NCBI RefSeq assembly: GCF_046105845.1
Contig: NZ_CP151004.1
Reading direction: 5' to 3' (one strand)
Source of the DNA: Escherichia coli
GTDB taxonomy: Bacteria; Pseudomonadota; Gammaproteobacteria; Enterobacterales; Enterobacteriaceae
Length of the DNA: 64,000 nucleotides
Shown: one piece after another, positions 1 to 64,000 of the stretch
How the letters are laid out: each line of letters begins with the position of its first letter
Numbering within the stretch: position 1 is the stretch's first letter
The notes under the pieces: model-generated
The model's input: the letters and a program-made list of their open reading frames with translations, nothing else
What the model was told of the DNA's origin: nothing
Databases searched by the model: none
Position numbers and translations under genes: made by a program

Positions 1-8903: not shown

Positions 8904-9569
8904 TTAACGCAGGCTTTGCGGCAGCAGTTCATCTACCAGTACATTCAGCCAGTGGTGTAGCCCCCACCAGACGCCCGCCAGTAGCAGCGCCAGTGTTACC
9001 AGCCAGAAAAACGGCGAATGCAGCAAAGGGTGCTGACGGGTGGATAACGGCACGTTCAGTACCGCCGTTTCCGGCAGCACGCCAAATGGCGCGACCTGCC
9101 CGTTGAGCGTCGAAATAAGCTGGTCGCGCTCCGGGGCCACCGGATCCTGATAACGCCCGCGAAATCCCAGCAGCAGGACACGGTGAAAGCAGGTCAGCAC
9201 AGCCTGTGCAGGTGCGGGCTCCTGCAACACCTGCTTCATCCGTTCGTACAGCAGCTCGCCTGCCTGCAGGGTGTTGAAGAAATGCGACTGGAGTGGATCC
9301 TTCATCCAGATGGCCTGACCGTCGTCCATGCCGCCACGGCTCAGGACCGTTTCGTCCAGCAGGGCGCACTGTGCGTAAGTTATGTGCTCCACGCTCTCCC
9401 GGCTGAACCCGGCATCTTTCAGGCGTTCGCGGACCCCTTCCACCTGCCGCTGGCAGTGGCGATACAGCTCCATACCGTGACGCACGGTGGTTCCCTGACG
9501 CAGTTCCACCACCGTCAGAAACGTGTCGCGCAGCAGCGCGTCGATATTGATATCCGTCTCTTTTTTCAT
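8904..9569 (-). CDS. tssL: T6SS membrane-complex protein TssL (DotU family)
   Basis: 221-aa ORF with a DotU-like cytoplasmic domain and a C-terminal transmembrane segment (FFWLVTLALLLAGVWWGL). Start overlaps the tssK stop by 4 bp. Confidence 0.85.
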   Translation of the reverse strand: MKKETDINIDALLRDTFLTVVELRQGTTVRHGMELYRHCQRQVEGVRERLKDAGFSRESVEHITYAQCALLDETVLSRGGMDDGQAIWMKDPLQSHFFNTLQAGELLYERMKQVLQEPAPAQAVLTCFHRVLLLGFRGRYQDPVAPERDQLISTLNGQVAPFGVLPETAVLNVPLSTRQHPLLHSPFFWLVTLALLLAGVWWGLHHWLNVLVDELLPQSLR

Positions 9570-10903
9570 GTGCGCAGCACCGCAAACAGTTCAGGTTTCA
9601 GGTCGCCCATGGTTCCCGGCGCATAAATCATGCAGCACCCGGACTCCAGCATCGATTTGGCCGCGTCACTGTGCATATCCAGCGCAAAATACTGGTTCTC
9701 CAGTCGCAGCGGCAGCGCCGCCGGAACTGAGGTCAGTGGCACCAGTGAAACACCGTTCAGCGCCACATTGATAAGCAGCGTGACGTCATCAGGCGCACCG
9801 ATTTTGCAGACCAGCGGTAGCTGGTGCAGTACCTGATGTGCCGGCAGAGAGGAACGAACGGACAGGTAAAAATCGGCCTCTTCCCGCAGGCGCGGATCGT
9901 GCAGGTCTGCTTTCCAGCGGTTGCCCGGCAGGGACGCCAGCTCCAGTGCGATCACCCGTGACGGCAGGCTGGCTTCCAGCAGTTCGCTGAGCAGGGAGAA
10001 CAGTGGCGGAAAGACGGTGGACGGCGATTCGTGGACATAGGGCGGAACGGCGCTGACGTTATGTTCAAGGGAAAACGTCAGCAGCGCTCCGGCAAGCCTC
10101 GCCAGCTCCCGCCAGACCAGTTCGGGATGAACTGCCGGGTAGCGCAGGAAATCTCTCAGTACCGGCTCAGCAGAATTCAGCGCGTTAAGCAGCCAGAACA
10201 GGGAGACATCGGCGATGGCGAAGTCCGCCATACGCTGGTTGCTTTCCCGGCGCATCGCCATCAGACGCTGACATTTGGCCCGTAGCTGCAACAGCAGCGT
10301 GTCCAGACGCTGTACCAGTCCGTCATGGGCGTTAAACGCCAGTAACGGTGGAATGTAATCGCCGTCCTGCGTCCAGTTGCCCTGAACATCCCGCACCAGA
10401 CGCGCCAGTGGGCAGGTGATGTAATCCTGATTGTTATCATGGACAAAGCGCAGGGACAGCGCATGACGCTCAACGGCCATATCTTCACTGTCACTGCCGT
10501 AGATATCCTGCACCTTTTGCCATTCCTGACGATAGCGTAGCGGTCTTTCAGTCTGCTCACCCTGACCGAGATTACCGCCGTTACCATGGGCAAGCGGCAG
10601 CGCCAGCAGAACAACCGCGCTGTCGTTCGTCAGCGCGTGCAGATCGCAGGCGAGAGGCAGAACATCGCTCACATCTGAATCGATCAGCGTGCCATCAGCA
10701 AAACGCAGGCGTACTGCCTGCGTTTTCAGCTTTCCGGACGTCAGGGCATCGCGGTCAAAGAGCACATTCGCGATCCCCCACGGATGACGAATACAAAGTT
10801 GCGCAATGCTGTCATTGCTGAACGCTTCCCAGCGGGCCTGCTGCTGAAACTGCTGAGAGGACAGGAATGTCCCCTCAGCCCACAGTGGTCGATGAATTTT
10901 CAT
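9566..10903 (-). CDS. tssK: T6SS baseplate protein TssK
   Basis: 445-aa ORF with a typical TssK N-terminus (MKIHRPLWAEGTFLSSQQFQQQ), positioned between tssC and tssL. Confidence 0.85.
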   Translation of the reverse strand: MKIHRPLWAEGTFLSSQQFQQQARWEAFSNDSIAQLCIRHPWGIANVLFDRDALTSGKLKTQAVRLRFADGTLIDSDVSDVLPLACDLHALTNDSAVVLLALPLAHGNGGNLGQGEQTERPLRYRQEWQKVQDIYGSDSEDMAVERHALSLRFVHDNNQDYITCPLARLVRDVQGNWTQDGDYIPPLLAFNAHDGLVQRLDTLLLQLRAKCQRLMAMRRESNQRMADFAIADVSLFWLLNALNSAEPVLRDFLRYPAVHPELVWRELARLAGALLTFSLEHNVSAVPPYVHESPSTVFPPLFSLLSELLEASLPSRVIALELASLPGNRWKADLHDPRLREEADFYLSVRSSLPAHQVLHQLPLVCKIGAPDDVTLLINVALNGVSLVPLTSVPAALPLRLENQYFALDMHSDAAKSMLESGCCMIYAPGTMGDLKPELFAVLRT

Positions 10904-10920
10904 ATCACACCACTTCCCGG

Positions 10921-12459
10921 TCAGGCTTTCGCTTTCGGCATCTGGGAAACCAGTGACAGGTTGATATCCATCCCTTCAATCTGGAAATGCGGCACGGCAA
11001 AGAGTCTGACGCGGAAGAAGCCCGGATTGTCCTCAATATCTTCCACGATAACCTTGCCGTCGCGCAGCGGGTGAGACGCCTGCAGTTCATCACCCGGATC
11101 GGTCATCTCCGTCACCAGTGTGCGGATCCAGGTGTTCAGTTCCAGTTCCAGTACGCGGCGGTCTTTGGTGGTACCGATATTCTCGCGCTGGATGATTTTC
11201 AGGTAATGCGCAATGCGGGACAGCAGGAAGATATAGGGTAAACGGGCGTTAATACGGCTGTTGGCAGTGGCATCAGCGGTATCATACAACGCCGGTTTCT
11301 GGGCAGAGTTTGCCGAGAAGAAGCAGGCGTAATCGCGATTCTTATAATAAGAGAGCGGAATAAAGCCAAGGTTGGCAAATTCAAATTCGCGGGTTTCCGG
11401 GATCATCACTTCGGACGGAATTTTGACCTGATTGCCGGTGCCGAGATCGTAAAGATGGATGGGCAGATCGGTCACTGCGCCACCTGCCTGTGGACCACGG
11501 ATCTGCACACACCAGCCATTATTCACAAAGCTCTTCACCATATTGGCGGCAAAAGCGAACGAGGCGTTTGTCCACAGGTACTTTTCGTGATCCGGACCTT
11601 TGACTTCTTCCACATAGTTAAAGCTGCGTACCGGCACCGTGTCCGGCCCGTACGGCAGACGCCCCAGTACGCGCGGCATCACTAATCCCACATAGCGACT
11701 GTCATCCGTATCGCGGAACGATTTCCATTTAATATATTCTGCGCGGTCAAAGTAGTTGCCGATATCTTTAATCGCGGCGACTTCTTCCATCGAATTTTTA
11801 AGGAAGAATTTCGGCCCGACAGAACCTATAAATGGCATATGGGAAGCGGCAGACACTCTGGAAATATTGCGCAGCAGGGCAATATCCTGCGGGCTGTTAT
11901 CAAATTCATAGCTGGAAATTAATGAGGCAACAGGTTCGCCACCCGGCGTATCGTACTCCTGAATGTATGTATGACGATATAAACCGCTCTGAATGATTTC
12001 CGGGGAGTCGTCGAAATCCTGACGCAGATGCTCTTTGCTGATATCCAGCAATTCAATTCTGACATTTTTGCGAAAATCAGTGCGCTGTACGACGAACCAT
12101 GTGCCGCGCCACAGCGACTCGACTTTCTGGAATTCAGGATGGTGCATTACCGCATCAAGCTGCTTACTGATTTTCTGATCCAAATCGTCGATATGAAAAT
12201 CCAGCAGGCTCTTGTCGAGCTTGACCACGTTCTCGCCTGATTTCGCCAGACAGGAAAGCAGAACGTGAATCGCCGCTGTCACGCGCTCATCGGGTGAGGC
12301 ATCCGCCAGTGTTTCGCTGTTTTGCCATAAATCTATTTCCTGAATGGAAGACACCGGGGTTAAATTAATTTTATCAAACAGGGACTGATAAACGCCGCCG
12401 GACTCAGTGGTGGTCAGTGTTGCAGTTTCAGAGGTGGCATGTTCTTGTTGTACAGACAT
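10921..12459 (-). CDS. tssC: T6SS contractile sheath large subunit TssC (VipB)
   Basis: ORF of 512-514 aa with TssC-like sequence. I place the start at the third Met (12459) because AAGGAA sits 6 nt upstream; the ORF track starts at 12465. Confidence 0.9.
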   Translation of the reverse strand: MSVQQEHATSETATLTTTESGGVYQSLFDKINLTPVSSIQEIDLWQNSETLADASPDERVTAAIHVLLSCLAKSGENVVKLDKSLLDFHIDDLDQKISKQLDAVMHHPEFQKVESLWRGTWFVVQRTDFRKNVRIELLDISKEHLRQDFDDSPEIIQSGLYRHTYIQEYDTPGGEPVASLISSYEFDNSPQDIALLRNISRVSAASHMPFIGSVGPKFFLKNSMEEVAAIKDIGNYFDRAEYIKWKSFRDTDDSRYVGLVMPRVLGRLPYGPDTVPVRSFNYVEEVKGPDHEKYLWTNASFAFAANMVKSFVNNGWCVQIRGPQAGGAVTDLPIHLYDLGTGNQVKIPSEVMIPETREFEFANLGFIPLSYYKNRDYACFFSANSAQKPALYDTADATANSRINARLPYIFLLSRIAHYLKIIQRENIGTTKDRRVLELELNTWIRTLVTEMTDPGDELQASHPLRDGKVIVEDIEDNPGFFRVRLFAVPHFQIEGMDINLSLVSQMPKAKA

Positions 12460-12517
12460 CAGCATTTCCTTTTCAGTGATCCTTTCTTCTCCGGTTTAAC
12501 CTGAATATCACTTCGGG

Positions 12518-13018
12518 TTAAACGTTCTCCTGCGGCGCAATTTTCGCCAGTTCATCACGCAGTTCTGAACTGAGCGTTGGGTCTTTCAGGATATTTTCCA
12601 GTTCACGGCGAAACGTTGCGTTATCCAGCAGATTGGATTTGAGGTCACGTAATAAATTGCGCATAGCGAGTAATACACGAAGCTGTGGGATATTTTTTGC
12701 TACCTGTTCGGGTTCAAAATCTTTCAGGCTTTTAAATTCAAGCGCGATATTTTGTTCATTACCGCTTCCGCTTAGTGTGTCTTCTACTGTTAAATTAACC
12801 GCAGGCGAAAACTCAGCCATGACACTGTTGAAGTTGTTTTTATTGATATCAATCTTGTCCCGTTCGGACAGCGGACGTTGCTCTTTTCCGTTACTGTAAT
12901 CGCCAACAGCAAGAAGCTTGAGGGGGAGTTCAACTTTCTTTTTAGCATTGCCTGTATGCAGGTCAAGCTTGATATTTACACGAGCGGCGGGAACTTCATT
13001 CTGGAAACTGTCGGCCAT
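12518..13018 (-). CDS. tssB: T6SS contractile sheath small subunit TssB (VipA)
   Basis: TssB-like sequence (ARVNIKLDLHTG...ELPLKLLAVGDY). I place the start at the internal Met (MADSFQ) preceded by GAGGAAAAGG; the ORF track extends to 13045, which remains possible. Confidence 0.85.
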   Translation of the reverse strand: MADSFQNEVPAARVNIKLDLHTGNAKKKVELPLKLLAVGDYSNGKEQRPLSERDKIDINKNNFNSVMAEFSPAVNLTVEDTLSGSGNEQNIALEFKSLKDFEPEQVAKNIPQLRVLLAMRNLLRDLKSNLLDNATFRRELENILKDPTLSSELRDELAKIAPQENV

Positions 13019-13045
13019 ATCCTTTTCCTCATCATCCACTTTCAT

Positions 13046-13657
13046 CAGGAGTGCGAGATAATCACGCGTGTGACTATCCCATAAGGATTATGACTATATA
13101 AAGATAAAAAACAAGAACAAATATAGAGACAGAAATATCATTTATAATTGCTGTGAATAATTATACGTCTATCTCGAAATTATATTATTTGAGAACATCA
13201 TCCCATTTTTAGGCGTTTTAGCTGTTAAGCAGACGGTTAAACCTATACATGTGTATACATGCATGAAAATACTGAAAAACAACAAGATCCACATCACAAA
13301 AATTTATTTTTCAGAATGACGGAATTCATGTTTTTTTCGCAAATTATTCACCATGCAAATATTTAATTTTTTTCATGCTTAATAAAATATGATGTTTACT
13401 CATATGCCAACTATGCTACCTGTTGACGCCACACACCAATACACAAAACAAATGCAACAATCACAAACCATAAAAATAAAATATGATTTAGCTATAGTTA
13501 TCAACAAAATAACATCACCACCATTTATAATTTTACTATTGATAAAAAATAGAAACTACGATAAATAATAAAGCATTACTTACCAATCATTCTTTTAAAT
13601 GATTCTGGAATGCAGTCTCCACTGCATAATTGGGCTGTGTTTTTTAAGGAGCAAGTA
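13046..13657. promoter_or_regulatory. 612-bp strongly AT-rich divergent intergenic region upstream of tssB (minus) and an unknown gene (plus); presumed T6SS operon promoter region
   Basis: Unusually long, AT-rich non-coding stretch between divergent genes. One GATC (13286-13289). A GATAATCAC element at 13066-13074 resembles half a Fur box. No promoter hexamers could be assigned with confidence. Confidence 0.5.
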
Positions 13658-14599
13658 ATGCATACCATTCCTTATTATAGCAATAACACCTCTATGCCTG
13701 TCTGGGTTACTGTTAGCGAAGCAACTGATATTATCAATAAGTATACTAACAGCCATATTAAAGATTGTGACTTATGGCGTTATGCACTTTATGGTCACTT
13801 ACCTCTTTCAATTTATTTCCAGTCACAAATAAAGCTTAGAAAAATTTGCCTGAGCGGCGATGAAATCATGCTGGATAACATCGAAGAAAGCATTATTGAG
13901 AAGATAGCTCAGTTAAGTGATACGTGCATATACAATGGGAAAAATAAAATAATAAAGACAGAAGGTGACTATATTTCCCCAGAGCATCATATTATTGATA
14001 CACCATTAATTGGTCATGAATATATTGTATTACAAAGATTACTTGCTCACTCATTAAAAATACCAAAACCTATTACAGGACAGTATAATTCTCATTATGG
14101 TGTTGTCGTCCGTGAAAATGGAATAATTTATCAGGTCTTCGAATCAACTACACTGGAAAACAGAATAACCCAGCGCCTTCGCCATCTTTCAATCCCCGTT
14201 GCAACATACTTTTACGAATCAACAAAATCCCAGGATCTCAAACAGGCAGGAACCCGGTATTTCCCGGTTTATCATTTTCCTGACGATGCCTGGTTCGTTA
14301 TCAAACGCACTGCTCTTGAGCAATTCATAAATACTTTTCTCCCTCCCACTCATAAAAATACCCCTAAAAATGGAACCCGCATTTCTACACCGCTATCACG
14401 ATTTCTCTGGCTAGCGTGTAAGCACAATCATGATATTAGCGCACTGATGGGGCACCCCTACAAACTCCTCTCCGTGTTCGAAGAATGGGCCCGCTCCGAC
14501 GGTATCACTGAACGACTAAATGGAGATACGCTGAAAACCGCACTGGAACGCGGTTCTCCGGTTTTAGCCTACCGTAACTCCGAATTAATGAAATCCTAA
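13658..14599 (+). CDS. hypothetical protein (313 aa), function unknown
   Basis: Long ORF. ATG at 13658 is preceded by AAGGAG at good spacing; the ORF track begins further upstream at 13610. I do not recognise a family. Transcribed divergently from the T6SS operon. Confidence 0.6.
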   Translation: MHTIPYYSNNTSMPVWVTVSEATDIINKYTNSHIKDCDLWRYALYGHLPLSIYFQSQIKLRKICLSGDEIMLDNIEESIIEKIAQLSDTCIYNGKNKIIKTEGDYISPEHHIIDTPLIGHEYIVLQRLLAHSLKIPKPITGQYNSHYGVVVRENGIIYQVFESTTLENRITQRLRHLSIPVATYFYESTKSQDLKQAGTRYFPVYHFPDDAWFVIKRTALEQFINTFLPPTHKNTPKNGTRISTPLSRFLWLACKHNHDISALMGHPYKLLSVFEEWARSDGITERLNGDTLKTALERGSPVLAYRNSELMKS

Positions 14600-14699
14600 C
14601 TTAGAGTCCAGAAATCCTTACTTAGAGGTCTGCTGCTTTCCTTCGGTAGGTCTGATGATGTTGAATTGACTAGCACATCATCAACTACCGGAGGATAAA

Positions 14700-14885
14700 A
14701 TGACGTCACAACGATTTCTGCGGCTGGCACAGGTTATGGATAAAACCGGACTGAAACGCTCACAGGTCTATGCTTATATGAAAACAGGGGATTTCCCAAA
14801 ATCCGTCAAAATTGGCCCGTCCAGCGTAGCATGGCTGGAATCGGAAATTGACGAATGGATCAATACAAAAATAAATAACCGCTAA
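14700..14885 (+). CDS. AlpA-family phage/island transcriptional regulator
   Basis: 61-aa ORF (MTSQRFLRLAQVMDKTGLKRSQVYAYMKTGDFPKSVKIGPSSVAWLESEIDEWI) matching the small AlpA/MerR-like HTH family. GGAGG SD. Confidence 0.8.
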   Translation: MTSQRFLRLAQVMDKTGLKRSQVYAYMKTGDFPKSVKIGPSSVAWLESEIDEWINTKINNR

Positions 14886-14924
14886 TGTAGTATTCTCATT
14901 ATTAGTTTGTTTGAGGTCATTAAT

Positions 14925-15719
14925 ATGAACGATGATCACGGTATTCTTATGCCTGTCGCACTAAATCAGCTACGGGCATTTGATTTAAATCCACGCCTTA
15001 CCAAAAATCCAGAATATGATGAAATTAAAGAATCGATTCGCAACCGCGGGCTGGATTATCCGCCACAAATAACACAACGTCCGGGAGAATCTTTTTATAT
15101 TATTGCCAATGGAGGTAATACCCGGCTGGCAATACTCAACGAGTTATGGCTGGAAACTCACGATAAAAAATACTGGAATATTGTCTGTCATTTCTGGAAG
15201 TGGCATACAGACTGGAGCATTGAAGAAGGTAATTTACACTGCCTGCTTGGTCATCTCGTAGAAAATGATAAACGCGGTTCACTGACATTTATTGAACGGG
15301 CATTAGGGGTTCAAAGTGCAATAAACCTGTATCAAAGTATCCGGGGAAGCTCACAAAGAGATCTGGTACAAATGCTCTGTCAGGCGGGATATCCAGTATC
15401 CACCACGAAACTAAGTATTATGTCCGCGACTATCACATTTCTTTTACCCTATATTCCGGAAGCACTTTACGGTGGTCTGTCGAGACGTATTATCGATAAA
15501 TTGCTGGCACTTCGTTCCAATACGCTAAAATTCTGGGACAACTTCTGCCAGACGTTGCCTCCCGAAAAGGAACAGCAACTCCCTCTATTTGACGATATTT
15601 TTGCTATGGCCCTGACTCCCTTTAATGAACCGATGACAGGTTTTTCACTGGAGCATATTCAGGATGAGCTGACAGGGATTATCAGCAAGACACTTAATGT
15701 GGACTCTGCCCAGCGATAA
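14925..15719 (+). CDS. ParB/sulfiredoxin-like N-terminal domain protein (putative)
   Basis: N-terminal region (LNQLRAFDLNPRLTKNPEYDEIKESIRNRGLDYPPQI...IIANGGNTRLAIL) resembles the ParB N-terminal domain pattern. Start taken at ATG 14925 (GAGG 8 nt upstream); the track ORF starts at 14907. Confidence 0.5.
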   Translation: MNDDHGILMPVALNQLRAFDLNPRLTKNPEYDEIKESIRNRGLDYPPQITQRPGESFYIIANGGNTRLAILNELWLETHDKKYWNIVCHFWKWHTDWSIEEGNLHCLLGHLVENDKRGSLTFIERALGVQSAINLYQSIRGSSQRDLVQMLCQAGYPVSTTKLSIMSATITFLLPYIPEALYGGLSRRIIDKLLALRSNTLKFWDNFCQTLPPEKEQQLPLFDDIFAMALTPFNEPMTGFSLEHIQDELTGIISKTLNVDSAQR

Positions 15720-15916
15720 CGGGATGGCCAGATTTGCGCCGGTGATATATTCAATGCCTCCGCAATCAACCGCTCACCTTTCGGCCAGTGGCTCCTGAGT
15801 GCATTTGCCAGCGTACCGGAGGCCAGCCCGGCTTTGCGGGAAACCGCTGCCAGCGACGTTCCCTGTTTTTTCAGTGCCGCGATAATATCTGCGGGGTGCC
15901 AGTCCTGCTGCATCAT
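15659..15916 (-). CDS. Ner/Nlp-family small DNA-binding protein
   Basis: Sequence from the internal Met (MMQQDWHPADIIAALKKQGTSLAAVSRKAGLASGTLANALRSHWPKGERLIAEALNISPAQIWPSRY) resembles Ner/Nlp (SfsB-like) regulators. ATGA overlap with the integrase stop; GGGAGGG SD. Confidence 0.7.
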   Translation of the reverse strand: MMQQDWHPADIIAALKKQGTSLAAVSRKAGLASGTLANALRSHWPKGERLIAEALNISPAQIWPSRYRWAESTLSVLLIIPVSSS

Positions 15917-17137
15917 ACTGCCCTCCCACAAACCAGCCGTTCGGACGGGATACCACATACACGCTGGCTCCACCACGCCATCACGTCGGTTCTCTGCTCA
16001 AGATAGGTCGAGCGGTTATAAGCGGCGCGCGTCTGATTAGTATCCGCATGAGCCAGTACAGCTTCTATCACATCAGGGGAAAATCCGGCCTCATTCAGCG
16101 TGGTGCTACCCAGCGCCCGGAAACCATGTGACACCAGCTCCCCGCAATACCCCATACGCCGTAGTGCCTTATTGACCGTTTCGCTATTCATTGGTTGCGA
16201 GGGCTTAACCCGACCCGGAAACAGGAACGGCGAGTGTCCACTTATCGGTTTAAGTTGCTCCAGTATCCACAGCATTTCATCAGTCAGGGGCACCAGATGC
16301 TCACGGCGTTTTTTCATACGCTCAGCCGGAATAGTCCATAGCTTTTTCTCCGTATCAATCTCACGCCACATGGTGCCTGACGCTTCTCCGGGGCGCACCA
16401 GCGTCAGCAACTGCCACTTAATCAGATAACGAGTCATCAGCGATAGATTGGTGGTTTCAATCCGCTGTACCAGCTCCGGCAGGCGTTCCGGGCGGATAGA
16501 CGCCATATGCTGTTTTTTCGGCTTCTCAAAGACCTTACCGATGGTCGAGGCTGGATTCGCATCAAGCAGGCCGGAATTGACAGCAAATACCATCACTTCG
16601 TTGATACGCTGGGTTAGACGACGCAGGGTTTCCAGCGCACCTCGTGCCCGGACCGGCTCAAGGGCGGCAATCAGAGTATGTGCTTTCAATTCAGCTACCG
16701 GCATCTGTCCGATTGACGGAAGAACATCCCGTTCCATCGAACGCCAGATATCATCTGCATGCACTTCTGAAATGCCACTGGTCTTTTTAATAGCAAACCA
16801 TCTTGTCGCCACATTGATAAACAGGCTGTCGATTGCTTTCTTTTCCTGTTCTGCGGCTTCCTGCTCCAGCTTTTTCGGATCTACACCCTGAGCCAGCAGA
16901 CCAAGATATTCATCATGTACTGCGGGCAGCAGCAAGAGTTACAGCAGGATAATAACCCAGCGTGATATTGGTACGGGCAGTGGAGTTTGGACGCTGGTAA
17001 CGAAAACGCCAGATTTTCTTCCCGGAAGTACGAACAGAAAGCGTCAGACCATGCCCGTCAGGCAGGTCGTAATCTTTATCGGCGGGTTTTGCTTTTTGTA
17101 CTGCGGCAGCAGTCAGCAGGCGGCGGGTAATGGTCAT
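15913..17137 (-). pseudogene. int: P4-type tyrosine integrase interrupted by a frameshift (N-terminal 74-aa ORF plus 340-aa C-terminal ORF in another frame)
   Basis: ORF 16913-17137 encodes a typical P4-integrase N-terminus (AVQKAKPADKDYDLPDGHGLTL...GYYPAVTLAAAR). ORF 15913-16935 encodes the rest, including the catalytic region (HGFRALGSTTL...LAHADTNQT...Y). The frames overlap at 16913-16935 next to a GGG run (16924-16926). Could also be a homopolymer sequencing error. Confidence 0.75.
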
Positions 17138-17220
17138 GATTTACTCCTCAGTTATCGTCAATGTTAAGCGACGAGGCTGACGTAATATCCTGTTCCACCA
17201 CCACTTTTTCAGCCATAAAC

Positions 17221-17280
17221 TCAGAAATGGCCTACGAAATTTGTCCTCTGGTCGCATAGGCCATTTCATGGGCCATTTTG
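17221..17280. repeat. cluster of short repeats AAATGGCCYA (one direct, two inverted) between integrase and aspV
   Basis: AAATGGCCTA at 17224-17233; TAGGCCATTT at 17256-17265; GGGCCATTTT at 17268-17277. Adjacent palindromes GGATACAGGAGTATCC (17285-17300) and AATTTGTCCT/AGGACAAATT (17236-17245 / 17304-17313). Confidence 0.45.
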
Positions 17281-17319
17281 CACCGGATACAGGAGTATCC
17301 AGCAGGACAAATTCAGACG

Positions 17320-17357
17320 AAAAAAAACCGTATCACCTTGATAGCGATACGGTTTTC
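17320..17357 (-). terminator. rho-independent terminator downstream of aspV
   Basis: On the minus strand: CCGTATC-loop-GATACGG hairpin followed by a run of eight T. Confidence 0.65.
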
Positions 17358-17398
17358 TTACTTCACAGGATGTATAAAAACACCCTGAAATTTGTAAG

Positions 17399-17475
17399 TG
17401 GCGGAACGGACGGGACTCGAACCCGCGACCCCCTGCGTGACAGGCAGGTATTCTAACCGACTGAACTACCGCTCC
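17399..17475 (-). tRNA. aspV: tRNA-Asp (GUC)
   Basis: Reverse complement matches E. coli tRNA-Asp (GGAGCGGTAGTTCAGTCGGTTAGAATACCTGCCTGTCACGCAGGGGGTCGCGGGTTCGAGTCCCGTCCGTTCCGCCA). Position next to dnaQ identifies it as aspV. Confidence 0.97.
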
Positions 17476-17503
17476 GCGTTGTGTTCCGTTGGGAACGAGG
17501 CGA

Positions 17504-17532
17504 ATATTACGGATTGCCTCGTCCTTCGTCAA
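17504..17532 (-). promoter_or_regulatory. putative aspV promoter (-35 TTGACG, 17-bp spacer, -10 TAATAT)
   Basis: On the minus strand TTGACG (17527-17532) and TAATAT (17504-17509), about 30 nt upstream of the tRNA 5' end, with an A/T-rich stretch further upstream. Confidence 0.55.
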
Positions 17533-17607
17533 CGATTTTTCTCATCTTTTGAATCGTTTGCTGCAAAAATCGCCCAAGTCGCTATTTTTAGCGCCTTTTA
17601 CATGTAT

Positions 17608-18339
17608 TTATGCCCGCCAGAGGCAGCTTCCGCCCTTCTTCTGCACCAGATCAAGACGGGCTTCATGAGCTGCAAGCTCTTCATCTGTCGCAAAAACAAC
17701 GCGTAACTTACTTGCCTGACGTACAATGCGCTGAATTGTTGCTTCACCTTGTTGCTGCTGTGTCTCTCCTTCCATCGCAAAAGCCATCGACGTTTGACCA
17801 CCGGTCATCGCCAGATAAACTTCCGCAAGGATCTGGGCATCGAGTAATGCCCCGTGCAGCGTTCGTTTACTGTTATCTATTTCGTAGCGGGCACATAACG
17901 CATCGAGGCTGTTGCGTTTACCGGGAAACATTTTCCTCGCCACCGCAAGGCTATCGGTGACCTTACAGAAGGTATTGGTCTTCGGAATATCGCGCTTAAG
18001 CAACGAAAACTCGTAGTCCATAAAGCCGATATCGAACGCTGCGTTATGGATCACCAGCTCCGCGCCGCGGATATAGTCCATGAACTCATCGGCTACCTCT
18101 GCAAACGTGGGCTTATCGAGCAAAAATTCATCGGCAATACCATGTACGCCAAAGGCTTCCGGATCCACCAGCCGATCGGGTTTGAGATAAACATGGAAGT
18201 TATTGCCCGTCAGGCGACGGTTCACCACTTCAACGGCACCAATCTCAATGATCTTGTGGCCTTCATAGTGCGCACCAATCTGGTTCATACCGGTGGTTTC
18301 GGTATCGAGAACGATCTGGCGTGTAATTGCAGTGCTCAT
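17608..18339 (-). CDS. dnaQ: DNA polymerase III epsilon subunit (3'-5' proofreading exonuclease)
   Basis: Translation matches E. coli DnaQ as I recall it ([20 protein letters not shown]...). Start trimmed to the known Met; the track ORF begins 3 codons upstream. Confidence 0.96.
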
Positions 18340-18403
18340 AGCGGTCATTTATGTCAGACTTGTCGTTTTACAGTTCGATTCAATTACAGGAAGTCTACCA
18401 GAG

Positions 18404-18871
18404 ATGCTTAAACAGGTAGAAATTTTCACCGATGGTTCGTGTCTGGGTAATCCTGGACCTGGGGGTTACGGTGCTATTTTACGCTATCGTGGACGCGAAA
18501 AAACTTTTAGCGCTGGCTACACCCGCACCACCAACAACCGTATGGAGTTGATGGCCGCTATTGTCGCGCTGGAAGCGTTAAAAGAACACTGTGAAGTCAT
18601 TCTGAGTACCGACAGCCAGTATGTCCGCCAGGGGATCACCCAGTGGATCCATAACTGGAAAAAACGTGGCTGGAAAACAGCAGACAAAAAACCAGTAAAA
18701 AATGTCGATCTCTGGCAACGTCTTGATGCTGCGTTGGGGCAGCATCAAATCAAATGGGAATGGGTTAAAGGCCATGCCGGTCATCCAGAAAACGAACGTT
18801 GCGATGAGCTGGCTCGTGCCGCAGCGATGAATCCCACACTGGAAGATACGGGCTATCAAGTCGAAGTTTAA
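18404..18871 (+). CDS. rnhA: ribonuclease HI
   Basis: 155-aa product from [23 protein letters not shown] matches RNase HI. Divergent from dnaQ as in K-12. The track ORF is N-terminally over-extended. Confidence 0.96.
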
Positions 18872-19590
18872 GCCTGTGGTTTACGACATTGCCGGGTGGC
18901 TCCAACCGCCTGGCGAATTCGTGGCTTGTTTTTACTCTGTTTCATCGGATTTAGCGTTAAAGGAATAGTCCGTTTCCGGGCGACAATAAGTTGTAAGCAA
19001 CCAAGCGCAGGAATATGCGCATTCAATAGTTTTCCACCGTGTTTGTTCCACGGGAGAACGTGGAAACGGCTGGCGTGTAGCACTTCAAAATTCAACAAAG
19101 AGAGCCAGTCCAGCTGCCGCATCAGAGTAAACATCCGGCTGTTATAAGGCGAGGTTTTTCGCAATACCGGCACAAGTTTGCGTAATCCCATTAAACTGAT
19201 GGGATTGAAGCCACTAATCACCAGCCAGCCATCATCAATCAATACCCGATCGGCTTCACGCAATAAACGATGCGGATCGGTGCACCACGGCAATGTATGT
19301 GCCAGTAGACAAACATCAACGGATTTATCGGCAAAAGGAAGATGAAGTGGGTCCGCCTGCACCTGGACGGGCAGTCCTTGCGCAGAAACATTCACTTGAT
19401 GAGAAACCGCGCACGCTTCGCAATTGATTTCTGCGCTTAAATTGCCAATCTTAAGCAGATGAAAACCATACATTTTAGTGAACCACGGGTTGAGCTGGCG
19501 CTCCAGCGCCTTGCGATAAAGCTCTCCCCAGGGCAAATCGCCCCAGCAATCAGGAGCCACGACAGTTTGAGGGACTCTTGCCGGTTTCAT
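18868..19590 (-). CDS. yafS: SAM-dependent methyltransferase YafS
   Basis: Sequence and synteny (convergent 4-bp overlap with rnhA). Start placed at MKPARVPQ. Confidence 0.88.
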
Positions 19591-19620
19591 CACAACCTTC
19601 CGTTTCACACTGAGAGGTAA

Positions 19621-20379
<759 letters not shown>

Positions 20380-20450
20380 TAAAACTTTCTTGTCATCGGC
20401 TCCGTTCGCCGTTATGATCGGTCGTCTTTTAAGCAACTATTGACACACAC

Positions 20451-21809
20451 ATGAAGGCAAAAGCGATATTACTCGCCTCTGTCCTGCTCGTGGGTTGCCA
20501 GAGTACCGGCAACGTTCAACAGCACGCACAGAGCCTTTCTGCAGCTGGTCAAGGGGAAGCAGCAAAGTTTACAAGTCAGGCACGATGGATGGACGATGGG
20601 ACGTCTATCGCGCCAGATGGTGACTTGTGGGCTTTCATTGGCGACGAGCTAAAGATGGGAATTCCGGAAAATGACCGGATTCGCGAACAGAAACAGAAAT
20701 ATTTACGCAATAAGAGCTATCTCCACGATGTAACTTTACGGGCAGAGCCGTATATGTACTGGATAGCCGGGCAAGTTAAAAAACGTAACATGCCTATGGA
20801 ACTGGTACTACTACCCATAGTGGAGAGCGCTTTTGATCCTCACGCAACGTCTGGCGCCAATGCAGCAGGCATCTGGCAGATCATTCCGAGCACGGGGCGC
20901 AATTATGGTTTGAAACAGACCCGCAATTATGACGCGCGTCGCGATGTTGTTGCTTCAACAACTGCCGCGCTGAACATGATGCAGCGTCTGAACAAGATGT
21001 TTGACGGCGACTGGCTTCTGACCGTAGCGGCTTATAACAGCGGCGAAGGTCGAGTCATGAAGGCAATTAAAACGAACAAAGCGCGTGGGAAATCCACGGA
21101 CTTCTGGTCGTTACCGTTGCCGCAGGAAACGAAGCAGTACGTGCCTAAAATGCTGGCATTGAGTGATATTCTCAAAAACAGCAAGCGTTATGGCGTACGT
21201 CTGCCAACGACCGATGAAAGCCGTGCTCTGGCGCGTGTGCACCTGAGCAGCCCAGTTGAAATGGCGAAGGTTGCAGATATGGCGGGGATTTCCGTCAGCA
21301 AGCTGAAGACATTCAACGCTGGCGTGAAAGGCTCCACGCTGGGCGCAAGTGGTCCGCAGTACGTGATGGTGCCAAAGAAGCATGCAGATCAACTGCGTGA
21401 ATCTCTGGCTTCGGGCGAAATTGCTGCTGTACAGTCGACGCTGGTTGCCGACAATACGCCGCTTAACAGCCGTGTTTACACCGTACGCTCTGGCGACACG
21501 CTTTCAAGTATCGCTTCACGTCTCGGCGTTAGCACCAAAGATTTGCAGCAGTGGAACAAACTGCGCGGATCTAAGCTGAAGCCAGGCCAAAGCTTGACGA
21601 TTGGCGCAGGTAGTAGCGCACAGCGGTTGGCAAACAACAGCGATAGCATTACGTATCGTGTGCGCAAAGGCGATTCGCTTTCAAGCATTGCTAAACGCCA
21701 CGGCGTGAACATCAAAGATGTGATGCGCTGGAACAGCGATACTGCGAATCTGCAACCAGGCGATAAGCTGACGTTGTTTGTGAAAAACAACAACATGCCA
21801 GATTCCTGA
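20451..21809 (+). CDS. mltD: membrane-bound lytic murein transglycosylase D
   Basis: 452-aa ORF with lipoprotein signal (LLVGC), transglycosylase domain and C-terminal LysM repeats. Confidence 0.95.
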   Translation: MKAKAILLASVLLVGCQSTGNVQQHAQSLSAAGQGEAAKFTSQARWMDDGTSIAPDGDLWAFIGDELKMGIPENDRIREQKQKYLRNKSYLHDVTLRAEPYMYWIAGQVKKRNMPMELVLLPIVESAFDPHATSGANAAGIWQIIPSTGRNYGLKQTRNYDARRDVVASTTAALNMMQRLNKMFDGDWLLTVAAYNSGEGRVMKAIKTNKARGKSTDFWSLPLPQETKQYVPKMLALSDILKNSKRYGVRLPTTDESRALARVHLSSPVEMAKVADMAGISVSKLKTFNAGVKGSTLGASGPQYVMVPKKHADQLRESLASGEIAAVQSTLVADNTPLNSRVYTVRSGDTLSSIASRLGVSTKDLQQWNKLRGSKLKPGQSLTIGAGSSAQRLANNSDSITYRVRKGDSLSSIAKRHGVNIKDVMRWNSDTANLQPGDKLTLFVKNNNMPDS

Positions 21810-21823
21810 CAAACCAGATAATG

Positions 21824-21854
21824 AAAGGCACCGATTCCCCCGGTGCCTTTTTTA
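21824..21854. terminator. bidirectional rho-independent terminator between convergent mltD and yafE
   Basis: AAAGGCACCG-ATTCCCC-CGGTGCCTTT hairpin flanked by A and T runs. Confidence 0.7.
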
Positions 21855-21855
21855 T

Positions 21856-22626
21856 TTATGCTGCTTTATGTGCTTCTACCATGATGATATCACTGGTGAA
21901 AGAGCCATCATTCTGCAAGGCAAAATACGTTTTCACCTCTGTCGATGCGCTCTGTTGGTAAATGCGAATAGCGTCTACTAACGCTTCTGGCGTACGCATT
22001 CTCGCGACCCATGAAGAAAATTCCAGCGGTAACTTATCTGTAATTAAATTATCAACTATCAGATTGGCCTCATTGATTAACGTCAACCACTCACCGCTGG
22101 CGTAGTTTCGTACGTGAGAGGTATCGCGTAATGCTTCTACCGTCTGTAACCAGACGTCGCGCACTGGGTGACCCGGAGACATTACGTCCATCACAATCAG
22201 CCTACCGCCAGGTTTCAATATCCTATTCACTTCTCGCAGTGCTGCACCAACATCATGCCAGTGATGGGCAGAATAACGGCTGATAACAATATCAAATGCG
22301 TTATCGGCAAATGGCAGACTTTCGGCATAACCCTGGCGGGTGGTGATATTTTTCAGTTGCCGGGCTTCGGCAGCTTGTGCCACGACATCCAGCATTTGGG
22401 CAGATAAGTCATACGCCACCACCGCGCTCACGTTCTGCGCAGCGACAAAGCTGGCATGCCCTGCTCCGCAGCCCATATCAAGTACACTTGCATCAGGATA
22501 ATCAGCCAGACGCACCGCCAGGCGCTGTAAATCTCGCCCGGATGCATGTACGGTACTGGTTAAATACTCACTGGCCTGCGAGCTAAACTGCTTTTCTACG
22601 TGGTCATGGTGGGATTGTGTTGTCAT
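21856..22626 (-). CDS. yafE: class I SAM-dependent methyltransferase YafE
   Basis: 256-aa ORF with methyltransferase motif (VLDMGCGAGH). Synteny. Start codon uncertain. Confidence 0.85.
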   Translation of the reverse strand: MTTQSHHDHVEKQFSSQASEYLTSTVHASGRDLQRLAVRLADYPDASVLDMGCGAGHASFVAAQNVSAVVAYDLSAQMLDVVAQAAEARQLKNITTRQGYAESLPFADNAFDIVISRYSAHHWHDVGAALREVNRILKPGGRLIVMDVMSPGHPVRDVWLQTVEALRDTSHVRNYASGEWLTLINEANLIVDNLITDKLPLEFSSWVARMRTPEALVDAIRIYQQSASTEVKTYFALQNDGSFTSDIIMVEAHKAA

Positions 22627-22651
22627 TGCGCTGTCCTTTTATTGTTTGATT

Positions 22652-22683
22652 AAAAAGGGCAGCGCCAAACGTTGGTCTGCCCT
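22652..22683 (-). terminator. putative terminator downstream of yafD
   Basis: GGGCAG...CTGCCC hairpin followed by T-run on the minus strand. Confidence 0.55.
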
Positions 22684-22702
22684 GTGGCAGACCTGACATA
22701 CC

Positions 22703-23554
<852 letters not shown>

Positions 23555-23743
23555 CTACTGTTATAGGGATTTTAGCTCACTCTTTCAACGAGCAATTGTA
23601 TATTGTTATGTAAGCAAGTGCTTACACCGGTCAGAAATTTGCTCATTATTGAGAACATTAAATCGGATGACATATCACGCATCCTGATGGTTTAATGACA
23701 AATAAATTCAAAATATCTCATCTATTTTGCAACAGGAGCAAAA

Positions 23744-24658
23744 ATGAAAGCCACGTCGGAAGAACTCGCCATTTTTGTTTCGGTCGTCGAAAGCGGCAGC
23801 TTTAGCCGGGCAGCGGAACAATTAGGGCAAGCAAACTCAGCGGTAAGCCGGGCGGTGAAGAAGCTGGAGATGAAACTTGGCGTTAGCCTGCTTAATCGGA
23901 CCACGCGGCAACTTAGCCTGACGGAAGAAGGCGAGCGTTATTTTCGTCGCGTACAGTCAATTTTGCAGGAGATGGCAGCGGCAGAATCAGAAATTATGGA
24001 GACGCGTAATACACCGCGTGGACTGTTGCGCATCGATGCCGCAACTCCAGTAGTGCTGCACTTTCTGATGCCGTTGATTAAGCCTTTCCGTGAACGCTAT
24101 CCGGAAGTCACTTTATCACTAGTCTCCTCCGAAACGATTATTAATTTGATCGAAAGAAAAGTGGATGTCGCGATACGCGCCGGTACGTTAACGGATTCCA
24201 GCTTACGTGCCAGGCCGTTATTTAACAGTTATCGAAAAATTATAGCCTCCCCCGATTATATTTCCCGCTATGGGAAGCCAGAAACGATCGACGATTTAAA
24301 GCAACATGTTTGCCTGGGATTCACTGAACCCGCTTCCCTCAATACCTGGCCGATAGCCTGTAGCGATGGACAATTACATGAGGTGAAGTACGGTTTGTCA
24401 TCCAATAGTGGGGAAACACTGAAACAGCTTTGCCTGAGTGGCAACGGGATTGCGTGTTTGTCCGACTACATGATCGACAGAGAAATCGCTCGCGGAGAAT
24501 TGGTGGAGCTAATGGCAGATAAAGTGTTGCCAGTGGAAATGCCATTCAGTGCAGTCTATTACAGCGACCGTGCGGTAAGTACGCGCATCCGGGCTTTTAT
24601 CGATTTCCTTAGCGAGCATGTAAAAACAGCTCCCGGAGGAGCTGTCAGAGAGGCTTAA
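23744..24658 (+). CDS. yafC: LysR-family transcriptional regulator YafC
   Basis: 304-aa ORF with N-terminal LysR HTH ([32 protein letters not shown]). Synteny. Confidence 0.9.
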
Positions 24659-25458
24659 TCCCATTCAGGAGCCAGACCTTCCGGGCTAACCAGGCGGTCG
24701 TTGCAATCCAGTGCGGCGATCGCTTTTTTATCTTCGGCATCAAGCTGTAAATTTTGTGCCTTAAGATTACTTTCCAGGTTTTTACGTTTAGTAGAAGAAG
24801 GAATTACTGAGTAACCTTCCCCCATAGCCCACGCCAGAATCACTTGTGCCGGAGTCGCATTGTGTTTAGCTGCGATACGAGCAATAACCTCATCTTTCAG
24901 GGCCTTACCATACGCCAGCGTCATATAGGAAGTAATATGGATGCCGTGCTGTTTAGCCCAGGCAACCACTTTACGGTTTTGCAGATAAGGAGAGAGTTCA
25001 ATCTGGTTAGTAGCGATGTTTTCAGCACCAACAGCAGCAATCGCTTTTTCCATCAATGGGATCGTGAAGTTGGAAATACCGATCTCACGCGTCAGCCCTT
25101 GTTTTTTGGCTTCCAGCAGCGCCTGCATAAACTCTTCAACAGAGACTTCATCGTTTGGTGACGGCCAGTGGATTAGCGTCAGATCAACATAATCAGTACG
25201 CAATTTTTGCAGGCTCTCTTGCAGACTCGGGATCAATTTGTCTTTGCTGAGATTTTCAATCCAGATTTTAGTGGTGATGTAGAGTTCATGACGTGGCACG
25301 CCACTTTCTGCAATCGCCTGACCTACGGCAGCTTCGTTATCATAGATTTGTGCGGTATCAATTGCGCGATAACCAAGTTCAAGCGCCGTTTTCACAGATG
25401 AAATAACAACGTCGTCTTTGAGACGGAAAGTACCTAAACCAAATGCAGGGATAGCCAT
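24655..25458 (-). CDS. dkgB: 2,5-diketo-D-gluconate reductase B (aldo-keto reductase)
   Basis: 267-aa aldo-keto reductase sequence. Synteny next to the rrnH distal tRNA. Confidence 0.93.
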
Positions 25459-25580
25459 AATATGCCTCTTTTAATGCTATTTTCGTTAACTGAGGTGATT
25501 ATGGGCTTCAGACTGTTGCGGAAAAAGAGCGTAAAATGCAGAGGATTTTTGCGATTCTGGCAATAATAGATATACAGACG

Positions 25581-25610
25581 AAAAAAAACCTCGAGCGTTA
25601 ACTCGAGGCT
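25581..25610 (-). terminator. rrnH operon rho-independent terminator (after aspU)
   Basis: On the minus strand: CCTCGAGTTAACGCTCGAGG hairpin followed by eight T. Confidence 0.8.
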
Positions 25611-25620
25611 TCTTAATAAG

Positions 25621-25697
25621 TGGCGGAACGGACGGGACTCGAACCCGCGACCCCCTGCGTGACAGGCAGGTATTCTAACCGACTGAACTACCGCTCC
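25621..25697 (-). tRNA. aspU: tRNA-Asp (GUC), distal tRNA of rrnH
   Basis: Identical in sequence to the aspV copy. Lies 3' of the 5S rRNA. Confidence 0.97.
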
Positions 25698-25742
25698 ACC
25701 GAATTCTTTTACAACCACCGGTTTTATGACCGGCTTACTGCT

Positions 25743-25901
25743 TAATTTGATGCCTGGCAGTTTATGAATCACTTCGTGATTCACCCTTCGGGCCGTCGCT
25801 TCGCAACGTTCAAAAGCTTTCGCTTTTGTCCTACTCTCTTATCGAGTAGTGAACTGCCTCAAAGGTCAGTGCCATTCTTCGTAATTTGATGCCTGGCAGT
25901 T
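25743..25901. repeat. 20-bp direct repeat (TAATTTGATGCCTGGCAGTT) flanking a 119-bp segment between the 5S rRNA 3' end and aspU
   Basis: Copies at 25743-25762 and 25882-25901. The second copy includes the last 13 nt of the 5S gene. The intervening segment contains a GAATCAC-TTC-GTGATTC hairpin. Confidence 0.8.
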
Positions 25902-26008
25902 CCCTACTCTCGCATGGGGATACCCCACACTACCATCGGCGCTACGGCGTTTCACTTCTGAGTTCGGCATGGGGTCAGGTGGGACCACCGCGCTACGGCC
26001 GCCAGGCA
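25889..26008 (-). rRNA. rrfH: 5S ribosomal RNA
   Basis: Reverse complement matches E. coli 5S rRNA end to end (TGCCTGGCGGC...CTGCCAGGCAT). Confidence 0.95.
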
Positions 26009-26101
26009 AATTCTGTTTCATCAGACCGCTTCTGCGTTCTGAGTTAATCTGTATCAGGCTGAAAATCTTCTCTCAATCCGCCAAAACATCTTCGGCGTTG
26101 T

Positions 26102-29006
<2,905 letters not shown>

Positions 29007-29200
29007 TCACAACCCGAAGATGTTTCTTTCGACTCATCATCGTGTTGCGAAAATTTGAGAGACTCACGAACAACTTTCGTTGTTCAGTGTTTCAATTTTC
29101 AGCTTGATCCAGATTTTTAAAGAGCAAAACTTCGCAGTGAACCTTTGCAGGTACACTCTGAAGTATTTTTTATTTAATCACTACAGATGATGGTGGAGCT

Positions 29201-29276
29201 ATGCGGGATCGAACCGCAGACCTCCTGCGTGCAAAGCAGGCGCTCTCCCAGCTGAGCTATAGCCCCATAACATGTA
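29201..29276 (-). tRNA. alaV: tRNA-Ala (UGC), 16S-23S spacer
   Basis: Reverse complement matches GGGGCTATAGCTCAGCTGGGAGAGCGCCTGCTTTGCACGCAGGAGGTCTGCGGTTCGATCCCGCATAGCTCCACCA. Confidence 0.97.
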
Positions 29277-29309
29277 GTTAAAACCTCTTCAAATTTGCCG
29301 TGCAAATTT

Positions 29310-29386
<77 letters not shown>

Positions 29387-29453
29387 TAGAGGTTTTACTG
29401 CTCATTTTCATCAGACAATCTGTGTGAGCACTGCAAAGTACGCTTCTTTAAGG

Positions 29454-30995
<1,542 letters not shown>

Positions 30996-31126
30996 AAAAG
31001 TTTGATGCTCAAAGAATTAAACTTCGTAATGAATTACGTGTTCACTCTTGAGACTTGGTATTCATTTTTCGTCTTGCGACGTTAAGAATCCGTATCTTCG
31101 AGTGCCCACACAGATTGTCTGATAAA

Positions 31127-31325
31127 TTGTTAAAGAGCAGTTGCGACGCGGCTTTCAGCTCACTGTCGCGAGGTGGCGTATACTACGCTTTCCTCTTTCA
31201 GAGTCAACCCTGAATTTCAGGATTTTTTCTCTTCAACCGAACCGGCTGTTTGTGTGAAGTGATTCACATCCGCCGTGTCGATGGAGGCGCATTATAGGGA
31301 GTCGGCTCAGGAAGACAAGCGGAAA
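31127..31325 (-). promoter_or_regulatory. rrnH promoter-leader region: P1 (-35 TTGTCT 31313-31318, 16-bp spacer, -10 TATAAT 31291-31296), A/T-rich UP-like sequence upstream, leader boxA (GCTCTTTAACAA, 31127-31138)
   Basis: Minus-strand sequence CTTGTCTTCCTGAGCCGACTCCCTATAATGCGCC is close to the canonical rrn P1. boxA antitermination motif in the leader. A P2 is expected about 120 bp downstream but is not confidently assigned. Confidence 0.7.
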
Positions 31326-31361
31326 AATGCATTTTTATTTCAACCGCTCATCTTTTAATCA

Positions 31362-31934
31362 TCACGCCGGTTTTTGCTGCTTTTTTATCGCTTGCGGCAG
31401 GTCTGCCAGGCTATTTAACACCCAATCCGCCGCGTTTTCTGCTTCAGGCGTAACAGGTTTACCCGTACGCACCAGCACTTTTGTTCCCACGTTCGCCGCA
31501 GCTGCTGCCTGCATATCTTCTAATTTATCGCCCACCATATAAGAAGCGGCCATATCAATATGCAAATAATCGCGTGCTGACAAAAGCATCCCCGTATGTG
31601 GTTTGCGGCAGTCGCAGACCTGGCGAAACTCTTCAACACTACCCTGCGGATGATGCGGGCAATAATAGATACCATCCAGATCGACATCGCGGTCCGCCAG
31701 CGACCAGTCCATCCACTCGGTCAGCGTTTCAAACTGTGCTTCAGTAAATTTACCGCGAGCAATGCCAGACTGGTTGGTTACTACCACCAGCGCAAAGCCC
31801 ATTTTTTTTAGCTCGCGCATGGCGTCAATAACACCGTCGATAAATTCAAAGTTGTCGATCTCATGGACATAGCCGTGATCGACATTAATGGTGCCATCAC
31901 GATCAAGAAAAATTGCGGGTACGCTCTTCGCCAC
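31362..31934 (-). CDS. gmhB: D-glycero-beta-D-manno-heptose-1,7-bisphosphate 7-phosphatase
   Basis: 190-aa HAD-family sequence (FLDRDGTIN...VVVTNQSG). Synteny immediately upstream of rrnH. Confidence 0.94.
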
Positions 31935-32015
31935 CTTTTATAGCTCCTTAATAAGGCATGTGACGCTAGTATCGCATGTTTCGACCAGCAAGAAAGTGCT
32001 CTTCGCATAAACCTG

Positions 32016-32039
32016 ATTGATTTAGACGTCTGGATGCCT
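32016..32039 (+). promoter_or_regulatory. putative MetJ operator (tandem met boxes) upstream of metN
   Basis: AGACGTCT (32024-32031) followed by GGATGCCT, in 8-bp register, inside the gmhB-metN divergent intergenic region. Confidence 0.5.
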
Positions 32040-32121
32040 TAACATCCATTTCATTGACGGCGTTGCCCGTTTCAGGCATTCGAGATGCCACGACTAACTT
32101 AATGACGATAATAAATAATCA

Positions 32122-33153
32122 ATGATAAAACTTTCGAATATCACCAAAGTGTTCCACCAGGGCACCCGCACCATCCAGGCGTTGAACAACGTCAGCCTGC
32201 ATGTGCCAGCTGGACAAATTTATGGCGTTATCGGTGCCTCAGGCGCGGGTAAGAGTACGCTTATACGTTGTGTAAACCTGCTGGAGCGCCCAACCGAGGG
32301 TAGCGTGCTGGTCGATGGCCAGGAACTGACCACGCTGTCAGAATCCGAGTTGACCAAAGCTCGCCGCCAGATTGGTATGATTTTCCAGCATTTTAACCTG
32401 CTCTCTTCACGTACTGTTTTTGGCAACGTGGCTCTGCCGCTGGAGCTGGACAACACACCGAAAGATGAGATCAAACGTCGCGTGACGGAATTGCTGTCAT
32501 TGGTTGGTCTTGGCGATAAGCATGATAGCTACCCGTCGAATCTTTCCGGTGGGCAGAAACAACGTGTGGCGATTGCCCGTGCATTAGCCAGCAATCCCAA
32601 AGTATTGCTGTGTGATGAAGCCACCAGCGCGCTGGACCCGGCAACGACACGTTCTATTCTCGAACTGCTGAAAGACATTAACCGCCGTCTGGGTTTGACG
32701 ATTCTGTTGATCACCCACGAAATGGACGTTGTGAAGCGCATTTGTGATTGCGTGGCTGTTATCAGTAATGGCGAACTGATCGAGCAGGACACGGTAAGTG
32801 AAGTGTTCTCGCATCCGAAAACGCCGCTGGCGCAGAAGTTTATTCAGTCGACCCTGCATCTGGATATCCCGGAAGATTATCAGGAGCGTCTGCAAGCGGA
32901 GCCATTCACTGACTGCGTGCCGATGCTGCGTCTGGAGTTTACCGGTCAATCGGTCGATGCCCCACTGCTTTCTGAAACCGCGCGTCGTTTCAACGTCAAC
33001 AACAACATTATTAGCGCGCAGATGGATTACGCCGGTGGCGTTAAGTTCGGCATCATGCTGACTGAAATGCACGGCACACAACAAGATACGCAAGCCGCCA
33101 TTGCCTGGCTGCAGGAACACCATGTAAAAGTAGAGGTACTGGGTTATGTCTGA
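32122..33153 (+). CDS. metN: methionine ABC transporter ATP-binding protein
   Basis: 343-aa ORF with Walker A (GASGAGKST), ABC signature (LSGGQKQR) and a C-terminal regulatory domain. Synteny. Confidence 0.95.
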
Positions 33154-33799
33154 GCCGATGATGTGGCTGCTGGTTCGTGGCGTATGGGAAACGCTGGCAA
33201 TGACCTTCGTATCCGGATTTTTTGGGTTTGTGATTGGTCTGCCGGTCGGCGTCCTGCTTTATGTTACGCGCCCGGGGCAAATTATTGCTAACGCGAAGCT
33301 GTATCGTACCGTTTCTGCGATTGTGAACATTTTCCGTTCTATCCCGTTCATTATCTTGCTGGTATGGATGATTCCGTTTACCCGCGTTATTGTCGGTACA
33401 TCGATTGGTTTGCAGGCAGCGATTGTTCCGTTAACCGTTGGTGCAGCACCGTTTATTGCCCGTATGGTCGAGAACGCTCTGCTGGAGATCCCAACCGGGT
33501 TAATTGAAGCTTCCCGCGCAATGGGTGCCACGCCAATGCAGATCGTCCGTAAAGTGCTGTTACCGGAAGCGTTGCCGGGTCTGGTGAATGCGGCAACTAT
33601 CACCCTGATTACCCTGGTCGGTTATTCCGCGATGGGTGGTGCAGTCGGTGCCGGTGGTTTAGGTCAGATTGGCTATCAGTATGGCTACATCGGCTACAAC
33701 GCGACGGTGATGAATACGGTACTGGTATTGCTGGTCATTCTGGTTTATTTAATTCAGTTCGCAGGCGACCGCATCGTCCGGGCTGTCACTCGCAAGTAA
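33146..33799 (+). CDS. metI: methionine ABC transporter permease
   Basis: 217-aa hydrophobic ORF overlapping the metN stop. Synteny. Confidence 0.95.
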
Positions 33800-33838
33800 C
33801 GTTCAACACAACATAAATAATTGAAGAAGGAATAAGGT

Positions 33839-34654
33839 ATGGCGTTCAAATTCAAAACCTTTGCGGCAGTGGGAGCCCTGATTGGATCACTGGCACTGGT
33901 AGGCTGCGGTCAGGATGAAAAAGATCCAAACCACATTAAAGTCGGCGTGATTGTTGGTGCCGAACAGCAGGTTGCAGAAGTCGCGCAGAAAGTTGCGAAA
34001 GACAAATATGGCCTGGACGTTGAGCTGGTAACCTTCAACGACTATGTTCTGCCAAACGAAGCATTGAGCAAAGGCGATATCGACGCCAACGCCTTCCAGC
34101 ATAAACCGTACCTTGATCAGCAACTGAAAGATCGTGGCTACAAACTGGTCGCAGTAGGCAACACTTTTGTTTATCCGATTGCAGGTTACTCCAAGAAAAT
34201 CAAATCACTGGATGAACTGCAGGATGGTTCGCAGGTTGCCGTGCCAAACGACCCAACTAACCTTGGTCGTTCACTGCTGCTGCTGCAAAAAGTGGGCTTG
34301 ATCAAACTGAAAGATGGCGTTGGCCTGCTGCCGACCGTTCTTGATGTTGTTGAGAACCCAAAAAATCTGAAAATTGTTGAGCTGGAAGCACCGCAGCTGC
34401 CTCGCTCTCTGGACGACGCGCAAATCGCTCTGGCAGTTATCAATACCACCTATGCCAGCCAGATTGGCCTGACTCCGGCGAAAGACGGTATCTTTGTCGA
34501 AGATAAAGACTCCCCGTACGTAAACCTGATCGTGACGCGTGAAGATAACAAAGACGCCGAGAACGTGAAGAAATTCGTCCAGGCTTATCAGTCTGACGAA
34601 GTTTACGAAGCAGCAAACAAAGTGTTTAACGGCGGCGCTGTTAAAGGCTGGTAA
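33839..34654 (+). CDS. metQ: methionine ABC transporter substrate-binding lipoprotein
   Basis: 271-aa ORF with lipobox (LVGC). Synteny. Confidence 0.95.
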   Translation: MAFKFKTFAAVGALIGSLALVGCGQDEKDPNHIKVGVIVGAEQQVAEVAQKVAKDKYGLDVELVTFNDYVLPNEALSKGDIDANAFQHKPYLDQQLKDRGYKLVAVGNTFVYPIAGYSKKIKSLDELQDGSQVAVPNDPTNLGRSLLLLQKVGLIKLKDGVGLLPTVLDVVENPKNLKIVELEAPQLPRSLDDAQIALAVINTTYASQIGLTPAKDGIFVEDKDSPYVNLIVTREDNKDAENVKKFVQAYQSDEVYEAANKVFNGGAVKGW

Positions 34655-34691
34655 TTTTTAGGCTGTTTCCACAATTTGTAATATCATTCAG

Positions 34692-34720
34692 GACGGGCGC
34701 TTGCCCGTCTTGTCATTTTT
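34692..34720 (+). terminator. rho-independent terminator after metQ
   Basis: GACGGGC-GCTT-GCCCGTC hairpin followed by a T-rich tract. Confidence 0.7.
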
Positions 34721-34771
34721 ACAAGCTCCTGATTCAATATTGACGTTTTGATCATACATTGAGGAAATACT

Positions 34772-35176
34772 ATGCGTGCTTTACCGATCTGTTTAGTAGC
34801 ACTCATGCTAAGCGGCTGTTCCATGTTAAGCAGATCCCCTGTCGAACCCGTTCAAAGCACTGCACCCCAGCCGAAAGCGGAGCCTGCAAAACCGAAAGCG
34901 CCGCGCGCCACGCCGGTCCGAATTTATACCAATGCAGAAGAATTAGTCGGCAAACCGTTCCGCGATCTCGGTGAAGTCAGTGGCGACTCTTGCCAGGCCT
35001 CTAATCAGGACTCTCCGCCGAGCATTCCAACCGCACGTAAGCGGATGCAAATCAACGCCTCTAAAATGAAAGCCAATGCGGTATTACTGCATAGCTGCGA
35101 AGTCACCAGCGGTACGCCAGGTTGCTATCGTCAGGCTGTATGTATCGGTTCTGCGCTTAACATCACGGCGAAATGA
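34772..35176 (+). CDS. rcsF: outer-membrane lipoprotein RcsF (Rcs envelope-stress sensor)
   Basis: 134-aa ORF with lipobox (LSGC) and a sequence I recognise as RcsF. Confidence 0.95.
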   Translation: MRALPICLVALMLSGCSMLSRSPVEPVQSTAPQPKAEPAKPKAPRATPVRIYTNAEELVGKPFRDLGEVSGDSCQASNQDSPPSIPTARKRMQINASKMKANAVLLHSCEVTSGTPGCYRQAVCIGSALNITAK

Positions 35177-35880
35177 GCAGTTTCCAATTCGAGCAAATAG
35201 GCGTTATTCGCTCGCCCTATAAAGAAAAATTCGCCGTTCCGCGCCAGCCAGGTCTGGTAAAAAGCGCCAACGGCGAACTGCATCTCATTGCTCCCTACAA
35301 CCAGGCCGACGCCGTTCGCGGCCTGGAAGCGTTCAGCCATTTATGGATCCTTTTCGTCTTTCATCAAACGATGGAAGGCGGCTGGCGTCCGACTGTGCGT
35401 CCACCGCGCCTCGGCGGTAATACCAGAATGGGTGTTTTCGCTACGCGCTCCACTTTCCGCCCTAACCCGATTGGTATGTCGCTGGTAGAGCTGAAAGAGG
35501 TTGTTTGCCATAAAGACAGCGTGATTCTGAAGCTCGGCAGTCTGGATCTGGTAGATGGGACGCCGGTGGTGGATATCAAACCGTATCTCCCCTTTGCCGA
35601 ATCGCTTCCCGATGCCAGTGCCAGCTATGCGCAAAGTGCGCCAGCTGCAGAGATGGCGGTGAGTTTTACCGCAGAGGTCGAAAAGCAGCTTTTGACGCTG
35701 GAGAAGCGTTATCCGCAGTTAACGCTGTTTATCCGCGAAGTACTGGCGCAGGACCCGCGCCCGGCCTATCGTAAAGGTGAGGAAACGGGCAAAACCTATG
35801 CCGTCTGGCTGCATGATTTTAACGTTCGCTGGCGCGTCACCGACGCAGGTTTTGAAGTCTTTGCGCTGGAACCGCGTTAA
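35173..35880 (+). CDS. tsaA: tRNA (adenine37-N6)-methyltransferase TsaA (YaeB)
   Basis: 235-aa ORF overlapping the rcsF stop. Synteny. Confidence 0.9.
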   Translation: MSSFQFEQIGVIRSPYKEKFAVPRQPGLVKSANGELHLIAPYNQADAVRGLEAFSHLWILFVFHQTMEGGWRPTVRPPRLGGNTRMGVFATRSTFRPNPIGMSLVELKEVVCHKDSVILKLGSLDLVDGTPVVDIKPYLPFAESLPDASASYAQSAPAAEMAVSFTAEVEKQLLTLEKRYPQLTLFIREVLAQDPRPAYRKGEETGKTYAVWLHDFNVRWRVTDAGFEVFALEPR

Positions 35881-35990
35881 ATTCACGCCCTTCTCTTTTG
35901 ACATTTCTTTTGCACTGGTAAACTAAATCACTTTTTTTGTCCCAGGCTCACCTTGAGCCTGTTCTACCTTCCAACTGGAACCGTAACAAC

Positions 35991-37709
35991 ATGCGTACTA
36001 GCCAATACCTGCTCTCCACTCTCAAGGAGACACCTGCCGACGCCGAGGTGATCAGCCATCAGCTGATGCTGCGCGCCGGGATGATCCGCAAGCTGGCCTC
36101 CGGGTTATATACCTGGCTGCCGACCGGCGTGCGCGTTCTGAAAAAAGTCGAAAACATCGTGCGTGAAGAGATGAACAACGCCGGTGCGATCGAGGTGTCG
36201 ATGCCGGTGGTTCAGCCAGCCGATTTGTGGCAAGAGAGTGGTCGTTGGGAACAGTACGGTCCGGAACTGCTGCGTTTTGTTGACCGTGGCGAGCGTCCGT
36301 TCGTACTCGGCCCAACTCATGAAGAAGTTATTACAGACCTGATTCGTAACGAGCTGAGCTCTTACAAACAGCTGCCGCTGAACTTCTATCAGATCCAGAC
36401 CAAGTTCCGCGACGAAGTGCGTCCGCGTTTCGGCGTCATGCGTTCCCGCGAATTCCTGATGAAAGATGCTTACTCTTTCCATACTTCTCAGGAATCCTTA
36501 CAGGAAACCTACGATGCAATGTATGCGGCCTACAGCAAAATCTTCAGCCGCATGGGGCTGGATTTCCGCGCCGTACAGGCCGACACTGGTTCTATCGGCG
36601 GCAGCGCCTCTCATGAATTCCAGGTGCTGGCGCAGAGCGGTGAAGACGATGTGGTCTTCTCCGACACCTCTGACTATGCAGCGAACATTGAGCTGGCAGA
36701 AGCTATCGCGCCGAAAGAACCGCGCGCTGCTGCTACCCAGGAAATGACGCTGGTTGATACGCCGAACGCGAAGACCATCGCGGAACTGGTTGAACAGTTC
36801 AATCTGCCGATTGAGAAAACGGTTAAGACTCTGCTGGTTAAAGCGGTTGAAGGCAGTAGCTTCCCGCTGGTTGCGCTGCTGGTGCGCGGTGATCACGAGC
36901 TGAACGAAGTTAAAGCAGAAAAACTGCCGCAGGTTGCAAGCCCGCTGACTTTCGCGACCGAAGAAGAAATTCGTGCCGTGGTTAAAGCCGGTCCGGGTTC
37001 ACTGGGTCCGGTAAACATGCCGATTCCGGTGGTGATTGACCGTACCGTTGCGGCGATGAGTGATTTCGCTGCTGGTGCTAACATCGATGGTAAACACTAC
37101 TTCGGTATCAACTGGGATCGCGATGTCGCTACCCCGGAAATTGCTGATATCCGCAACGTGGTGGCTGGCGATCCAAGCCCGGATGGCCAGGGTACGCTGC
37201 TGATCAAACGTGGTATCGAAGTCGGTCACATCTTCCAGCTGGGTACCAAGTACTCCGAAGCACTGAAAGCCTCCGTTCAGGGTGAAGATGGCCGTAATCA
37301 AATCCTGACGATGGGTTGCTACGGTATCGGGGTAACGCGCGTTGTGGCTGCGGCAATTGAGCAGAACTATGACGAACGCGGCATCGTATGGCCTGACGCT
37401 ATCGCGCCGTTCCAGGTGGCGATTCTGCCGATGAACATGCACAAATCCTTCCGCGTACAGGAGCTGGCCGAGAAACTGTACAGCGAACTGCGTGCACAAG
37501 GTATCGAAGTGCTGCTGGATGACCGCAAAGAGCGTCCGGGCGTGATGTTTGCTGATATGGAACTGATCGGTATTCCGCACACTATTGTGCTGGGCGACCG
37601 TAACCTCGACAACGACGATATCGAATATAAATATCGTCGCAACGGCGAGAAACAGTTAATTAAGACTGGTGACATCGTCGAATATCTGGTGAAACAGATT
37701 AAAGGCTGA
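35991..37709 (+). CDS. proS: proline--tRNA ligase
   Basis: 572-aa product from [20 protein letters not shown]. The track ORF is extended 18 codons upstream. Confidence 0.96.
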
Positions 37710-37716
37710 TGCCAGA

Positions 37717-37746
37717 AAGGGTCCTGAATTTCAGGGCCCTTTTTTA
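37717..37746 (+). terminator. rho-independent terminator after proS
   Basis: GGGTCCTGAA/TTCAGGGCCC hairpin followed by a T-run. Confidence 0.8.
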
Positions 37747-37761
37747 CATGGACTGTATAAA

Positions 37762-38586
37762 ATGGATAAACCAAAGGCGCATTGCCGCCTGCTTCTCCCC
37801 TGCTTTCTTTTCCTTTCGGCCTGTACCGTAGATATCAGCCAGCCGGACTCATCAGCCACAGCGGTAGATGCCGGGGCGAAAACATGGGCAGTCAAATTCC
37901 AGCATCAAAGCTCTTTTACCGAACAATCAATAAAAGAAATAACGGAACCTGATCTCAAACCCGGCGATTTGCTGTTCTCCTCAAGCCTTGGGGTAACCTC
38001 ATTTGGAATCCGCGTCTTCAGCACTTCCTCTGTGAGTCACGTTGCAATCTATCTGGGTGAAAATAACGTTGCAGAAGCGACAGGCGCTGGCGTCCAGATT
38101 GTTTCCCTCAAAAAAGCGATGAAGCATAGCGATAAGCTTTTCGTCTTACGAGTCCCGGATCTTACCCCGCAACAAGCCACAGAAATCACCGCGTTCGCCA
38201 ACAAAATTAAAGATAGCGGTTACAACTATCGCGGCATTGTCGAATTTATTCCCTTTATGGTAACTCGCCAGATGTGCTCACTGAATCCGTTCTCCGAGGA
38301 TTTTCGTCAACAGTGCGTCAGCGGCCTGGCGAAAGCGCAGTTAAGCAGTGTGGGCGAAGGAGACAAAAAGTCGTGGTTTTGTTCGGAATTTGTCACTGAT
38401 GCATTTGCCAAAGCCGGGCATCCGCTTACCCTGGCGCAATCGGGCTGGATTAGTCCTGCCGACCTGATGCATATGCGTGTTGGTGATGTCTCTGCGTTTA
38501 AGCCAGAAACGCAGTTACAGTATGTTGGGCACCTGAAGCCAGGGATTTATATCAAGGCGGGTCGCTTTGTTGGGCTGACTCAGTGA
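37762..38586 (+). CDS. yaeF: putative lipoprotein YaeF (permuted papain-like/NlpC-P60-like family)
   Basis: 274-aa ORF with signal peptide and lipobox (LSAC). Synteny. Confidence 0.88.
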   Translation: MDKPKAHCRLLLPCFLFLSACTVDISQPDSSATAVDAGAKTWAVKFQHQSSFTEQSIKEITEPDLKPGDLLFSSSLGVTSFGIRVFSTSSVSHVAIYLGENNVAEATGAGVQIVSLKKAMKHSDKLFVLRVPDLTPQQATEITAFANKIKDSGYNYRGIVEFIPFMVTRQMCSLNPFSEDFRQQCVSGLAKAQLSSVGEGDKKSWFCSEFVTDAFAKAGHPLTLAQSGWISPADLMHMRVGDVSAFKPETQLQYVGHLKPGIYIKAGRFVGLTQ

Positions 38587-38588
38587 TG

Positions 38589-38613
38589 AAAGCCGGAGAA
38601 TGCTCCGGCTTTC
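38589..38613. terminator. bidirectional terminator between convergent yaeF and nlpE
   Basis: AAAGCCGGAG-AATG-CTCCGGCTTT hairpin. Confidence 0.7.
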
Positions 38614-38615
38614 AA

Positions 38616-39326
38616 TTACTGCCCCAAACTACTGCAATCCTGGTTCGGGTAAAATTTACCTGCCGTATCGGGCGCTAATACTTTGGTTGGCGCACCGGTA
38701 TCCGGATTAGCCTCAAGCGTAAAGTGACCTTCTACTGACAGTAACATCGGTTTTTCACTATGACCGCGCGCAGCCAGGTAGCTACGCTCCAGCTCTGCAT
38801 TATTCGCTACCATGAAACGTTTTCCGGTCGCGCAATCAGTGAAGGTCGCCGCATCAGCCATATAAAAATACATGCCCCGCAGGGTCATCGGCGTCATGGG
38901 TAAACTGGATTGTGCCGGTTCCAGCGTATAGTTGAACTGCGATTCAATCGGATTACCTTCACGATCGAGCATCTCCAGCGCATCTCCTTTCGCCCGATAA
39001 TATGACTTTTCACCTTTGCTGTCGGTTAATACCAGCTTGTCAGCGGTTCGCGCCCATGTACCGTAGGAAGCGAAAGAGGAAGGCTCTTCACGCGCACCAA
39101 GATAGCGTTCATTCATCACCCAGGTTCCATCTTTTTCGAGGAACAAAGAGGTTTCGATCCCTTCGCAATCGGCACACGGCAGCACGCCGCGCCAACTTTG
39201 CGGCATCGGTTTCAGTTCGGCAGCCTGCGCCGGAGAAAGCGTGTCGACTTCGGCCCGATTATTACATCCCATCAGAGTAAAGAGGCTGATTACAGCCATC
39301 GCTGTCACTATCGCTTTTTTCACCAT
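38616..39326 (-). CDS. nlpE: outer-membrane lipoprotein NlpE (CutF), Cpx-pathway activator
   Basis: 236-aa ORF with lipobox (LMGC) and CxxC motif. Synteny. Confidence 0.94.
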   Translation of the reverse strand: MVKKAIVTAMAVISLFTLMGCNNRAEVDTLSPAQAAELKPMPQSWRGVLPCADCEGIETSLFLEKDGTWVMNERYLGAREEPSSFASYGTWARTADKLVLTDSKGEKSYYRAKGDALEMLDREGNPIESQFNYTLEPAQSSLPMTPMTLRGMYFYMADAATFTDCATGKRFMVANNAELERSYLAARGHSEKPMLLSVEGHFTLEANPDTGAPTKVLAPDTAGKFYPNQDCSSLGQ

Positions 39327-39339
39327 CCATTCCTTCTTT

Positions 39340-39762
39340 TTATTCCCGACCGCTGCGCACTTTGCCGCGCATCGCCTTCACGCTTGATTTTTGTGCTTTC
39401 GATGCCAGCCTGCGCTCTTTTGATGCGCGGGTGGGCCGCGTGGGTCGTCGGGCTTTTTGTTCTGTTGTTAAATCTTTAATCACTGCCACCAGCCGGGCCA
39501 GCGCCGCTTCGCGGTTGAGCTCCTGACTGCGGTATTCCTGTGCCTTAATGACAATCACCCCATCACTGCTGATCAAGTGATGGCTGGCGGCGAGCAGACG
39601 TTCTTTGTAATACTCTGGCAGGCTGGACGCCCGAATGTCAAAACGCAGATGAATAGCCGTTGAGGTCTTATTAACATGCTGCCCGCCCGCGCCCTGCGCA
39701 CGAATGGCGGTGATCTCAAGCTCACCATCGGGGATAGCAACATGTCGGGAAATCACAATCAT
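39340..39762 (-). CDS. arfB: peptidyl-tRNA hydrolase ArfB (YaeJ), ribosome rescue factor
   Basis: 140-aa ORF with GGQ motif and a basic C-terminal tail. Confidence 0.94.
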
Positions 39763-40304
39763 GAAGGTTGTTGCCAGACAGTTAAGTTCACTTCCAGATT
39801 ATTCTTATCATCCGATAACCAGATCACGCCATCCTGAATCGTTGCCTGCAGCGTCATGGTACGATCGGCAAAGGCGCTTACTTTCGCCAGTTGTTCATCG
39901 TCCAGATACCAGATGGAAAGATTGGCAAACTGCGCACATTTGCTCTGATTTTGCTGCCACCAGATTTGCGCCGCCCGACTATTATAGGCAAACAGTGCCA
40001 CTTCTGCGGCCTGGGTGCAGGCTTTCTTAATCCGCCGCTCATCCGGCAGCCCCAGCTCGATCCACAAATCAATGCCCAAATGATCGTTACGCAGCCACGC
40101 TTCCGGCTCATCATCGGCACACAAACCACGGGTAAATTGCAGACGTTCATCAGCATATTTCAGCCACGCCAGCAGGCGCAGCATCATGCGCTCCTGGGTT
40201 TCTGAAGGGTGGCGCGCCAGCGTCAGAGAGGCATCGAGAAACTGGTTGCGGTCGAGATCGGCCACATTAACCGTCGCTTTATAAATTGTCGCTTTAAGCG
40301 CCAT
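39759..40304 (-). CDS. yaeQ: YaeQ family protein
   Basis: 181-aa ORF. Sequence and synteny. Start overlaps the arfB stop by 4 bp. Confidence 0.9.
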
Positions 40305-40469
40305 AAGAAAACTCCTTTCGAATCAGGAGGCCATTGTAACGGAATACGTGCAGATGCGGCGCTGATATTGCAGAAATGAGTGTGGTATAGTCACCTTGCG
40401 AAACAGAGTTTATCTTCGTAGGCTTAGACTTGCATCCACGGTTAAGTCAGAGTGCTGACAGGAGGGCAT

Positions 40470-40670
40470 GTGGAAAAATATTGTGAGTTAATACGCAAGC
40501 GGTACGCGGAAATCGCCAGCGGAGACTTAGGATACGTTCCGGACGCGCTGGGCTGCGTTTTGAAAGTGCTGAATGAAATGGCTGCCGACGACGCCCTTTC
40601 TGAGGCTGTCAGGGAAAAAGCAGCATACGCTGCGGCAAACTTACTGGTGAGCGATTATGTCAATGAATGA
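40470..40670 (+). CDS. yaeP: YaeP (UPF0253 family small protein)
   Basis: 66-aa product ([27 protein letters not shown]...) from a GTG start preceded by AGGAGGG. The track ORF starts 6 codons upstream. Confidence 0.85.
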
Positions 40671-40917
40671 TACGTATCAACCAATCAATTGTGATGATTA
40701 CGATAATCTTGAGCTCGCCTGCCAGCATCATTTAATGCTGACACTTGAGCTGAAAGATGGCGAAAAATTGCAGGCGAAGGCCAGCGATTTAGTCTCCCGC
40801 AAAAATGTGGAGTATCTGGTCGTCGAGGCCGCTGGTACAACCCGCGAGCTGCGTCTGGATAAAATTACCAGCTTTAGCCACCCGGAAATCGGTACGGTGG
40901 TGGTGAGCGAGTCCTGA
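40663..40917 (+). CDS. rof: Rho-binding antiterminator Rof (YaeO)
   Basis: 84-aa product [43 protein letters not shown]. Overlaps the yaeP stop. Confidence 0.93.
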
Positions 40918-40926
40918 TTGACTTTT

Positions 40927-40957
40927 GCCGGATGCGACGTTTGATGCGTATCCGGCC
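40927..40957. repeat. REP (repetitive extragenic palindromic) element
   Basis: GCCGGATGCGACGTTTGATGCGTATCCGGCC is close to the REP consensus. Lies between rof and tilS. Confidence 0.75.
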
Positions 40958-40965
40958 TTCACTGA

Positions 40966-42261
40966 CTAACCATTTCTCTGCCAGACAAAACTGACGCCAT
41001 TCTCACCTTCAGCCACACCTTCTTGCGTCACAAATACCCCTGCCGCCGCAATCAACGTTTCGCCATAAAACAGCAGTGGCGTGGTGTCACGTAGCCACGG
41101 CGGCACACCCAGCTCTTGCCAGATTTTCTTCAGCTTACGTCCGCCGTTGCGCCCGATAATATGCAGCAATCCTGGCGCTTTGAAACGCACGCTGACCGCT
41201 TCGTCTGCACGCGGAGGGCGAATATCGCCTCCCGCAGTAAGCTGTACACTTCCCAGTCCCGCCGGTAATTCCAGCGGTTGTAGCCACGTCTGCCACGGCA
41301 CAATGGTTTCGCTTTGCCCGGCAACGGATTTAATCCACCACAGTTGCGACTGATAGCGGCGGATTTCAAACGCGCCCAGACGTAAACAGGGGGAAGCATC
41401 TTCCCGCGCCAGCGCCACTTCCTGCCAGATCCTCACCAACGCGTCGCGGGAAGGCATCGGTGCATTCTTCCCTGCCAGCCAGCGGCGGATAATCGCCGCG
41501 CGGCGGGCATCACTCATCGCCAGCATTGGCGCAATCTGCAGCGTCCCCTGCGGCTTTTGACAGTGCGCTATATCATCCGCCAGCAGTTCATCTAACAGGC
41601 TCTCTTGTTCAGCGCAAAGCGCAGCGCTGCGGGCCGTTGCTTCGGCAAAATGCGGCCAACGCTGCTGCAATAACGGCACCACGCGCAGGCGCAGGAAGTT
41701 ACGATCGTAGCTATCATCCTGATTACTTTCGTCTTCAATCCAGCGTAAATCATACTGACGCGCCCACTGCACCAGTTCTCCCCGCGTGCGGGCGAGCAAC
41801 GGGCGGATAAGCCGTGTTCCGGCAAACTCCGAAACTTCCCCCATAGCCGAAAGCCCGGCAGGGCCGCTACCGCGTTTTAGCGCCAGCAGAAAGGTTTCGC
41901 ATTGATCGTCGAGATGTTGCGCGGTGACCAGCACTTCACCGGGCAACAAGGTGCGGGCAAATGCCTGATAACGCGCCTGCCGCGCCTGGGCCTCAATACC
42001 CAGTCCTTCTTGCGCAAGTTGCACGCGCTCGACCACCAGCGGCACCTGCCACTGTTGGCAGATGTTCTCGCAATGCCTAACCCAGGCATCGGCATTGGCA
42101 CTTAAACCGTGATGCACATGGATAGCGCGCAGAGTGACGCCCGGATTTTCCGTCCGCCACTGCACCAACTGATGCAGCATAACGGTGGAGTCAAGCCCGC
42201 CGCTAAAGGCCACCAGAATCTGGCGTGAGGAGAGAAGTTGTCTATTGAGCGTGAGTGTCAT
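40966..42261 (-). CDS. tilS: tRNA(Ile)-lysidine synthetase
   Basis: 431-aa ORF with PP-loop motif SGGLDS near the N-terminus. Synteny. Confidence 0.94.
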
Positions 42262-42325
42262 GATGATGCGATTTTACAGTAGCAATGCCCGGCACGTTAC
42301 CGGGCAAATGCGGCGATGACAAGCC

Positions 42326-42715
42326 TTACTGCTCATACAGTTCCAACGGCAGCCCGTCCGGATCGTTAAAGAACGTGAAGCGTTTTTGCGTGTATGGATC
42401 GACACGGATGGCTTCACACTTCACGTTATGGCTTTCAAGGTGCGCCACTGCCGCATCGATATCATCAACGCTAAAAGCCAGATGACGCAGGCCGCAAGCT
42501 TCCGGTCGGCTGGGGCGCTCCGGCGGGAACGGAAATGAGAAAAGCTCAATCACATATTGCCCATTAAGCGCCAAATCCCCTTTCCACGAGTCGCGCGCTT
42601 CGCGATAGACTTCGCTTTGCAGCGTGAAACCAAGAATATCGCAGTAGAAAGCTTTGCTCACCGCATAATCCGTCGCAATAATCGCAATATGGTGAACCTG
42701 TTTTAAACCCAGCAT
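42326..42715 (-). CDS. yaeR: VOC/glyoxalase-family protein YaeR
   Basis: 129-aa product from MLGLKQVHHIAIIATDY. The track ORF is extended 9 codons upstream. Confidence 0.88.
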   Translation of the reverse strand: MLGLKQVHHIAIIATDYAVSKAFYCDILGFTLQSEVYREARDSWKGDLALNGQYVIELFSFPFPPERPSRPEACGLRHLAFSVDDIDAAVAHLESHNVKCEAIRVDPYTQKRFTFFNDPDGLPLELYEQ

Positions 42716-42771
42716 AACGTCTCCTTTATTTGTTAACAGCACGTTACTCGCCCGGAAGCCGCTCTGGCAAG

Positions 42772-44913
42772 TTATCCCGCCATTTTTAGGACTCGTACGC
42801 GGTAAACGCCGTCTTCGTCCTGTTTCGCGCCGTGAATATCCGTTTCAAAACCGGGGTAATGTTGCCCTACGGAACAAAGCATCAGTAGAAAATCGAGTAC
42901 TGTGCAGCTCTCTTTGGTCAGCATTTCTCCTGGCATCAGCAGCGGTACGCCCGGTGGATAAGGCAGGATCATATTTGCCGACACCCTACCAACCAGTTGT
43001 TCTAGCGCAATGGTTTCTACTTCGCCTTTAATCTGCCTCTGCCATGCCTGATGTGGCGTCATGATCATCTCCGGCAAGGTATCGAATGCCCGCAACATCA
43101 AACCGGGAAGATCGTGTTTACGAATCAGCTTATGGATCCCTTGCGCCAGATCCTGAATACGCATATTGCGGTAGAAATCGGGATCTTCTGCATAGAGATC
43201 GGGTAGCATATTTTTGATCCGCAGGTTGAGATCGTAAGAGCGTTTGAATTCCGTCAACCCACGCAATAATCCCATTGCCTTGGTTTTATCGATGCCAATA
43301 CTAAAAAGAAACAGCAGGTTATACGGGCCGGTTTTCTCTACTACGATCCCACGTTCGTCGAGGAATTTTGCCACCAGCGCCGCCGGGATCCCCTCCTCGC
43401 TCATATTGCCCTGCTCGTCCATCCCCGGTGTCAAAATAGTGACTTTAACCGGATCGAGAAACATATGATCGGCATCCGCATCGTTAAAGCCGTGCCACCG
43501 TTCGCCTGGCGCAACGGGCCAGCATTCGGCTTCATCCACCTGCGGCGGTTGCCAGATATCAAAAAACCAGCCGTCAGACTCTTCCCGCAGCCGCTGGACC
43601 TCTTTGCGAAAATGCAGCGCTCGTTCTACTGAACGGTTAATCAGCCGTTTGCCCGGATTACCACGCAGCATCGCCGCCGCCGTCTCAACCGAAGCAACAA
43701 TGGGATAACTGGGCGAGGTGGTGGTATGCATCATAAAGGCTTCGTTAAACGCCTCTTCGTCGTACTCACCTTTAATGTGGATCAGCGAAGCCTGGGACAA
43801 CGCCGCCAGCATTTTGTGGGTCGATTGCGTTTCGAAGATCACTTTTCCCGCAACACGCTCGCCGCTCATACCACTTTTCCCCTGGTAGATCGGATGAAAA
43901 TGGGTGTACGGCACCCAGGCGGAATCGAAGTGGATCGACGGGACATCCAGCGTCTGTTTGATCCAGTCGGTGTTGTAGAGCAAGCCATCATAGGTTGAGT
44001 TGGTGATCACCGCATGAACCGGCCATTGTGCCTGCGTGGTGGCAGCGACTTTCTCTTCGATGCTGTCGCGAGTAAATTCACGGCGCGGGATCCCACCAAG
44101 AATCCCCAACGCATTACGCGTCGGTTTCAGCCAGACTGGCACTACATCGTTCATCATCAACAGATGCGCCAGCGATTTATGACAATTGCGGTCGATCAAC
44201 AGCGTACTGCCGGATGGCGCGGCGTACATACCCACAATTTTGTTAGACGTCGATGTTCCGTTGGTAACGATATAACTCTGTTCCGCGCCAAAAGTCCGGG
44301 CGATGTACTCTTCCGCTTCCAGGTGTGGCCCGGTGTGGTCGAGCAACGAACCAAGCTCGGTAACCGAAATAGAGACATCAGCCTTAAGAGTATTCCCGCC
44401 GAAAAAATCATAAAACAGACAGCCAACCGGGCTTTTTTGATATGCGGTGCCGCCCATATGACCCGGCGTACAAAAGGTGTACTTCCGCTCTTTGACGTAG
44501 GTAAACAAGGCTTTCGTGAACGGCGGTGTAATGTTATCAAGATATTCGTTGGTGTACTGACGAATACGAATGGCGATATCTTCCGCCTGCCCCAGCGCAT
44601 ATTCAAAAAACCAGAGCGCCATCCGCATATCCTGCACGCTGACATCCATCGTCGAGTGGGTGTTGATGAAGGCATAAAGCGGGAGATATTCATTAAGCTG
44701 ATTGATATCGCTACATAAATCGAGACTGTACTCATCCCAGTCAAAAATCACGCCGCAAATTCGTGGGTTATGTTCGATAAACTTCAGCAAATCAACGCTG
44801 TTCTGTGGCCAGATAACCTGAAAGCCTTGCGCCACCAGCGCCGACTCCAGTTCTTTGATGGGCTCATCTTTATAAAAGACGCCATGCGGTCCCATAATGG
44901 CAATGATGTTCAT
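42772..44913 (-). CDS. ldcC: constitutive lysine decarboxylase
   Basis: 713-aa Orn/Lys/Arg decarboxylase sequence. Synteny upstream of accA. Confidence 0.95.
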   Translation of the reverse strand: MNIIAIMGPHGVFYKDEPIKELESALVAQGFQVIWPQNSVDLLKFIEHNPRICGVIFDWDEYSLDLCSDINQLNEYLPLYAFINTHSTMDVSVQDMRMALWFFEYALGQAEDIAIRIRQYTNEYLDNITPPFTKALFTYVKERKYTFCTPGHMGGTAYQKSPVGCLFYDFFGGNTLKADVSISVTELGSLLDHTGPHLEAEEYIARTFGAEQSYIVTNGTSTSNKIVGMYAAPSGSTLLIDRNCHKSLAHLLMMNDVVPVWLKPTRNALGILGGIPRREFTRDSIEEKVAATTQAQWPVHAVITNSTYDGLLYNTDWIKQTLDVPSIHFDSAWVPYTHFHPIYQGKSGMSGERVAGKVIFETQSTHKMLAALSQASLIHIKGEYDEEAFNEAFMMHTTTSPSYPIVASVETAAAMLRGNPGKRLINRSVERALHFRKEVQRLREESDGWFFDIWQPPQVDEAECWPVAPGERWHGFNDADADHMFLDPVKVTILTPGMDEQGNMSEEGIPAALVAKFLDERGIVVEKTGPYNLLFLFSIGIDKTKAMGLLRGLTEFKRSYDLNLRIKNMLPDLYAEDPDFYRNMRIQDLAQGIHKLIRKHDLPGLMLRAFDTLPEMIMTPHQAWQRQIKGEVETIALEQLVGRVSANMILPYPPGVPLLMPGEMLTKESCTVLDFLLMLCSVGQHYPGFETDIHGAKQDEDGVYRVRVLKMAG

Positions 44914-44967
44914 GTGTTCCTCCTGGAAAATCCTTCCTTAATCATAGCCTGCTCAAACCGTGGCGAT

Positions 44968-44996
44968 AAAAAAGGGCCACCGAAGTGACCCCTTTT
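44968..44996 (-). terminator. putative terminator downstream of accA
   Basis: On the minus strand an imperfect hairpin (GGGTCAC...GTGGCCC) followed by six T. Confidence 0.5.
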
Positions 44997-45011
44997 CAGA
45001 ACATTTGCGAA

Positions 45012-45971
45012 TTACGCGTAACCGTAGCTCATCAGGCGCTGATAACGACGATTTTTTAAATCTTCAGTGCTTAACACGTCGAGATCGGCCAGATCCGCCA
45101 GCAGCTGCGCTTTCAGAGACGCAGCCATCGCTTCCGGGTTACGGTGAGCACCACCCAGCGGTTCCGGGATGATGGAGTCGATCAGTTTCAGTTCTTTCAA
45201 ACGCGGAGCGATGATACCCATCGCTTCAGCCGCCAGCGGCGCTTTGTCGGCGCTCTTCCACAGAATGGACGCACAACCTTCCGGCGAGATAACGGAATAG
45301 GTGCTGTATTGCAGCATATTCACTTTATCGCCCACGCCAATCGCCAGCGCGCCGCCAGAACCACCTTCACCGATAACGGTACAAATAGTCGGTACGCTAA
45401 GGCGAGACATTTCACGCAGGTTGCGTGCAATGGCTTCAGACTGACCGCGCTCTTCTGCGCCCACGCCCGGATAAGCCCCCGGGGTGTCGATAAAGGTGAT
45501 GATTGGCATCTTAAAGCGTTCAGCCATTTGCATCAGACGCAGTGCTTTGCGATAACCTTCTGGCGCTGGCATGCCAAAGTTACGGCGAATTTTTTCTTTG
45601 GTTTCACGACCTTTTTGATGACCAATGATCATCACCGGACGACCATCGAGACGGGCGATACCACCGACGATAGCTTTATCGTCTGCATACGCGCGGTCGC
45701 CAGCCAGTTCGTCAAATTCATCAAATGCCAGGCGAACGTAATCCAGGGTATAAGGACGCTGTGGATGGCGTGCCAGTTGCGCAATCTGCCATGCACCGAG
45801 ATCGGCGAAGATTTTACGCGTCAGTTCTACGCTTTTTTCACGCAGACGATGCACTTCTTCATCGATGTTAATATCCAGTTTCTCATCCTGACGGCTAACC
45901 GCAGTCAGAGAATCGATTTTCGCTTCCAGCTCTGCAATCGGCTGTTCAAAATCAAGGAAATTCAGACTCAT
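45012..45971 (-). CDS. accA: acetyl-CoA carboxylase carboxyltransferase subunit alpha
   Basis: 319-aa ORF; sequence recognised as AccA. Synteny. Confidence 0.96.
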
Positions 45972-45983
45972 AGTATTCCTGTA

Positions 45984-48900
45984 TTAGTCAAACTCCAGTT
46001 CCACCTGCTCCGAACCAATGAGGCCACGGAGATCGTTTAATAAACGATCGCTCGGAGAGACACGCCACGTCGCGCCAAAACGCAACCGCGCGCGTGCATC
46101 CGCCCTCTGATAGTAGAGATGTACTGGAATTGTCCCAGAGCGGTGGGGTTCCAGAGACTGACGGAGTCGGTTTAAAAGCTGGTCATCAATTTGCCTGTCC
46201 GTCAGCGAGATAGCAAGCCCGCGAGCATATTTTTCCCGGGCTTCGTCAATATCCATCACTTCGCGAGCGGTCATTTTAAGCCCACCGCTGAAGTCATCAA
46301 AGCTGACCTGTCCGCTGACGATAAGTATGCGGTCTTTTTCCAGCAATTGCTGGTATTTATCCAGGGCGTCAGTAAACAACATCACTTCCAGCCGCCCGGA
46401 ACGGTCATCCAGCGTGCAGATACCGATACGATTACCGCGCTTGGTGACCATAACCCGCGCGGCAACAACGAGCCCCGCAGCCGTGATGACTTTACCACGT
46501 TCTGTCGGGTGCATGTCTTTCAGCCTTACGCCTCCGACATAACGCTCAATCTCTTTTAAATACTGGTTGATAGGGTGTCCCGTCAGGTACAGACCTAACG
46601 TTTCACGTTCCCCATCTAATACCACCTGCTCCGGCCACGGTTGGCAGCTGGCGTAGGATTGTTCAATTTGTTCCGGCTCTTCGGCCAGCACACCGAACAT
46701 ATCGGCCTGACCGATAGCTTCCGCTTTCGCGTGTTGATCTGCCGCTTTTAACGCATCGCCCAGCGAGTTCATCAGCGCCGCGCGGTGTGGCCCAAGACGG
46801 TCAAACGCCCCGGACATGATCAGTTTTTCCAGTACCCGCCGGTTTAACTTTTTGGTGTCGGTACGGGCGCAGAGATCAAACAGTTCGCGGAAGTAGCCGC
46901 CTTTATTACGGGCTTCGATGATCGCCTCAATCGGACCTTCACCGACCCCTTTGATCGCGCCAATACCATACACGATTTCGCCGTCGTCGTTGACGTGGAA
47001 ATGGTAAAGACCGGAGTTTATATCCGGCGGCAGGATTTTCAGCCCCATCCGCCAGCACTCATCCACCAGGCCCACCACCTTCTCGGTATTGTCCATATCG
47101 GCGGTCATTACCGCCGCCATAAACTCCGCCGGATAGTGCGCTTTCAGCCATAACGTTTGATATGACACCAAAGCATAGGCCGCAGAGTGCGATTTGTTAA
47201 ATCCGTAACCAGCGAATTTCTCCACCAGGTCGAAGATTTTCATCGCCAGTTCGGCGTTGATTCCGTTCTTTTCTGCACCTTCAGCAAATACAGAACGCTG
47301 CTTAGCCATCTCTTCCGGCTTTTTCTTACCCATCGCACGACGCAGCATATCCGCGCCACCGAGGGTATAACCAGAAAGCACCTGGGCAATCTGCATGACC
47401 TGTTCCTGATACAGGATGATGCCGTAGGTTGGCTCCAGTACCGGTTTCAGGCTTTCATGCTGCCACTGCACGTCCGGATAGGAGATCTCTTCGCGACCAT
47501 GTTTACGGTCGATAAAGTTATCCACCATCCCTGATTGCAACGGACCGGGGCGGAACAGTGCCACCAGTGCGATCATATCTTCGAAGCAGTCAGGTTGCAG
47601 ACGCTTGATCAGGTCCTTCATGCCGCGCGATTCAAGCTGGAATACCGCAGTGGTTTCCGAGCGTTGCAGCATGTCGAAGCTTTTCTTGTCATCCAGCGGG
47701 ATCGCGGCGATATCCAGAGGCGGCTCGCCATTCTTCGCCCGCCGCTTGTTGATCATCTCCAGCGCCCAGTTGATGATGGTGAGCGTACGCAAACCAAGGA
47801 AGTCGAACTTCACCAGTCCGGCGTATTCAACGTCGCTTTTATCAAACTGGGTGACCGGATGTTTGCCCTCTTCATCGCAGTAAAGCGGCGCAAAATCAGT
47901 AATTTTGGTCGGTGCGATAACCACCCCACCGGCGTGCTTACCGGCGTTACGGGTGACCCCTTCCAGTTTGCGCGCCATGTCGATTAGCGCCTTAACTTCT
48001 TCATCCGCTTCGTAGATTTCCGGCAGCTGCGGCTCGGCTTCAAACGCTTTCGCCAGCGTCATCCCCGGATCGGACGGGATCAGTTTCGAGATACGATCGA
48101 CAAAGCCGTACGGATGCCCCAGCACGCGACCTACGTCGCGGATCACCGCTTTCGCCGCCATCGTACCGAAGGTGATGATCTGCGATACCGCATCACGACC
48201 GTACATGTCCGCTACGTGCTCGATAACCTGGTCGCGTTTCTCCATACAGAAGTCAACGTCGAAGTCAGGCATGGAGACACGTTCCGGGTTAAGGAAACGT
48301 TCGAACAGCAGGTCAAATTCCAGCGGATCGAGGTCGGTGATTTTCAGCGCGTAGGCCACCAGTGAACCCGCACCGGAGCCACGGCCTGGCCCTACCGGTA
48401 CGCCGTTATCTTTCGACCACTGGATAAATTCCATAACGATGAGGAAGTAGCCCGGGAAGCCCATCTGGTTGATAACCTGAAGTTCAGTCTCCAGACGTTC
48501 GTCATATTCCGGGCGGCGCTTAACACGTTCTTCCTCGTCAGGGAATAAAAAGGCCAGACGCTCTTCCAGCCCCTCTTTTGCACGCTTGACCAGATAATCT
48601 TCGGTGCTCATGTCCCCGGTCGGGAACTGCGGCAGGAAGTATTCACCAAGACGCACGGTTACGTTACAACGTTTGGCGATCTCAACGGTGTTGGCAAGAG
48701 CTTCGGGGATGTCGGCAAACAGCTCGCACATCTCCTCTTCGCTACGCATATATTGCTGCGGCGAATAGTTACGCGGGCGTTTAGGATCGTCGAGGGTAAA
48801 GCCGTCGTGGATCGCGACGCGGATTTCGTGTGCGTCAAAGTCGCTGCTGTCGATAAAGCGCACGTCGTTGGTCGCCACGACGGGCAAACCGCGCGCTTCC

Positions 48901-49466
48901 GCCAGTTCCACCGCCGCGTGCAGATAGCTTTCTTCGTCCGGCCTGCCGGTGCGGATCAGCTCGAGAAAATAGCGATCCGGGAAGTGTTCTTCATAAAACG
49001 CGACACACTCATCTACCAGCGCGCTGTTACCACGCAAAAGACTGCGTCCGACGTCGCCCATGCGCCCGCCGGAAAGAAGGATCAACCCTTCGTTTAATTC
49101 GATAAGCCAGTCGCGATCGATGATCGGCCCGGCGGCACCGTACCCGCGCTGATACGCTTTTGAGATCAGCAACGTCAGATTCTGATAGCCGGTATTGTTC
49201 GCCGCCAGCACCGTCAGGTGGGTTAACTCATCACCCAGCAGGTCGCACTGGACATTAAAATCTGCCCCGACGATAGGCTTAATCCCTGCGCCATGTCCCG
49301 CTCCGTAGAACTTCACCAGACCGCAAAGGTTGGTGAAATCGGTGATCGCCAGTGCTGGCATCCCTAACGCCGCCGCCTTTTTTACCAGCGGCGCGGTTTT
49401 GGCCAGGCCATCGATCATCGAGTAGTCGCTGTGCACCCGCAGGTGTACGAAACGTGGTTCAGACAT
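45984..49466 (-). CDS. dnaE: DNA polymerase III alpha subunit
   Basis: 1160-aa ORF with N-terminal PHP domain ([20 protein letters not shown]). Synteny. Confidence 0.97.
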
Positions 49467-49502
49467 CTTCAGATTCCGGTTTACTTAATCTCGACACAAG
49501 AA

Positions 49503-50099
49503 TCAGGACGCAAGTCCCAGTGCGCGTTTGACAGGCCCAAAGCTGCGACGATGATGTTCAGTCGCGCCATATTCAGCCAGTTTTTCCAGATGAAAAGCAG
49601 TTGGATACCCTTTGTGTTGGGCAAAACCATATTGCGGGAAAACAATATCCAGCGCCGCCATTTCGGCGTCACGCGTCACTTTCGCCAGGATAGACGCAGC
49701 ACTGATTTCCGGTACGCGGCTATCGCCTTTCACCACTGCCATCGAAGGTATCGGTAATTTCGGGCAGCGGTTACCATCAATCAACACATATTCCGGCGCA
49801 ATATGCAGCCCAGCGACGGCACGCTGCATCGCCAGCATGGTCGCGTGTAAAATATTCAGTTCGTCGATTTCGTGGGGTTCCGCGCGGCCCAGACTCCAGC
49901 TCAACGCTTTCTCTTTGATCTCTTCACAGAGCGCCAGACGGCGTTTTTCGCTCAGCTTTTTGGAATCATTCAGCCCGGCAATCGGGCGCGACGGGTCAAG
50001 GATCACCGCAGCGGTGACGACCGCGCCAACTAACGGCCCGCGTCCGACTTCATCCACACCCGCAACCAGCTGCGTGTGCGGATAAACAAATTCGATCAT
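49503..50099 (-). CDS. rnhB: ribonuclease HII
   Basis: 198-aa ORF with motif [11 protein letters not shown]. Synteny. Confidence 0.96.
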
Positions 50100-51244
50100 T
50101 GTGCTAACTCCAGAACGGCTTGTGCCGCCTGCTCATCGGCATTGCAGCGGATCTGCTGATGCAGTTCACGGAAGGTATCGTGCATCGCGTGGCTGGTTTT
50201 CCCGTTCGCCAACAGCGGTAACAGCGCCGCAGCCAGTTTTTGCGGCTCACACTCTTCCTGCAATAACTCTTTGACTAACTCTCTGCCCGCCAGCAAATTG
50301 GGTAGAGAGACATAATCAGTTTTCACCAGTCGCTTCGCCAGCCAGAAGGTAAAAGGCTTCATGCGATATCCCACTACCATCGGGCATTTCGCCAGCATGC
50401 ACTCCAGTGCTGCCGTCCCCGACGCCAGTAGTGCCGCATCACTGGCGACCATCGCCTCACGGCCCAACCCATCCAGCATATGAACCGACAGGTCTGGCGC
50501 AACTTCAGCTTTGATGCGTTCAAACTGCTCGCGGCGTTTGGCATTCACCAGCGGCACCACGATTTCGAGATCCGGATATGTCTGGCGCAAAAGCTGGGCC
50601 GTTTTCAGGAAATCGGCACTAAGCATTTCGACTTCTGCACCACGGCTGCCCGGCAACAATGCCAGACAGTGGGCATCGTGAGGGATCCCCAGTACATCAC
50701 GGGCACCATTTTTATCTGGATCTAACGGCATGGCATCAGCCATGGTATGACCGATAAAGCGGCACGGTACGTTGTATTTGTCATAAAACGCTTTTTCGAA
50801 AGGCAGAAATGCGAGCACCAGATCGGTGGCTCTGCCTATTTTGAAAACGCGTTTCTGTCGCCACGCCCAGACGGACGGACTGACGTAATGAATGGTTTTG
50901 ATACCCTGCTTTTTGAGGTTACCTTCAAGAGTAATATTGAAGTCAGGCGCATCAATACCGACAAAAACATCTGGCTTCAGTTCGCCAAAACGCTTTGTCA
51001 GATCGGCACGAATATGCAGTAAGCGACGCAGACGCCCGAGCACTTCAACAATGCCCATCACCGCCAGCTCTTCCATTTCGTACCAGGCTTCGCAGCCTTC
51101 AGCCTGCATTCGTGGCCCGGCAACACCAACAAAGCGGGCGTTGGGCACACGTTCTTTCAGAGCGCGGATTAAACCGGCCCCCAGGATATCGCCGGAGGTT
51201 TCTCCGGCGACCAGGGCAATCGTTAATGGACGCTGTTCAGTCAT
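50096..51244 (-). CDS. lpxB: lipid-A-disaccharide synthase
   Basis: 382-aa ORF; sequence and synteny. Confidence 0.96.
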
Positions 51245-52032
51245 TAACGAATCAGACCGCGCGTTGAGCGTGCAAAGAAATCGGTAAAGGCTTTCACTTC
51301 CGGATATGTTTCCGCCAGTTCAGCAATTTCCGGTTTCACTTCATCGAGCGTTTTACCGCTACGATAAATCAGCTTATACGCATTGCGGATAGCGGTAATC
51401 GCCTCACGGCTGAATCCGCGGCGCTTCAGCCCTTCGATATTGACACCGAACGGCGTTGCGTGGTTACCCTGCGCAATGACATAAGGAGGGACGTCCTGCG
51501 CCACACCGGAGCAGCCGCCAACCATCACATGCGCACCAATGATGCAGAACTGATGGACTGCGGTCATGCCGCCGATGATCGCGAAGTCGTCAACCGATAC
51601 GTGACCCGCCAGCGTTGCGTTGTTGGCGAGGATGCAGCGGTTACCTACCGTACAATCGTGCGCAATGTGCGCGTTGATCATCAGTAAGTTGTCGCTGCCC
51701 ACCTTCGTCAATCCACCGCCCTGGACTGTGCCACGATGAATGGTGACGCTTTCGCGAATGCGGTTACGATCGCCGATTTCCACGCGGGTCGGTTCGCCAG
51801 CATATTTCAGATCCTGGTTAACTTCGCCGATGGAGGCGAACTGATAAATCTCATTATCGCGGCCAATTTTAGTATGACCATTCACGACAACGTGAGATTT
51901 CAGTACGGTACCCTCACCAATTTCGACATGGGGTCCAACGATACAAAAAGGACCAATGTGAGCGTTCGCGCCAATCGACGCGCCCTCTTCCACAATGGCG
52001 GTTGGATGCACAAAGGCGGATTTATCAATCAC
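51244..52032 (-). CDS. lpxA: UDP-N-acetylglucosamine O-acyltransferase
   Basis: 262-aa ORF with hexapeptide repeats. Synteny. Confidence 0.96.
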
Positions 52033-52035
52033 GTA

Positions 52036-52491
52036 TCAGGCCTCCCGGCTACGAGCACACATCATCGTTGCTTCGCAAACTACTTTACCGTCGACCAGAG
52101 CAACCCCTTTAAAACGGGTCAGGCCGCGGCGCGTTTTTTCGAAAGTGACTTCCATGATCATTTGATCGCCAGGCACGACCGGGCGCTTGAAGCGCGCTTC
52201 GTCAATACCAGCGAAGTAGTACAGCTCACCCGGTTCCAGTTTTCCTACGCTTTTAAACGCCAGAATACCTGTTGCCTGTGCCATTGCTTCCAGAATCAGC
52301 ACACCCGGGAAAATCGGTTTTCCAGGGAAATGGCCCTGGAAGAATGGCTCATTGACAGAGACATTTTTTACTGCGCGCAGAAAACGACCTTCTTCAAAAT
52401 CCAGCACGCGATCCACCAGTAAGAACGGGAAACGGTGCGGCAGAAGTTCTAAAATCTCTTCAATCTGCAGAGTATGAGTGTTAGTAGTCAA
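52036..52491 (-). CDS. fabZ: 3-hydroxyacyl-ACP dehydratase FabZ
   Basis: 151-aa product ([28 protein letters not shown]...) from a TTG start, which I recall is the known fabZ start. The track ORF is extended to an upstream in-frame ATG. Confidence 0.9.
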
Positions 52492-52595
52492 GATACTCTT
52501 CCTGTCAAAATATAAGAAACGACAATAATAACACGGCCTGCCGCAATCGTAAGAATGAGACAGGCCGTAAAGTTTGGCGAACAAAAGATGGAACG

Positions 52596-53621
52596 TTAGT
52601 CTTGTTGATTAACCTTGCGCTCAAGCGATTTCAGACGCTTGCTCATGTCATCAATGTTCATCACCAGTGCAGCGGTTTTGCGCCAGACTTTGTTGGGTTG
52701 CAGCGGAATGCCTGAGGAATAGACGCCTGGTTCAGTGATGGGACGCATCACCATACCCATGCCCGTAACCGTCACTTTGTCGCATATTTCCATATGCCCG
52801 TTGATTACGCTGGCTCCGCCGATCATGCAGTAACGACCAATTTTCAGGCTGCCCGCCATAATGACGCCACCGGCAACCGCCGTATTGTCGCCAATCACGA
52901 CGTTATGTGCAATCTGGCACTGGTTATCAATGATCACGCCATTGCCAATAACAGTGTCATCCAGCGCGCCGCGATCGATGGTAGTACATGCGCCGATCTC
53001 CACGCGATCGCCAATAATTACGCGACCAATCTGCGGGATCTTCACCCAGTTACCACGATCGTTGGCATAACCAAAGCCGTCTGCACCTACCACTGTTCCG
53101 GACTGGATCAGGCAATTCTGACCGATCTGGATCTCATGGTAAATGGTTACGTTCGCCCAGAGACGCGAACCTGCACCGATTTTGCTGTTTTTACCTACGA
53201 AGCAACCGGCACCGATAATCACGTTATCGCCCAGTTCAACGCCGGACTCAATCACCGCGTTAGCGCCAATCGATACGTTGTTACCCAGCTTCGCCGTCGC
53301 GTCGATCACCGCACTGGGTGCAATGTTCTGCGCGGGCTGCGGCGTGGTATCTAAAATTTGCGCCATGCGCGCGTAAGTCAGGTAGGGATTCTTCACTACC
53401 AGTGCGGCACTTTTCGCGAAAGGAAGATCGTCCTGGGTCATGACAACCGCGGACGCCTGGCACAAGCCTAAATGCTCACGGTATTTTGGGTTAACCATGA
53501 ACGTGATGTGACCTGTTTGTGCAGATTGCATGGACGCAACGCCGGTGATGACGATATCGCCATCACCGTGTAGTTCTGCATCCAACTGCTGCGCTAAATC
53601 AGCCAGTCGAATTGAAGGCAT
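52596..53621 (-). CDS. lpxD: UDP-3-O-(3-hydroxymyristoyl)glucosamine N-acyltransferase
   Basis: 341-aa ORF with hexapeptide-repeat acyltransferase sequence. Synteny. Confidence 0.96.
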
Positions 53622-53624
53622 TAC

Positions 53625-54110
53625 TTATTTAACCTGTTTCAGTACGTCGGCAGTGATGTCTTTTACATCGCTGCTGTTGTAAGCAACGGCGTTTGCATCA
53701 ACAACCAGATCGATATCCTGGCTGTTGGCAACGGATTTCACAGCAGTCTGGATACGAGTAACCAGTTTGCCGCGTTCTTCGTTGGAACGACGTGCGCGAT
53801 CCTGCTCAAAAGCCTGCGCTTTCTGAGCAAAAGTCTGGCGCTGAGCCATCACGTCTTTTTCCAGTTTGGTGCGATCGCTGCCCGCTTTCATGGACTGCAG
53901 CTTTTTCATTTTAGCCTGCAGATCGGTTTCCATACGCTGCAGTTCGCTGGCACGGCCTTTGAACTCATTTTCCAGCGTGTTAGAAACACCGGTTTTCTGC
54001 GCTACCTGCTGGAACAGACTGCCCATATTGACGATTGCAATTTTGTCAGCCGCCTGAGCAGAAGTTGCCAGTGCTAAACCGAGACCTGCAGCTAATAACC
54101 ACTTTTTCAC
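53625..54110 (-). CDS. skp: periplasmic chaperone Skp (OmpH)
   Basis: 161-aa ORF with signal peptide and coiled-coil-rich sequence. Synteny. Confidence 0.95.
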
Positions 54111-54231
54111 AATAAACTCCTTACCATCCCATTTGCACCGGAGGGTGCAGTTCTTTGCGTGGCCCGGCGATCTTATATTGATCGCCTAAAGTCATCGCTA
54201 CACTACCACTACATTCCTTTGTGGAGAACAC

Positions 54232-56682
<2,451 letters not shown>

Positions 56683-56693
56683 CTAACTAACTC

Positions 56694-58046
56694 TCATAAC
56701 CGAGAGAAATCATTGAAAAGTGCAAGCCCCATTAACAGCACCAGCAGAATCGAGCCAATGCGATAACAAAAGTCTTGAACCCGCTCGGATACCGGTCCGC
56801 CCTTGATCTTTTCGATCGCAAGGAACAGCAGATGCCCCCCGTCAAGTACGGGCAACGGAAACAGGTTAATTATCCCTAAGTTCACGCTAATAAGCGCAAG
56901 AAACGGCAGGTAATAAACAACCCCGAGTTCCGCTGTCATCCCAGCCCCCTTGGCGATAGAGATCGGCCCACTGAGGTTGTTCAGTTTCACATCACCGGTG
57001 ATCAATTTTCCCAGCATACTGACCGTCAGCTTCATCAGCTGCCACGTTTTGTCCGTGGCTTCGACGATGGCGTTGAACGGCCCATACTGGCGTACAACTT
57101 TATACTCATCTGGCAAAGGAATGACTTTCGGCTCAATACCGACAAAACCAATCGCTTTACCATTACCCGGTTTACTCTCCGGGATTAATGTCAAAGACAA
57201 GGGACTCCCCTGCCTTTCGATTTCTAACGCTAAGGATTTACCCGGGTTATCCCGGACAAGCATCACAAAGGTCACCCACTGCGTTAAGGGCTGACCATCG
57301 ACTTTAACGATCCTGTCGCCTGCTTGCAAACCTGCCTTGCTTGCCGCCGAGTTTGGCTGCACATTTTCCAGTACAGGTTCAATTTGCGGCCCACGAGGAC
57401 GAATCCCCAGCGAAGATACCGGATCTTCTTTATCAGGCTCAAACGCCCAGTGACGTAAATCGAGCTTTACATCCCGCCGTTGGTCGCTGCCAAATGGCGC
57501 TACCGTAATGGTGGTGCTTTCATCGCCAATTTTATCGACCAACTGCAAACGCACGGCATCCCAATCAGGCGTTTCGATACCATCTACGGCTTTTAGTTCC
57601 GTACCTGGTGCAATTTGTGCTTCCGCAGCTATCGAATTGGCTGCTATTTCGCCAACCACCGGACGTACGCCAGGCACACCAATAATAAAAACCAGCCAGT
57701 AGGCAAAGATAGCAAAAATGAAGTTTGCAACCGGACCTGCGGCAATAATCGCCGCTCGTTGGCCGACAGATTTATTATTGAAGGCATGGTGGCGGAGTTC
57801 CGGAACGACCGGTTCTGCGCGCTCATCCAGCATTTTGACATAACCGCCCAACGGGATCAGGGCGATAACATATTCGGTGCCTAACTTATCAGTTCGCCGC
57901 CAGAGCGCCTTACCAAACCCTATAGAGAAACGCTCAACGCGAACACCACAACGCCGGGCAACCCAGAAATGACCAAATTCATGCACGGTGATAAGTACAC
58001 CCAGTGCAACGATGAACGAAGCCAAATCCCAGAGAAAACTCAGCAT
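56694..58046 (-). CDS. rseP: regulator of sigma-E protease RseP (site-2 protease)
   Basis: 450-aa product from [11 protein letters not shown] with HEFGH zinc motif and PDZ region. The track ORF is extended 15 codons upstream. Confidence 0.95.
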
Positions 58047-58057
58047 ATTACCTTCCG

Positions 58058-58915
58058 TTAAAGCGTCCTGAATACCAGTAACAACAAGCAAGCAAAGACC
58101 GGTACCGCAGCCGTCAGGCTATCAATACGATCTAAAATACCACCGTGTCCTGGAATTAAATGACCGCTGTCCTTAATTCCTGCTTCACGCTTAAACATAC
58201 TCTCGGTCAGATCGCCGAGCACTGAGGCTAACGCTGCGACAATAGAGCAAATGAGTAAGGTGACGGGAGCGACGTCGAGATTCGCCCACATGCCATAACC
58301 CCATGAGATTACCGCTGCAGTCGCGAGTCCACCGATAAAGCCTTGCCAGGTTTTACCCGGAGAAACCTTCGGTGCCAGCTTATGTTTACCAAACAATTTG
58401 CCAAACATATATGCGCCAGAGTCAGCGCCCCATACCAGGATCATGACATAGAGCAGCCATATTGCGCCACTGTAATGATTCTCGTCGTAGTGCCAGGCCC
58501 GTAACGCCAGCATGCCCCAGAAGAAAGGAACAATGGTTAGCACGCCAAAAATAATGCGCAATGTTTTAGAGTTACGCCAGATTGCTGCGGAACCTGGGTA
58601 AAACAGCACCAGCAATAGCGCGACAATCCACCAACCCAGCGAAGCCCAAAGTGAGATTTCAACCAGCGGTTGATGAATATTTCGGTGATATTCCGGCAAC
58701 AGAAAAAGCATCAGCGCCAACAATAACCCGCATAACACCGCCAACCATACTCGCTGCGAGCGAGTGGTAAAACCGCTAAGCTGTCCCCATTCCCACGCTG
58801 CCAGCATACAGACCACCAGCGTTACAATGGCGAACCCCACCGGCGGCAACAGAAACAACGCCGCGATGACGACGGGTATTAACACAAAAGCAGATATCAG
58901 GCGATACTTCAGCAA
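58058..58915 (-). CDS. cdsA: phosphatidate cytidylyltransferase (CDP-diglyceride synthase)
   Basis: 285-aa polytopic membrane protein. Synteny. Confidence 0.94.
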
Positions 58916-58927
58916 AAGCGACCCCCA

Positions 58928-59689
58928 TCAGGCTGTTTCATCACCGGGCTCGGTGCCGCCGAAACGACGCTCTCGATTAGCAAAGGCATTTAACGCCCCT
59001 TCAAAGTCTTGTTCATCGAAATCGGGCCAGAGAACATCTGTAAAGTAAAGTTCGGCATAGGCAATTTGCCAAAGCAAAAAGTTACTAATGCGATGCTCCC
59101 CCCCAGTCCTAATTACTAAATCTACAGGGGCCAGTTCATGCATACAGACATGCTGGTTTAGCATCTCTTCATCTATCTGATCTGGTTGCAGGTTTCCTTG
59201 CTGCACCTTTTCAGCCAGTTGCCTGACTCCCTGGACTATATCCCAACGTCCACCGTAGTTCGCCGCAATATTCAGCGTCAGACCGGTATTCCCGGCTGTT
59301 AGCGCTTCAGATTTACGAATACGTTCTTGCAAACGCGAGTTAAAGCGACTGGTATCGCCAATAATACGCAGACGCACGTTATGTCGGTGCAGACTCTTTA
59401 CTTCGCTATCAAGCGCCCACACAAACAGTTCCATTAACGCACTGACTTCCTGCGCTGGTCGGTTCCAGTTTTCACTACTAAAGGCATACAGAGTTAACGC
59501 CTCAATACCGTTGTTGGCCGCAAAAGAGACAGCCCGGCGGACGGATTTTGCCCCGGCTTTATGCCCAAAGGCACGAATCTTCCCTTGCTTTTTTGCCCAG
59601 CGACCATTGCCGTCCATAATGATCGCAACATGACGACAGCCATGCGCTGGCAATTTTTCGCTAAGTGGTTGAGTAGCAGACAACATCAC
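58928..59689 (-). CDS. uppS: undecaprenyl-diphosphate synthase
   Basis: 253-aa ORF with motif HVAIIMDGNGRWA. Confidence 0.96.
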   Translation of the reverse strand: MMLSATQPLSEKLPAHGCRHVAIIMDGNGRWAKKQGKIRAFGHKAGAKSVRRAVSFAANNGIEALTLYAFSSENWNRPAQEVSALMELFVWALDSEVKSLHRHNVRLRIIGDTSRFNSRLQERIRKSEALTAGNTGLTLNIAANYGGRWDIVQGVRQLAEKVQQGNLQPDQIDEEMLNQHVCMHELAPVDLVIRTGGEHRISNFLLWQIAYAELYFTDVLWPDFDEQDFEGALNAFANRERRFGGTEPGDETA

Positions 59690-59874
59690 GCGTTTTTTAT
59701 TCCCTGACAGGGTTTACGGTACTCAGGAATACTGAAGCCTATACAAAAAAAAGCCGTGTAAAACCACGGCATACCTGACCTTATAAAGCCAACTACTTAC
59801 GATCAGATGGCGCAGACTATATCACTGAAGCCCTACGCTAACAAATAGCGCGACTCTCTGTAGCCGGATTATCC

Positions 59875-61071
59875 TCAGCTTGCGAGACGCATCACCTCTT
59901 TTCTGGCGACTTCACGCGCGTTCGCATCAACAGATAACACATCGTCCACACATTGTGGTTCGCGCATATCCATTTTTTCCAGTACGGATAAATTCAACGC
60001 GGCGATATCCGTAAAGCGGATTTGTTGCGCAAGAAAAGCAGCAACGGTGATTTCGTTTGCGGCATTCAATGCTGTCGTCGCTGCCTGGCCTTGTTCGAAC
60101 GCCTCCATCGCCAGTTTCAGGCATGGATAACGATCATAATCCGGTGCGGCAAATGTCAACGCACTTAGTTTGCAAAAATCGAGCGGCTTCACGCCAGAGT
60201 TCACGCGATTCGGCCATGCCATGGTGTGGGCAATTGGCGTACGCATATCCGGTTCCCCCAGCTGCGCCAGAACACTGCCGTCCTGATAGCGCACCATTGA
60301 GTGAATCACTGACTGCGGGTGAATCAGCACTTCCATCTGGCTGGCGCTGGCGTTAAACAGCCAACGCGCTTCAATGTATTCCAGACCTTTGTTCATCATG
60401 GTAGCCGAATCGACAGAAATTTTACGCCCCATCGACCAGTTCGGATGACGGCAGGCTTGATCCGGCGTCATTGTTGCCAAATCGCGCAATGGCGTCTCAC
60501 GGAAAGGGCCACCAGACCCGGTAAGTAAAATGGACACCACGCCATTTTGCTCAAGGTCAGCGTATCCCAGATTATGCTGGATAGGTTGCGGTAAACTCTG
60601 AAAAATGGCGTTATGTTCGCTATCGACCGGTAACAATTGCGCTTTGCTCTGCTTTACGGCGTCCATAAACAGACGTCCGCAGGTAACCAGTGATTCTTTA
60701 TTGGCCAGCAAAATGGTTTTACCCGCGCGGATCGCAGCAAGCGTAGGTAACAGCCCAGCAGCGCCAACAATGGCTGCCATCACCTGATCAACATCCTCAA
60801 GCGCTGCCATATCGCAAGCGGCTTGTTGCCCACTTAAGACTTCGGTGCGGCTACCCTGTTGCTGTAGCATCGTTTTAAGAAGTTTCGCACTCGCTTCATC
60901 GTCCATTACGGCATAGCGGGGAGAGAATTCCAGGCACTGTTCTACCATGCGAGTGACATTTTTGCCTGCCACCAGCGCAACTACGCGGAAGTGTTCGGGA
61001 TTATGGCGCACCACGTCCAGCGTGCTGCAACCAATCGAGCCGGTCGAGCCCAGAATGGTGAGTTGCTTCAT
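59875..61071 (-). CDS. dxr: 1-deoxy-D-xylulose 5-phosphate reductoisomerase
   Basis: 398-aa ORF starting [14 protein letters not shown] (NADPH-binding). Synteny. Confidence 0.96.
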
Positions 61072-61103
61072 GAAACATCCAGAGTTGAGACAGAATAAAA
61101 AGC

Positions 61104-61150
61104 AAAACGCCGCCAGCCGATCCGCAAGGATCTACTGAGCGGCGTTTTTG
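61104..61150 (-). terminator. rho-independent terminator downstream of frr
   Basis: AAAACGCCGC...GCGGCGTTTT extended hairpin with T-run, between frr and dxr. Confidence 0.7.
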
Positions 61151-61162
61151 TCGTTCAAGAAA

Positions 61163-64000: not shown

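What the first reader, a model, noticed from the sequence alone, without database searches (positions are those of the whole stretch)
13046..14599. Unknown gene divergently transcribed from tssB across a 612-bp AT-rich region: candidate island-encoded regulator or accessory factor
The T6SS structural operon and a 313-aa protein of unknown family face away from each other across an unusually long, AT-rich intergenic region. Such a region is a plausible target for nucleoid-protein silencing and regulator binding. I cannot assign the unknown protein to any family. Its position makes it a candidate regulator or accessory factor for this cluster.
Basis: inference. Interest (0 to 1): 0.5.

Follow-up and report, generated by a model that had tools for sequence, protein, structure and literature searches.

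The report
Leftover mobile-element regulator gene beside T6SS
The unknown 313-aa gene next to the type VI secretion operon is real, but it is the lead gene of the control module of a decayed integrative conjugative element at tRNA-Asp, so its neighbourhood with the secretion system most likely reflects a shared insertion hot spot rather than shared function.

Summary
An intact 313-aa ORF (13658-14599, +) faces tssB (-) across a 612-639 bp spacer of 30% GC.

The gene (X) has no match in Pfam, NCBIfam, PHROGs, PADLOC or PDB sequences. It does belong to a family of several hundred "hypothetical" proteins in Enterobacterales, with distant relatives in Burkholderia.

In 40 of 50 species-representative loci, an AlpA-family gene follows X within 400 bp on the same strand. 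After it usually come ParB (ICE PFGI-1 class), DUF2857, TraR, AcaB, DUF3158 and SSB. The upstream neighbour varies: tssB, another T6SS type, yafT, hha, fimbriae or ner/int.

X therefore occupies the slot that BisR holds in ICEclc, where BisR activates the alpA-bisDC operon. X is not homologous to BisR. One distant X relative does carry a BisR-type C-terminal domain.

In this window the element is a remnant. parB is cut at codon ~260, DUF2857 is absent, the integrase is frameshifted, and a conserved X-alpA hairpin is destroyed.

X is probably a DNA-binding ICE regulator. A role in T6SS control is not supported but is not excluded.

The parts
12518..13018 (-). tssB (T6SS sheath small subunit). 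The longest ORF extends to 13045. The likely start is 13018.
   Evidence: TIGR03358 at 163.5 bits. RefSeq annotates 166-aa TssB in near-identical clusters.
13019..13657 (.). AT-rich divergent spacer (GC 0.30). Only 13019-13042 (the tssB RBS region) is shared with the ~1340 E. coli genomes that carry the same T6SS.
   Evidence: The spacer was found in only 2 of 5426 complete E. coli genomes.
13539..13657 (+). X-proximal ~120 bp, still alignable (78%) with the Salmonella counterpart. Presumed promoter/5' UTR of X.
   Evidence: blastn of the window against L023. A sigma-70-like match lies further upstream at 13460-13487, outside this stretch (weak).
13658..14599 (+). Gene X: 313-aa member of an uncharacterised family that leads ICE regulatory modules. 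Predicted three domains: N-terminal winged-helix-like, central alpha/beta, C-terminal helical.
14590..14632 (+). Degenerate remains of the inverted repeat that relatives carry between X and alpA. The left arm is rewritten, so no hairpin forms here.
   Evidence: Folding energy is -10.4 kcal/mol (z +0.4) here, against -21 to -26 (z -3 to -7.6) in relatives.
14700..14885 (+). alpA-family gene (61 aa): excisionase/transcription regulator type.
   Evidence: phrog_2790, E 4.5e-17. 98% identical to the Salmonella L023 AlpA.
14907..15719 (+). Truncated parB (BisD-like, ICE PFGI-1 class). Only residues 1-260 of ~480 are present.
   Evidence: TIGR03764 at 271.6 bits, cutoff 143.75. tblastn with the full-length L023 ParB.
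15662..15916 (-). ner/sfsB-like small HTH gene.
   Evidence: NF007670 partial hit. 99% identical to the 85-aa gene in L019.
15913..17137 (-). P4-type tyrosine integrase, frameshifted near 16916-16920 (pseudogene).
   Evidence: Two ORFs. NF007246 hit. The intact 408-aa homologue aligns in two frames.
17399..17475 (-). tRNA-Asp (aspV position, next to dnaQ): the integration site.
   Evidence: ARAGORN. The dnaQ-rnhA context is as in E. coli.

Best explanation
X is the first gene of the activation/regulatory module of a PFGI-1/ICEclc-class integrative conjugative element that inserted at tRNA-Asp.

In intact relatives the order is X, a hairpin-forming inverted repeat, alpA, then parB (BisD-like), DUF2857 (BisC-like), traR, acaB, DUF3158 and ssb. 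X therefore sits where bisR sits in ICEclc.

Proposed mechanism, inferred by position and fold rather than shown: X is a DNA-binding protein, made from its own promoter as a single-gene transcript, that switches on the alpA promoter and so starts ICE activation.

In this genome everything between parB codon ~260 and ner has been deleted, the integrase is frameshifted and the X-alpA hairpin is lost. X is thus an intact but probably orphaned remnant.

It lies beside tssB because the ICE landed at the same tRNA-Asp hot spot that already held the T6SS island.
For: Shown:
- Family context. alpA lies within 400 bp downstream on the same strand in 40/50 species-representative loci, and 2.4-5.7 kb downstream (apparent insertions) in 3 more. 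DUF2857/TraR or ParB-DUF2857-TraR-AcaB follow (individual loci).
- The upstream neighbour varies: tssB, a second T6SS type plus yafT, hha, fimbriae, ner/int, Tdi1 (the same calls).
- ParB is TIGR03764 'ICE_PFGI_1_parB'.
- ICEclc-type loci have the same downstream string: alpA-parA-shi-parB-DUF2857...AcaB-DUF3158-SSB. In Bordetella petrii a 250-aa no-Pfam BisR-like gene sits in the X position.
- BisR is documented as the activator of PalpA and as a single-gene transcript (PMC7423338).
- P0201, a distant X-family member, carries a BisR-type C-terminal domain (BLASTP 2e-9, HMM 2e-13).
- Purifying selection acts on X.
- Decay in the window: parB has residues 1-260 only, there is no DUF2857, and int is frameshifted. 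The hairpin is lost, and the MEW strain copy has a nonsense codon.
- X remnants next to int(-)/tRNA-Asp(-) occur in other genera.

Inferred: DNA binding, from the winged-helix-like N-terminus; the target promoter.
Against: - X is not detectably homologous to BisR. hhalign gives probability <1%. The top 50 Foldseek hits of the two models do not overlap.
- No att (tRNA-Asp 3' end) repeat was found beside X to mark the ICE end.
- Within the closest (ParB-type, >=50% identity) relatives, T6SS genes are frequent neighbours. tssB abuts X in E. coli and Salmonella relatives (L019, L023). A second T6SS type does so in L075, L026, L028 and L066. L025 keeps a tssB fragment. A link to T6SS is therefore not formally excluded.
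- In HAI2-like elements X lies at the int-proximal end, unlike ICEclc.
Confidence: 0.6

Rival explanations
1. X is, or has become, a regulator of the adjacent T6SS operon. It would bind in the AT-rich spacer and control the tssB promoter.
For: - The native upstream region of this T6SS type is replaced right up to -24 of tssB, so the operon must use a promoter in the novel spacer.
- The tssB-spacer-X junction is kept in E. coli lineages and in Salmonella, where X is 77% identical. A tssB fragment still sits beside X in Morganella.
- X stays intact and under purifying selection while the neighbouring ICE genes decay.
Against: - Only 5/50 loci have any T6SS gene within 10 kb, and these involve two T6SS types met at different ends.
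- alpA is the invariant partner.
- The X copy is broken by a nonsense codon in E. coli MEW, which keeps the same T6SS.
- The spacer is not alignable with Salmonella except next to X.
- There are no conserved repeats or Fur/Dam motifs in the spacer.
Confidence: 0.1
2. X belongs to the ICE module but is not a transcription factor. It could be an accessory factor for excision or recombination directionality acting with AlpA/Int, or a maintenance or exclusion function expressed from the ICE end.
For: - The N-terminal fold matches are to excisionases/RDFs (AlpA 8c3t, RdfS 8dgl, Xis 4j2n) as much as to MerR regulators.
- X often lies near int: int-ner-X in HAI2-like elements, and X...int(-) in remnants.
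- The central domain has no structural match.
Against: - AlpA already supplies the small excisionase-like protein.
- X's position, its single-gene layout with a following hairpin, and the BisR-type C-terminal domain in one member parallel a documented activator.
Confidence: 0.2
3. In this particular genome the gene is functionally inert: an expressed or silent relic with no remaining target. Its intactness reflects only the short time since the ICE decayed.
For: - Its presumed target operon is truncated (parB' only, no DUF2857), int is a pseudogene and the hairpin is lost.
- dN/dS is higher in the recent E. coli comparison than in the old one: 0.19 against 0.06.
- A sister strain has a nonsense mutation.
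- The locus is rare: 2 of 5426 complete E. coli genomes.
Against: - The ORF is full length, with a good RBS, in lineages that are ~5% diverged at the DNA level and share the same deletion (L019 and the window). It has therefore outlived the deletion for some time.
- alpA is also intact.
Confidence: 0.35

Closest known systems
BisR of ICEclc (Pseudomonas; Carraro et al. 2020, PMC7423338)
   Same: Both are single genes placed immediately upstream of, and co-oriented with, alpA-(parA-shi)-parB/bisD-DUF2857/bisC. Both are 250-310 aa with no Pfam domain. Both families are annotated 'hypothetical'. One X-family member (P0201) has a BisR-type C-terminal domain.
   Different: No detectable sequence homology. 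The predicted architecture differs: BisR has a ~50-residue coiled-coil helix, whereas X has a central alpha/beta domain. Their Foldseek neighbourhoods do not overlap. Host range is Enterobacterales rather than Pseudomonas/Burkholderiales. Function is untested.
AlpA / Xis / MerR-type winged-helix DNA-binding domains (HTH_17-like)
SPI-20 of Salmonella enterica subsp. arizonae (Blondel et al. 2009, PMC2907695)
   Same: A PAI-metV-type T6SS lies beside aspV. Its tssB is followed, after ~600 bp, by two ORFs with no conserved domains (SARI_02735, SARI_02736) and then by tRNA-Asp. The authors regarded these ORFs as unrelated to T6SS function.
   Different: I could not fetch those two sequences, so homology of SARI_02735/6 to X or int is a lead, not a result.
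PAI-metV T6SS of E. coli (CFT073/Nissle type)
   Same: tssB-tssC-tssK-tssL-ompA-hcp-clpV are 96-99% identical in tssBC. This cluster also has a ~635-bp AT-rich spacer before a tRNA gene.
   Different: It sits at tRNA-Met rather than tRNA-Asp. Its spacer is unrelated beyond 24 bp upstream of tssB, and no X gene is present.

Membership tests
BisR family (ICEclc bistability regulator) | Sequence or profile homology to BisR | tested here: not met
   The BisR-like protein from the B. petrii ICEclc-type locus (L013) and a 31-sequence family alignment were compared with the X alignments. hhalign gives probability 0.2-0.3%. The BisR C-terminal HMM hits only the distant member P0201.
BisR family (ICEclc bistability regulator) | Position directly upstream of, and co-oriented with, alpA-...-parB(bisD)-DUF2857(bisC) | tested here: met
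   alpA within 400 bp in 40/50 loci, with DUF2857 and/or ParB following. In the window alpA and a parB fragment follow, but DUF2857 is deleted.
BisR family (ICEclc bistability regulator) | Activates the alpA promoter and triggers ICE transfer competence | not testable with these tools
   Needs reporter and transfer assays. Shown only for BisR (PMC7423338).
BisR family (ICEclc bistability regulator) | Single-gene transcript separated from alpA | tested here: inconclusive
   Relatives have a strong hairpin between X and alpA (dG -21 to -26), but without a canonical U-tract on the + strand. The hairpin is absent in the window.
MerR/excisionase-type winged helix (HTH_17, Phage_AlpA) | Match to the Pfam family models | tested here: not met
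   No Pfam hit for X or for any of 44 family members.
MerR/excisionase-type winged helix (HTH_17, Phage_AlpA) | Fold similarity of the N-terminal domain | tested here: inconclusive
T6SS accessory or regulatory gene | Conserved co-occurrence with T6SS clusters across genomes | tested here: not met
   5/50 loci have any T6SS gene within 10 kb, of two types and at different ends. About 1340 E. coli genomes with the same T6SS lack X.
T6SS accessory or regulatory gene | Homology to a known T6SS component or regulator | tested here: not met
   No NCBIfam, Pfam or PADLOC hit.
PFGI-1/ICEclc-class ICE (the element X belongs to) | ParB of TIGR03764 class with AlpA, DUF2857, AcaB, DUF3158 and SSB in series | tested here: met
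   Window: ParB 271.6 bits (cutoff 143.75) and AlpA. The full series is present in relatives L002, L025, L075 and L076 and in Pseudomonas/Bordetella/Burkholderia ICEclc-type loci.
PFGI-1/ICEclc-class ICE (the element X belongs to) | Tyrosine integrase next to a tRNA gene, with flanking att repeats | tested here: inconclusive
   A P4-type integrase (frameshifted) lies next to tRNA-Asp. No second copy of the tRNA 3' end was found near X.

The most novel reading that the evidence does not exclude
An ICE master-switch regulator has been domesticated. After the ICE decayed, X was kept because it now drives or gates the T6SS operon, whose native upstream region has been replaced up to 24 bp before tssB. 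This would explain why the tssB-spacer-X junction persists in E. coli, in Salmonella and, as a fragment, in Morganella.
Probability: 0.1. Interest if true: 0.7.

Novelty: new variant of a known kind. Interest (0 to 1): 0.35.

Why it matters
For annotating T6SS islands, the result removes a tempting but probably false candidate regulator. It also shows that this aspV island is a composite of a T6SS cluster and an ICE stump.

For mobile-element biology, it identifies an uncharacterised protein family of several hundred members. The family is found in Salmonella, Klebsiella, Citrobacter, Dickeya, Pectobacterium and Yersinia, with distant relatives in Burkholderia. It sits at the entry point of the alpA-ParB/DUF2857 activation cascade, at the place where BisR acts in ICEclc, but is unrelated in sequence.

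If it is the functional counterpart of BisR, it would be the switch that decides when these enterobacterial ICEs transfer. Many of them carry virulence or resistance cargo. The neighbouring co-varying inverted repeat gives a concrete site to test.

Tried and rejected
- Family libraries for X (Pfam, NCBIfam, PHROGs, PADLOC, PDB sequences): nothing.
- Homology of X to BisR by BLASTP, hhalign, domain HMMs and comparison of Foldseek neighbourhoods: not supported, except for the C-terminal domain of P0201.
- Search for an att repeat (tRNA-Asp 3' end) in the spacer and in the related loci: none beside X.
- Fur box, GATC, Rfam, promoter/terminator consensus and repeats in the spacer: nothing above chance.
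- Alignment of the spacer with the spacer of the metV-located T6SS and with Salmonella: unalignable except at the two gene-proximal ends.
- Asking whether the box sequence of the X-alpA inverted repeat tracks residues in the X or AlpA recognition helices: both helices are nearly invariant across box types, so no assignment was possible.
- Phage origin: no X homologue in 50,697 phage records.
- The first related-loci run, with the broad alignment, failed for lack of conserved stretches and was repeated with the core family.

Full report
WHAT IS THERE

The window around the finding reads, left to right, as follows.
- tssK, tssC and tssB on the minus strand. tssB is confirmed by TIGR03358 at 163.5 bits.
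- An AT-rich gap.
- An ORF on the plus strand at 13610/13658-14599.
- A 61-aa AlpA-family gene at 14700-14885 (phrog_2790, E 4.5e-17).
- A 270-aa ParB of the 'ICE PFGI-1' class at 14907-15719 (TIGR03764, 271.6 bits against a cutoff of 143.75).
- A ner/sfsB-like gene, then a P4-type integrase split into two ORFs, both on the minus strand.
- tRNA-Asp at 17399-17475, then dnaQ.

The core genes are 99% identical to E. coli.

The 313-aa reading (ATG 13658) is the right one. It has AAGGAG 6 nt upstream, and homologues start at the equivalent MYTIP/MHTIP.

The spacer is 612 bp to the longest tssB ORF. It is 639 bp to the start annotated in RefSeq for near-identical tssB genes (13018). Its GC content is 0.30, against 0.52 for the window.

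The gene is real. dN/dS is 0.19 against an E. coli relative and 0.06 against a Salmonella relative.

WHAT THE PROTEIN IS

X matches nothing in Pfam, NCBIfam, PHROGs, PADLOC or PDB sequences.

It is nonetheless far from unique.
- The word-indexed search gave 396 homologues. All are 'hypothetical', about 300-308 aa, and come from Salmonella, Citrobacter, Klebsiella, Dickeya, Pectobacterium, Yersinia, Serratia and other Enterobacterales.
- The exhaustive search gave 95 clusters at 50% identity.
- Members at 20-29% identity include Burkholderia proteins.

An AlphaFold model built on 44 sequences is confident: pLDDT 88.2, pTM 0.71. It shows three parts.
- An N-terminal beta-alpha-alpha-beta-beta unit (residues 16-63).
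- A central alpha/beta region.
- After a low-confidence linker, a C-terminal helical bundle (244-311).

WHERE THE FAMILY LIVES

Genomic context is the strongest evidence. A scan of one genome per species returned 50 loci.
- In 40 of them an AlpA gene follows X within 400 bp on the same strand.
- In three more it follows after a 2.4-5.7 kb interruption.
- One further locus has DUF2857-TraR but no alpA 2.2 kb downstream. Most of the other six are X fragments, pseudogenes or contig ends.

Two module types occur.
- X-alpA-ParB-DUF2857-TraR-AcaB-DUF3158-SSB.
- X-alpA-DUF2857-TraR. This second type, in Dickeya and Pectobacterium, is preceded by tRNA-Asn, int, two HTH genes and ner, and is followed by VirB-type transfer genes.

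Individual look-ups agree.

What lies upstream of X varies:
- tssB;
- the hcp end of a different T6SS, plus yafT;
- hha;
- a fimbrial operon;
- ner/int;
- T6SS immunity-like genes.

X is absent from 50,697 phage records. It is present on only 14 large plasmids.

LINK TO ICEclc

The string alpA-(parA-shi)-parB-DUF2857...AcaB-DUF3158-SSB-TopB is the regulatory core of ICEclc-type elements in Pseudomonas, Bordetella and Burkholderia. In ICEclc, BisR is a 251-aa protein without Pfam domains. It is encoded by a single-gene transcript directly upstream of alpA. It activates PalpA and so starts production of BisD (ParB-like) and BisC (DUF2857), which switch on transfer competence (PMC7423338; PMC12409273). 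X occupies exactly that slot.

I recovered a BisR-like gene (250 aa) from a Bordetella petrii locus and built a 31-member family alignment.
- X and BisR are not detectably homologous: hhalign probability is below 1%.
- The BisR model has a long coiled-coil helix that X lacks.
- The top Foldseek neighbours of the two models do not overlap.
- One bridge exists. The distant X-family member P0201 has X-type N-terminal and central parts but a BisR-type C-terminal domain (BLASTP 2e-9; HMM 2e-13).

I therefore call X a positional and probably functional analogue of BisR, not a member of its family.

STATE OF THE ELEMENT IN THIS WINDOW

Compared with a Salmonella relative that has X-alpA-ParB(479 aa)-DUF2857-TraR (L023), the window differs as follows.
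- It keeps only ParB residues 1-260 and has no DUF2857.
- The integrase aligns to an intact 408-aa homologue in two frames, with a frameshift near 16916-16920.
- X is 77% identical to the Salmonella protein, whereas AlpA is 98% and the ParB fragment 93%.

The locus is rare. Only 2 of 5426 complete E. coli genomes carry it. In one of them (strain MEW) X has a nonsense codon at position 162.

X-like remnants in the same arrangement, X(+)...int(-) tRNA-Asp(-), occur in Intestinirhabdus, Superficieibacter and Pectobacterium. This fits an element whose two ends survive internal deletion. I did not find a second copy of the tRNA-Asp 3' end that would mark the X-side boundary.

THE SPACER AND THE T6SS

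About 1340 complete E. coli genomes carry the same T6SS, at 96-99% identity in tssBC. In all listed cases the similarity stops at window position 13042, which is 24 bp upstream of the tssB start. In the two I inspected (SJ7 and a Nissle derivative) the cluster sits next to the tRNA-Met genes and mltA, behind its own unrelated 635-bp spacer of 31% GC. This is the PAI-metV type of T6SS. A relative of it at aspV has been described as SPI-20 in Salmonella arizonae, with two domain-less ORFs between tssB and aspV (PMC2907695).

Against the Salmonella locus L023, only the tssB side (up to 13042) and the last ~120 bp before X (from 13539) are alignable.

Nothing above chance was found in the spacer:
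- one 14/19 Fur-like site;
- one GATC;
- no Rfam match;
- no notable repeats;
- fewer promoter-like sites than in shuffled sequence.

The T6SS operon here must therefore use a promoter in sequence that most E. coli with this T6SS do not have. Nothing ties X to that promoter.

T6SS genes lie within 10 kb of X in 5 of the 50 species loci. They are commoner among the closest ParB-type relatives. They are, however, of two different T6SS types and are joined at different ends. This is what a shared aspV hot spot predicts. A Morganella element even carries a tssB fragment between ner and X, a relic of such a junction.

A CIS ELEMENT SEEN ON THE WAY

Between the X stop and alpA, 40 of 44 distinct relatives carry an 11-16-nt inverted repeat. 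It is at least 9/11 complementary; shuffled sequences average 7.2 and never exceed 9. It ends 68-86 nt before the alpA ATG.

The arms differ between lineages but remain complementary. Examples are CCTAAGTAAGG/CCTTACTTAGG, CCGCGTTGCGG/CCGCAACGCGG, CCGTATTAAGG/CCGTAATACGG, and CCGAATTCGG twice in a 22%-identical relative. Predicted RNA hairpins have -21 to -26 kcal/mol and z -3 to -7.6.

The recognition helices of both AlpA and X are almost invariant across arm types. This favours a structural hairpin, for example the terminator of a monocistronic X, over a sequence-specific operator. I could not decide between the two.

In the window and in strain MEW the left arm and the 3' tail of X are rewritten, and the hairpin is gone (-10.4 kcal/mol, z +0.4). 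This is another sign of decay.

VERDICT

The gene is an ICE-module gene, most likely a DNA-binding activator at the head of the alpA cascade, and it survives here as a stump beside a T6SS island. That it regulates the T6SS is possible but unsupported (about 0.1).

The protein family is uncharacterised and is a non-homologous occupant of the BisR position. This makes it a new variant of a known kind of ICE regulator. As a finding in this window it is of modest interest.

Noticed in passing
window 14590-14632; relatives L002-L076 (X-alpA intergenic): A conserved inverted repeat with arms that co-vary between lineages lies between X and alpA in 40/44 distinct relatives (hairpin dG -21 to -26). 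It is destroyed in the window and in E. coli MEW. It could be the X terminator or an operator.
   Followed up: partly
window 13019-13042 / 13043: Similarity to the ~1340 E. coli genomes carrying the same T6SS ends 24 bp upstream of tssB. In the two inspected, the cluster is at tRNA-Met/mltA (PAI-metV type). Here it is at tRNA-Asp with an unrelated spacer found in only 2 of 5426 complete genomes.
   Followed up: partly
window 15913-17137 and 14907-15719: The integrase is frameshifted near 16916-16920. parB retains only residues 1-260 of ~480 and runs into the 3' end of the convergent ner gene. A relative (L019) has the same deletion but an intact integrase.
   Followed up: yes
L025 9299-9541 (Morganella morganii): A tssB fragment (residues 3-83, 68% identical) sits between ner and X inside an otherwise complete X-alpA-parB-DUF2857-traR-acaB module. 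It is a relic of a T6SS/ICE junction carried along.
   Followed up: partly
protein P0201 (metagenomic, 307 aa): A hybrid protein: X-type N-terminal and central domains joined to a BisR-type C-terminal domain (HMM E 2e-13). Its genomic context was not retrieved.
   Followed up: partly
L001 8614-9555 (E. coli MEW): The otherwise ~98% identical copy of X carries a GAA->TAA nonsense codon at position 162 and is annotated as a 161-aa hypothetical protein.
   Followed up: yes
window 13658-15704 vs L023: Divergence within one module is uneven. X is 77% identical to the Salmonella protein, while AlpA is 98% and the ParB N-terminal part 93%. This could reflect recombination or faster evolution of X.
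   Followed up: partly
BisR family proteins P0331-P0450; AFDB hits of model m42d73692f98e: Many BisR-family proteins are labelled 'Receptor protein-tyrosine kinase', 'Protein kinase' or 'ATP-binding protein' in public databases. No such domain was detected by Pfam, so these are probably propagated misannotations.
   Followed up: no
window 25621-25645 (-): A second exact copy of the tRNA-Asp 3' end lies next to a ~6 kb stretch without long ORFs. It is probably another tRNA-Asp gene at the end of an rRNA operon, not an att repeat.
   Followed up: no
L026 and L028 (Citrobacter sp. wls619), L075 (S. salamae), L066: In these genomes X follows the hcp end of a different T6SS type (tssA-tssM-hcp; in L075 also an AcrVA2-like gene and yafT). 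Citrobacter sp. wls619 has two such loci.
   Followed up: partly

What the first reader, a model, noticed from the sequence alone, without database searches (positions are those of the whole stretch)
13046..13657. Only weak candidate regulatory motifs in the long AT-rich T6SS promoter region (one GATC, one Fur-box-like half site)
From published work on an E. coli T6SS-1 promoter I recall regulation by Fur together with Dam methylation at GATC sites. Here I find only a single GATC (13286-13289) and a GATAATCAC element (13066-13074) close to the tssB start. This may mean a different regulatory logic, or simply that the motifs are too degenerate to see by eye.
Basis: partly seen in the sequence, partly recalled or inferred. 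Interest (0 to 1): 0.3.

Follow-up and report, generated by a model that had tools for sequence, protein, structure and literature searches.

The report
Mosaic AT-rich T6SS promoter, no Fur-Dam switch
The 639-bp AT-rich gap upstream of this E. coli type VI secretion operon is a patchwork control region unrelated to the one known Fur/Dam-switched T6SS promoter, and its lone GATC and "Fur-like" element are no more than chance would give, so the finding is ordinary.

Summary
There is one GATC (13286-13289), about what base composition predicts (1.3-1.6). GATAATCAC exists, but at 13057-13065, not 13066-13074. The real tssB start is 13018, so the gap is 13019-13657 (639 bp, 29.9% GC), the lowest-GC stretch of the window.

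A Fur matrix built here from 15 classic E. coli Fur promoters scores 7.9 bits at best. Shuffles reach that 82% of the time, and natural AT-rich DNA gives about 2.5 such sites per kb. The validated EAEC fur1 box scores only 5.8 bits, so weak Fur binding cannot be excluded.

This region shows no detectable homology to the EAEC sci1 Fur/Dam promoter. It also differs from the common metV-linked version of the same T6SS, except for the 24-nt leader and one distal island.

It is a mosaic of three parts:
- a variable spacer holding the GATC, which is not conserved;
- the end of a decayed integrative element carrying the divergent gene's promoter.

The most likely control is a weak sigma-70 promoter under H-NS-type silencing, not a Fur-Dam switch. 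Interest is low.

The parts
12518..13018 (-). tssB (T6SS sheath small subunit), 166 aa; true start ATG at 13018
   Evidence: Pfam T6SS_VipA, E = 2.8e-51. The same start is annotated or called in relatives. The N-terminus aligns with EAEC TssB.
13019..13042 (-). 24-nt translation-initiation leader (AAAGTGGATGATGAGGAAAAGGAT before the ATG), GGA-rich with the Shine-Dalgarno sequence; the only proximal segment shared by all variants of this T6SS
   Evidence: 100% identical in the metV-type cluster and 87.5% in Salmonella. In the other 1337 matching E. coli genomes, as far as the listed hits show, the megablast match ends at 13042.
13055..13080 (-).
   Evidence: As RNA it forms an 11-bp stem of -14.7 kcal/mol, z = -5.6. 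It is 17/20 identical in Salmonella. 93% of cells pair, with four one-sided wobble-compatible changes and no double compensatory change.
13080..13098 (-). Best Fur-consensus-like 19-mer (TATAGTCATAATCCTTATG), overlapping both candidate -10 hexamers
   Evidence: 14/19 to the consensus, shuffle P = 0.12. 7.9 bits with the empirical matrix, shuffle P = 0.82. Conserved in E. coli and Entomohabitans orthologues but not in Salmonella. It contains no GATC.
13087..13098 (-). Candidate -10 hexamers: CATAAT (13087-13092) and TATAGT (13093-13098)
   Evidence: The TTGTTC-16-TATAGT pair is the second-best sigma-70 score on the tssB strand at 9.9, which is not above shuffles. CATAAT aligns with Salmonella GATAGT at the same 16-nt spacing from a conserved CTTG.
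13109..13120 (-). Candidate -35 hexamers: TTGTTT (13109-13114) and TTGTTC (13115-13120)
   Evidence: CTTG is invariant across E. coli, Entomohabitans and Salmonella in alignments A1 and A2.
13119..13142 (-). Conserved upstream block AATGATATTTCTGTCTCTATATTT (-124 to -101); a possible activator, UP-like or nucleoid-protein site, function unknown
   Evidence: 21/24 identical to the Salmonella orthologue (blastn E = 3e-4). Identical in L024 and L031.
13019..13155 (-). Near-invariant tssB-proximal core of the aspV-type promoter
   Evidence: About 99-100% identical to L024, L031 and MEW, while tssB itself is 97.0-97.6% identical and the distal intergenic DNA falls to roughly 70-85% (estimated from the alignments).
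13261..13316 (-). Distal island also present (74% identity) upstream of the metV-type cluster; it contains the single GATC
   Evidence: blastn of window -298..-243 against metV -270..-216, E = 3e-4; alignment A5.
13286..13289 (.). The only GATC; specific to this lineage
   Evidence: The site is GGTC in L024, and TATC in both L031 and the metV-type. It is absent at this position in Salmonella.
13338..13353 (-). Sigma-54-like GG-N10-GC match (TGGTGAATAATTTGCG); rejected
   Evidence: 7/11 to the consensus. Both the GG and TTGC elements are lost in L024 and L031.
13445..13657 (+). Segment that travels with the divergent gene (end of an integrative-element remnant); it includes the motif CTATTGATAA...ACGATAAATAAT (13536-13574), the inverted repeat TGCAG-N6-CTGCA (13611-13626) and the Shine-Dalgarno sequence (13646-13651)
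   Evidence: Conserved upstream of orf313 homologues whose left-hand neighbour is tssB, vgrG, yafT or hha. 75% identical to Salmonella over 13539-13657.
13658..14599 (+). Divergent 313-aa conserved hypothetical gene, first gene of an orf-AlpA-ParB(ICE PFGI-1 type)-... module

Best explanation
The region 13019-13657 is the divergent control region between a horizontally acquired T6SS operon and the terminal gene of a decayed integrative element at tRNA-Asp (aspV). The T6SS is of the PAI-metV type, with gene order tssB-tssC-tssK-tssL-tagL-hcp-clpV-vgrG. The region is a mosaic.

(1) A tssB-proximal core (13019-13155) contains:
- a weak sigma-70-type promoter: -35 TTGTTT/TTGTTC at 13109-13120 and -10 CATAAT/TATAGT at 13087-13098;
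- a predicted transcription start near 13080-13086;
- a conserved palindrome at the 5' end of the leader (13055-13080);
- a GGA-rich ribosome-binding leader (13019-13042).

(2) A fast-evolving AT-rich spacer (about 13156-13444) contains a distal island shared with the metV-type cluster and the lone, non-conserved GATC.

(3) An element-end segment (about 13445-13657) carries the promoter and operator-like motifs of the divergent gene.

Proposed mechanism:
- Transcription of the sheath operon starts from the weak core promoter.
- That promoter is kept low by H-NS-type binding to this extremely AT-rich tract.
- The conserved upstream block and the palindrome act as sites for a still unknown counter-silencer or for a post-transcriptional effect.
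- It is not a Fur-Dam epigenetic switch of the EAEC sci1 kind.

Shown: anatomy, mosaic homology, absence of a GATC cluster, absence of a Fur site above chance.
Inferred: the promoter assignment, H-NS silencing, the role of the palindrome.
For: Composition:
- The region has the lowest GC of the window, and 10.2 TpA steps per 100 nt against 4.4 for the window.

Distribution and homology:
- The intergenic sequence occurs in only 2 of 5426 complete E. coli genomes. The tssB-containing 901-nt query matches 1339.
- The metV-type upstream region shares only -24..-1 and the -298..-243 island.
- There is no similarity to the EAEC sci1 promoter.

Conservation of the core:
- It is about 99-100% identical in L024, L031 and MEW.
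- Its blocks are recognisable in Salmonella: the -124..-101 block, CTTG-16-nt-(C/G)ATA(A/G)T, and the palindrome at 17/20.

GATC:
- The count equals expectation and the site is not conserved.

Fur scan:
- Leave-one-out scores of classic sites run 7.6-21.1 bits, median 13.0.
- The best score here is 7.9 bits, shuffle P = 0.82, with about 1.6 such sites expected in 639 bp of natural AT-rich DNA.

Literature:
- H-NS silencing of horizontally acquired T6SS clusters is described in the abstracts of PMC10899749 and PMC9023278.
- Dam-site depletion in silenced, protein-occupied regions is noted in the abstract of PMC12369378.
Against: - No promoter-like site on either strand scores above dinucleotide shuffles. 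The promoter assignment therefore rests on conservation across few, mostly very close sequences.
- H-NS binding is inferred from composition only. The one match to the TCGATAAATT nucleation motif is 8/10, and its density equals that of the whole window.
- Near-identity of the core could reflect a recent recombination block rather than selection: 1 difference observed against about 4 expected at the tssB divergence.
- The hairpin has no double compensatory change. In the longer Salmonella leader a competing fold is predicted.
- My Fur matrix fails to flag the validated EAEC fur1 box (5.8 bits), so it has little power against weak Fur sites.
Confidence: 0.5

Rival explanations
1. Fur still represses this promoter directly, without Dam. 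The 19-mer TATAGTCATAATCCTTATG (13080-13098) would be a weak Fur box covering the -10, as fur1 does in EAEC sci1, so that iron limitation de-represses the T6SS.
For: - The site matches the consensus at 14/19 and scores 7.9 bits. The validated EAEC fur1 box matches at 13/19 and scores 5.8 bits.
- It lies at -80..-62 from the ATG, against -86..-68 for fur1, and it overlaps the candidate -10 hexamers.
- It is fully conserved in MEW, L024 and L031.
- GATAAT-like hexamers cluster at 13057-13098.
Against: - The score is not above chance: shuffle P = 0.12 for consensus matching and 0.82 for the matrix. About 1.6 such sites are expected in AT-rich DNA of this length.
- It sits at the bottom edge of classic Fur sites, whose leave-one-out scores are at least 10 bits in 13 of 15 cases.
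- The Salmonella orthologue has no Fur-like site at this position.
- The promoter is not homologous to sci1.
Confidence: 0.2
2. The region has no dedicated regulatory sites. It would be a neutral junction left by insertion of an integrative element next to a T6SS island. The operon is then either read from a constitutive weak promoter or is simply silent, and the palindrome and conserved blocks persist only because the sequences diverged recently.
For: - All motif scans are at chance level.
- The close relatives differ by only 1-3% in the flanking genes.
- The integrase is frameshifted and parB is truncated, so the neighbouring element is decaying.
Against: - The palindrome (17/20), the -124..-101 block (21/24) and the -35/-10 spacing survive in a Salmonella orthologue. 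Its tssB is only 79% identical and the rest of its upstream DNA is unalignable.
- The core is somewhat better conserved than the tssB coding sequence.
Confidence: 0.2
3. A sigma-54 promoter (TGGTGAATAATTTGCG, 13338-13353, minus strand) drives the operon, as in VasH-controlled T6SS clusters of Vibrio and Aeromonas.
For: It has the correct GG-N10-GC spacing and matches the consensus at 7 of 11 specified positions.
Against: - Both elements are lost in the orthologues L024 (TTG...TTCA) and L031.
- It would leave a leader of about 300 nt.
- No enhancer-binding protein gene appears among the cluster genes annotated in the relatives.
Confidence: 0.03

Closest known systems
EAEC sci1 T6SS promoter, the Fur-Dam epigenetic switch (Brunet et al. 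2011, PMC3145626; Taillefer et al. 2026, PMC13262931)
   Same: - It lies upstream of tssB in a cluster with the same gene order (tssB-tssC-tssK-tssL-tagL-hcp-clpV-vgrG).
- The intergenic region is AT-rich and several hundred bp long.
- A Fur-consensus-like 19-mer overlaps the candidate -10 at a similar distance from the ATG.
   Different: - There is no sequence homology, and TssB is only 66% identical.
- EAEC has three GATC sites at -129, -97 and -80, one of them inside fur1. This region has a single non-conserved GATC at -271 and none in the Fur-like site.
- The EAEC cluster sits on the pheU island. This one sits at aspV, next to an integrative-element remnant.
Upstream region of the common metV-linked E. 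coli T6SS (PAI-metV type; Blondel et al. 2009, PMC2907695; called T6SS-2 in later E. coli nomenclature, from memory)
   Same: - The structural genes are nearly identical: tssB 99.2% and tssC 98.1% nucleotide identity.
- The 24-nt leader is identical, and a distal island is 74% identical.
- Length (632 bp) and GC content (31%) are similar, with one GATC and no Fur site above chance.
   Different: - About 200 nt between the leader and the distal island (window -242..-25) are non-homologous. This is a promoter-cassette difference.
- The metV type lies next to the tRNA-Met genes and is the form seen in the strain I inspected (2011C-4251). The tssB-containing query matches 1339 of 5426 complete genomes, but only 2 carry this window's intergenic region.
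Salmonella enterica T6SS joined to the same integrative-element end (L027/L028, GCA_005462655.1; probably SPI-20-like, which Blondel 2009 places near aspV)
   Same: - It has the same arrangement, tssB divergent from the orf308-AlpA-ParB module.
- Shared elements are the -124..-101 block, the -35/-10 architecture, the palindrome, the leader and the orf-proximal 120 nt.
   Different: - tssB is only 79% identical, and most of the spacer is unalignable.
- It has one GATC, at -103, inside the -35/-10 spacer.
- It has an 11-nt insertion downstream of the palindrome, and its hairpin is weaker at -7.2 kcal/mol.
H-NS-silenced horizontally acquired secretion-system promoters (general class; abstracts of PMC10899749 and PMC9023278; SPI-6 T6SS silencing recalled from memory)
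   Same: - The region is about 20 percentage points lower in GC than its flanks, rich in TpA steps and A/T tracts, and lies on a tRNA-linked island.
   Different: - No binding data exist for this locus.
- Only one 8/10 match to the proposed high-affinity motif is present.

Membership tests
sci1-type Fur-Dam switch promoter | Sequence homology to the EAEC sci1 promoter | tested here: not met
   A blastn 'distant' search of 5426 E. coli genomes, which include strain 042, returned only two near-identical records. Direct pairwise blastn found nothing.
sci1-type Fur-Dam switch promoter | A cluster of GATC sites around the -35/-10 (three within 53 nt in EAEC) | tested here: not met
   There is one GATC in 639 bp, at -271, which equals the composition-based expectation. 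It is not conserved in the orthologues.
sci1-type Fur-Dam switch promoter | A GATC inside the Fur box that overlaps the -10 (GATC-I within fur1) | tested here: not met
   The Fur-like 19-mer TATAGTCATAATCCTTATG (13080-13098) contains no GATC.
sci1-type Fur-Dam switch promoter | Fur box(es) at the core promoter | tested here: inconclusive
   The best site is 14/19 and 7.9 bits and overlaps the candidate -10, but it is not above chance. The validated fur1 box scores lower (5.8 bits), so the scan lacks power.
sci1-type Fur-Dam switch promoter | Iron-, Fur- and Dam-dependent expression with ON/OFF heterogeneity | not testable with these tools
   This needs reporter fusions in fur and dam mutants and methylation assays.
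Classic Fur regulon promoter | A Fur site scoring in the range of known sites | tested here: not met
   Leave-one-out best-site scores of 15 classic promoters run 7.6-21.1 bits (median 13.0; 13 of 15 reach 10 bits or more). The maximum here is 7.9 bits, with shuffle P = 0.82.
Sigma-70 promoter | -35 and -10 hexamers with 16-18 nt spacing, stronger than background | tested here: inconclusive
   TTGTTC-16-TATAGT scores 9.9, and the TTGTTT-16-CATAAT pair was identified by eye from the alignments. Shuffled maxima average 11.9, and the consensus scan found none on this strand. The architecture is conserved with Salmonella.
Sigma-54 (VasH-type) T6SS promoter | A conserved GG-N10-GC element with TGGCAC/TTGCW context | tested here: not met
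   The single 7/11 match at 13338-13353 is not conserved in L024 or L031.
H-NS-silenced xenogeneic promoter | An AT-rich tract well below genome GC, on horizontally acquired DNA | tested here: met
   GC is 29.9% against roughly 45-60% in the flanks. It is the lowest-GC stretch of the window and lies on an aspV island with an integrase.
H-NS-silenced xenogeneic promoter | H-NS occupancy and de-repression in an hns mutant | not testable with these tools
   No binding or expression data are available here.
Known RNA family in the leader | A match to an Rfam covariance model | tested here: not met
   No match with E <= 1 in 12800-13900 on either strand.

The most novel reading that the evidence does not exclude
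T6SS clusters of this family may carry interchangeable promoter cassettes of about 200 bp, set between a conserved ribosome-binding leader and a conserved distal island.
- On this reading, the window carries the cassette shared with a Salmonella orthologue, with the palindrome-bearing leader and no Fur/Dam logic.
- The common metV-linked E. coli clusters carry a second, unrelated cassette.
- EAEC, Enterobacter and Citrobacter carry a GATC-cluster cassette.
- Near-identical secretion machines would thus be rewired by cassette exchange.
- Here the cassette abuts an integrative-element gene with a weakly winged-HTH-like N-terminus, which might couple T6SS expression to the element.
Probability: 0.3. 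Interest if true: 0.4.

Novelty: new variant of a known kind. Interest (0 to 1): 0.2.

Why it matters
- The Fur-Dam switch described for EAEC sci1 should not be transferred by annotation to other E. coli T6SS clusters of the same gene order. Here the structural genes are 98-99% identical to the common metV-linked cluster, yet the roughly 200 nt that should hold the promoter differ, and neither version resembles sci1.
- If cassette exchange is real, strains with near-identical T6SS weapons could deploy them under quite different conditions. That matters for predicting interbacterial competition from genomes.
- As a stand-alone feature, the region is an ordinary AT-rich island promoter with chance-level motifs.

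Tried and rejected
**Fur matrix sources**
- I looked for published Fur site sequences to build a matrix. Chen 2007 (PMC2189734) has no supplements held, and the pan-regulon paper (PMC10164565) does not mention T6SS in its text or supplements.
- I therefore built the matrix from 15 MG1655 promoters.

**Motif and RNA scans**
- Rfam scan of 12800-13900: nothing.
- Sigma-54 candidate at 13338-13353: not conserved.
- IHF, CRP, Lrp-like and ATAG-N7-CTAT patterns: no matches.
- H-NS motif TCGATAAATT: one 8/10 match, at the same density as the whole window.

**Element boundary**
- I searched the intergenic region and the window for a tRNA-Asp 3'-end repeat that would mark an element boundary. No exact match longer than 8 nt turned up in the intergenic region.

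**Small ORFs**
- The ORFs at 13389-13568 (59 aa, plus strand) and 13169-13297 (42 aa, minus strand) are not conserved in L024 or L027, so they are spurious.

**Searches for more orthologues**
- A metagenome scan with AATGATATTNNTGTCTCTAT gave 53 hits, none resembling the core by blastn, so presumably chance matches.
- A genome-contig scan with TssB gave 80 loci, but only Entomohabitans teleogrylli shares this promoter.

**Other tests**
- Hairpin covariation showed only one-sided changes, which is not decisive.
- Global-alignment identity of the proximal 140 nt is uninformative in AT-rich DNA (108, 101 and 95 identical positions), so I did not use it.

Full report
**What is at the coordinates**

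The window carries a T6SS operon on the minus strand.
- tssB is at 12518-13018, tssC at 10921-12465 and tssK at 9566-10903 (Pfam hits).
- In a 99%-identical relative these are followed by tssL, an OmpA-family (tagL-like) gene, hcp, tssH and vgrG.
- On the other side lies a divergent 313-aa gene (ATG 13658, Shine-Dalgarno 13646-13651). Then come AlpA, a truncated ParB of the ICE PFGI-1 type, an HTH_35 gene, a frameshifted P4-type integrase and tRNA-Asp at 17399-17475.
- Core genes beyond the tRNA are 98-99% identical to E. coli. The host is therefore E. coli, with the T6SS sitting at aspV next to a decayed integrative element.

The real start is very probably 13018.
- It is the start annotated or called in all relatives examined.
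- MADSFQNE aligns with EAEC MSSSFQNE.
- The upstream ATG is missing in the metV-type and Salmonella versions.

The intergenic region is therefore 13019-13657, 639 bp at 29.9% GC. It is the lowest-GC stretch of the whole window, with 10.2 TpA steps per 100 nt against 4.4 overall.

**Checking the observation**

- There is exactly one GATC, at 13286-13289.
- Composition predicts 1.3-1.6, so the count is neither enriched nor depleted.
- GATAATCAC exists, but at 13057-13065, which is 9 nt from the stated position.

**Is there a Fur site?**

The published consensus is GATAATGATAATCATTATC. In EAEC sci1, fur1 matches 13/19 and fur2 11/19 (PMC3145626).

*Consensus matching.* The best site here is 14/19, TATAGTCATAATCCTTATG at 13080-13098 on the minus strand. 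P(max >= 14) in dinucleotide shuffles is 0.12.

*Empirical matrix.* No site list was available from the papers held. I therefore fetched 15 classic Fur-controlled MG1655 promoter regions: fepA-fes, fepD-entS, fepB-entC, fhuA, fur, fiu, tonB, cirA, exbB, fecI, fecA, fhuF, ryhB, feoA and fhuE. From them I refined a symmetric 19-bp matrix.
- The matrix recovered the textbook consensus, with 14.1 bits of information.
- Leave-one-out best-site scores of those promoters are 7.6-21.1 bits, median 13.0, and 13 of 15 reach 10 bits.
- The window's best score is 7.9 bits at the same 13080-13098 site. Shuffles reach this 82% of the time.
- Natural DNA below 35% GC gives 2.5 such sites per kb, or about 1.6 expected here.

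So there is no Fur site above chance.

*An important caveat.* The experimentally validated EAEC fur1 box scores only 5.8 bits, and the whole sci1 promoter peaks at 7.8 bits (P = 0.48). The scan cannot detect that class of weak site. The 7.9-bit site here overlaps the candidate -10 much as fur1 does, at -80..-62 against -86..-68. Weak Fur repression therefore remains possible. Against it, the Salmonella orthologue has no Fur-like site at that position.

**Is it the sci1 kind of promoter?**

No.
- I retrieved sci1 from E. coli 042 (L003). It shows TATAATGATCA (GATC-I inside fur1) plus two more GATC sites, at -129, -97 and -80.
- The window region has no detectable similarity to it.
- The two TssB proteins are 66% identical.

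**Homology structure**

Only 2 of 5426 complete E. coli genomes carry this intergenic sequence: MEW from an ivory gull, and an O158:H23 strain. The tssB-containing 901-nt query matches 1339 genomes. In the others, to judge from the listed hits, the match stops at 13042, 24 nt upstream of the ATG. In the one I inspected the cluster sits next to the tRNA-Met (metV) genes with a different 632-bp upstream region.

That metV-type cluster is 99.2% identical in tssB and 98.1% in tssC. Upstream, it shares only the 24-nt leader and a 57-nt island, window -298..-243 against metV -270..-216 at 74% identity. About 200 nt in between, where the core promoter should be, are non-homologous.

More diverged orthologues of the window's version came from exact-protein and protein-pattern look-ups:

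| Orthologue | Similarity to the window's intergenic region |
|---|---|
| E. coli metagenome contig L024 | 88% over the whole region |
| Entomohabitans teleogrylli L031 | 83% over the proximal 306 nt |
| Salmonella enterica L027/L028 | tssB 79% identical; conserved blocks only |

Alignments A1 and A2 show the following.
- 13019-13155 is about 99-100% identical among the E. coli and Entomohabitans versions. tssB itself is 97.0-97.6% identical, and the distal DNA drops to 70-85%.
- Salmonella retains the block AATGATATT..TGTCTCTAT.TTT (13119-13142; 21/24, E = 3e-4).
- Salmonella also retains an invariant CTTG, a 16-nt spacer and then (C/G)ATA(A/G)T.
- Salmonella retains the palindrome at 17/20 and the leader.

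The segment from about 13445 to 13657 is conserved upstream of orf313 homologues whatever their left-hand neighbour is: tssB, vgrG, yafT or hha. It therefore belongs to the integrative element.

The GATC lies in the shared distal island but is specific to this lineage. The site is GGTC in L024, and TATC in both L031 and the metV type.

**Promoter and leader**

- A sigma-70 matrix ranks TTGTTC-16-TATAGT (-10 at 13093-13098) second on the tssB strand. Nothing exceeds shuffles.
- The pair conserved with Salmonella is TTGTTT (13109-13114)-16-CATAAT (13087-13092).
- Either choice predicts a start near 13080-13086 and a leader of 62-68 nt. That leader would begin with the palindrome GGGATAGTCAC-ACGC-GTGATTATCTC (13055-13080).
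- As RNA the palindrome is an 11-bp hairpin of -14.7 kcal/mol, z = -5.6 locally.
- Across four distinct sequences, 93% of cells pair. Four substitutions are all one-sided and wobble-compatible in the tssB sense, with no double compensatory change.
- The Salmonella hairpin is weaker, and a competing fold is predicted in its longer leader.
- RNA hairpin and DNA operator therefore cannot be told apart here.

**Other scans**

- Rfam: nothing.
- One sigma-54-like match at 13338-13353, not conserved.
- No IHF, CRP or Lrp-like pattern matches.
- One 8/10 match to the H-NS nucleation motif, at background density.
- Small ORFs in the gap are not conserved.

**Interpretation**

The best-supported picture is a mosaic, horizontally acquired control region.
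- It has a weak sigma-70 core promoter conserved within this promoter type.
- Extreme AT-richness makes H-NS-type silencing the default expectation. That is an inference from composition and from general knowledge that such T6SS islands are H-NS targets (abstracts).
- It has two conserved elements of unknown function: the upstream block and the palindrome.
- It does not have the Fur-Dam switch architecture.

I put this at about 0.5, Fur-only repression at about 0.2, 'no dedicated regulation' at about 0.2, and sigma-54 at 0.03.

**Novelty and verdict**

- The kind of thing, an AT-rich island promoter of a T6SS operon, is well known.
- This particular cassette is uncharacterised. It differs from both the sci1 promoter and the common metV-linked promoter, so I rate it a new variant of a known kind.
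- The finding as written, weak motifs only, is correct and ordinary.
The experimental half remains open.
- Interest: 0.2.

Noticed in passing
[not shown]
   Followed up: partly
L036, L037, L052, L053, L056, L060, L062, L095, L098 (about 200 nt upstream of tssB); alignment A4: Nine of 80 TssB-relative loci have three or more GATC sites just upstream of tssB. They come from Enterobacter, Citrobacter, Lelliottia and Pluralibacter. Eight were aligned (A4). Most share a conserved cassette (AAAATTCTTAAG...GATCT..GATCTG...GTTGATCT...TTGTTCTAnTATG), though two of them (C. sedlakii, Enterobacter genomosp. O) lack the first GATC at that position. A GATC-cluster promoter type like EAEC sci1 seems wider than EAEC.
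   Followed up: partly
window 13261-13316 versus L002 6335-6389: A 57-nt island is 74% identical between this promoter and the otherwise unrelated metV-type upstream region. It is also present in L024 and L031. It could be a retained distal regulatory element or just a remnant of common ancestry.
   Followed up: partly
window 15913-17137 (-) and 14907-15719 (+): The P4-type integrase next to tRNA-Asp is split by a frameshift into 340 and 74 aa, against 408 aa intact in L017 and L024. The ParB-like gene is 264-270 aa, against about 480 aa in the Salmonella elements. The integrative element here is a decayed remnant.
   Followed up: partly
window 14081-14099 and 37617-37635: The two best Fur-matrix hits of the whole 64-kb window are CAGTATAATTCTCATTATG (13.2 bits), inside the orf313 coding region, and GATATCGAATATAAATATC (13.3 bits). 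Both lie outside the region under study.
   Followed up: no
window 13536-13574 and 13611-13626: Two conserved elements lie upstream of orf313. One is the motif CTATTGATAA...ACGATAAATAAT, present in every genomic context of the family. The other is the inverted repeat TGCAG-N6-CTGCA in the leader. They are likely the element's own promoter and operator.
   Followed up: partly
window 12501-14700: Only two GATC sites occur in this 2.2-kb stretch (13286 and 14234), against 4.1 per kb for the window as a whole. The tssB coding sequence has none.
   Followed up: no

What the first reader, a model, noticed from the sequence alone, without database searches (positions are those of the whole stretch)
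14590..14690. Two near-identical 20-bp direct repeats at the stop of the unknown gene, followed by an inverted repeat, upstream of alpA
GAAATCCTAACTTAGAGTCC (14590-14609) and GAAATCCTTACTTAGAGGTC (14611-14630) are spaced 21 bp apart, which is two helical turns. They are followed by GATGATGT...ACATCATC (around 14657-14685). This could be a repeated binding site or a transcript-processing element controlling alpA.
Basis: seen in the sequence. Interest (0 to 1): 0.3.

Follow-up and report, generated by a model that had tools for sequence, protein, structure and literature searches.

The report
Paired operator sites upstream of alpA
The two 20-bp repeats are this strain's rearranged copy of a conserved pair of small palindromic sites, most likely protein-binding, that sit in front of the alpA control operon of a family of integrative conjugative elements, here in a decayed remnant beside tRNA-Asp.

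Summary
GAAATCCTWACTTAGAG occurs at 14590 and 14611 (16/17, 21 bp apart). It is the only such close repeat in the window, and 0 of 200 simulations produced one.

About 40 related Enterobacterales loci carry the module: unannotated ~308-aa gene, 100-150 nt spacer, then alpA-(ParB/BisD-like)-DUF2857(BisC-like)-TraR. All have two 13-bp quasi-palindromes exactly 21 bp apart at this position. Their sequence changes in concert between elements (CCGTAnTACGG, CCTTAnTAAGG, CCGCGTTGCGG, CCTAAGTAAGG).

Everywhere else the two sites are mutually inverted. Only this lineage has them direct, because a 47-nt patch (14564-14610) replaced site 1 with a near-copy of site 2.

My best reading is a two-dimer operator for the upstream gene's product, which has a predicted Xis/MerR-like winged helix. 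It would control the alpA promoter as BisR controls PalpA in ICEclc. Profile comparison finds no homology between that protein and BisR. AlpA is an unlikely binder.

The GATGATGT/ACATCATC repeat is the inner stem of a -28 kcal/mol leader hairpin that buries the alpA Shine-Dalgarno. The anti-SD pairing is moderately conserved and covariation is not significant.

No binding or transcript data exist. The element here is a remnant with a truncated ParB and a frameshifted integrase. Interest is modest.

The parts
13658..14599 (+). Unannotated gene ('unk', about 313 aa from the MHTIPYY start; the mechanical ORF begins at 13610). It is the proposed DNA-binding input regulator of the alpA operon.
14564..14610 (+). 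Lineage-specific 47-nt replacement patch. It removed the ancestral stop codon and converted site 1.
   Evidence: Window and L063 (same E. coli remnant type) are about 97% identical on both sides but diverge across this patch. L063, L066 and L057 all keep the ancestral TAA and site 1 as CCTAAGTAAGGA.
14594..14606 (+). Site 1 (TCCTAACTTAGAG), the core of the first direct repeat (14590-14609).
   Evidence: It aligns without gaps to site 1 of 38 related loci. Here it matches site 2 at 12/13 in direct orientation but only 7/13 in inverted orientation.
14615..14627 (+). Site 2 (TCCTTACTTAGAG), the core of the second direct repeat (14611-14630).
   Evidence: It is identical or nearly identical to site 2 of L063, L058, L057 and L066. 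Spacing to site 1 is 21 bp in every locus.
14636..14641 (+). Conserved CTTTCC box just 3' of site 2.
   Evidence: CTTT is nearly invariant in the 32-locus alignment. It is also present as GTCTTT(C/T) after the palindromes in ICEclc-type loci. It resembles the GTTTCC core of the motif shared by ICEclc transfer-competence promoters, including PalpA (PMC9286271 S3 Fig). Any functional link is inference.
14639..14695 (+). Leader hairpin. The outer anti-SD stem is 14639-14649 with 14685-14695.
   Evidence: MFE is -28 kcal/mol, z = -5.3. P(SD unpaired) is 0.001 against 0.32 in shuffles. The outer helix is 87.5% paired in 7 relatives. The inner helix is 64% paired with no compensatory change, and covariation does not exceed shuffles.
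14690..14695 (+). Shine-Dalgarno sequence GGAGGA of alpA.
   Evidence: GGAG is invariant in all aligned loci, 5-8 nt before the start codon.
14700..14885 (+). alpA (61 aa).
   Evidence: Pfam PF05930, E = 9e-26. PHROG annotation is excisionase/transcriptional regulator.
14925..15719 (+). ParB-like (BisD-like) gene, C-terminally truncated at 264 aa.
   Evidence: TIGR03764 ICE_PFGI_1_parB, E = 7e-81. Intact relatives are 414-491 aa and are followed by DUF2857 and TraR.

Best explanation
The two repeats are the two halves of a bipartite operator in the control region of the alpA operon of an integrative conjugative element (ICE).

What is shown:
- Each half is a 13-bp quasi-palindrome.
- The centres of the two halves are exactly 21 bp (two helical turns) apart.

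What is inferred:
- Each half would be contacted by a dimer, and the spacing would put the two dimers on one face of the DNA.
- The binding protein is the product of the gene that ends inside repeat 1. This is an unannotated ~308-aa protein with a predicted N-terminal Xis/MerR-type winged helix.
- Occupancy switches on a weak, activator-dependent promoter between site 2 and alpA. That promoter drives alpA-bisD(ParB-like)-bisC(DUF2857)-traR.
- This would be functionally equivalent to BisR acting on PalpA in ICEclc. It uses a protein for which no sequence homology to BisR is detectable.

A conserved CTTTCC box just downstream may be the entry point for BisDC-type positive feedback. This is speculative.

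The transcript leader then folds into a hairpin that buries the alpA Shine-Dalgarno, giving a second, translational brake. The structure is predicted and only moderately conserved.

The element itself is a remnant: ParB is truncated, the conjugation genes are gone and the integrase is frameshifted. The operator may therefore no longer matter to the cell.
For: Module and site conservation:
- The unk-spacer-alpA module is conserved in 46 genome loci and further contigs.
- An ungapped alignment of 38 loci shows two 13-mers 21 bp apart in every one, while the spacer sequence between them and the downstream leader vary freely.

Evidence that the sites are protein-binding:
- Each 13-mer is self-complementary at 73-76% of positions, against 25% expected by chance.
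- The two sites of one element resemble each other more than sites of other elements do: 10.9/13 against 9.6 (sd 0.2), exceeded in 0 of 10000 permutations.
- There are four sequence classes. Both sites switch class together.

Evidence on which protein binds:
- In a complete E. coli ICE the motif occurs as a pair only in this spacer.
- AlpA's predicted recognition helix is identical between class B (window) and class C (L007). In contrast, the predicted recognition helix of unk differs by class.

Parallel with ICEclc:
- Genuine ICEclc-type loci (bisR-alpA-parA-shi-bisD-bisC; L067-L070) have the same architecture in the bisR-alpA spacer. They carry two element-specific 14-bp palindromes 21 bp apart, followed by GTCTTT.
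- BisR is experimentally a strong activator of PalpA, a promoter that is silent without it (PMC7423338).
- No sigma-70-like promoter is detectable in the window's spacer, which is consistent with dependence on an activator.
Against: - There are no binding, footprint or transcript-start data for this family. The promoter position is unknown, so activation versus repression is inferred only by analogy.
- The analogy partner BisR is not detectably homologous to unk (hhalign probability below 1%) and has a different predicted architecture.
- The covariation of the unk helix with site class is confounded by phylogeny, since it rests on few independent events.
- In relatives the two sites are complementary, including at the centre base (28/32), and would fold into a stable RNA hairpin (-18 kcal/mol, z about -4 to -5). 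An RNA-level role is therefore not excluded.
- DUF2857/BisC-like or ParB-like proteins are not formally excluded as binders.
- The window's element is decayed, so the direct repeat may be a neutral scar.
Confidence: 0.55

Rival explanations
1. The site pair works as RNA, or as single-stranded DNA. In the family it forms a 13-bp stem with an 8-nt loop at the 3' end of the unk transcript. This would act as a terminator, insulator or stabiliser between unk and alpA. In this window the hairpin has been destroyed by the 47-nt patch.
For: - As RNA the pair folds at -17.8 kcal/mol (z = -4.9) in L063 and -18.3 (z = -3.9) in L016.
- Complementarity between the arms is maintained across four sequence classes, including the centre base in 28/32 and the outer variable pair in 30/32.
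- In the ICEclc-type locus L068 the equivalent pair plus TGTCTTTT is called terminator-like.
- In ICEclc the bisR transcript covers a single gene (PMC7423338).
Against: - A hairpin does not require each arm to be a palindrome in its own right, yet 73-76% of arm positions are self-complementary.
- One stem position is an A.G mismatch in 9 of 32 unique pairs and is Watson-Crick in only 21/32.
- No U-tract follows the stem in the unk family, and no terminator is called in L016 or the window.
- Loop length never varies, whereas the leader downstream is full of indels.
- The window version cannot fold (-5.1 kcal/mol, z = +0.6), yet it keeps two near-identical sites at the same 21-bp spacing.
Confidence: 0.17
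2. The sites are bound by AlpA itself, either for autorepression of its promoter (as AlpA represses PalpA in ICEclc) or as a Xis-type or Q-like loading site.
For: - AlpA expression represses PalpA in ICEclc (PMC7423338).
- AlpA-family proteins are wHTH DNA binders and excisionases.
- The sites lie directly upstream of alpA.
Against: - AlpA of the window (sites CCTAACTTAGAG / CCTTACTTAGAG) and AlpA of L007 (sites CCGCGTTGCGG) share an identical KRSQVYAYMKTGDFPKSVKIGP segment. They differ at only 6 of 61 residues, all outside the predicted helix-wing.
- Across all four site classes the helix varies only at conservative positions that do not track class.
Confidence: 0.1
3. The sites are loading or recognition sites for the BisDC-like pair: parS/bisS-like sites for the ParB-like protein, or a BisC (DUF2857) box for positive feedback.
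For: - ParB-family proteins bind short palindromes. ICEclc BisD binds an 11-bp inverted repeat called bisS, and BisDC activates PalpA (PMC12409273, PMC7423338).
- The ParB-like gene lies 2 genes downstream in the window.
Against: - Most loci that keep the site pair have no ParB-like gene between alpA and DUF2857.
- In a complete ICE the motif is found as a pair only here, whereas BisC occupies about 11 promoters and bisS lies inside the inrR and ssb genes in ICEclc.
- DUF2857 proteins are 84-85% identical between elements with different site classes.
Confidence: 0.08
4. In this particular window the direct repeat has no current function. It is a mutational scar, from a local conversion or duplication, in a decaying island remnant.
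For: - The direct form is confined to this lineage: the window plus 2 of 5426 complete E. coli genomes. It arose through a 47-nt patch.
- ParB-like is truncated and the DUF2857, TraR and T4SS genes are absent.
- The integrase is split into 340-aa and 74-aa ORFs, against an intact 408 aa in L063.
Against: - unk and alpA remain intact ORFs here and in the 92%-identical L063 lineage.
- The leader hairpin is stronger here than in relatives.
- This rival concerns present-day function only. It is compatible with the operator origin.
Confidence: 0.1

Closest known systems
BisR - PalpA node of ICEclc (Pseudomonas; Carraro et al. 2020, PMC7423338)
   Same: - Gene order matches: a regulator without Pfam domains, a ~117-nt spacer, then alpA ... 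ParB-like BisD and DUF2857 BisC.
- The promoter is silent unless activated.
- I find two element-specific palindromes 21 bp apart, followed by a (G)TCTTT/CTTTCC box, in both spacer types.
   Different: - The upstream protein is not detectably homologous to BisR (hhalign probability below 1%).
- Predicted folds differ. The unk model is alpha/beta with an N-terminal wHTH. The BisR model is mostly helical with a 43-residue coiled coil.
- There are no parA-shi genes between alpA and bisD.
- BisR's own binding site is not reported in the ICEclc papers I read. A search for palindrome, inverted repeat or EMSA found none in PMC7423338.
Classical bipartite operators bound by two dimers on one helical face (for example phage repressor or activator operators). 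This comparison is from general knowledge and was not tested here.
   Same: Two similar palindromic sites lie at an integral number of helical turns, with fixed spacing and a variable spacer sequence.
   Different: The protein, its oligomeric state and its effect on transcription are unknown. The two sites are also mirror images of each other, which gives the whole 34-bp unit dyad symmetry.
AlpA-binding element of the P. aeruginosa alpBCDE promoter / Xis-type direct-repeat sites. This comparison is from general knowledge.
   Same: An AlpA-family gene sits next to short repeated DNA sites. Xis, BldC and MerR-type wHTH domains, which are the best structural matches of unk, often bind repeats.
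   Different: AlpA does not track site specificity here. The sites precede alpA rather than an AlpA target operon. There is no evidence for antitermination.
bisS / parS sites of ParB-like BisD (PMC12409273)
   Same: These are also short palindromes on an ICE of the same superfamily that encodes a TIGR03764 ParB.
   Different: bisS is a 23-bp element with 11-bp arms, located inside the inrR and ssb genes rather than in front of alpA. The sites here persist in loci that lack the adjacent ParB-like gene.
SD-sequestering leader hairpins (translational attenuators). This comparison is from general knowledge.
   Same: An anti-SD stretch (UCCUUC or UCUCC) pairs with GGAGGA 5-10 nt before the start codon. 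The SD is predicted to be paired in 32 of 37 loci.
   Different: There is no known trigger and no Rfam family. Covariation is not significant. It is also unknown whether the promoter's transcript includes the anti-SD arm.

Membership tests
ICEclc-type alpA control region (PalpA with its upstream regulator gene) | alpA is followed by a ParB-like BisD gene (TIGR03764) and a DUF2857 BisC gene in one direction. | tested here: met
   The window has alpA followed by a truncated TIGR03764 ParB. Intact relatives L057-L059 have alpA-ParB(479-491 aa)-DUF2857-TraR.
ICEclc-type alpA control region (PalpA with its upstream regulator gene) | The upstream regulator belongs to the BisR protein family. | tested here: not met
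   Profile-profile hhalign of 23-117 unk sequences against 18-116 BisR sequences gives probability below 1%. The predicted architectures differ.
ICEclc-type alpA control region (PalpA with its upstream regulator gene) | parA-shi genes lie between alpA and bisD. | tested here: not met
   They are absent in the window and in L057-L060. They are present in L054, L067 and L068.
ICEclc-type alpA control region (PalpA with its upstream regulator gene) | The promoter is activated by the upstream regulator and by BisDC, and repressed by AlpA. | not testable with these tools
   This needs reporter assays. It is known only for ICEclc (PMC7423338).
Protein-binding bipartite operator | Each site has internal dyad symmetry. 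| tested here: met
   73-76% of positions are self-complementary over 32 unique site pairs, against 25% by chance. In the window itself the symmetry is weaker: 4 of 6 and 3 of 6 position pairs.
Protein-binding bipartite operator | Spacing is fixed and in helical phase, while the spacer sequence is variable. | tested here: met
   The spacing is 21 bp in all 38 loci with no gap. The spacer sequence is unconserved. The spacing is also 21 bp in ICEclc-type loci.
Protein-binding bipartite operator | The sites co-vary with a DNA-binding protein encoded nearby. | tested here: inconclusive
   The predicted unk recognition helix differs by site class and the AlpA helix does not. However, there are few independent events and they are confounded by phylogeny.
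Protein-binding bipartite operator | Protein binding is demonstrated. | not testable with these tools
   This needs EMSA, footprinting or ChIP.
Intrinsic terminator of the upstream gene | A G+C-rich stem-loop is immediately followed by a U-tract. | tested here: not met
   No terminator-like site is found in the window (13000-16200) or in the L016 spacer. The window's site pair does not fold. The feature is met only in the ICEclc-type locus L068.
Structured RNA family (Rfam) | The region matches a curated covariance model. | tested here: not met
   There is no relevant Rfam 15 hit at E up to 5 in 13000-16500.
Conserved SD-sequestering leader | Base pairs are supported by compensatory changes. 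| tested here: inconclusive
   The anti-SD helix is 87.5% paired, and 2 of its 8 pairs show double changes. None of the measures exceeds shuffles (for example 86 of 500 shuffles reach the observed pairing). The inner stem is 64% paired with none.

The most novel reading that the evidence does not exclude
The unannotated ~308-aa proteins are a new family of ICE 'input' regulators. They would be a non-homologous replacement of BisR, each with its own co-evolving two-palindrome operator in front of alpA. The four or more site classes would then form an orthogonality code that lets related ICEs in one cell be switched on independently. The same 2 x palindrome / 21-bp / CTTTCC layout in ICEclc-type spacers would be the still-unmapped BisR operator plus the BisDC box. 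This gives a directly testable map of the bistability switch's cis-elements.
Probability: 0.35. Interest if true: 0.55.

Novelty: new variant of a known kind. Interest (0 to 1): 0.35.

Why it matters
ICEs of the PFGI-1/ICEclc superfamily spread resistance and virulence genes. Their transfer is decided at the alpA-bisDC node. For the Enterobacterales branch, which is found in Salmonella, E. coli, Citrobacter, Klebsiella, Pectobacterium, Dickeya, Yersinia and others, neither the input regulator nor its DNA target has been described in the literature I could search.

The comparative result gives three things:
- a concrete 34-bp candidate operator;
- a candidate protein;
- natural specificity variants that can be swapped in reporter assays.

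It also suggests where to look for the unmapped BisR site in ICEclc.

For this particular window the biological weight is small, because the element is a decayed remnant next to the aspV type VI secretion island.

Tried and rejected
- Further copies of the repeat in the window. None were found beyond chance, whether with the 17-mer at 3 mismatches or a degenerate 13-mer at 2 mismatches.
- Rfam. There was no relevant hit.
- Sigma-70 promoter and terminator scans of the spacer. Nothing was found. I tried to assign -35 and -10 elements by eye from the 32-locus alignment, using the conserved CTTT and TGnT about 17-18 nt apart. I could not find a consistent hexamer, so no promoter is claimed.
- att-site direct repeats between the tRNA-Asp and the region left of unk. 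None of at least 14 nt were found.
- Getting BisR. The bisS pattern in viral contigs gave 0 hits. A BisD-like protein in viral contigs gave 0. Pseudomonas loci L054-L056 lacked bisR. BisR was finally obtained from plasmid records L067-L070.
- Homology of unk to BisR. It was rejected by hhalign on full-length, N-terminal and C-terminal profiles. Two short collinear resemblances (FVIR..LEK with LTVRHVDLKRW, and GIT[DE]R) are not significant.
- Foldseek of the unk model against PDB found nothing. The afdb50 library was unavailable.
- The long-range nested pairings 14557-14569 with 14738-14750 and 14609-14619 with 14710-14720 give z = -4.9 for a 211-nt fold. One arm lies in the lineage-specific patch, and the pairings are absent in L057. 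I treat them as coincidental.
- The idea that the sites are integrase arm-type or Xis sites of the att region. They lie about 1 kb inside the element end and recur at a fixed distance from alpA, not from the element end.
Full report
**Setting.** The finding lies in a small island remnant at tRNA-Asp (aspV, 17399-17475, minus strand). The neighbours are dnaQ and rnhA on one side and the type VI secretion genes tssB and tssC on the other. Reading from the T6SS side, the remnant contains:
- an unannotated ORF (13610/13658-14599, plus strand);
- alpA (14700-14885; Pfam Phage_AlpA, E = 9e-26);
- a ParB-like gene (14925-15719; NCBIfam TIGR03764 'ICE_PFGI_1_parB', E = 7e-81);
- a Ner/SfsB-like HTH_35 gene on the opposite strand;
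- a tyrosine integrase split into 340-aa and 74-aa ORFs.

Only 2 of 5426 complete E. coli genomes carry this exact spacer at 99% identity.

**Observation.** The repeats are as described. GAAATCCTAACTTAGAG lies at 14590 and GAAATCCTTACTTAGAG at 14611, matching at 16/17 with 21 bp start to start. The first overlaps the TAA stop of the upstream ORF. There is no third copy in the window. It is the only repeat of at least 16/17 at distance 17-40 in 64 kb, and none appeared in 200 Markov simulations.

The inverted repeat is TGATGATGT (14653-14661) with ACATCATCA (14675-14683). A 9-bp inverted repeat is common on its own: the window has 23 against about 5 simulated. Here it is nested in an 11-bp outer stem, TCCTTCGGTAG (14639-14649) with CTACCGGAGGA (14685-14695). 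The outer stem's 3' arm contains the alpA Shine-Dalgarno.

**What the relatives show.** The upstream protein has 278 homologues of about 300-308 aa across Enterobacterales. All are 'hypothetical' and none has a Pfam domain. A genome scan returned 46 loci. In most of these alpA starts 100-150 nt after the homologue's stop. Intact relatives of the window's element come from Salmonella and Citrobacter (L057-L059). They read unk(308 aa)-alpA(61)-ParB-like(479-491)-DUF2857-TraR/DksA-AcaB. L057 sits next to tssB/tssC, as in the window. The window's ParB-like gene (264 aa) is therefore truncated, and the rest of the ICE is gone.

Aligning the spacers of 32, then 38, loci gave an ungapped block containing two 13-mers exactly 21 bp apart in every locus. 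The 13-mers fall into classes:

| Class | Core sequence | Loci |
|---|---|---|
| A | CCGTAtTAAGG / CCGTAaTACGG | majority |
| D | CCTTAnTAAGG | L004, L005, L014, L037 |
| C | CCGCGTTGCGG / CCGCAACGCGG | L006, L007, L059, L060 |
| B | CCTAAGTAAGG / CCTTACTTAGG | L057, L058, L063, L066 |

Both sites of an element belong to the same class. Same-locus similarity is 10.9/13, against 9.6 (sd 0.2) for shuffled partners, exceeded in 0 of 10000 permutations. Each 13-mer is itself self-complementary at 73-76% of positions. The 8-nt spacer between the sites is not conserved in sequence but never changes length. The leader downstream, by contrast, is full of indels.

**The window is the odd one out.** In 36 of 38 loci the two sites match better, or equally well, as an inverted pair (9-13/13). 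Only the window and its 99% twin L001 match as a direct pair (12/13 direct, 7/13 inverted).

L063 is an E. coli contig with the same remnant organisation, an intact 408-aa integrase and a 92%-identical unk. It has the ancestral inverted pair ATCCTAAGTAAGGAT ... GTCCTTACTTAGAGG. Window and L063 are about 97% identical on both sides of a 47-nt patch (14564-14610). That patch removed the ancestral stop codon, giving unk the tail VLAYRNSELMKS in place of AATPASS. It also replaced the right half of site 1, and its left flank, with a near-copy of site 2.

**Who binds.**

*AlpA is unlikely.* The window (class B) and L007 (class C) have identical KRSQVYAYMKTGDFPKSVKIGP segments. They differ at 6 of 61 residues, all outside the predicted helix-wing.

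*The ParB-like gene is unlikely.* It is missing from between alpA and DUF2857 in most loci that keep the sites.

*A regulon-type factor such as BisC is unlikely.* In a complete E. coli ICE (NZ_AP021893: unk-alpA-DUF2857-TraR-VirB T4SS-T4CP-MobC) the motif occurs as a pair only in this spacer.

**Comparison with ICEclc.** In ICEclc the order is bisR-PalpA-alpA-parA-shi-bisD-bisC. BisR is 251 aa with no Pfam domain and strongly activates PalpA. PalpA is silent without it, BisDC feeds back positively and AlpA represses (PMC7423338). BisD is a ParB-like CTP clamp that loads at bisS sites, and BisC marks about 11 promoters (PMC12409273).

I recovered true ICEclc-type loci from plasmid records (L067-L070), with a 248-253-aa gene immediately 5' of alpA. 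That gene's family matches the published description of BisR. Profile-profile comparison of unk with this family gives probability below 1% in every variant. The BisR model is mostly helical with a long coiled coil, unlike the unk model. So unk is not a BisR-family member by any test available here.

The bisR-alpA spacers nevertheless show the same layout. There are two element-specific 14-bp palindromes (ATTGCATATGCAAT; ACCGCATTTGCGGT; ACCGCAGTTGCGGT and ACCGCTGTTGCGCT) with centres 21 bp apart, followed by GTCTTT(C/T). The eLife ICEclc paper does not mention palindromes, inverted repeats or EMSA at PalpA, and the two later ICEclc papers, which I only searched by keyword, showed nothing on a BisR site.

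The conserved CTTTCC just 3' of site 2 (window 14636-14641) resembles the GTTTCC core of the motif shared by ICEclc transfer-competence promoters, including PalpA (PMC9286271 S3 Fig). I record this as a lead, not a result.

**The RNA alternative.** Because the two sites are mirror images, relatives can fold them into a 13-bp hairpin (L063 -17.8 kcal/mol, z = -4.9; L016 -18.3, z = -3.9). Complementarity extends to the centre base (28/32) and to the outer variable pair (30/32). In L068 the pair plus TGTCTTTT scores as terminator-like.

Five points argue against an RNA-only role:
- the arms' own palindromy is unexplained by a hairpin;
- one stem position is A.G in 9 of 32 pairs;
- there is no U-tract in the unk family;
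- the loop length is invariant;
- the window keeps two near-identical sites at 21 bp although they cannot pair (-5.1 kcal/mol, z = +0.6).

I rate this rival at about 0.17. A dual role is possible.

**The downstream inverted repeat.** The full hairpin 14639-14695 folds at -28 kcal/mol (z = -5.3) and pairs all of GGAGGA. Across 37 loci the SD is predicted unpaired with mean probability 0.065, against 0.148 in composition-matched shuffles. The effect is strong only in the window's subclade (0.001-0.01 against 0.22-0.31).

On a 7-sequence alignment the anti-SD helix is 87.5% paired and two of its pairs show double changes. SD sequestration is therefore a plausible, moderately conserved property. 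The perfect 9-bp inverted repeat is largely specific to this lineage. Whether the operon's own transcript includes the anti-SD arm is unknown, because the start site is unknown.

**Verdict.** The feature is a new variant of a known kind: an operator in front of an ICE master-regulator operon, functionally parallel to BisR/PalpA, with an unrelated and undescribed protein family. In this window it sits in a decayed remnant and has been rearranged. Everything about binding and about the direction of regulation is inference.

Noticed in passing
L067:4534-4651, L068:4500-4619, L069:2256-2382, L070:1997-2115: ICEclc-type bisR-alpA spacers carry two element-specific 14-bp palindromes with centres 21 bp apart, followed by GTCTTT(C/T). 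Examples are ATTGCATATGCAAT and ACCGCATTTGCGGT. This is a candidate BisR operator. The eLife ICEclc paper describes no such site; I only keyword-searched the other two.
   Followed up: partly
window 14636-14641 and alignment A2 columns ~71-76: A nearly invariant CTTT(C) box lies 3' of site 2. It resembles the GTTTCC core of the MEME motif of BisDC-dependent ICEclc promoters (PMC9286271 S3 Fig). A second invariant TGnT lies 17-18 nt further on, but no consistent -35/-10 could be assigned.
   Followed up: partly
window 15913-17137 (minus strand): The P4/CP4-type integrase next to tRNA-Asp is split into 340-aa and 74-aa ORFs, probably by a frameshift. The same gene is intact (408 aa) in the related E. 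coli contig L063.
   Followed up: partly
window 14925-15976: The ParB-like gene stops at 264 aa (intact relatives are 414-491 aa). Its end overlaps a convergent Ner/SfsB-like HTH_35 gene (15659-15976, minus strand). The same truncated arrangement is conserved in L063 and L064, so the deletion that made the remnant is older than the 8% divergence of unk.
   Followed up: partly
window 10921-13045; L057:1-2384; L058, L060, L066: ICEs of this family sit directly beside the aspV type VI secretion island (tssB/tssC, or Hcp/VasL/YafT) in E. coli and in Salmonella. I did not find the element's left att boundary.
   Followed up: no
window 14557-14569 with 14738-14750; 14609-14619 with 14710-14720: Further nested complementary stretches link the 3' end of unk and the site spacer with alpA codons. 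They give a 211-nt fold with z = -4.9. One arm lies in the lineage-specific patch and the pairings are absent in L057, so they are probably coincidental.
   Followed up: partly
L034:3072-3250, L036:783-960, L041:626-800, L048:230-400: Four genera (Symbiopectobacterium, Pantoea, Serratia, Citrobacter) share a nearly identical remnant. It consists of an unk fragment plus the site pair, followed by TTAGTTTTTTTGA and no alpA. Unrelated chromosomal-type genes lie downstream.
   Followed up: partly
L052 (Burkholderia, 9001-9954): Distant relatives of unk (E about 1e-9, about 317 aa) occur in a prophage- or satellite-like island with an integrase, Exc and a primase-helicase. The family therefore extends beyond ICEs.
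   Followed up: no
window 14083-14098 and 14887-14902: A 16-nt direct repeat is present: GTATAATTCTCATTAT inside unk and GTAGTATTCTCATTAT in the alpA-parB spacer (14/16 identical). It may be chance.
   Followed up: no
window 25621-25697, 29191-29385: There is a second tRNA-Asp, plus tRNA-Ala and tRNA-Ile genes of a ribosomal RNA operon downstream of the island.
   Followed up: no

What the first reader, a model, noticed from the sequence alone, without database searches (positions are those of the whole stretch)
14700..15916. Cluster of three small DNA-binding-type genes (AlpA, ParB-like, Ner-like) between the T6SS operon and the integrase
The AlpA-family and Ner/Nlp-family calls are by sequence resemblance; the ParB-like call is weaker. 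AlpA and Ner-type regulators usually control excision and expression of integrative elements. Here they sit next to a T6SS operon, which raises the possibility that they have been co-opted to regulate the island.
Basis: partly seen in the sequence, partly recalled or inferred. Interest (0 to 1): 0.45.

Follow-up and report, generated by a model that had tools for sequence, protein, structure and literature searches.

The report
Collapsed conjugative-element relic beside T6SS
The three small DNA-binding genes are real, but they are most likely the two leftover ends of a large conjugative element that deleted its own middle after inserting at the aspV tRNA gene, not dedicated regulators of the neighbouring type VI secretion system.

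Summary
All three genes exist at the stated coordinates, and the family calls hold. They are AlpA (Pfam PF05930), a ParB-fold protein and a Ner/HTH_35 protein. The protein is the N-terminal CTP-clamp half of a BisD-type ICE regulator (NCBIfam TIGR03764, 272 bits against a cut-off of 144).

Full-length relatives are 414-489 aa and are followed by BisC (DUF2857). Here homology stops at residue 260. The convergent ner gene loses homology at residue 67-68 of 116, so both breaks fall within window 15705-15713. That is a deletion junction.

Salmonella has the intact counterpart at the same tRNA-Asp: int (97% identical), then ner, facing a PFGI-1-class relaxase and transfer genes. The cluster, together with an upstream 313-aa gene and the integrase, is therefore a collapsed PFGI-1/ICEclc-class ICE. 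The integrase carries a 2-bp frameshift in this window.

The same T6SS occurs in 1293 of 5426 complete E. coli genomes. It sat at metV without these genes in the two inspected, and only two genomes have damaged copies of the module beside it. Co-option as T6SS regulators is not supported.

A side observation remains open: this ICE regulatory end repeatedly adjoins T6SS clusters in other genera.

The parts
12518..13018 (-). tssB, the first gene of the T6SS sheath operon (context only). Similarity to the common metV-located E. coli T6SS ends at 13042-13043, about 25 bp upstream of the tssB start.
13019..13657 (.). AT-rich (30% GC) divergent intergenic region between tssB and the 313-aa gene. It is found only in the aspV-located form of the island.
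13658..14599 (+). Conserved 313-aa gene with no Pfam or NCBIfam family. It lay directly upstream of alpA-bisD-bisC in every enterobacterial ICE examined, which is the position of bisR in ICEclc. Its predicted N-terminus is an Xis/AlpA/MerR-like winged helix.
14592..14630 (+). Two tandem ~16-bp palindrome-like sites (14592-14609 and 14613-14630) upstream of alpA. They are conserved in position in 8 lineages, with half-sites that co-vary. They are a candidate operator of the alpA promoter.
14700..14885 (+). alpA, an AlpA-family helix-turn-helix regulator of 61 aa.
14925..15719 (+). Truncated bisD-type ParB-like gene (264 aa). It keeps the CTP-binding motifs GNTR (64-67) and ENDKR (113-117) and the HTH. 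Homology to full-length relatives ends at residue 260 (nt ~15704). The last 4 codons and the stop come from the antisense of ner.
15705..15713 (.). Deletion junction. bisD-side similarity ends at 15705 and ner-side similarity ends at 15705-15713, with no intervening DNA.
15659..15916 (-). Truncated ner-like gene (HTH_35). The native part is residues 1-67/68, against 116 aa in the Salmonella counterpart. The 17-18-residue tail is antisense bisD. The start codon overlaps the int stop (ATGA).
15913..17137 (-). P4-type tyrosine integrase gene. It is disrupted by a 2-bp deletion (one CA of CACA) at about 16921-16923, and is intact (408 aa) in two other E. coli.
17399..17475 (-). tRNA-Asp (aspV), the integration site. 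Similarity to almost all E. coli genomes resumes at its 3' end.

Best explanation
The cluster is the collapsed remnant of a PFGI-1/ICEclc-class integrative and conjugative element (ICE) inserted at tRNA-Asp (aspV). One end of the ICE, next to the tRNA, carried int followed by a translationally coupled ner-like gene reading inward. The other end carried the element's regulatory operon reading toward int: a 313-aa DNA-binding protein in the position of BisR, then alpA, bisD (a ParB-like CTP clamp and activator), bisC and the transfer genes. A single internal deletion removed everything from bisD codon 260 to ner codon 67/68. That removed the BisD activator domain, BisC, the relaxase and the conjugation machinery, and fused the two truncated genes tail to tail at 15705-15713. 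What remains is an intact AlpA, an intact upstream regulator, a ParB-half protein predicted to be inactive, a Ner protein with a foreign tail, and here a frameshifted integrase. These genes originally controlled ICE transfer competence and integration. They are most likely decaying passengers beside the T6SS rather than its regulators. Shown directly: the family identities, the truncation points, the junction, the intact Salmonella counterpart, and the distribution. Inferred: that there was one deletion event, and that the genes have no present function.
For: The protein matches TIGR03764 above its cut-off, and only over the N-terminal half of the full-length families. Relatives are 414-489 aa, and alignment stops at residue 260 in all of them. 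In Morganella, Klebsiella, Citrobacter and Photorhabdus the order is 300-aa gene, alpA, bisD, DUF2857 (bisC), traR, acaB/TIGR03761, DUF3158, and in Morganella and Klebsiella also ssb. In Salmonella Kintambo the order is tRNA-Asp, int (97% identical), ner (116 aa), facing a TraI_2 relaxase and TraG_N. A second Salmonella, with int at 87%, has an intact set of PFGI-1-class genes (TIGR03760, TIGR03755, TIGR03756, TIGR03757) reading toward int at aspV. Nucleotide similarity on both sides abuts at 15705-15713. ICEclc has the same layout and logic: BisR activates the alpA promoter, BisD plus BisC activate transfer genes, and AlpA represses (PMC7423338). In ICEclc the BisD ParB part alone gives no foci, activation or transfer (PMC12409273). 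The carriers show independent lesions. Here it is the int frameshift. In MEW and O158:H23 it is a nonsense codon in the 313-aa gene plus ISEc31 in bisD'. In LR778147 ISEc31 cuts ner and everything to its left is deleted. An independent collapse with the same topology (alpA, 310-aa bisD', convergent int, tRNA-Asn) is seen in a metagenome contig.
Against: All ORFs of the module are intact in one E. coli assembly (L003). dN/dS between the two E. coli alleles is below 1: 0.12 for alpA, 0.20 for the 313-aa gene and 0.24 for bisD'. That selection may, however, have acted in the ancestral ICEs. No attL repeat was found to mark the far boundary of the element. In some related enterobacterial elements int lies at the same end as alpA and reads in the same direction, so the architecture is not uniform across the wider family. 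Homology of the 313-aa protein to BisR itself could not be tested.
Confidence: 0.78

Rival explanations
1. Co-opted regulators. After the ICE decayed, the 313-aa protein, AlpA and/or the ParB-half protein were retained because they control the divergently transcribed T6SS operon through the shared 640-bp AT-rich intergenic region.
For: The module is divergent from tssB. The T6SS promoter region here differs completely from that of the metV-located copies. The ORFs are intact here and in L003, and dN/dS is below 1. The same regulatory end adjoins T6SS clusters in Cronobacter, Salmonella, Citrobacter and, as a tssB fragment, Morganella.
Against: The same T6SS occurs in 1293 genomes, and the two inspected lack these genes. 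Two strains keep the T6SS at aspV with the module wrecked. BisC and the BisD activator domain are absent, and in ICEclc the ParB half is inactive alone. The palindromic sites upstream of alpA have no copy in the tssB-proximal region. The adjoining T6SS clusters are of two different types and are joined at different ends.
Confidence: 0.1
2. Two unrelated elements juxtaposed. The int-ner pair belongs to one P4-type island at aspV. The 313-aa gene, alpA and bisD' belong to a different element that arrived with the T6SS. The junction joins the two elements rather than the two ends of one ICE.
For: Ner-like genes occur in other contexts. In Morganella and in E. coli asn-tRNA islands ner is coupled to an unrelated 153-aa gene. 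In ICEKp-like, Photorhabdus and Dickeya elements int lies upstream of the 300-aa gene and reads in the same direction. Base composition differs: ner and int are 53-58% GC, while alpA and bisD' are 43-44%.
Against: Near-identical int-ner in Salmonella is the end of a PFGI-1-class ICE whose genes read toward int. The ParB-like protein is a PFGI-1-class marker (TIGR03764). The orientation is exactly what one internal deletion predicts, and the two homologies abut without filler.
Confidence: 0.1
3. Residual mobile-element function. The relic still acts on related ICEs. For example, resident AlpA could repress the alpA promoter of an incoming element as a form of immunity. Alternatively, the integrase, where intact, could still excise the whole island.
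For: In ICEclc, AlpA represses its own promoter (PMC7423338). The integrase is intact in L003 and LR778147. The alpA-upstream palindromes are retained.
Against: No attL repeat was found, so there is no obvious partner site for excision. The int gene is frameshifted in this window. There is no direct evidence of any kind.
Confidence: 0.07

Closest known systems
ICEclc (Pseudomonas) regulatory left end: bisR | alpA-parA-shi-bisD-bisC (PMC7423338, PMC12409273)
   Same: Both have an uncharacterised DNA-binding regulator gene with no Pfam domain, followed by alpA and a ParB-like BisD with GNTR and ENxxR CTP motifs. In both, the operon reads inward toward an integrase at the opposite, tRNA-proximal end.
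   Different: parA and shi are absent between alpA and bisD in the enterobacterial relatives. Here BisD is cut at residue 260, whereas ICEclc BisD is 550 aa with a C-terminal activator domain. BisC and everything downstream are deleted. Homology of the 313-aa protein to BisR was not tested.
PFGI-1-class ICEs at aspV in Salmonella enterica
   Same: The integration site is the same (tRNA-Asp). The integrase is 97% or 87% identical. In L029, ner is coupled to int. The genes are convergent PFGI-1-class transfer genes.
   Different: The Salmonella elements keep the relaxase and transfer genes. The window has lost them and carries a 2-bp frameshift in int.
Enterobacterial ICE regulatory cassettes (Morganella L009, Klebsiella L023, Citrobacter L022, Photorhabdus L027)
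   Same: The 300-aa gene, alpA and bisD are in the same order and spacing. The proteins are 50-54%, 79-90% and 71-72% identical respectively (Klebsiella and Photorhabdus were not scored). The paired palindromes upstream of alpA are the same.
   Different: Those loci continue with full-length bisD, bisC (DUF2857), traR, acaB and DUF3158. The window stops inside bisD.
CP4-57 AlpA-IntA and PICI AlpA modules of E. coli
   Same: Both have an AlpA-family HTH protein next to a P4-type integrase at a tRNA or tmRNA site.
   Different: In CP4-57, alpA lies upstream of intA and activates it (general knowledge). Here alpA heads a different operon and is convergent with int, about 1 kb away across two truncated genes.
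Phage Mu Ner / E. coli Nlp (SfsB)
   Same: The HTH_35 winged-helix domain matches, with 64 of 75 Pfam positions covered.
   Different: The score is below the SfsB equivalog cut-off (97 against 150 bits). The gene is coupled to an integrase, and its C-terminus is replaced by antisense bisD sequence.

Membership tests
AlpA family (Pfam PF05930) | Phage_AlpA helix-turn-helix domain across the whole small protein | tested here: met
   The match is E 9.7e-26, covering residues 5-54 against model positions 2-51 of 51. PHROG excisionase/regulator families also match.
AlpA family (CP4-57 type integrase activator) | alpA placed upstream of the integrase it activates, reading in the same direction | tested here: not met
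   alpA is on the + strand and int on the - strand. They are convergent and separated by bisD' and ner'.
BisD / ICE PFGI-1-class ParB (NCBIfam TIGR03764) | N-terminal ParB-like domain scoring above the curated cut-off | tested here: met
   The score is 271.6 bits against a cut-off of 143.75, covering profile positions 10-249 of 260.
BisD / ICE PFGI-1-class ParB | CTP-pocket motifs GxxR and ENxxR (G92NTR95 and E136NELR140 in ICEclc BisD) | tested here: met
   GNTR is at residues 64-67. E113 is also invariant, and N114-R117 complete ENDKR in the window sequence. The motifs in ICEclc are described in PMC12409273.
BisD / ICE PFGI-1-class ParB | C-terminal linker plus activator/dimerisation domain (BisDact) | tested here: not met
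   The protein ends 4 residues after the last homologous position (260). Relatives continue for 150-230 more residues. The PHROG match covers positions 42-291 of 610.
BisD / ICE PFGI-1-class ParB | Adjacent partner gene bisC (DUF2857) | tested here: not met
   bisC is present downstream in Morganella, Klebsiella, Citrobacter and Photorhabdus. Here the next gene is the convergent ner'.
Canonical partition ParB (ParABS) | ParB/Srx N-terminal fold with an HTH | tested here: met
   The AF2 model has pLDDT 88. Foldseek matches Noc, KorB and ParB-CDP 6sdk at E 5e-7 to 3e-5. The Pfam ParBc HMM itself gave no hit.
Canonical partition ParB (ParABS) | Partner ParA ATPase gene and parS sites | tested here: not met
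   No gene between tssB and int other than the 313-aa gene, alpA, bisD' and ner'. No parS-like palindrome was found in 12900-17400 other than the alpA-upstream sites.
Ner/Nlp family (Pfam HTH_35, PF13693) | HTH_35 winged-helix domain | tested here: met
   The match is E 4.9e-30, covering model positions 1-64 of 75.
SfsB/Nlp equivalog (NCBIfam NF007670) | Score above the curated equivalog cut-off | tested here: not met
   The score is 97.4 bits against a cut-off of 150.
PFGI-1/ICEclc-class integrative and conjugative element (as a functional element) | Relaxase, type IV secretion/transfer genes and an intact integrase between att sites | tested here: not met
   No relaxase or transfer genes lie between bisD' and ner'. 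The integrase is frameshifted. No attL repeat was found. The locus is a relic, not an ICE.
T6SS-dedicated regulators | Co-occurrence with the T6SS across strains that carry it | tested here: not met
   The T6SS is in 1293 of 5426 complete E. coli genomes. The module or parts of it are in 3, and only 2 of those are next to the T6SS, both damaged.
T6SS-dedicated regulators | Regulatory effect on T6SS promoters | not testable with these tools
   This needs reporter, deletion and secretion assays.

The most novel reading that the evidence does not exclude
The PAI-metV/SPI-20-type T6SS cluster may have been carried as cargo at the regulatory end of this ICE lineage, or co-mobilised with it. In that case the aspV copy in this E. 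coli arrived, or was relocated, by ICE integration. The T6SS sheath operon would then share a divergent control region with the ICE's BisR-position regulator and alpA, so that T6SS expression was once, and perhaps still is, wired to the ICE transfer-competence circuit.
Probability: 0.22. Interest if true: 0.6.

Novelty: new member of a known kind. Interest (0 to 1): 0.3.

Why it matters
The result turns three vaguely annotated genes ('AlpA family', 'ParB family', 'helix-turn-helix') into a readable history. A PFGI-1/ICEclc-class ICE landed at aspV, then lost its interior by one deletion that can be mapped to within about 9 bp. This warns against reading island-borne DNA-binding genes as regulators of whatever lies beside them.

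It also extends the recently described BisR/AlpA/BisDC control module from Pseudomonas ICEclc to enterobacterial ICEs. There it has a conserved 300-aa partner gene and a conserved pair of co-varying palindromes upstream of alpA.

The recurring adjacency of this module to T6SS clusters, and the rare aspV location of a T6SS that normally sits at metV, is a testable lead on how T6SS islands move among Enterobacterales.

Tried and rejected
- **Pfam and PDB sequence searches of the ParB-like protein** gave nothing useful. The identity came from NCBIfam, PHROGs and the predicted structure instead.
- **Search for an attL copy of the tRNA-Asp 3' end.** I looked in the window, at the left island boundary of strain MEW, and between the T6SS and the 300-aa gene in three other loci. 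None was found. Whether the T6SS lies inside or outside the ancestral ICE therefore stays open.
- **Search for ICE remnants next to the metV-located T6SS.** I checked the 630 bp between tssB and tRNA-Met and found none.
- **Search for further copies of the alpA-upstream palindromes** in the window, especially near tssB. None was found.
- **Consensus promoter and terminator scan.** It returned fewer promoter-like sites than shuffles and was uninformative.
- **Rfam scan.** It returned only the tRNA.
- **Genome-contig scan with the single protein.** It returned only two loci, Morganella and Citrobacter.
- **dN/dS between the two E. coli alleles.** It rests on few substitutions for bisD', ner and int, and cannot separate present from past selection.

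Full report
**Setting.** The window is an Escherichia coli-type chromosome segment around aspV. tRNA-Asp lies at 17399-17475 (-), followed by dnaQ, rnhA, yafS, gloB and mltD. To the left of the tRNA lies a genomic island. Its visible part is a type VI secretion cluster: tssH, hcp, an OmpA-family gene, tssL, tssK, tssC and tssB, all on the minus strand at about 57% GC. The finding concerns the 1.2 kb between this cluster and a P4-type integrase.

**Observation.** All three ORFs are there, and none is a chance ORF.
- **AlpA**, 14700-14885 (+), matches Pfam Phage_AlpA over its whole length at E 1e-25.
- **The Ner-like gene** starts at 15916 (-) and matches Pfam HTH_35 at E 5e-30. It scores below the curated SfsB equivalog cut-off, 97 against 150 bits. 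Its ORF runs to 15659, so it overlaps the end of the ParB-like ORF by 61 nt. Its ATG overlaps the integrase stop codon (ATGA), which can be read directly from the sequence.
- **The ParB-like gene**, 14925-15719 (+), gave no Pfam hit and no sequence hit in the PDB. It scores 271.6 bits against NCBIfam TIGR03764, 'ICE_PFGI_1_parB', whose cut-off is 143.75. An AlphaFold model built on 14 homologues (pLDDT 88) matches Noc, KorB and ParB-CDP structures.

**What the ParB-like protein is.** TIGR03764 proteins are the 'ParB' of PFGI-1/ICEclc-class integrative and conjugative elements. In ICEclc this protein was renamed BisD. BisR activates the alpA promoter. The alpA operon produces BisD and BisC (DUF2857), which together switch on the transfer-competence promoters. 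AlpA feeds back negatively (PMC7423338).

BisD has two parts. The N-terminal part is ParB-like and binds CTP through G92NTR95 and E136NELR140. The C-terminal part is an activator and dimerisation domain. That domain plus BisC is what activates promoters, and the ParB part alone gives no foci, no activation and no transfer (PMC12409273).

The window protein has GNTR at residues 64-67 and ENDKR at 113-117. It is only 264 aa long. Its relatives are 414-489 aa. In every pairwise comparison homology stops at residue 260, after which the window protein reads SAQR-stop while the others continue. The PHROG match likewise covers positions 42-291 of a 610-position profile. The protein is the ParB half of a BisD, without the activator half and without BisC.

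**The neighbours in intact relatives.** In Morganella, Klebsiella, Citrobacter and Photorhabdus the order is as follows:
- an uncharacterised gene of about 300 aa;
- alpA;
- full-length bisD;
- bisC (DUF2857);
- traR;
- an AcaB/TIGR03761 gene;
- DUF3158;
- in Morganella and Klebsiella, ssb and further ICE core genes (DUF3577, DUF3275), of which Photorhabdus has DUF3577.

The window has the same 300-aa gene at 13658-14599. It belongs to a large family with no Pfam or NCBIfam model. Its model (pLDDT 79) has an N-terminal Xis/AlpA/MerR-like winged helix and an otherwise unmatched fold. It occupies the position of bisR. True homology to BisR could not be tested.

Upstream of alpA, all eight lineages examined carry two tandem palindromes of about 16 bp. 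Their half-sites differ between lineages but stay mutually complementary. In the window they lie at 14592-14609 and 14613-14630. This looks like the operator of the alpA promoter.

**The other side of the junction.** The Ner-like protein is 71% identical to a Morganella HTH_35 protein over residues 2-67 only. The integrase of a sister E. coli assembly is 97% identical to one in Salmonella serovar Kintambo. There the order is tRNA-Asp, int, ner (116 aa), and then, on the opposite strand, a TraI_2/MobH relaxase, a ParA-like gene and TraG_N.

A second Salmonella, with int at 87% identity, shows dnaQ, tRNA-Asp and int facing a full run of transfer genes. Those genes match the curated PFGI-1-class models TIGR03760, TIGR03755, TIGR03756 and TIGR03757. 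An ICE of the same class as the ParB-like marker therefore integrates at aspV with int reading inward and the core reading toward int. That is also the ICEclc arrangement.

Nucleotide similarity between the window and the Kintambo ner is 91.6%. It runs to 15705-15713 and then vanishes. Similarity to the bisD genes of Morganella, Citrobacter and a metagenome contig runs up to 15705. The two homologies abut. One deletion, from bisD codon 260 to ner codon 67/68, explains both truncated genes, their 61-nt antisense overlap, and the absence of everything else.

**Signs of decay.**
- In this window the integrase has lost one CA of a CACA at about 16921-16923. This splits it into 74-aa and 340-aa ORFs. 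It is intact in two other E. coli.
- In strains MEW and O158:H23 the 300-aa gene has a nonsense codon at position 163. ISEc31 cuts bisD' at codon 158 or so, and ner and int are gone. The T6SS remains.
- In LR778147, ISEc31 cuts ner, and everything to its left has been deleted as far as yafV, including the T6SS.
- A metagenome contig shows an independent collapse of the same topology at tRNA-Asn: alpA, a 310-aa bisD', and a convergent integrase only 36% identical to this one.
- Salmonella and Cronobacter loci show further variants, cut by IS1 or reduced to alpA', bisD and a bisC/traR fragment.

**Does the module regulate the T6SS?** The tssL-tssB segment of the window occurs at 94-99% identity in 1293 of 5426 complete E. 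coli genomes. In the two genomes inspected it lies at the metZWV tRNA-Met locus, with tssB about 630 bp from the tRNA and no integrase, alpA or ParB gene. This is the PAI-metV T6SS of the literature, related to Salmonella SPI-20, which sits at aspV (PMC2907695).

Parts of the module occur in only three complete genomes. The T6SS therefore does not depend on these genes across the species, and it persists where they are broken. The operator-like palindromes have no copy in the tssB-proximal region.

Some facts favour a link. The module is divergent from tssB across a 640-bp, 30% GC spacer that is unique to the aspV form. Similarity to metV-type strains ends about 25 bp upstream of the tssB start, so the T6SS promoter here is different DNA. 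dN/dS between the two E. coli alleles is 0.12-0.24. That divergence is far higher than in the flanks, with dS of 0.26-0.62 for the 300-aa gene and alpA. It probably accrued in ICEs before arrival. I rate co-option at about 0.1.

**An unresolved side observation.** The regulatory end of this ICE lineage is repeatedly found next to T6SS clusters.
- The same T6SS type in the same divergent arrangement occurs in Cronobacter (TssB 71% and TssC 80% identical).
- A different T6SS type, joined through yafT, occurs in Citrobacter (where the ICE start is intact), in Salmonella and in a metagenome contig.
- In Morganella, an 81-codon 5' fragment of tssB (68% identical, E 2e-28) sits 670 bp upstream of the 300-aa gene in the same divergent orientation, next to an intact ICE core.

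Two readings fit. In the first, ICEs integrate at tRNA hot spots where T6SS islands already sit. UTI89 has yafT and a T6SS directly at aspV with no ICE, and Salmonella SPI-6 and SPI-20 are at aspV. In the second, the T6SS travelled as cargo, or was co-mobilised, at that end of the ICE. No att repeat was found to decide between them. The window's T6SS proteins are 98-100% identical to the E. coli metV type, while the ICE parts have their nearest relatives in Salmonella. This argues mildly for separate histories. I give the cargo reading about 0.2.

**Verdict.** The functional interpretation is not supported. The locus is a relic of a known kind of element. Its interest lies mainly in how cleanly the collapse can be reconstructed, and in the lead on links between T6SS clusters and ICEs.

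Noticed in passing
window 1-13042 versus loci L017 and L018: The T6SS in this window is the PAI-metV type. In the two complete E. coli genomes inspected it sits next to the three tRNA-Met genes near mltA. Here, and in three other strains, it is at aspV. Similarity to the metV copies ends about 25 bp upstream of the tssB start codon, so the promoter region is different DNA.
   Followed up: partly
L009 8020-8262 (-), Morganella morganii: An 81-codon 5' fragment of tssB (68% identical to the window's TssB, E 2e-28) lies between a ner-like gene and the 300-aa/alpA/bisD genes of an otherwise intact ICE core. It is in the same divergent orientation and at a similar spacing as in the window.
   Followed up: partly
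window 14592-14630; also L003, L009, L010, L011, L022, L023, L027 upstream of alpA: Two tandem ~16-bp palindromes lie upstream of alpA in all eight lineages. The half-site sequence changes between lineages but stays self-complementary (for example CCGCGTTGCGG, CCTTATTAAGG, CCTAAGTAAGG). They are a candidate operator that co-evolves with its binding protein.
   Followed up: partly
window 13658-14885 versus L003 8728-9961: Between two E. coli carriers of the same island, the 300-aa gene and alpA differ far more (dS 0.26 and 0.62; 92% and 88% protein identity) than bisD', ner, int or the T6SS genes (dS 0.00-0.11). This points to a recombination patch from another allele.
   Followed up: partly
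L009 12333-12398 and L023 14168-14241: A large, nearly perfect palindrome with arms of 31-34 nt and a conserved sequence lies between traR and the AcaB-like gene in the Morganella and Klebsiella ICEs. It could be a bisS-like clamp-loading site or an origin. The region is deleted in the window.
   Followed up: no
L033 (E. coli FAM21845) and 215 other complete E. coli genomes: A different ICE at an asn tRNA, with a VirB-type T4SS, carries the 300-aa gene (frameshifted in FAM21845), alpA, DUF2857 (bisC-like) and traR but no bisD. Cargo genes are inserted between int and the 300-aa gene. The regulatory cassette is therefore shared between two ICE backbones.
   Followed up: partly
L020 13868-14580 (E. 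coli O145) and L019, L009: A ner-like gene coupled to an unknown 153-aa gene recurs in asn-tRNA islands. In O145 it lies directly beside tssG and tssF of yet another T6SS.
   Followed up: no
window 8257-8370: There is a perfect-register tandem duplication of 57 nt (95% identical copies) inside the OmpA-family T6SS gene. It adds 19 in-frame codons.
   Followed up: no
window 17224-17267 and 17316-17364: An 11-nt perfect inverted repeat lies between the integrase start and the tRNA. A hairpin with a T-run lies just downstream of tRNA-Asp inside island DNA, apparently supplying the tRNA's terminator.
   Followed up: no
L032 (Salmonella enterica), 9674-20900: This is another decayed ICE at aspV. 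It has int, a TraI_2 relaxase and two small genes, followed after a gap by hcp, vgrG, a DcrB-domain gene and a PAAR/Rhs gene.
   Followed up: no

What the first reader, a model, noticed from the sequence alone, without database searches (positions are those of the whole stretch)
15659..15719. Convergent 61-bp overlap of the ParB-like gene 3' end with the Ner-like gene 3' end
The plus-strand ParB-like ORF and the minus-strand Ner-like ORF overlap at their 3' ends, so their transcripts would be antisense to each other there. That could couple their expression. Alternatively the Ner-like C-terminus is over-called.
Basis: seen in the sequence. Interest (0 to 1): 0.25.

Follow-up and report, generated by a model that had tools for sequence, protein, structure and literature searches.

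The report
Deletion scar joining two gene stumps
The 61-base overlap is real, but it is an accident of a large deletion that removed the middle of a mobile element in an E. coli chromosome and fused the front parts of two genes tail to tail; it is ordinary genome decay and shows no sign of being a regulatory device.

Summary
Observation confirmed. The + ORF (ParB-like, best start 14925, stop 15719) and the - ORF (Ner-like, true start 15916, stop 15659) overlap at 15659-15719, which is 61 bp.

Neither 3' end is native. Homology to PFGI-1-class ICE ParB proteins (full length 414-473 aa) stops at Asp260, codon 15702-15704. DNA identity to the full-length 116-aa Ner-like gene of related E. coli stops at 15705. 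The two breakpoints abut with no extra bases, so 15704|15705 is a deletion junction.

In intact relatives these genes lie at opposite ends of a PFGI-1/pKLC102-type integrative conjugative element at tRNA-Asp (aspV). One end is tRNA-int-ner116-relaxase; the other is alpA-parB-DUF2857-PFL_4669. After the fusion each ORF runs into the antisense of the other until a chance stop: 4 codons (SAQR) for ParB', 14 foreign codons after the hybrid codon 71 for Ner'. That run-on is the overlap, and it is shorter than 85% of simulated junctions.

The identical junction occurs in six independent assemblies, so it is not an assembly error. The window's integrase also carries a 2-bp frameshift.

Evolved antisense coupling is not supported. 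Low interest.

The parts
14700..14885 (+). AlpA-family regulator gene. In intact relatives alpA sits directly upstream of parB at the ICE end far from the integrase.
   Evidence: Pfam Phage_AlpA 90 bits. alpA directly precedes full-length parB in the Salmonella loci L017-L019.
14925..15704 (+). ParB' native fragment: codons 1-260 of a PFGI-1-class ICE ParB gene. The C-terminal ~150-210 codons are missing.
   Evidence: TIGR03764 271.6 bits over aa 8-260, profile positions 10-249 of 260. Relatives of 414-473 aa align up to ...TLNVD and then continue YNTVAL..., which the window lacks.
15704..15705 (.). Deletion junction. The last parB-derived base is 15704 and the first ner-derived base is 15705. 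No inserted bases and no IS remnant.
   Evidence: BLAST identity to the full-length ner116 locus L003 ends exactly at 15705 (alignment). ParB protein homology ends at Asp260, GAC 15702-15704.
15705..15719 (+). ParB' run-on: 4 foreign codons (SAQR) plus TAA, read from the antisense of the ner remnant.
   Evidence: Sequence read directly. These residues match no ParB homologue.
15705..15916 (-). Ner' native fragment: codons 1-70 plus two bases of codon 71 of a 116-aa Ner-like gene. It holds the complete HTH_35/Ner fold. Its ATG overlaps the integrase stop (ATGA), and GGAGG lies 7 nt upstream.
   Evidence: HTH_35 104 bits. The region is about 99% identical to L003/L002. The full-length relative P0003 aligns aa 4-69 to Mu Ner 1neq and aa 3-70 to EnrR 7f9h.
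15659..15704 (-). Ner' run-on: third base of hybrid codon 71 (Asp to Glu), 14 foreign codons (STLSVLLIIPVSSS) and TGA, read from the antisense of parB.
   Evidence: The closest relatives continue instead with ...DCTVSESQHPPHYSMTELLAQCDPFAEMSNDEREWVDAPAAGKEIL.
15659..15719 (.). The reported 61-bp convergent ORF overlap: 46 nt of Ner' run-on plus 15 nt of ParB' run-on.
15913..17137 (-). P4-like tyrosine integrase pseudogene, split into ORFs 16913..17137 and 15913..16935 by a 2-bp (CA) deletion near 16923.
   Evidence: Alignment to the intact 408-aa integrases of L003 and L011. Pfam Arm-DNA-bind_3, Phage_int_M and Phage_integrase are spread over the two ORFs.
17399..17475 (-). tRNA-Asp (GTC), the integration site; aspV by its position next to dnaQ-rnhA.
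   Evidence: ARAGORN; Rfam tRNA 67.7 bits; dnaQ/rnhA context.

Best explanation
The overlap is the scar of an internal deletion in a PFGI-1/pKLC102-class integrative conjugative element (ICE) integrated at tRNA-Asp (aspV) in an E. coli chromosome. The deletion removed everything between codon 260 of the ICE parB gene, near the far end of the element, and codon 71 of a 116-aa Ner-like gene that sits just downstream of the integrase at the tRNA end. Because the two genes point towards each other, their 5' portions were joined tail to tail at 15704|15705 and both lost their own stop codons. Each reading frame therefore continues into the antisense strand of the other stump until the first chance stop. 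That is 4 codons for ParB' and, for Ner', hybrid codon 71 plus 14 foreign codons. The sum is the 61-bp overlap. Shown: the two breakpoints, their coincidence, the truncation of both genes, the inheritance of the junction, and the separate ICE ends in intact relatives. Inferred: that one deletion within one ICE made it, and that it has no evolved regulatory role.
For: (1) ParB family relatives are 414-473 aa and align to the window protein only up to ...TLNVD260. The window then has SAQR-stop where they have YNTVAL... plus about 200 more residues. The TIGR03764 match ends at aa 260.
(2) The closest Ner-like relatives are 116 aa, and the window diverges from them after codon 70/71. DNA identity of about 99% to E. 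coli loci L003/L002 stops at 15705.
(3) The two breakpoints are adjacent bases.
(4) In Salmonella locus L009 the order is tRNA-Asp, int, ner116, then a PFGI-1-class relaxase (TIGR03760, 261 bits) and TraG_N. In L017 the order is alpA, parB (467 aa), DUF2857, PFL_4669 (TIGR03761, 234 bits), ssb. These are the two opposite ends of the same ICE class (family synteny described in PMC2647930).
(5) An identical junction sequence is present in six independent isolate and metagenome assemblies, L011-L016.
(6) There is further decay at the locus. The window integrase has a 2-bp frameshift. The sister allele has substitutions at nearly invariant positions: ParB R24P, N72D, M166I and Ner R66H. Other E. 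coli show different ISEc31-associated truncations at the same locus.
(7) The run-on lengths are what chance gives.
(8) There is no Rfam family, terminator-like site or promoter-like site at the junction.
Against: No intact parental ICE closely related at the DNA level was found. The best full-length ParB is 71% identical in protein. The deleted flank of parB, any microhomology, and the co-residence of this parB and this ner116 in one element are therefore inferred from two different Salmonella loci.
No attL copy of the tRNA-Asp 3' end lies to the left in the window, so the far boundary of the remnant is undefined.
Both stumps remain open reading frames in two diverged alleles. ParB' shows 6 synonymous against 5 non-synonymous differences (dN/dS about 0.24, P=0.02 against neutrality). 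This hints that the truncated ParB', which keeps almost the whole TIGR03764 domain, may still be under some constraint.
The minus-strand RNA across the junction folds somewhat better than shuffles (z=-2.64).
Confidence: 0.9

Rival explanations
1. The convergent overlap is an evolved arrangement in which antisense 3' transcript ends couple or mutually repress ParB-like and Ner-like expression.
For: The ORFs do overlap. No terminator-like site separates them, so if both are transcribed the RNAs would be complementary over at least 61 nt. The minus-strand fold has z=-2.64.
Against: The overlapping codons are not homologous to either family. The arrangement is confined to one junction allele group and is absent from all 5,426 complete E. 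coli genomes searched. In intact elements the genes lie at opposite ICE ends. The overlap is smaller than most random junctions would give.
Confidence: 0.03
2. The deletion scar is real, but one or both stumps are still working genes. Ner' keeps the whole Ner/EnrR-type DNA-binding fold and could still act as a small island-encoded DNA-binding regulator. ParB' keeps nearly the whole TIGR03764 domain.
For: Ner' residues 1-70 cover the region that aligns to Mu Ner 7-72/74 and to EnrR. Stand-alone family members are only 68-75 aa. A strong GGAGG lies before the ATG. ParB' dN/dS is about 0.24 between the two junction alleles. EnrR, a genomic-island-encoded Ner homologue, regulates T3SS/T6SS genes (PMC9023278), and a T6SS cluster lies next door.
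Against: The sister allele carries R66H in the nearly invariant WPSRY motif of Ner', and P0001 additionally carries P59L. The sister ParB' has changes at three nearly invariant positions. Ner' has lost its selected ChpS-like tail and gained a hydrophobic 14-aa tail. The upstream integrase, to which it is translationally coupled, is frameshifted in the window. There are too few substitutions to judge selection.
Confidence: 0.2
3. The junction is an assembly chimera or a sequencing error, so the true sequence has separate, complete genes.
For: None beyond the oddity of the overlap.
Against: The same 85 bases across the junction (only one substitution, 1 nt past the ParB' stop) appear in six independent assemblies from different projects. 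The ParB' and Ner' ORF lengths match those of the window in all six, and in the five contigs long enough to show it the flanking gene order is the same.
Confidence: 0.01
4. The junction was produced by IS activity (ISEc31-mediated adjacent deletion, or recombination between two IS copies) and not by a simple illegitimate-recombination deletion.
For: In relatives ISEc31 cuts parB at the position equivalent to window 15362 (L001) and sits 187 bp beyond ner116 (L002/L003), so the locus is an IS target.
Against: Not a single non-parental base lies between the two homology blocks, and no IS end or remnant is present. Recombination between two IS copies would leave one copy behind. The window retains more parB than L001 and less ner than L003, so it derives from neither.
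Confidence: 0.1

Closest known systems
Degraded PFGI-1 / pKLC102 / PAPI-1-class integrative conjugative elements at tRNA genes (for example PFGI-1 of Pseudomonas fluorescens Pf-5, ICEEc2 of E. coli BEN374, ICEKp2 of Klebsiella)
   Same: A tyrosine integrase lies next to a tRNA gene. The parB is of the TIGR03764 class. Intact relatives carry a TIGR03760 relaxase, TraG_N, the PFL_4669 protein and ssb (PMC2647930, PMC6761156).
   Different: Only the two extremities survive: alpA-parB' and ner'-int. The conjugation and maintenance core is gone, the integrase is frameshifted and no attL was found. The site is tRNA-Asp, whereas the named elements use tRNA-Lys or tRNA-Phe (PMC6761156).
Phage Mu Ner and the island-encoded Ner homologue EnrR (PDB 1neq, 7f9h); E. 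coli SfsB/Nlp
   Same: The Ner-like stump keeps the complete HTH_35 fold region. The relative P0003 aligns aa 4-69 to Ner and aa 3-70 to EnrR at E about 1e-22 (Pfam).
   Different: It is not an SfsB orthologue: 97 bits against a cut-off of 150. Its parent is a 116-aa chimera with a ChpS-like antitoxin tail, translationally coupled to an ICE integrase. The window copy has exchanged that tail for 14 residues of antisense-parB sequence.
Functional antisense overlaps between neighbouring genes ('excludon'-type arrangements; recalled from general knowledge, not tested here)
   Same: Oppositely oriented neighbours whose transcripts could be complementary.
   Different: Those arrangements are conserved and involve native gene ends or long UTRs. 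Here the overlap consists only of non-native run-on codons created by a deletion.

Membership tests
PFGI-1-class ICE ParB (NCBIfam TIGR03764) | Score above the curated cut-off of the family model | tested here: met
   271.6 bits against a cut-off of 143.75, aa 8-260.
PFGI-1-class ICE ParB (NCBIfam TIGR03764) | Full-length architecture: N-terminal TIGR03764 domain plus a C-terminal region, 414-473 aa in all | tested here: not met
   The window protein is 264 aa. Homology stops at aa 260, and the conserved C-terminal block seen in P0124, P0126 and P0130 is absent.
PFGI-1-class ICE ParB (NCBIfam TIGR03764) | ICE context: followed by DUF2857, the PFL_4669-family protein and ssb | tested here: not met
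   Present in L017-L019. In the window the next gene is the Ner' stump.
Ner / HTH_35 family (Pfam PF13693) | Score above the gathering threshold over the whole domain | tested here: met
   104.1 bits against 25, profile positions 1-68 of 75.
SfsB/Nlp orthologue (NCBIfam NF007670) | Equivalog cut-off of 150 bits | tested here: not met
   97.2 bits.
116-aa Ner-ChpS-tail chimera of tRNA-Asp ICEs (P0002-P0007, P0083) | C-terminal tail YSM(T/A)ELLAQCDP.AE.S.DE..W......GKEI(L/R) | tested here: not met
   The tail is deleted in the window and the alignment diverges after codon 70/71.
116-aa Ner-ChpS-tail chimera of tRNA-Asp ICEs (P0002-P0007, P0083) | Position immediately downstream of the integrase, with the start overlapping the integrase stop | tested here: met
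   ATGA at 15913-15916; the same arrangement in L003-L008.
Evolved convergent overlapping gene pair with antisense coupling | The overlap involves native, family-conserved 3' coding ends and is conserved across homologous loci | tested here: not met
   Both 3' ends are non-homologous run-on. The arrangement is limited to one junction allele group and is found in 0 of 5,426 complete E. coli genomes.
Evolved convergent overlapping gene pair with antisense coupling | Both genes transcribed through the overlap, with reciprocal effects on expression | not testable with these tools
   Needs strand-specific RNA-seq. The only data here are consensus scans, which show no terminator near the junction.
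Active ICE / excisable genomic island | Intact integrase, attL and attR repeats, and a conjugation module | tested here: not met
   The integrase has a 2-bp frameshift. There is no second copy of the tRNA-Asp 3' end to the left. No relaxase or T4SS genes lie between parB' and ner'.

The most novel reading that the evidence does not exclude
The Ner' stump, which keeps the complete Ner/EnrR DNA-binding fold and a strong ribosome-binding site, has been retained as a working island-encoded regulator, for example of the adjacent aspV T6SS cluster. Convergent transcription from the ParB' stump, which shows dN/dS of about 0.24, would then modulate it. Under this reading a deletion accident has been co-opted into a small antisense-regulated module.
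Probability: 0.04. Interest if true: 0.4.

Novelty: already known. Interest (0 to 1): 0.08.

Why it matters
The main value is for annotation. The two ORFs should be labelled as truncated remnants of an ICE parB and of an integrase-linked Ner-like gene, and the frameshifted integrase as a pseudogene, not as an overlapping functional gene pair. The locus also shows how the aspV hotspot of E. coli, which also carries a T6SS island (PMC2941450), accumulates and erodes mobile elements in different ways in different lineages: a clean deletion here and ISEc31-associated truncations elsewhere. No open question becomes testable through the overlap itself.

Tried and rejected
- I searched for an attL copy of the tRNA-Asp 3' end to delimit the remnant. 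The only other copy is a second tRNA-Asp gene at 25621, and a direct-repeat search over 12900-17600 gave only short chance pairs.
- I looked for an intact, closely related parental ICE in complete E. coli genomes and found none. Only partial matches exist: L001 carries parB' cut by ISEc31, and L002 carries int-ner116-ISEc31.
- The other E. coli megablast hits to the Ner region (80-85% identity) are different Ner-like genes in tRNA-Asn islands and say nothing about this junction.
- The Rfam scan (only the tRNA) and the promoter/terminator scan (nothing near the junction) gave no sign of an RNA element.
- RNA folding across the junction gave z=+0.7 on the + strand and z=-2.64 on the - strand, with no T-run. 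I treat this as chance.
- Microhomology at the breakpoint could not be assessed, because the closest full-length parB DNA (L017) is too diverged. Only a loose GTG..A similarity exists on the ner side.
- The dN/dS test of pseudogene status was inconclusive, with 11 differences in ParB' and 1 in Ner'.

Full report
**The observation**

The ORF table lists a + strand ORF at 14907..15719 and a - strand ORF at 15659..15976. They share 15659..15719, which is 61 bp, exactly as reported. The family labels hold. The + ORF scores 271.6 bits against NCBIfam TIGR03764, 'ICE_PFGI_1_parB' (cut-off 143.75). The - ORF scores 104 bits against Pfam HTH_35, the Ner family (cut-off 25).

Homologues fix the real starts. 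The ParB-like protein starts at ATG 14925 and is 264 aa. The Ner-like protein starts at ATG 15916 and is 85 aa, beginning MMQQDW. The Ner ATG overlaps the integrase stop as ATGA, and GGAGG lies 7 nt upstream.

**The setting**

The window is E. coli chromosome. The dnaQ-rnhA-gloB-mltD stretch is 99.1% identical to many complete genomes. The locus lies beside tRNA-Asp (17399-17475, - strand). This is aspV, a known insertion site of a T6SS island (PMC2941450). The gene order is:

- tssB and tssC, continuing leftwards
- an unknown 329-aa ORF
- alpA at 14700-14885
- the ParB-like ORF
- the Ner-like ORF (- strand)
- a P4-type integrase (- strand)
- tRNA-Asp, then dnaQ

**Both 3' ends are foreign**

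The database search with the ParB-like protein finds relatives of mostly 414-473 aa. In the alignment they match the window protein up to ...ELTGIISKTLNVD and then continue YNTVAL... for about 200 more residues, including a conserved C-terminal block. The window has SAQR-stop instead. The TIGR03764 match ends at residue 260. Asp260 is codon GAC 15702-15704.

The search with the Ner-like protein finds 68-75-aa stand-alone Ner-like proteins. Its closest relatives (76-95% identity) are a group of 116-aa proteins. The window protein follows these up to ...WPSRYRWA and then diverges. At the DNA level, identity of about 99% to E. coli loci L003 and L002 stops at window base 15705.

The last parB-derived base (15704) and the first ner-derived base (15705) are therefore neighbours, with nothing between them.

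- Ner' codons 1-70 are native.
- Ner' codon 71 is a hybrid (Asp to Glu).
- Ner' codons 72-85 (STLSVLLIIPVSSS) and the TGA are the antisense of parB.
- ParB' codons 261-264 (SAQR) and the TAA are the antisense of ner.

The 61-bp overlap is 46 nt of Ner' run-on plus 15 nt of ParB' run-on.

**What was joined**

In Salmonella salamae locus L009 the order is tRNA-Asp, integrase, ner116, then convergently a MobH/PFGI-1-class relaxase (TIGR03760, 261 bits), a ParA-like gene, radC and traG_N.

In Salmonella diarizonae loci L017-L019 the order is alpA, parB (467 aa), DUF2857, a PFL_4669-family ICE protein (TIGR03761, 234 bits), DUF3158, ssb and further ICE core genes.

These are the two opposite ends of the PFGI-1/pKLC102/PAPI-1 class of ICEs, whose conserved parB, ssb, traG, relaxase and int modules are described in PMC2647930 (see also PMC6761156). 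The window keeps only alpA-parB' and ner'-int. The simplest reading is one internal deletion that removed the whole core of the element. I did not find a single intact element with both genes at high DNA identity, so this step is inferred.

**The junction is real and inherited**

Six independent isolate and metagenome assemblies (L011-L016) carry the same ParB' (264 aa) and Ner' (85 aa) with the same 61-bp overlap. The sequence across the junction is identical, and the five contigs that reach the integrase carry it intact at 408 aa. None of the 5,426 complete E. coli genomes carries the whole junction.

Other strains show different erosion of the same locus. In L001, ISEc31 cuts parB at the position equivalent to 15362, and the integrase and ner are gone. 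In L002/L003, int and full-length ner116 are followed by ISEc31 and then yafV. The window's junction holds no IS remnant, so an IS-mediated origin is not indicated.

**Signs of decay**

- The window integrase has a 2-bp (CA) deletion near 16923 that splits it into two ORFs.
- The sister allele has ParB' R24P, N72D and M166I, and Ner' R66H, all at nearly invariant family positions.
- No attL copy of the tRNA 3' end lies to the left.

**Evidence pointing the other way**

- Both stumps remain open in two alleles.
- ParB' shows 6 synonymous against 5 non-synonymous differences (dN/dS about 0.24, P=0.02).
- ParB' keeps almost the whole TIGR03764 domain.
- Ner' keeps the entire Ner/EnrR fold. The relative P0003 aligns aa 4-69 to Mu Ner 1neq and aa 3-70 to EnrR 7f9h.

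Residual function of one or both stumps therefore cannot be excluded. I put it at about 0.2.

**Is the overlap special?**

No. Reading across random junctions in this window gives an overlap of 61 nt or more in 85% of simulations. There is no Rfam family and no terminator- or promoter-like site at the junction. The + strand fold is unremarkable (z=+0.7). The - strand fold is mildly stable (z=-2.64), lacks a T-run, and I treat it as chance.

**Verdict**

The regulatory interpretation is not supported. This is an ordinary remnant of a degraded ICE, a kind of feature that is already known, and interest is low.

**Side observation**

The most interesting thing seen in passing is the intact parent of the Ner stump. 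It is a 116-aa protein that combines a Ner-type DNA-binding domain with a C-terminal tail matching the toxin-binding end of antitoxin ChpS (NF008463 positions 49-82 of 83, E=5e-4). It is translationally coupled to the ICE integrase, has no adjacent toxin gene, and its tail shows 8 synonymous against 3 non-synonymous changes between E. coli and Salmonella. That tail is exactly what the window copy has lost.

Noticed in passing
L003:6001-6351, L009:1581-1931 (relatives of window 15705-15916): The full-length parent of the Ner-like stump is a 116-aa chimera. It has a Ner/HTH_35 DNA-binding domain and a C-terminal tail (YSMTELLAQCDPFAEMSNDEREWVDAPAAGKEIL) that matches the C-terminus of antitoxin ChpS (E=5e-4). 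One source names it 'Antitoxin PemI'. Its start overlaps the ICE integrase stop, no toxin gene lies next to it, and the tail shows 8 synonymous against 3 non-synonymous changes between E. coli and Salmonella. It may be an orphan antitoxin-like regulator of tRNA-Asp ICEs.
   Followed up: partly
window 15913-17137 (deletion near 16923): The P4-type integrase next to tRNA-Asp carries a 2-bp (CA) deletion relative to the intact 408-aa integrases of related strains, which splits it into a 74-aa and a 340-aa ORF.
   Followed up: yes
L001:4772-5985; L002:2468-3681; L003:6538-7751: ISEc31 occupies the same aspV locus in other E. coli. It truncates parB at the position equivalent to window 15362 in one strain and sits 187 bp beyond ner116 in others, with different flanking deletions. 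These are independent routes of erosion of the same element.
   Followed up: partly
window 13610-14599: A 329-aa ORF between tssB and alpA (308 aa as called in relatives) has no Pfam or NCBIfam match. Whether it belongs to the ICE remnant or to the T6SS island is unknown. The region 13000-14700 is also the most diverged part between the window and the sister-allele loci.
   Followed up: no
window 14925-15704 compared with L011:5001-5780: The truncated ParB' shows dN/dS of about 0.24 (6 synonymous, 5 non-synonymous; P=0.02 against neutrality) between the two alleles that share the junction. This hints at residual constraint, even though the sister allele has changes at nearly invariant positions.
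   Followed up: partly
window 15640-15740, minus strand: RNA folding across the junction on the Ner strand is more stable than shuffles (-28.5 kcal/mol, z=-2.64, 1 of 200 shuffles), pairing ner-derived with parB-antisense sequence. No T-run follows.
   Followed up: no
L020:5868-6122; L021:5881-6135: Other 84-aa Ner-like genes (80-85% DNA identity to window 15782-15927) sit in tRNA-Asn islands of E. coli O145 and AR Bank #0349. They lie beside integrase remnants, a HigA antitoxin gene and, in O145, T6SS genes (tssG/tssF/tssI). Ner-like genes thus recur at island edges, and beside T6SS genes in at least one strain.
   Followed up: no
window 25621-25650: This is a second exact copy of the 30-nt tRNA-Asp 3' end. 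It is presumably another tRNA-Asp gene (aspU downstream of an rRNA operon) and not an att repeat.
   Followed up: no
window 412-13045: A run of large minus-strand ORFs includes tssB (12518-13045), tssC (10921-12465) and tssK-like (9566-10903) genes. This is the aspV-associated T6SS cluster known from ExPEC and AIEC strains (PMC2941450).
   Followed up: no

What the first reader, a model, noticed from the sequence alone, without database searches (positions are those of the whole stretch)
15913..17137. Island integrase is split by a frameshift at a G/C homopolymer: likely decay of mobility
The P4-type integrase is encoded as a 74-aa N-terminal ORF and a 340-aa C-terminal ORF in a different frame, overlapping at 16913-16935 beside a GGG run (16924-16926). 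Removing one base there would restore a continuous protein of about 410 aa. Loss of integrase function would fix the island in the chromosome. A programmed or phase-variable frameshift cannot be excluded.
Basis: partly seen in the sequence, partly recalled or inferred. Interest (0 to 1): 0.4.

Follow-up and report, generated by a model that had tools for sequence, protein, structure and literature searches.

The report
Two-base deletion breaks island integrase
The integrase gene next to the aspV tRNA is an ordinary pseudogene, broken by an inherited 2-bp deletion found in many E. coli strains, in a mobile-element remnant that had already lost its transfer genes.

Summary
A 74-aa ORF (16913-17137, -) and a 340-aa ORF (15913-16935, -) overlap by 23 nt. 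They match consecutive parts of one integrase profile (NF007246, positions 5-73 and 80-394).

The lesion is not a change in the GGG/CCC run. Eight intact alleles read GCCCGCACAGTAC and the window reads GCCCGCAGTAC. One CA of a CACA is missing at 16921-16922, and the CCC run is 3 bases long in all 22 loci compared. One intact E. coli allele (L016) matches the window at all 1228 other bases and lies in the same island layout.

The deletion is real and inherited. The identical junction is present in 14 loci from 13 independent samples, whose flanks differ from the window by 0-2% in most.

A programmed frameshift or phase variation is very unlikely. Homologues are single ORFs of about 400 aa, there is no slippery site or significant RNA structure, and the repeat has only two units.

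The "decay" reading is right but incomplete. The element had already lost its relaxase and neighbouring genes through a 6.1-kb deletion. No second att repeat is detectable. The adjacent T6SS cluster is in 1430 of 5426 complete E. coli genomes, and this integrase is in one.

This is ordinary and of low interest.

The parts
17399..17475 (-). tRNA-Asp (aspV). Its 3' end is the presumed integration site (attL side) of the element.
   Evidence: ARAGORN. dnaQ and rnhA lie beyond it. An identical second copy, aspU, is at 25621-25697.
15913..17137 (-). Whole integrase pseudogene. It would be 408 aa once the missing CA is restored.
   Evidence: Intact orthologues of 408 aa are in L001 and L016-L022. 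L016 is identical to the window at all 1228 other bases.
16913..17137 (-). N-terminal fragment of 74 aa. It holds residues 1-72 of the arm-type DNA-binding domain, then 2 out-of-frame residues and a TGA stop.
   Evidence: NF007246 positions 5-73. Pfam Arm-DNA-bind_3 spans residues 8-94 of the intact protein. Solved N-domains 3ju0 and 3jtz align to 8-94 and 8-85.
16921..16923 (-). Site of the 2-bp deletion. The coding strand reads CGCAG where intact alleles read CGCACAG. The surviving CA is at 16922-16921.
   Evidence: Pairwise alignment. Junction strings of 22 loci. Gap columns 216-217 of the gene alignment.
15913..16935 (-). C-terminal ORF of 340 aa, opening at a TTG. Real homology starts at VHDEYL. 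It contains the core-binding and catalytic domains, with the R, K, HxxR, H and Y motifs present.
   Evidence: NF007246 positions 80-394. Pfam Phage_int_M 107-200 and Phage_integrase 215-379 on the intact protein. Motif alignment to XerA 4a8e. No Shine-Dalgarno-like sequence precedes the TTG (read).
15659..15916 (-). Ner/SfsB-like HTH_35 gene, 85 aa. Its start overlaps the integrase stop (ATGA). It is truncated compared with the 116-aa form in E. fergusonii.
   Evidence: NF007670 (SfsB) E 5e-28, below its cut-off. PF13693 on the identical locus L002. The 116-aa form is in L020.
15702..15706 (.). Junction of a ~6.1-kb internal deletion relative to the E. fergusonii element. The deletion removed the TraI_2 relaxase, a ParA-like gene, DUF2857 and other genes.
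   Evidence: BLAST of the window region against L020. Region positions 9663-11433 match L020 9663-11435, and 11436-15083 match L020 17571-21227. L020 gene list.
14925..15719 (+). PFGI-1-type ICE ParB-family gene, truncated to 264-270 aa.
   Evidence: TIGR03764 E 7e-81. Gene call on L002, which is 100% identical to the window here.
14700..14885 (+). AlpA-family small HTH protein of 61 aa, a candidate excisionase or regulator of the element.
   Evidence: PF05930 on L002/L010, which are identical to the window here. Annotated as an AlpA family regulator in L023.
1..13045 (-). Type VI secretion cluster (tssB, tssC, tssK, tssL, OmpA-family, hcp, tssH, vgrG and more). It runs off the window start.
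   Evidence: TIGR03358 and TIGR03355. Gene lists of L007, L016 and L023. Present in 1430 of 5426 complete E. coli genomes.

Best explanation
The gene is a tRNA-Asp-associated, P4/CP4-57-type tyrosine integrase. It was inactivated by one fixed 2-bp deletion, one CA of a CACA after codon 72.

The deletion shifts the frame inside the N-terminal arm-type DNA-binding domain. Translation from the native ATG ends after 74 residues. The core-binding and catalytic domains remain only as an out-of-frame ORF with a TTG start and no recognisable ribosome-binding site, so no full-length integrase is made (inferred).

The mutation most likely arose once and is now carried by many E. coli lineages. It reached several integrase haplotypes through homologous recombination.

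It is a late step in the erosion of a PFGI-1/ICEclc-like integrative element at tRNA-Asp. By then the element had already lost its relaxase and transfer genes, and it survives as a short remnant between aspV and a widespread T6SS cluster.
For: Shown:
- Split ORFs at the stated coordinates.
- The two ORFs match consecutive parts of one integrase profile.
- The intact orthologue has the three-domain architecture, and the break falls at residue 73, inside Arm-DNA-bind_3 (residues 8-94).
- The window lacks CA relative to SC418 and relative to 7 further intact loci.
- L016-L019 are identical to the window over 1228 nt apart from the CA, and have the same island gene order.
- The identical junction is present in 14 loci from 13 samples (NCBI, ENA and Logan assemblies). 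Flank identity to the window is 98.1-100% in most.
- The exact 74-aa product is indexed in 42 blocks of the collection.
- 6071 homologues have E<=1e-30. The 120 best listed are 344-417 aa, and each carries all three domains in one protein.
- All four allele combinations occur for deletion x site 435, but also for the ordinary SNP pair -251 x 435. This points to recombination and not to a hypermutable site.
- Changes private to split alleles are 4 non-synonymous to 1 synonymous.
- A 6.1-kb deletion of the relaxase region relative to E. fergusonii L020.
- No second aspV 3'-end repeat.

Inferred:
- The C-terminal ORF is poorly translated or not translated.
- The recombination activity is lost.
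Against: - The 340-aa ORF is still open in every split locus that no IS has hit, and it keeps the catalytic motifs. Some residual arm-independent activity cannot be excluded.
- The deletion sits on at least four integrase haplotypes, and an intact allele shares the window's haplotype. A single origin therefore needs intragenic recombination, or recurrence, or reversion.
- No expression or excision data exist here.
- The far end of the island lies outside the window. Absence of attR was tested only in the window and in one related complete locus.
Confidence: 0.88

Rival explanations
1. Sequencing or assembly error: the genome really carries an intact integrase, and the 2-bp gap is an artefact of this assembly.
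For: Frameshifts in single assemblies are often artefacts, and the site lies next to a short homopolymer.
Against: The identical junction GCCCGCAGTAC occurs in 14 loci from 13 samples and several projects and assemblers (ERR4034258, SRR12122256, SRR12122260, SRR31598815, SRR23081384, SRR11297190, SRR17643458, SRR6362744, SRR15695642, ERZ27294575, ERZ27281048, GCA_946407305.1, GCA_045607385.1). A 2-bp loss outside the homopolymer is not a typical platform error. The CCC run does not vary.
Confidence: 0.01
2. Programmed +1 (or -2) ribosomal frameshift: full-length integrase is made at a regulated low level by recoding within the 23-nt overlap.
For: The two ORFs overlap, the C-terminal ORF is still open in all non-IS-disrupted carriers, and the allele is widespread.
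Against: - Eight close intact alleles and the 120 best homologues encode the protein in one frame, so the shift is derived and not a conserved feature.
- No P-site codon in the overlap (CUU GCU GCU GCC CGC AGU ACA UGA) can re-pair in the +1 frame, and there is no prfB-like CUU UGA C with an upstream Shine-Dalgarno sequence (read).
- The local RNA fold is not unusual (z = -1.5).
- Substitutions private to split alleles are mostly non-synonymous, 4 to 1.
- Later IS truncation of the same allele (L006, L015) shows it is dispensable.
Confidence: 0.02
3. Hypermutable or phase-variable site: the CA/CACA (or CCC) tract switches reversibly and turns integrase on and off, which would explain why the deletion appears on several haplotypes.
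For: The deletion and the intact state both occur on the window-type haplotype (435T/523A/694A) and on the ancestral-type haplotype (435C/523G/694G). That is homoplasy at this site.
Against: - The tract has two dinucleotide units, or three C, far below the lengths of known contingency loci (established knowledge).
- The CCC run never varies.
- An ordinary SNP pair (-251 and 435) also shows all four combinations, so recombination in this interval explains the pattern.
- Site -251 against the deletion shows only three combinations, consistent with a single origin.
- Near-identical carriers (L002-L005, L010) all share the deleted state.
- Other lineages inactivated the gene by different lesions (products of 110, 138, 149, 181, 195, 205 and 224 aa).
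Confidence: 0.04
4. Retained, domesticated arm-less recombinase: the 340-aa C-terminal protein (alone or with the 74-aa piece) is expressed and serves a new role, so the split is tolerated or selected.
For: - The ORF is open in 12 of 14 carrier loci, across backgrounds up to ~2% diverged.
- The catalytic motifs are intact.
- The split allele is among the most frequent forms of this integrase in the collection: 42 index blocks, against 5-31 contigs for each intact E. coli variant. The two counts use different units.
Against: - The start is a TTG with no Shine-Dalgarno sequence, and there is no in-frame ATG before residue 67.
- The break removes the last part of the arm domain, so the 74-aa piece is probably unfolded.
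- The private substitutions are 4 non-synonymous to 1 synonymous.
- IS elements have destroyed or deleted the gene in several relatives.
- The few substitutions mean the ORF may simply be too young to have collected stop codons.
Confidence: 0.05

Closest known systems
P4 / CP4-57 (IntA, IntS)-type tyrosine integrases of tRNA-linked genomic islands (NCBIfam NF007246 / PRK09692; Pfam PF13356 + PF22022 + PF00589)
   Same: - The same three-domain architecture.
- About 400 aa when repaired.
- Located just 3' of a tRNA gene and transcribed away from it.
- An AlpA-family gene lies nearby.
- The intact orthologue scores 495.6 bits against a cut-off of 434.
   Different: In the window the gene is split by a 2-bp deletion. 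Neither fragment reaches the family cut-off (426.7 and 67.7 bits). No flanking att repeat could be found.
Degenerate integrases of fixed tRNA-associated islands, such as the aspV-linked T6SS islands of E. coli (LF82 PAI I) and Salmonella (SPI-6, SPI-20)
   Same: aspV is a documented insertion hot-spot that carries T6SS islands. [quoted passage not shown] The window has the same locus, the same type of cargo and the same lack of repeats.
   Different: In the window the integrase belongs to a short ICE remnant that lies between aspV and the T6SS cluster. This integrase is rare in E. coli: 1 of 5426 complete genomes.
PFGI-1 / ICEclc-family integrative conjugative elements
   Same: The ParB-family protein matches TIGR03764 (ICE_PFGI_1_parB). 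The fuller E. fergusonii version carries a TraI_2 relaxase, a ParA-like gene and DUF2857.
   Different: Only fragments remain. No relaxase or type IV secretion genes are present in the window, and the ParB and HTH_35 genes are truncated by a 6.1-kb deletion.
Programmed +1 frameshifting (prfB) and the programmed -1 frameshift of IS3-family transposases
   Same: Two overlapping ORFs together encode one protein.
   Different: There is no slippery motif, no stimulatory structure and no conservation of the shift among homologues.

Membership tests
P4/CP4-57-type tyrosine integrase (NF007246) | N-terminal Arm-DNA-bind_3 (DUF4102), central Phage_int_M and C-terminal Phage_integrase domains in one polypeptide | tested here: not met
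In the window the domains are split over two frames, and the fragments score 67.7 and 426.7 bits, both below the cut-off. It is therefore a pseudogene of this family.
P4/CP4-57-type tyrosine integrase (NF007246) | Catalytic R...K...HxxR...H/W...Y residues | tested here: met
   VRPGE, MKKRREHLVPL, HGFRALG, LAHAD and AAYNR are present in the 340-aa ORF. K, HxxR, H and Y align with XerA 4a8e. The first R is assigned by motif only.
P4/CP4-57-type tyrosine integrase (NF007246) | Gene lies immediately 3' of a tRNA gene that provides attB | tested here: met
   tRNA-Asp is at 17399-17475 (-) and the integrase ATG is at 17137. In E. fergusonii the same gene lies next to the other tRNA-Asp copy.
Excisable genomic island / ICE | Direct repeat of the tRNA 3' end at the distal boundary (attR) | tested here: not met
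   There is no second match to the 24-nt or 49-nt aspV 3' segment (up to 3 mismatches) in the window apart from aspU. There is none in the whole aspV-yafV interval of L023 (24-mer with up to 3 mismatches, 17-mer with up to 2). The distal end of the window's own island lies outside the window.
Excisable genomic island / ICE | Relaxase and conjugation or mobilisation genes | tested here: not met
   None lie between the integrase and the T6SS cluster. The TraI_2 relaxase present in E. fergusonii L020 is deleted here.
Programmed ribosomal frameshift gene | Frameshift conserved among homologues, with a slippery or shift-prone motif and a stimulator | tested here: not met
   Homologues are single ORFs. 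Eight close alleles are unshifted. No re-pairing codon is present in the overlap. The RNA fold has z = -1.5.
Phase-variable contingency locus | Long simple-sequence repeat whose length varies among close relatives | tested here: not met
   The tracts are (CA)2 to (CA)1 and CCC only. The CCC run is constant in 22 loci. Near-identical carriers all share one state. Read-level heterogeneity cannot be tested with these tools.

The most novel reading that the evidence does not exclude
The CA/CACA site is a recurrent, possibly reversible mutational hot-spot, or the arm-less 340-aa recombinase is kept for a new function. Either would explain why the same 2-bp deletion is among the most frequent forms of this integrase in the collection, why it sits on several haplotypes, and why its C-terminal ORF is still open in backgrounds up to ~2% diverged.
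Probability: 0.06. Interest if true: 0.45.

Novelty: already known. Interest (0 to 1): 0.08.

Why it matters
It matters little beyond annotation. The two ORFs should be annotated as one integrase pseudogene. RefSeq currently lists the 74-aa piece as a protein, WP_407228126.1.

The aspV-proximal module should be read as a dead ICE remnant, not as the mobility engine of the T6SS island.

The shared 2-bp deletion is a convenient lineage or recombination marker for this locus.

Tried and rejected
- **Homopolymer slippage at GGG/CCC.** Rejected: the run has 3 bases in all 22 loci.
- **Assembly error.** Rejected on 13 independent samples.
- **Search for attR.** Patterns of 49, 24 and 17 nt from the aspV 3' end were searched in the window and in L023. 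Only the tRNA genes themselves matched.
- **Full-length tyrosine recombinase structure for mapping catalytic residues.** Only separate N-terminal and core-binding domain structures and a weak XerA hit were found. The first catalytic Arg is therefore assigned by motif only.
- **Promoter scan of 15600-17480.** No sigma-70-like site was found, which is uninformative.
- **RNA structure around the overlap.** Not significant.
- **dN/dS on split alleles.** Only 5 private substitutions exist, so there is no statistical power.
- **Recurrent mutation as the cause of the haplotype homoplasy.** Considered, but recombination is favoured because ordinary SNPs show the same four-combination pattern.
- **Literature search (aspV + type VI secretion + integrase).** It gave only general descriptions of aspV T6SS islands and nothing on this integrase.

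Full report
**1. Observation**

The ORF list gives two ORFs on the minus strand. One is 74 aa (16913..17137) and the other is 340 aa (15913..16935), in a different frame. They overlap by 23 nt. The + strand has GGG at 16924-16926.

tRNA-Asp lies at 17399-17475 (-), 261 nt upstream of the integrase ATG. dnaQ and rnhA lie beyond it, so this is the aspV locus of an Escherichia chromosome. The dnaQ-mltD flank is 95-99% identical to essentially all 5426 complete E. coli genomes, with a best value of 99.0%.

The two ORFs are halves of one gene. Against NCBIfam NF007246 (PRK09692 integrase), the 74-aa ORF matches profile positions 5-73 and the 340-aa ORF matches positions 80-394.

**2. The lesion**

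Only one of 5426 complete E. coli genomes carries this integrase. It is SC418 (NZ_LR778147.1), 99.0% identical, also at aspV, and annotated as an intact 408-aa protein.

The pairwise alignment has a single indel. SC418 reads GCTGCCCGCACAGTACAT and the window reads GCTGCCCG--CAGTACAT.

I fetched 21 further loci through exact-protein look-ups.
- All 8 intact loci (L001, L016-L022) read GCCCGCACAGTAC.
- All 14 split loci (L002-L015) read GCCCGCAGTAC, as the window does.
- The CCC run is 3 bases long in every locus.

The lesion is therefore loss of one CA from a CACA. On the + strand this is a TG beside 16921-16922, one base away from the GGG run. It is not a homopolymer length change.

Restoring CA gives ...TLAAARTVHDEYLGLLAQGVDP... 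and a 408-aa protein. That stretch aligns without a gap to the solved N-terminal domain 3ju0 (LADARQRRDEAKKLLAAGIDP).

**3. The gene**

The intact protein has three Pfam domains:

| Domain | Residues |
|---|---|
| Arm-DNA-bind_3 | 8-94 |
| Phage_int_M | 107-200 |
| Phage_integrase | 215-379 |

It scores above the NF007246 cut-off, 495.6 bits against 434. This is the P4/CP4-57-type architecture of tRNA-linked island integrases.

The break at residue 73 lies inside the arm-binding domain. The C-terminal ORF keeps the catalytic motifs: VRPGE, the K of MKKRREHLVPL, HGFRALG, LAHAD and AAYNR. These were partly checked by alignment to XerA 4a8e.

The C-terminal ORF opens with a TTG preceded by CCTGCTGTAACTC, which has no Shine-Dalgarno-like sequence. 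It has no in-frame ATG before residue 67. I infer that it is translated poorly or not at all.

**4. Real mutation or artefact**

The exact 340-aa product is in the public collection on 9 contigs. The exact 74-aa product (WP_407228126.1) is indexed in 42 blocks of the collection.

The fetched carriers come from 13 samples: ERR4034258, SRR12122256, SRR12122260, SRR31598815, SRR23081384, SRR11297190, SRR17643458, SRR6362744, SRR15695642, ERZ27294575, ERZ27281048, GCA_946407305.1 and GCA_045607385.1. All have the identical junction. An assembly artefact is excluded.

Carrier flanks are 98.1-100% identical to the window in most loci, so the allele is spread over distinct E. coli backgrounds.

**5. 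Intact counterpart and haplotypes**

L016 (GCA_052981255.1) and L017-L019 encode an intact 408-aa integrase. Its DNA is identical to the window at all 1228 other positions.

They have the same gene order: aspV, integrase, HTH_35 (85 aa), ParB' (264 aa), AlpA (61 aa), a 313-aa ORF, then T6SS.

The deletion occurs on at least four integrase haplotypes. The haplotype table shows:
- All four allele combinations occur for deletion x site 435.
- All four also occur for the ordinary SNP pair -251 x 435.
- Only three occur for -251 x deletion.

Recombination between -251 and 435 therefore explains the distribution, and a hypermutable site is not needed. A single origin followed by recombination is the most economical reading, though recurrence cannot be formally excluded.

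Substitutions private to split alleles are G309V, M329I, R216C, R219H and one synonymous change. This fits relaxed constraint, but five changes give no statistical power.

**6. Programmed frameshift or phase variation**

- Of 6071 homologues at E<=1e-30, the 120 best are 344-417 aa, and each carries all three domains in one protein. The frameshift is derived.
- Going from the N frame to the C frame needs a +1 shift. None of the overlap codons (CUU GCU GCU GCC CGC AGU ACA UGA) allows P-site re-pairing in +1. There is no prfB-like motif.
- The RNA around the site folds no better than shuffled sequence (z = -1.5).
- The repeat has two units, far below contingency-locus lengths.
- Near-identical carriers all share one state.
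- Other lineages inactivated the same gene in other ways, giving products of 110, 138, 149, 181, 195, 205 and 224 aa and one 350-aa form with an internal deletion.
- In L006 and L015 an IS3-family element has further truncated the split allele to 244 aa.

Both readings are very unlikely.

**7. Context: how much mobility was left to lose**

In E. fergusonii (L020) the same integrase differs by 4 nt. It is followed by a full 116-aa HTH_35 gene, a 613-aa TraI_2 relaxase, a ParA-like gene, DUF2857, AlpA and the 308-aa ORF, before the T6SS.

Relative to that, the window has a clean ~6.1-kb deletion. L020 positions 11436-17570 are missing, and the junction is near window 15704. The deletion fuses a truncated HTH_35 gene (15659-15916, -) to a truncated PFGI-1-type ParB gene (14925-15719, +; TIGR03764).

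The element was therefore already a non-conjugative remnant when, or wherever, the integrase broke.

No second copy of the aspV 3' end exists in the window apart from aspU. None exists in the complete aspV-yafV interval of the related genome CFIAFB20140388 (L023).

The T6SS cluster of window 1-13045 is found in 1430 of 5426 complete E. coli genomes. This integrase is found in one, and the ParB/AlpA module in two.

The literature describes aspV as an insertion hot-spot for T6SS islands. At least one of these (SPI-20) is reported as lacking obvious flanking repeats (PMC2907695; PMC2941450).

The statement that loss of the integrase 'would fix the island' is thus only nominally true. The island shows every sign of having been fixed already.

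**8. Verdict**

| Item | Result |
|---|---|
| Observation | Confirmed |
| Lesion | Re-defined as a 2-bp CA deletion, not a homopolymer change |
| Artefact | Excluded |
| Recoding or phase variation | Very unlikely |
| Interpretation as decay | Supported, but as a late and minor step |

This is an ordinary integrase pseudogene of a known family in a well-known insertion hot-spot. It is of low interest and no categorical novelty.

The only mildly unusual point is that one specific 2-bp deletion is among the most frequent forms of this integrase in the collection and sits on several haplotypes. I attribute this to recombination.

Noticed in passing
L020 9663-11227; L021 157-1721; L022 36-1600 (E. 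fergusonii): The same integrase (4 nt different) lies next to the tRNA-Asp that follows the rrnH operon (aspU), not next to aspV as in E. coli. Both identical tRNA-Asp copies have therefore served as insertion sites, or the segment was moved by recombination between them.
   Followed up: partly
window ~15704 (junction); 14925-15916: A ~6.1-kb deletion relative to E. fergusonii L020 removed the TraI_2 relaxase, a ParA-like gene, DUF2857 and other genes. It left convergent, overlapping truncated HTH_35 and PFGI-1-type ParB ORFs.
   Followed up: partly
L001 7824-9037; L023 1411-2624; L006 10907-12120; L015 1194-2371: IS3-family elements lie at different positions in this locus (annotated ISEc31 in L001 and L023; the element in L006/L015 is identified only by Pfam domains). 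In SC418 the integrase is intact but the whole T6SS is missing. In CFIAFB20140388 the integrase is replaced. In L006/L015 the split integrase is truncated to 244 aa and tssB and its neighbours are missing.
   Followed up: partly
window 13610-14599 (+): A conserved ORF of 308-329 aa lies between the AlpA gene and tssB. It has no NCBIfam or Pfam hit. It is present in all E. coli and E. fergusonii versions of the module.
   Followed up: no
window 1-13045: A T6SS cluster (tssB, tssC, tssK, tssL, OmpA-family, hcp, tssH, vgrG and more) runs off the window start. It is present in 1430 of 5426 complete E. coli genomes. In the related L023 locus, two genes in the T6SS interval (an ImcF-related gene and a hypothetical gene) are annotated as frameshifted.
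   Followed up: no
protein clusters (P0128, P0130, P0132, P0133, P0136-P0140): The same integrase has been inactivated independently many times in E. coli and E. fergusonii. Truncated products of 110, 138, 149, 181, 195, 205 and 224 aa exist, plus a 350-aa form with an internal deletion of the arm domain.
   Followed up: partly
window 16913-17137: RefSeq lists the 74-aa fragment, and the 244-aa IS-truncated fragment of another genome, as ordinary proteins (WP_407228126.1, WP_407228125.1) and not as a pseudogene.
   Followed up: no
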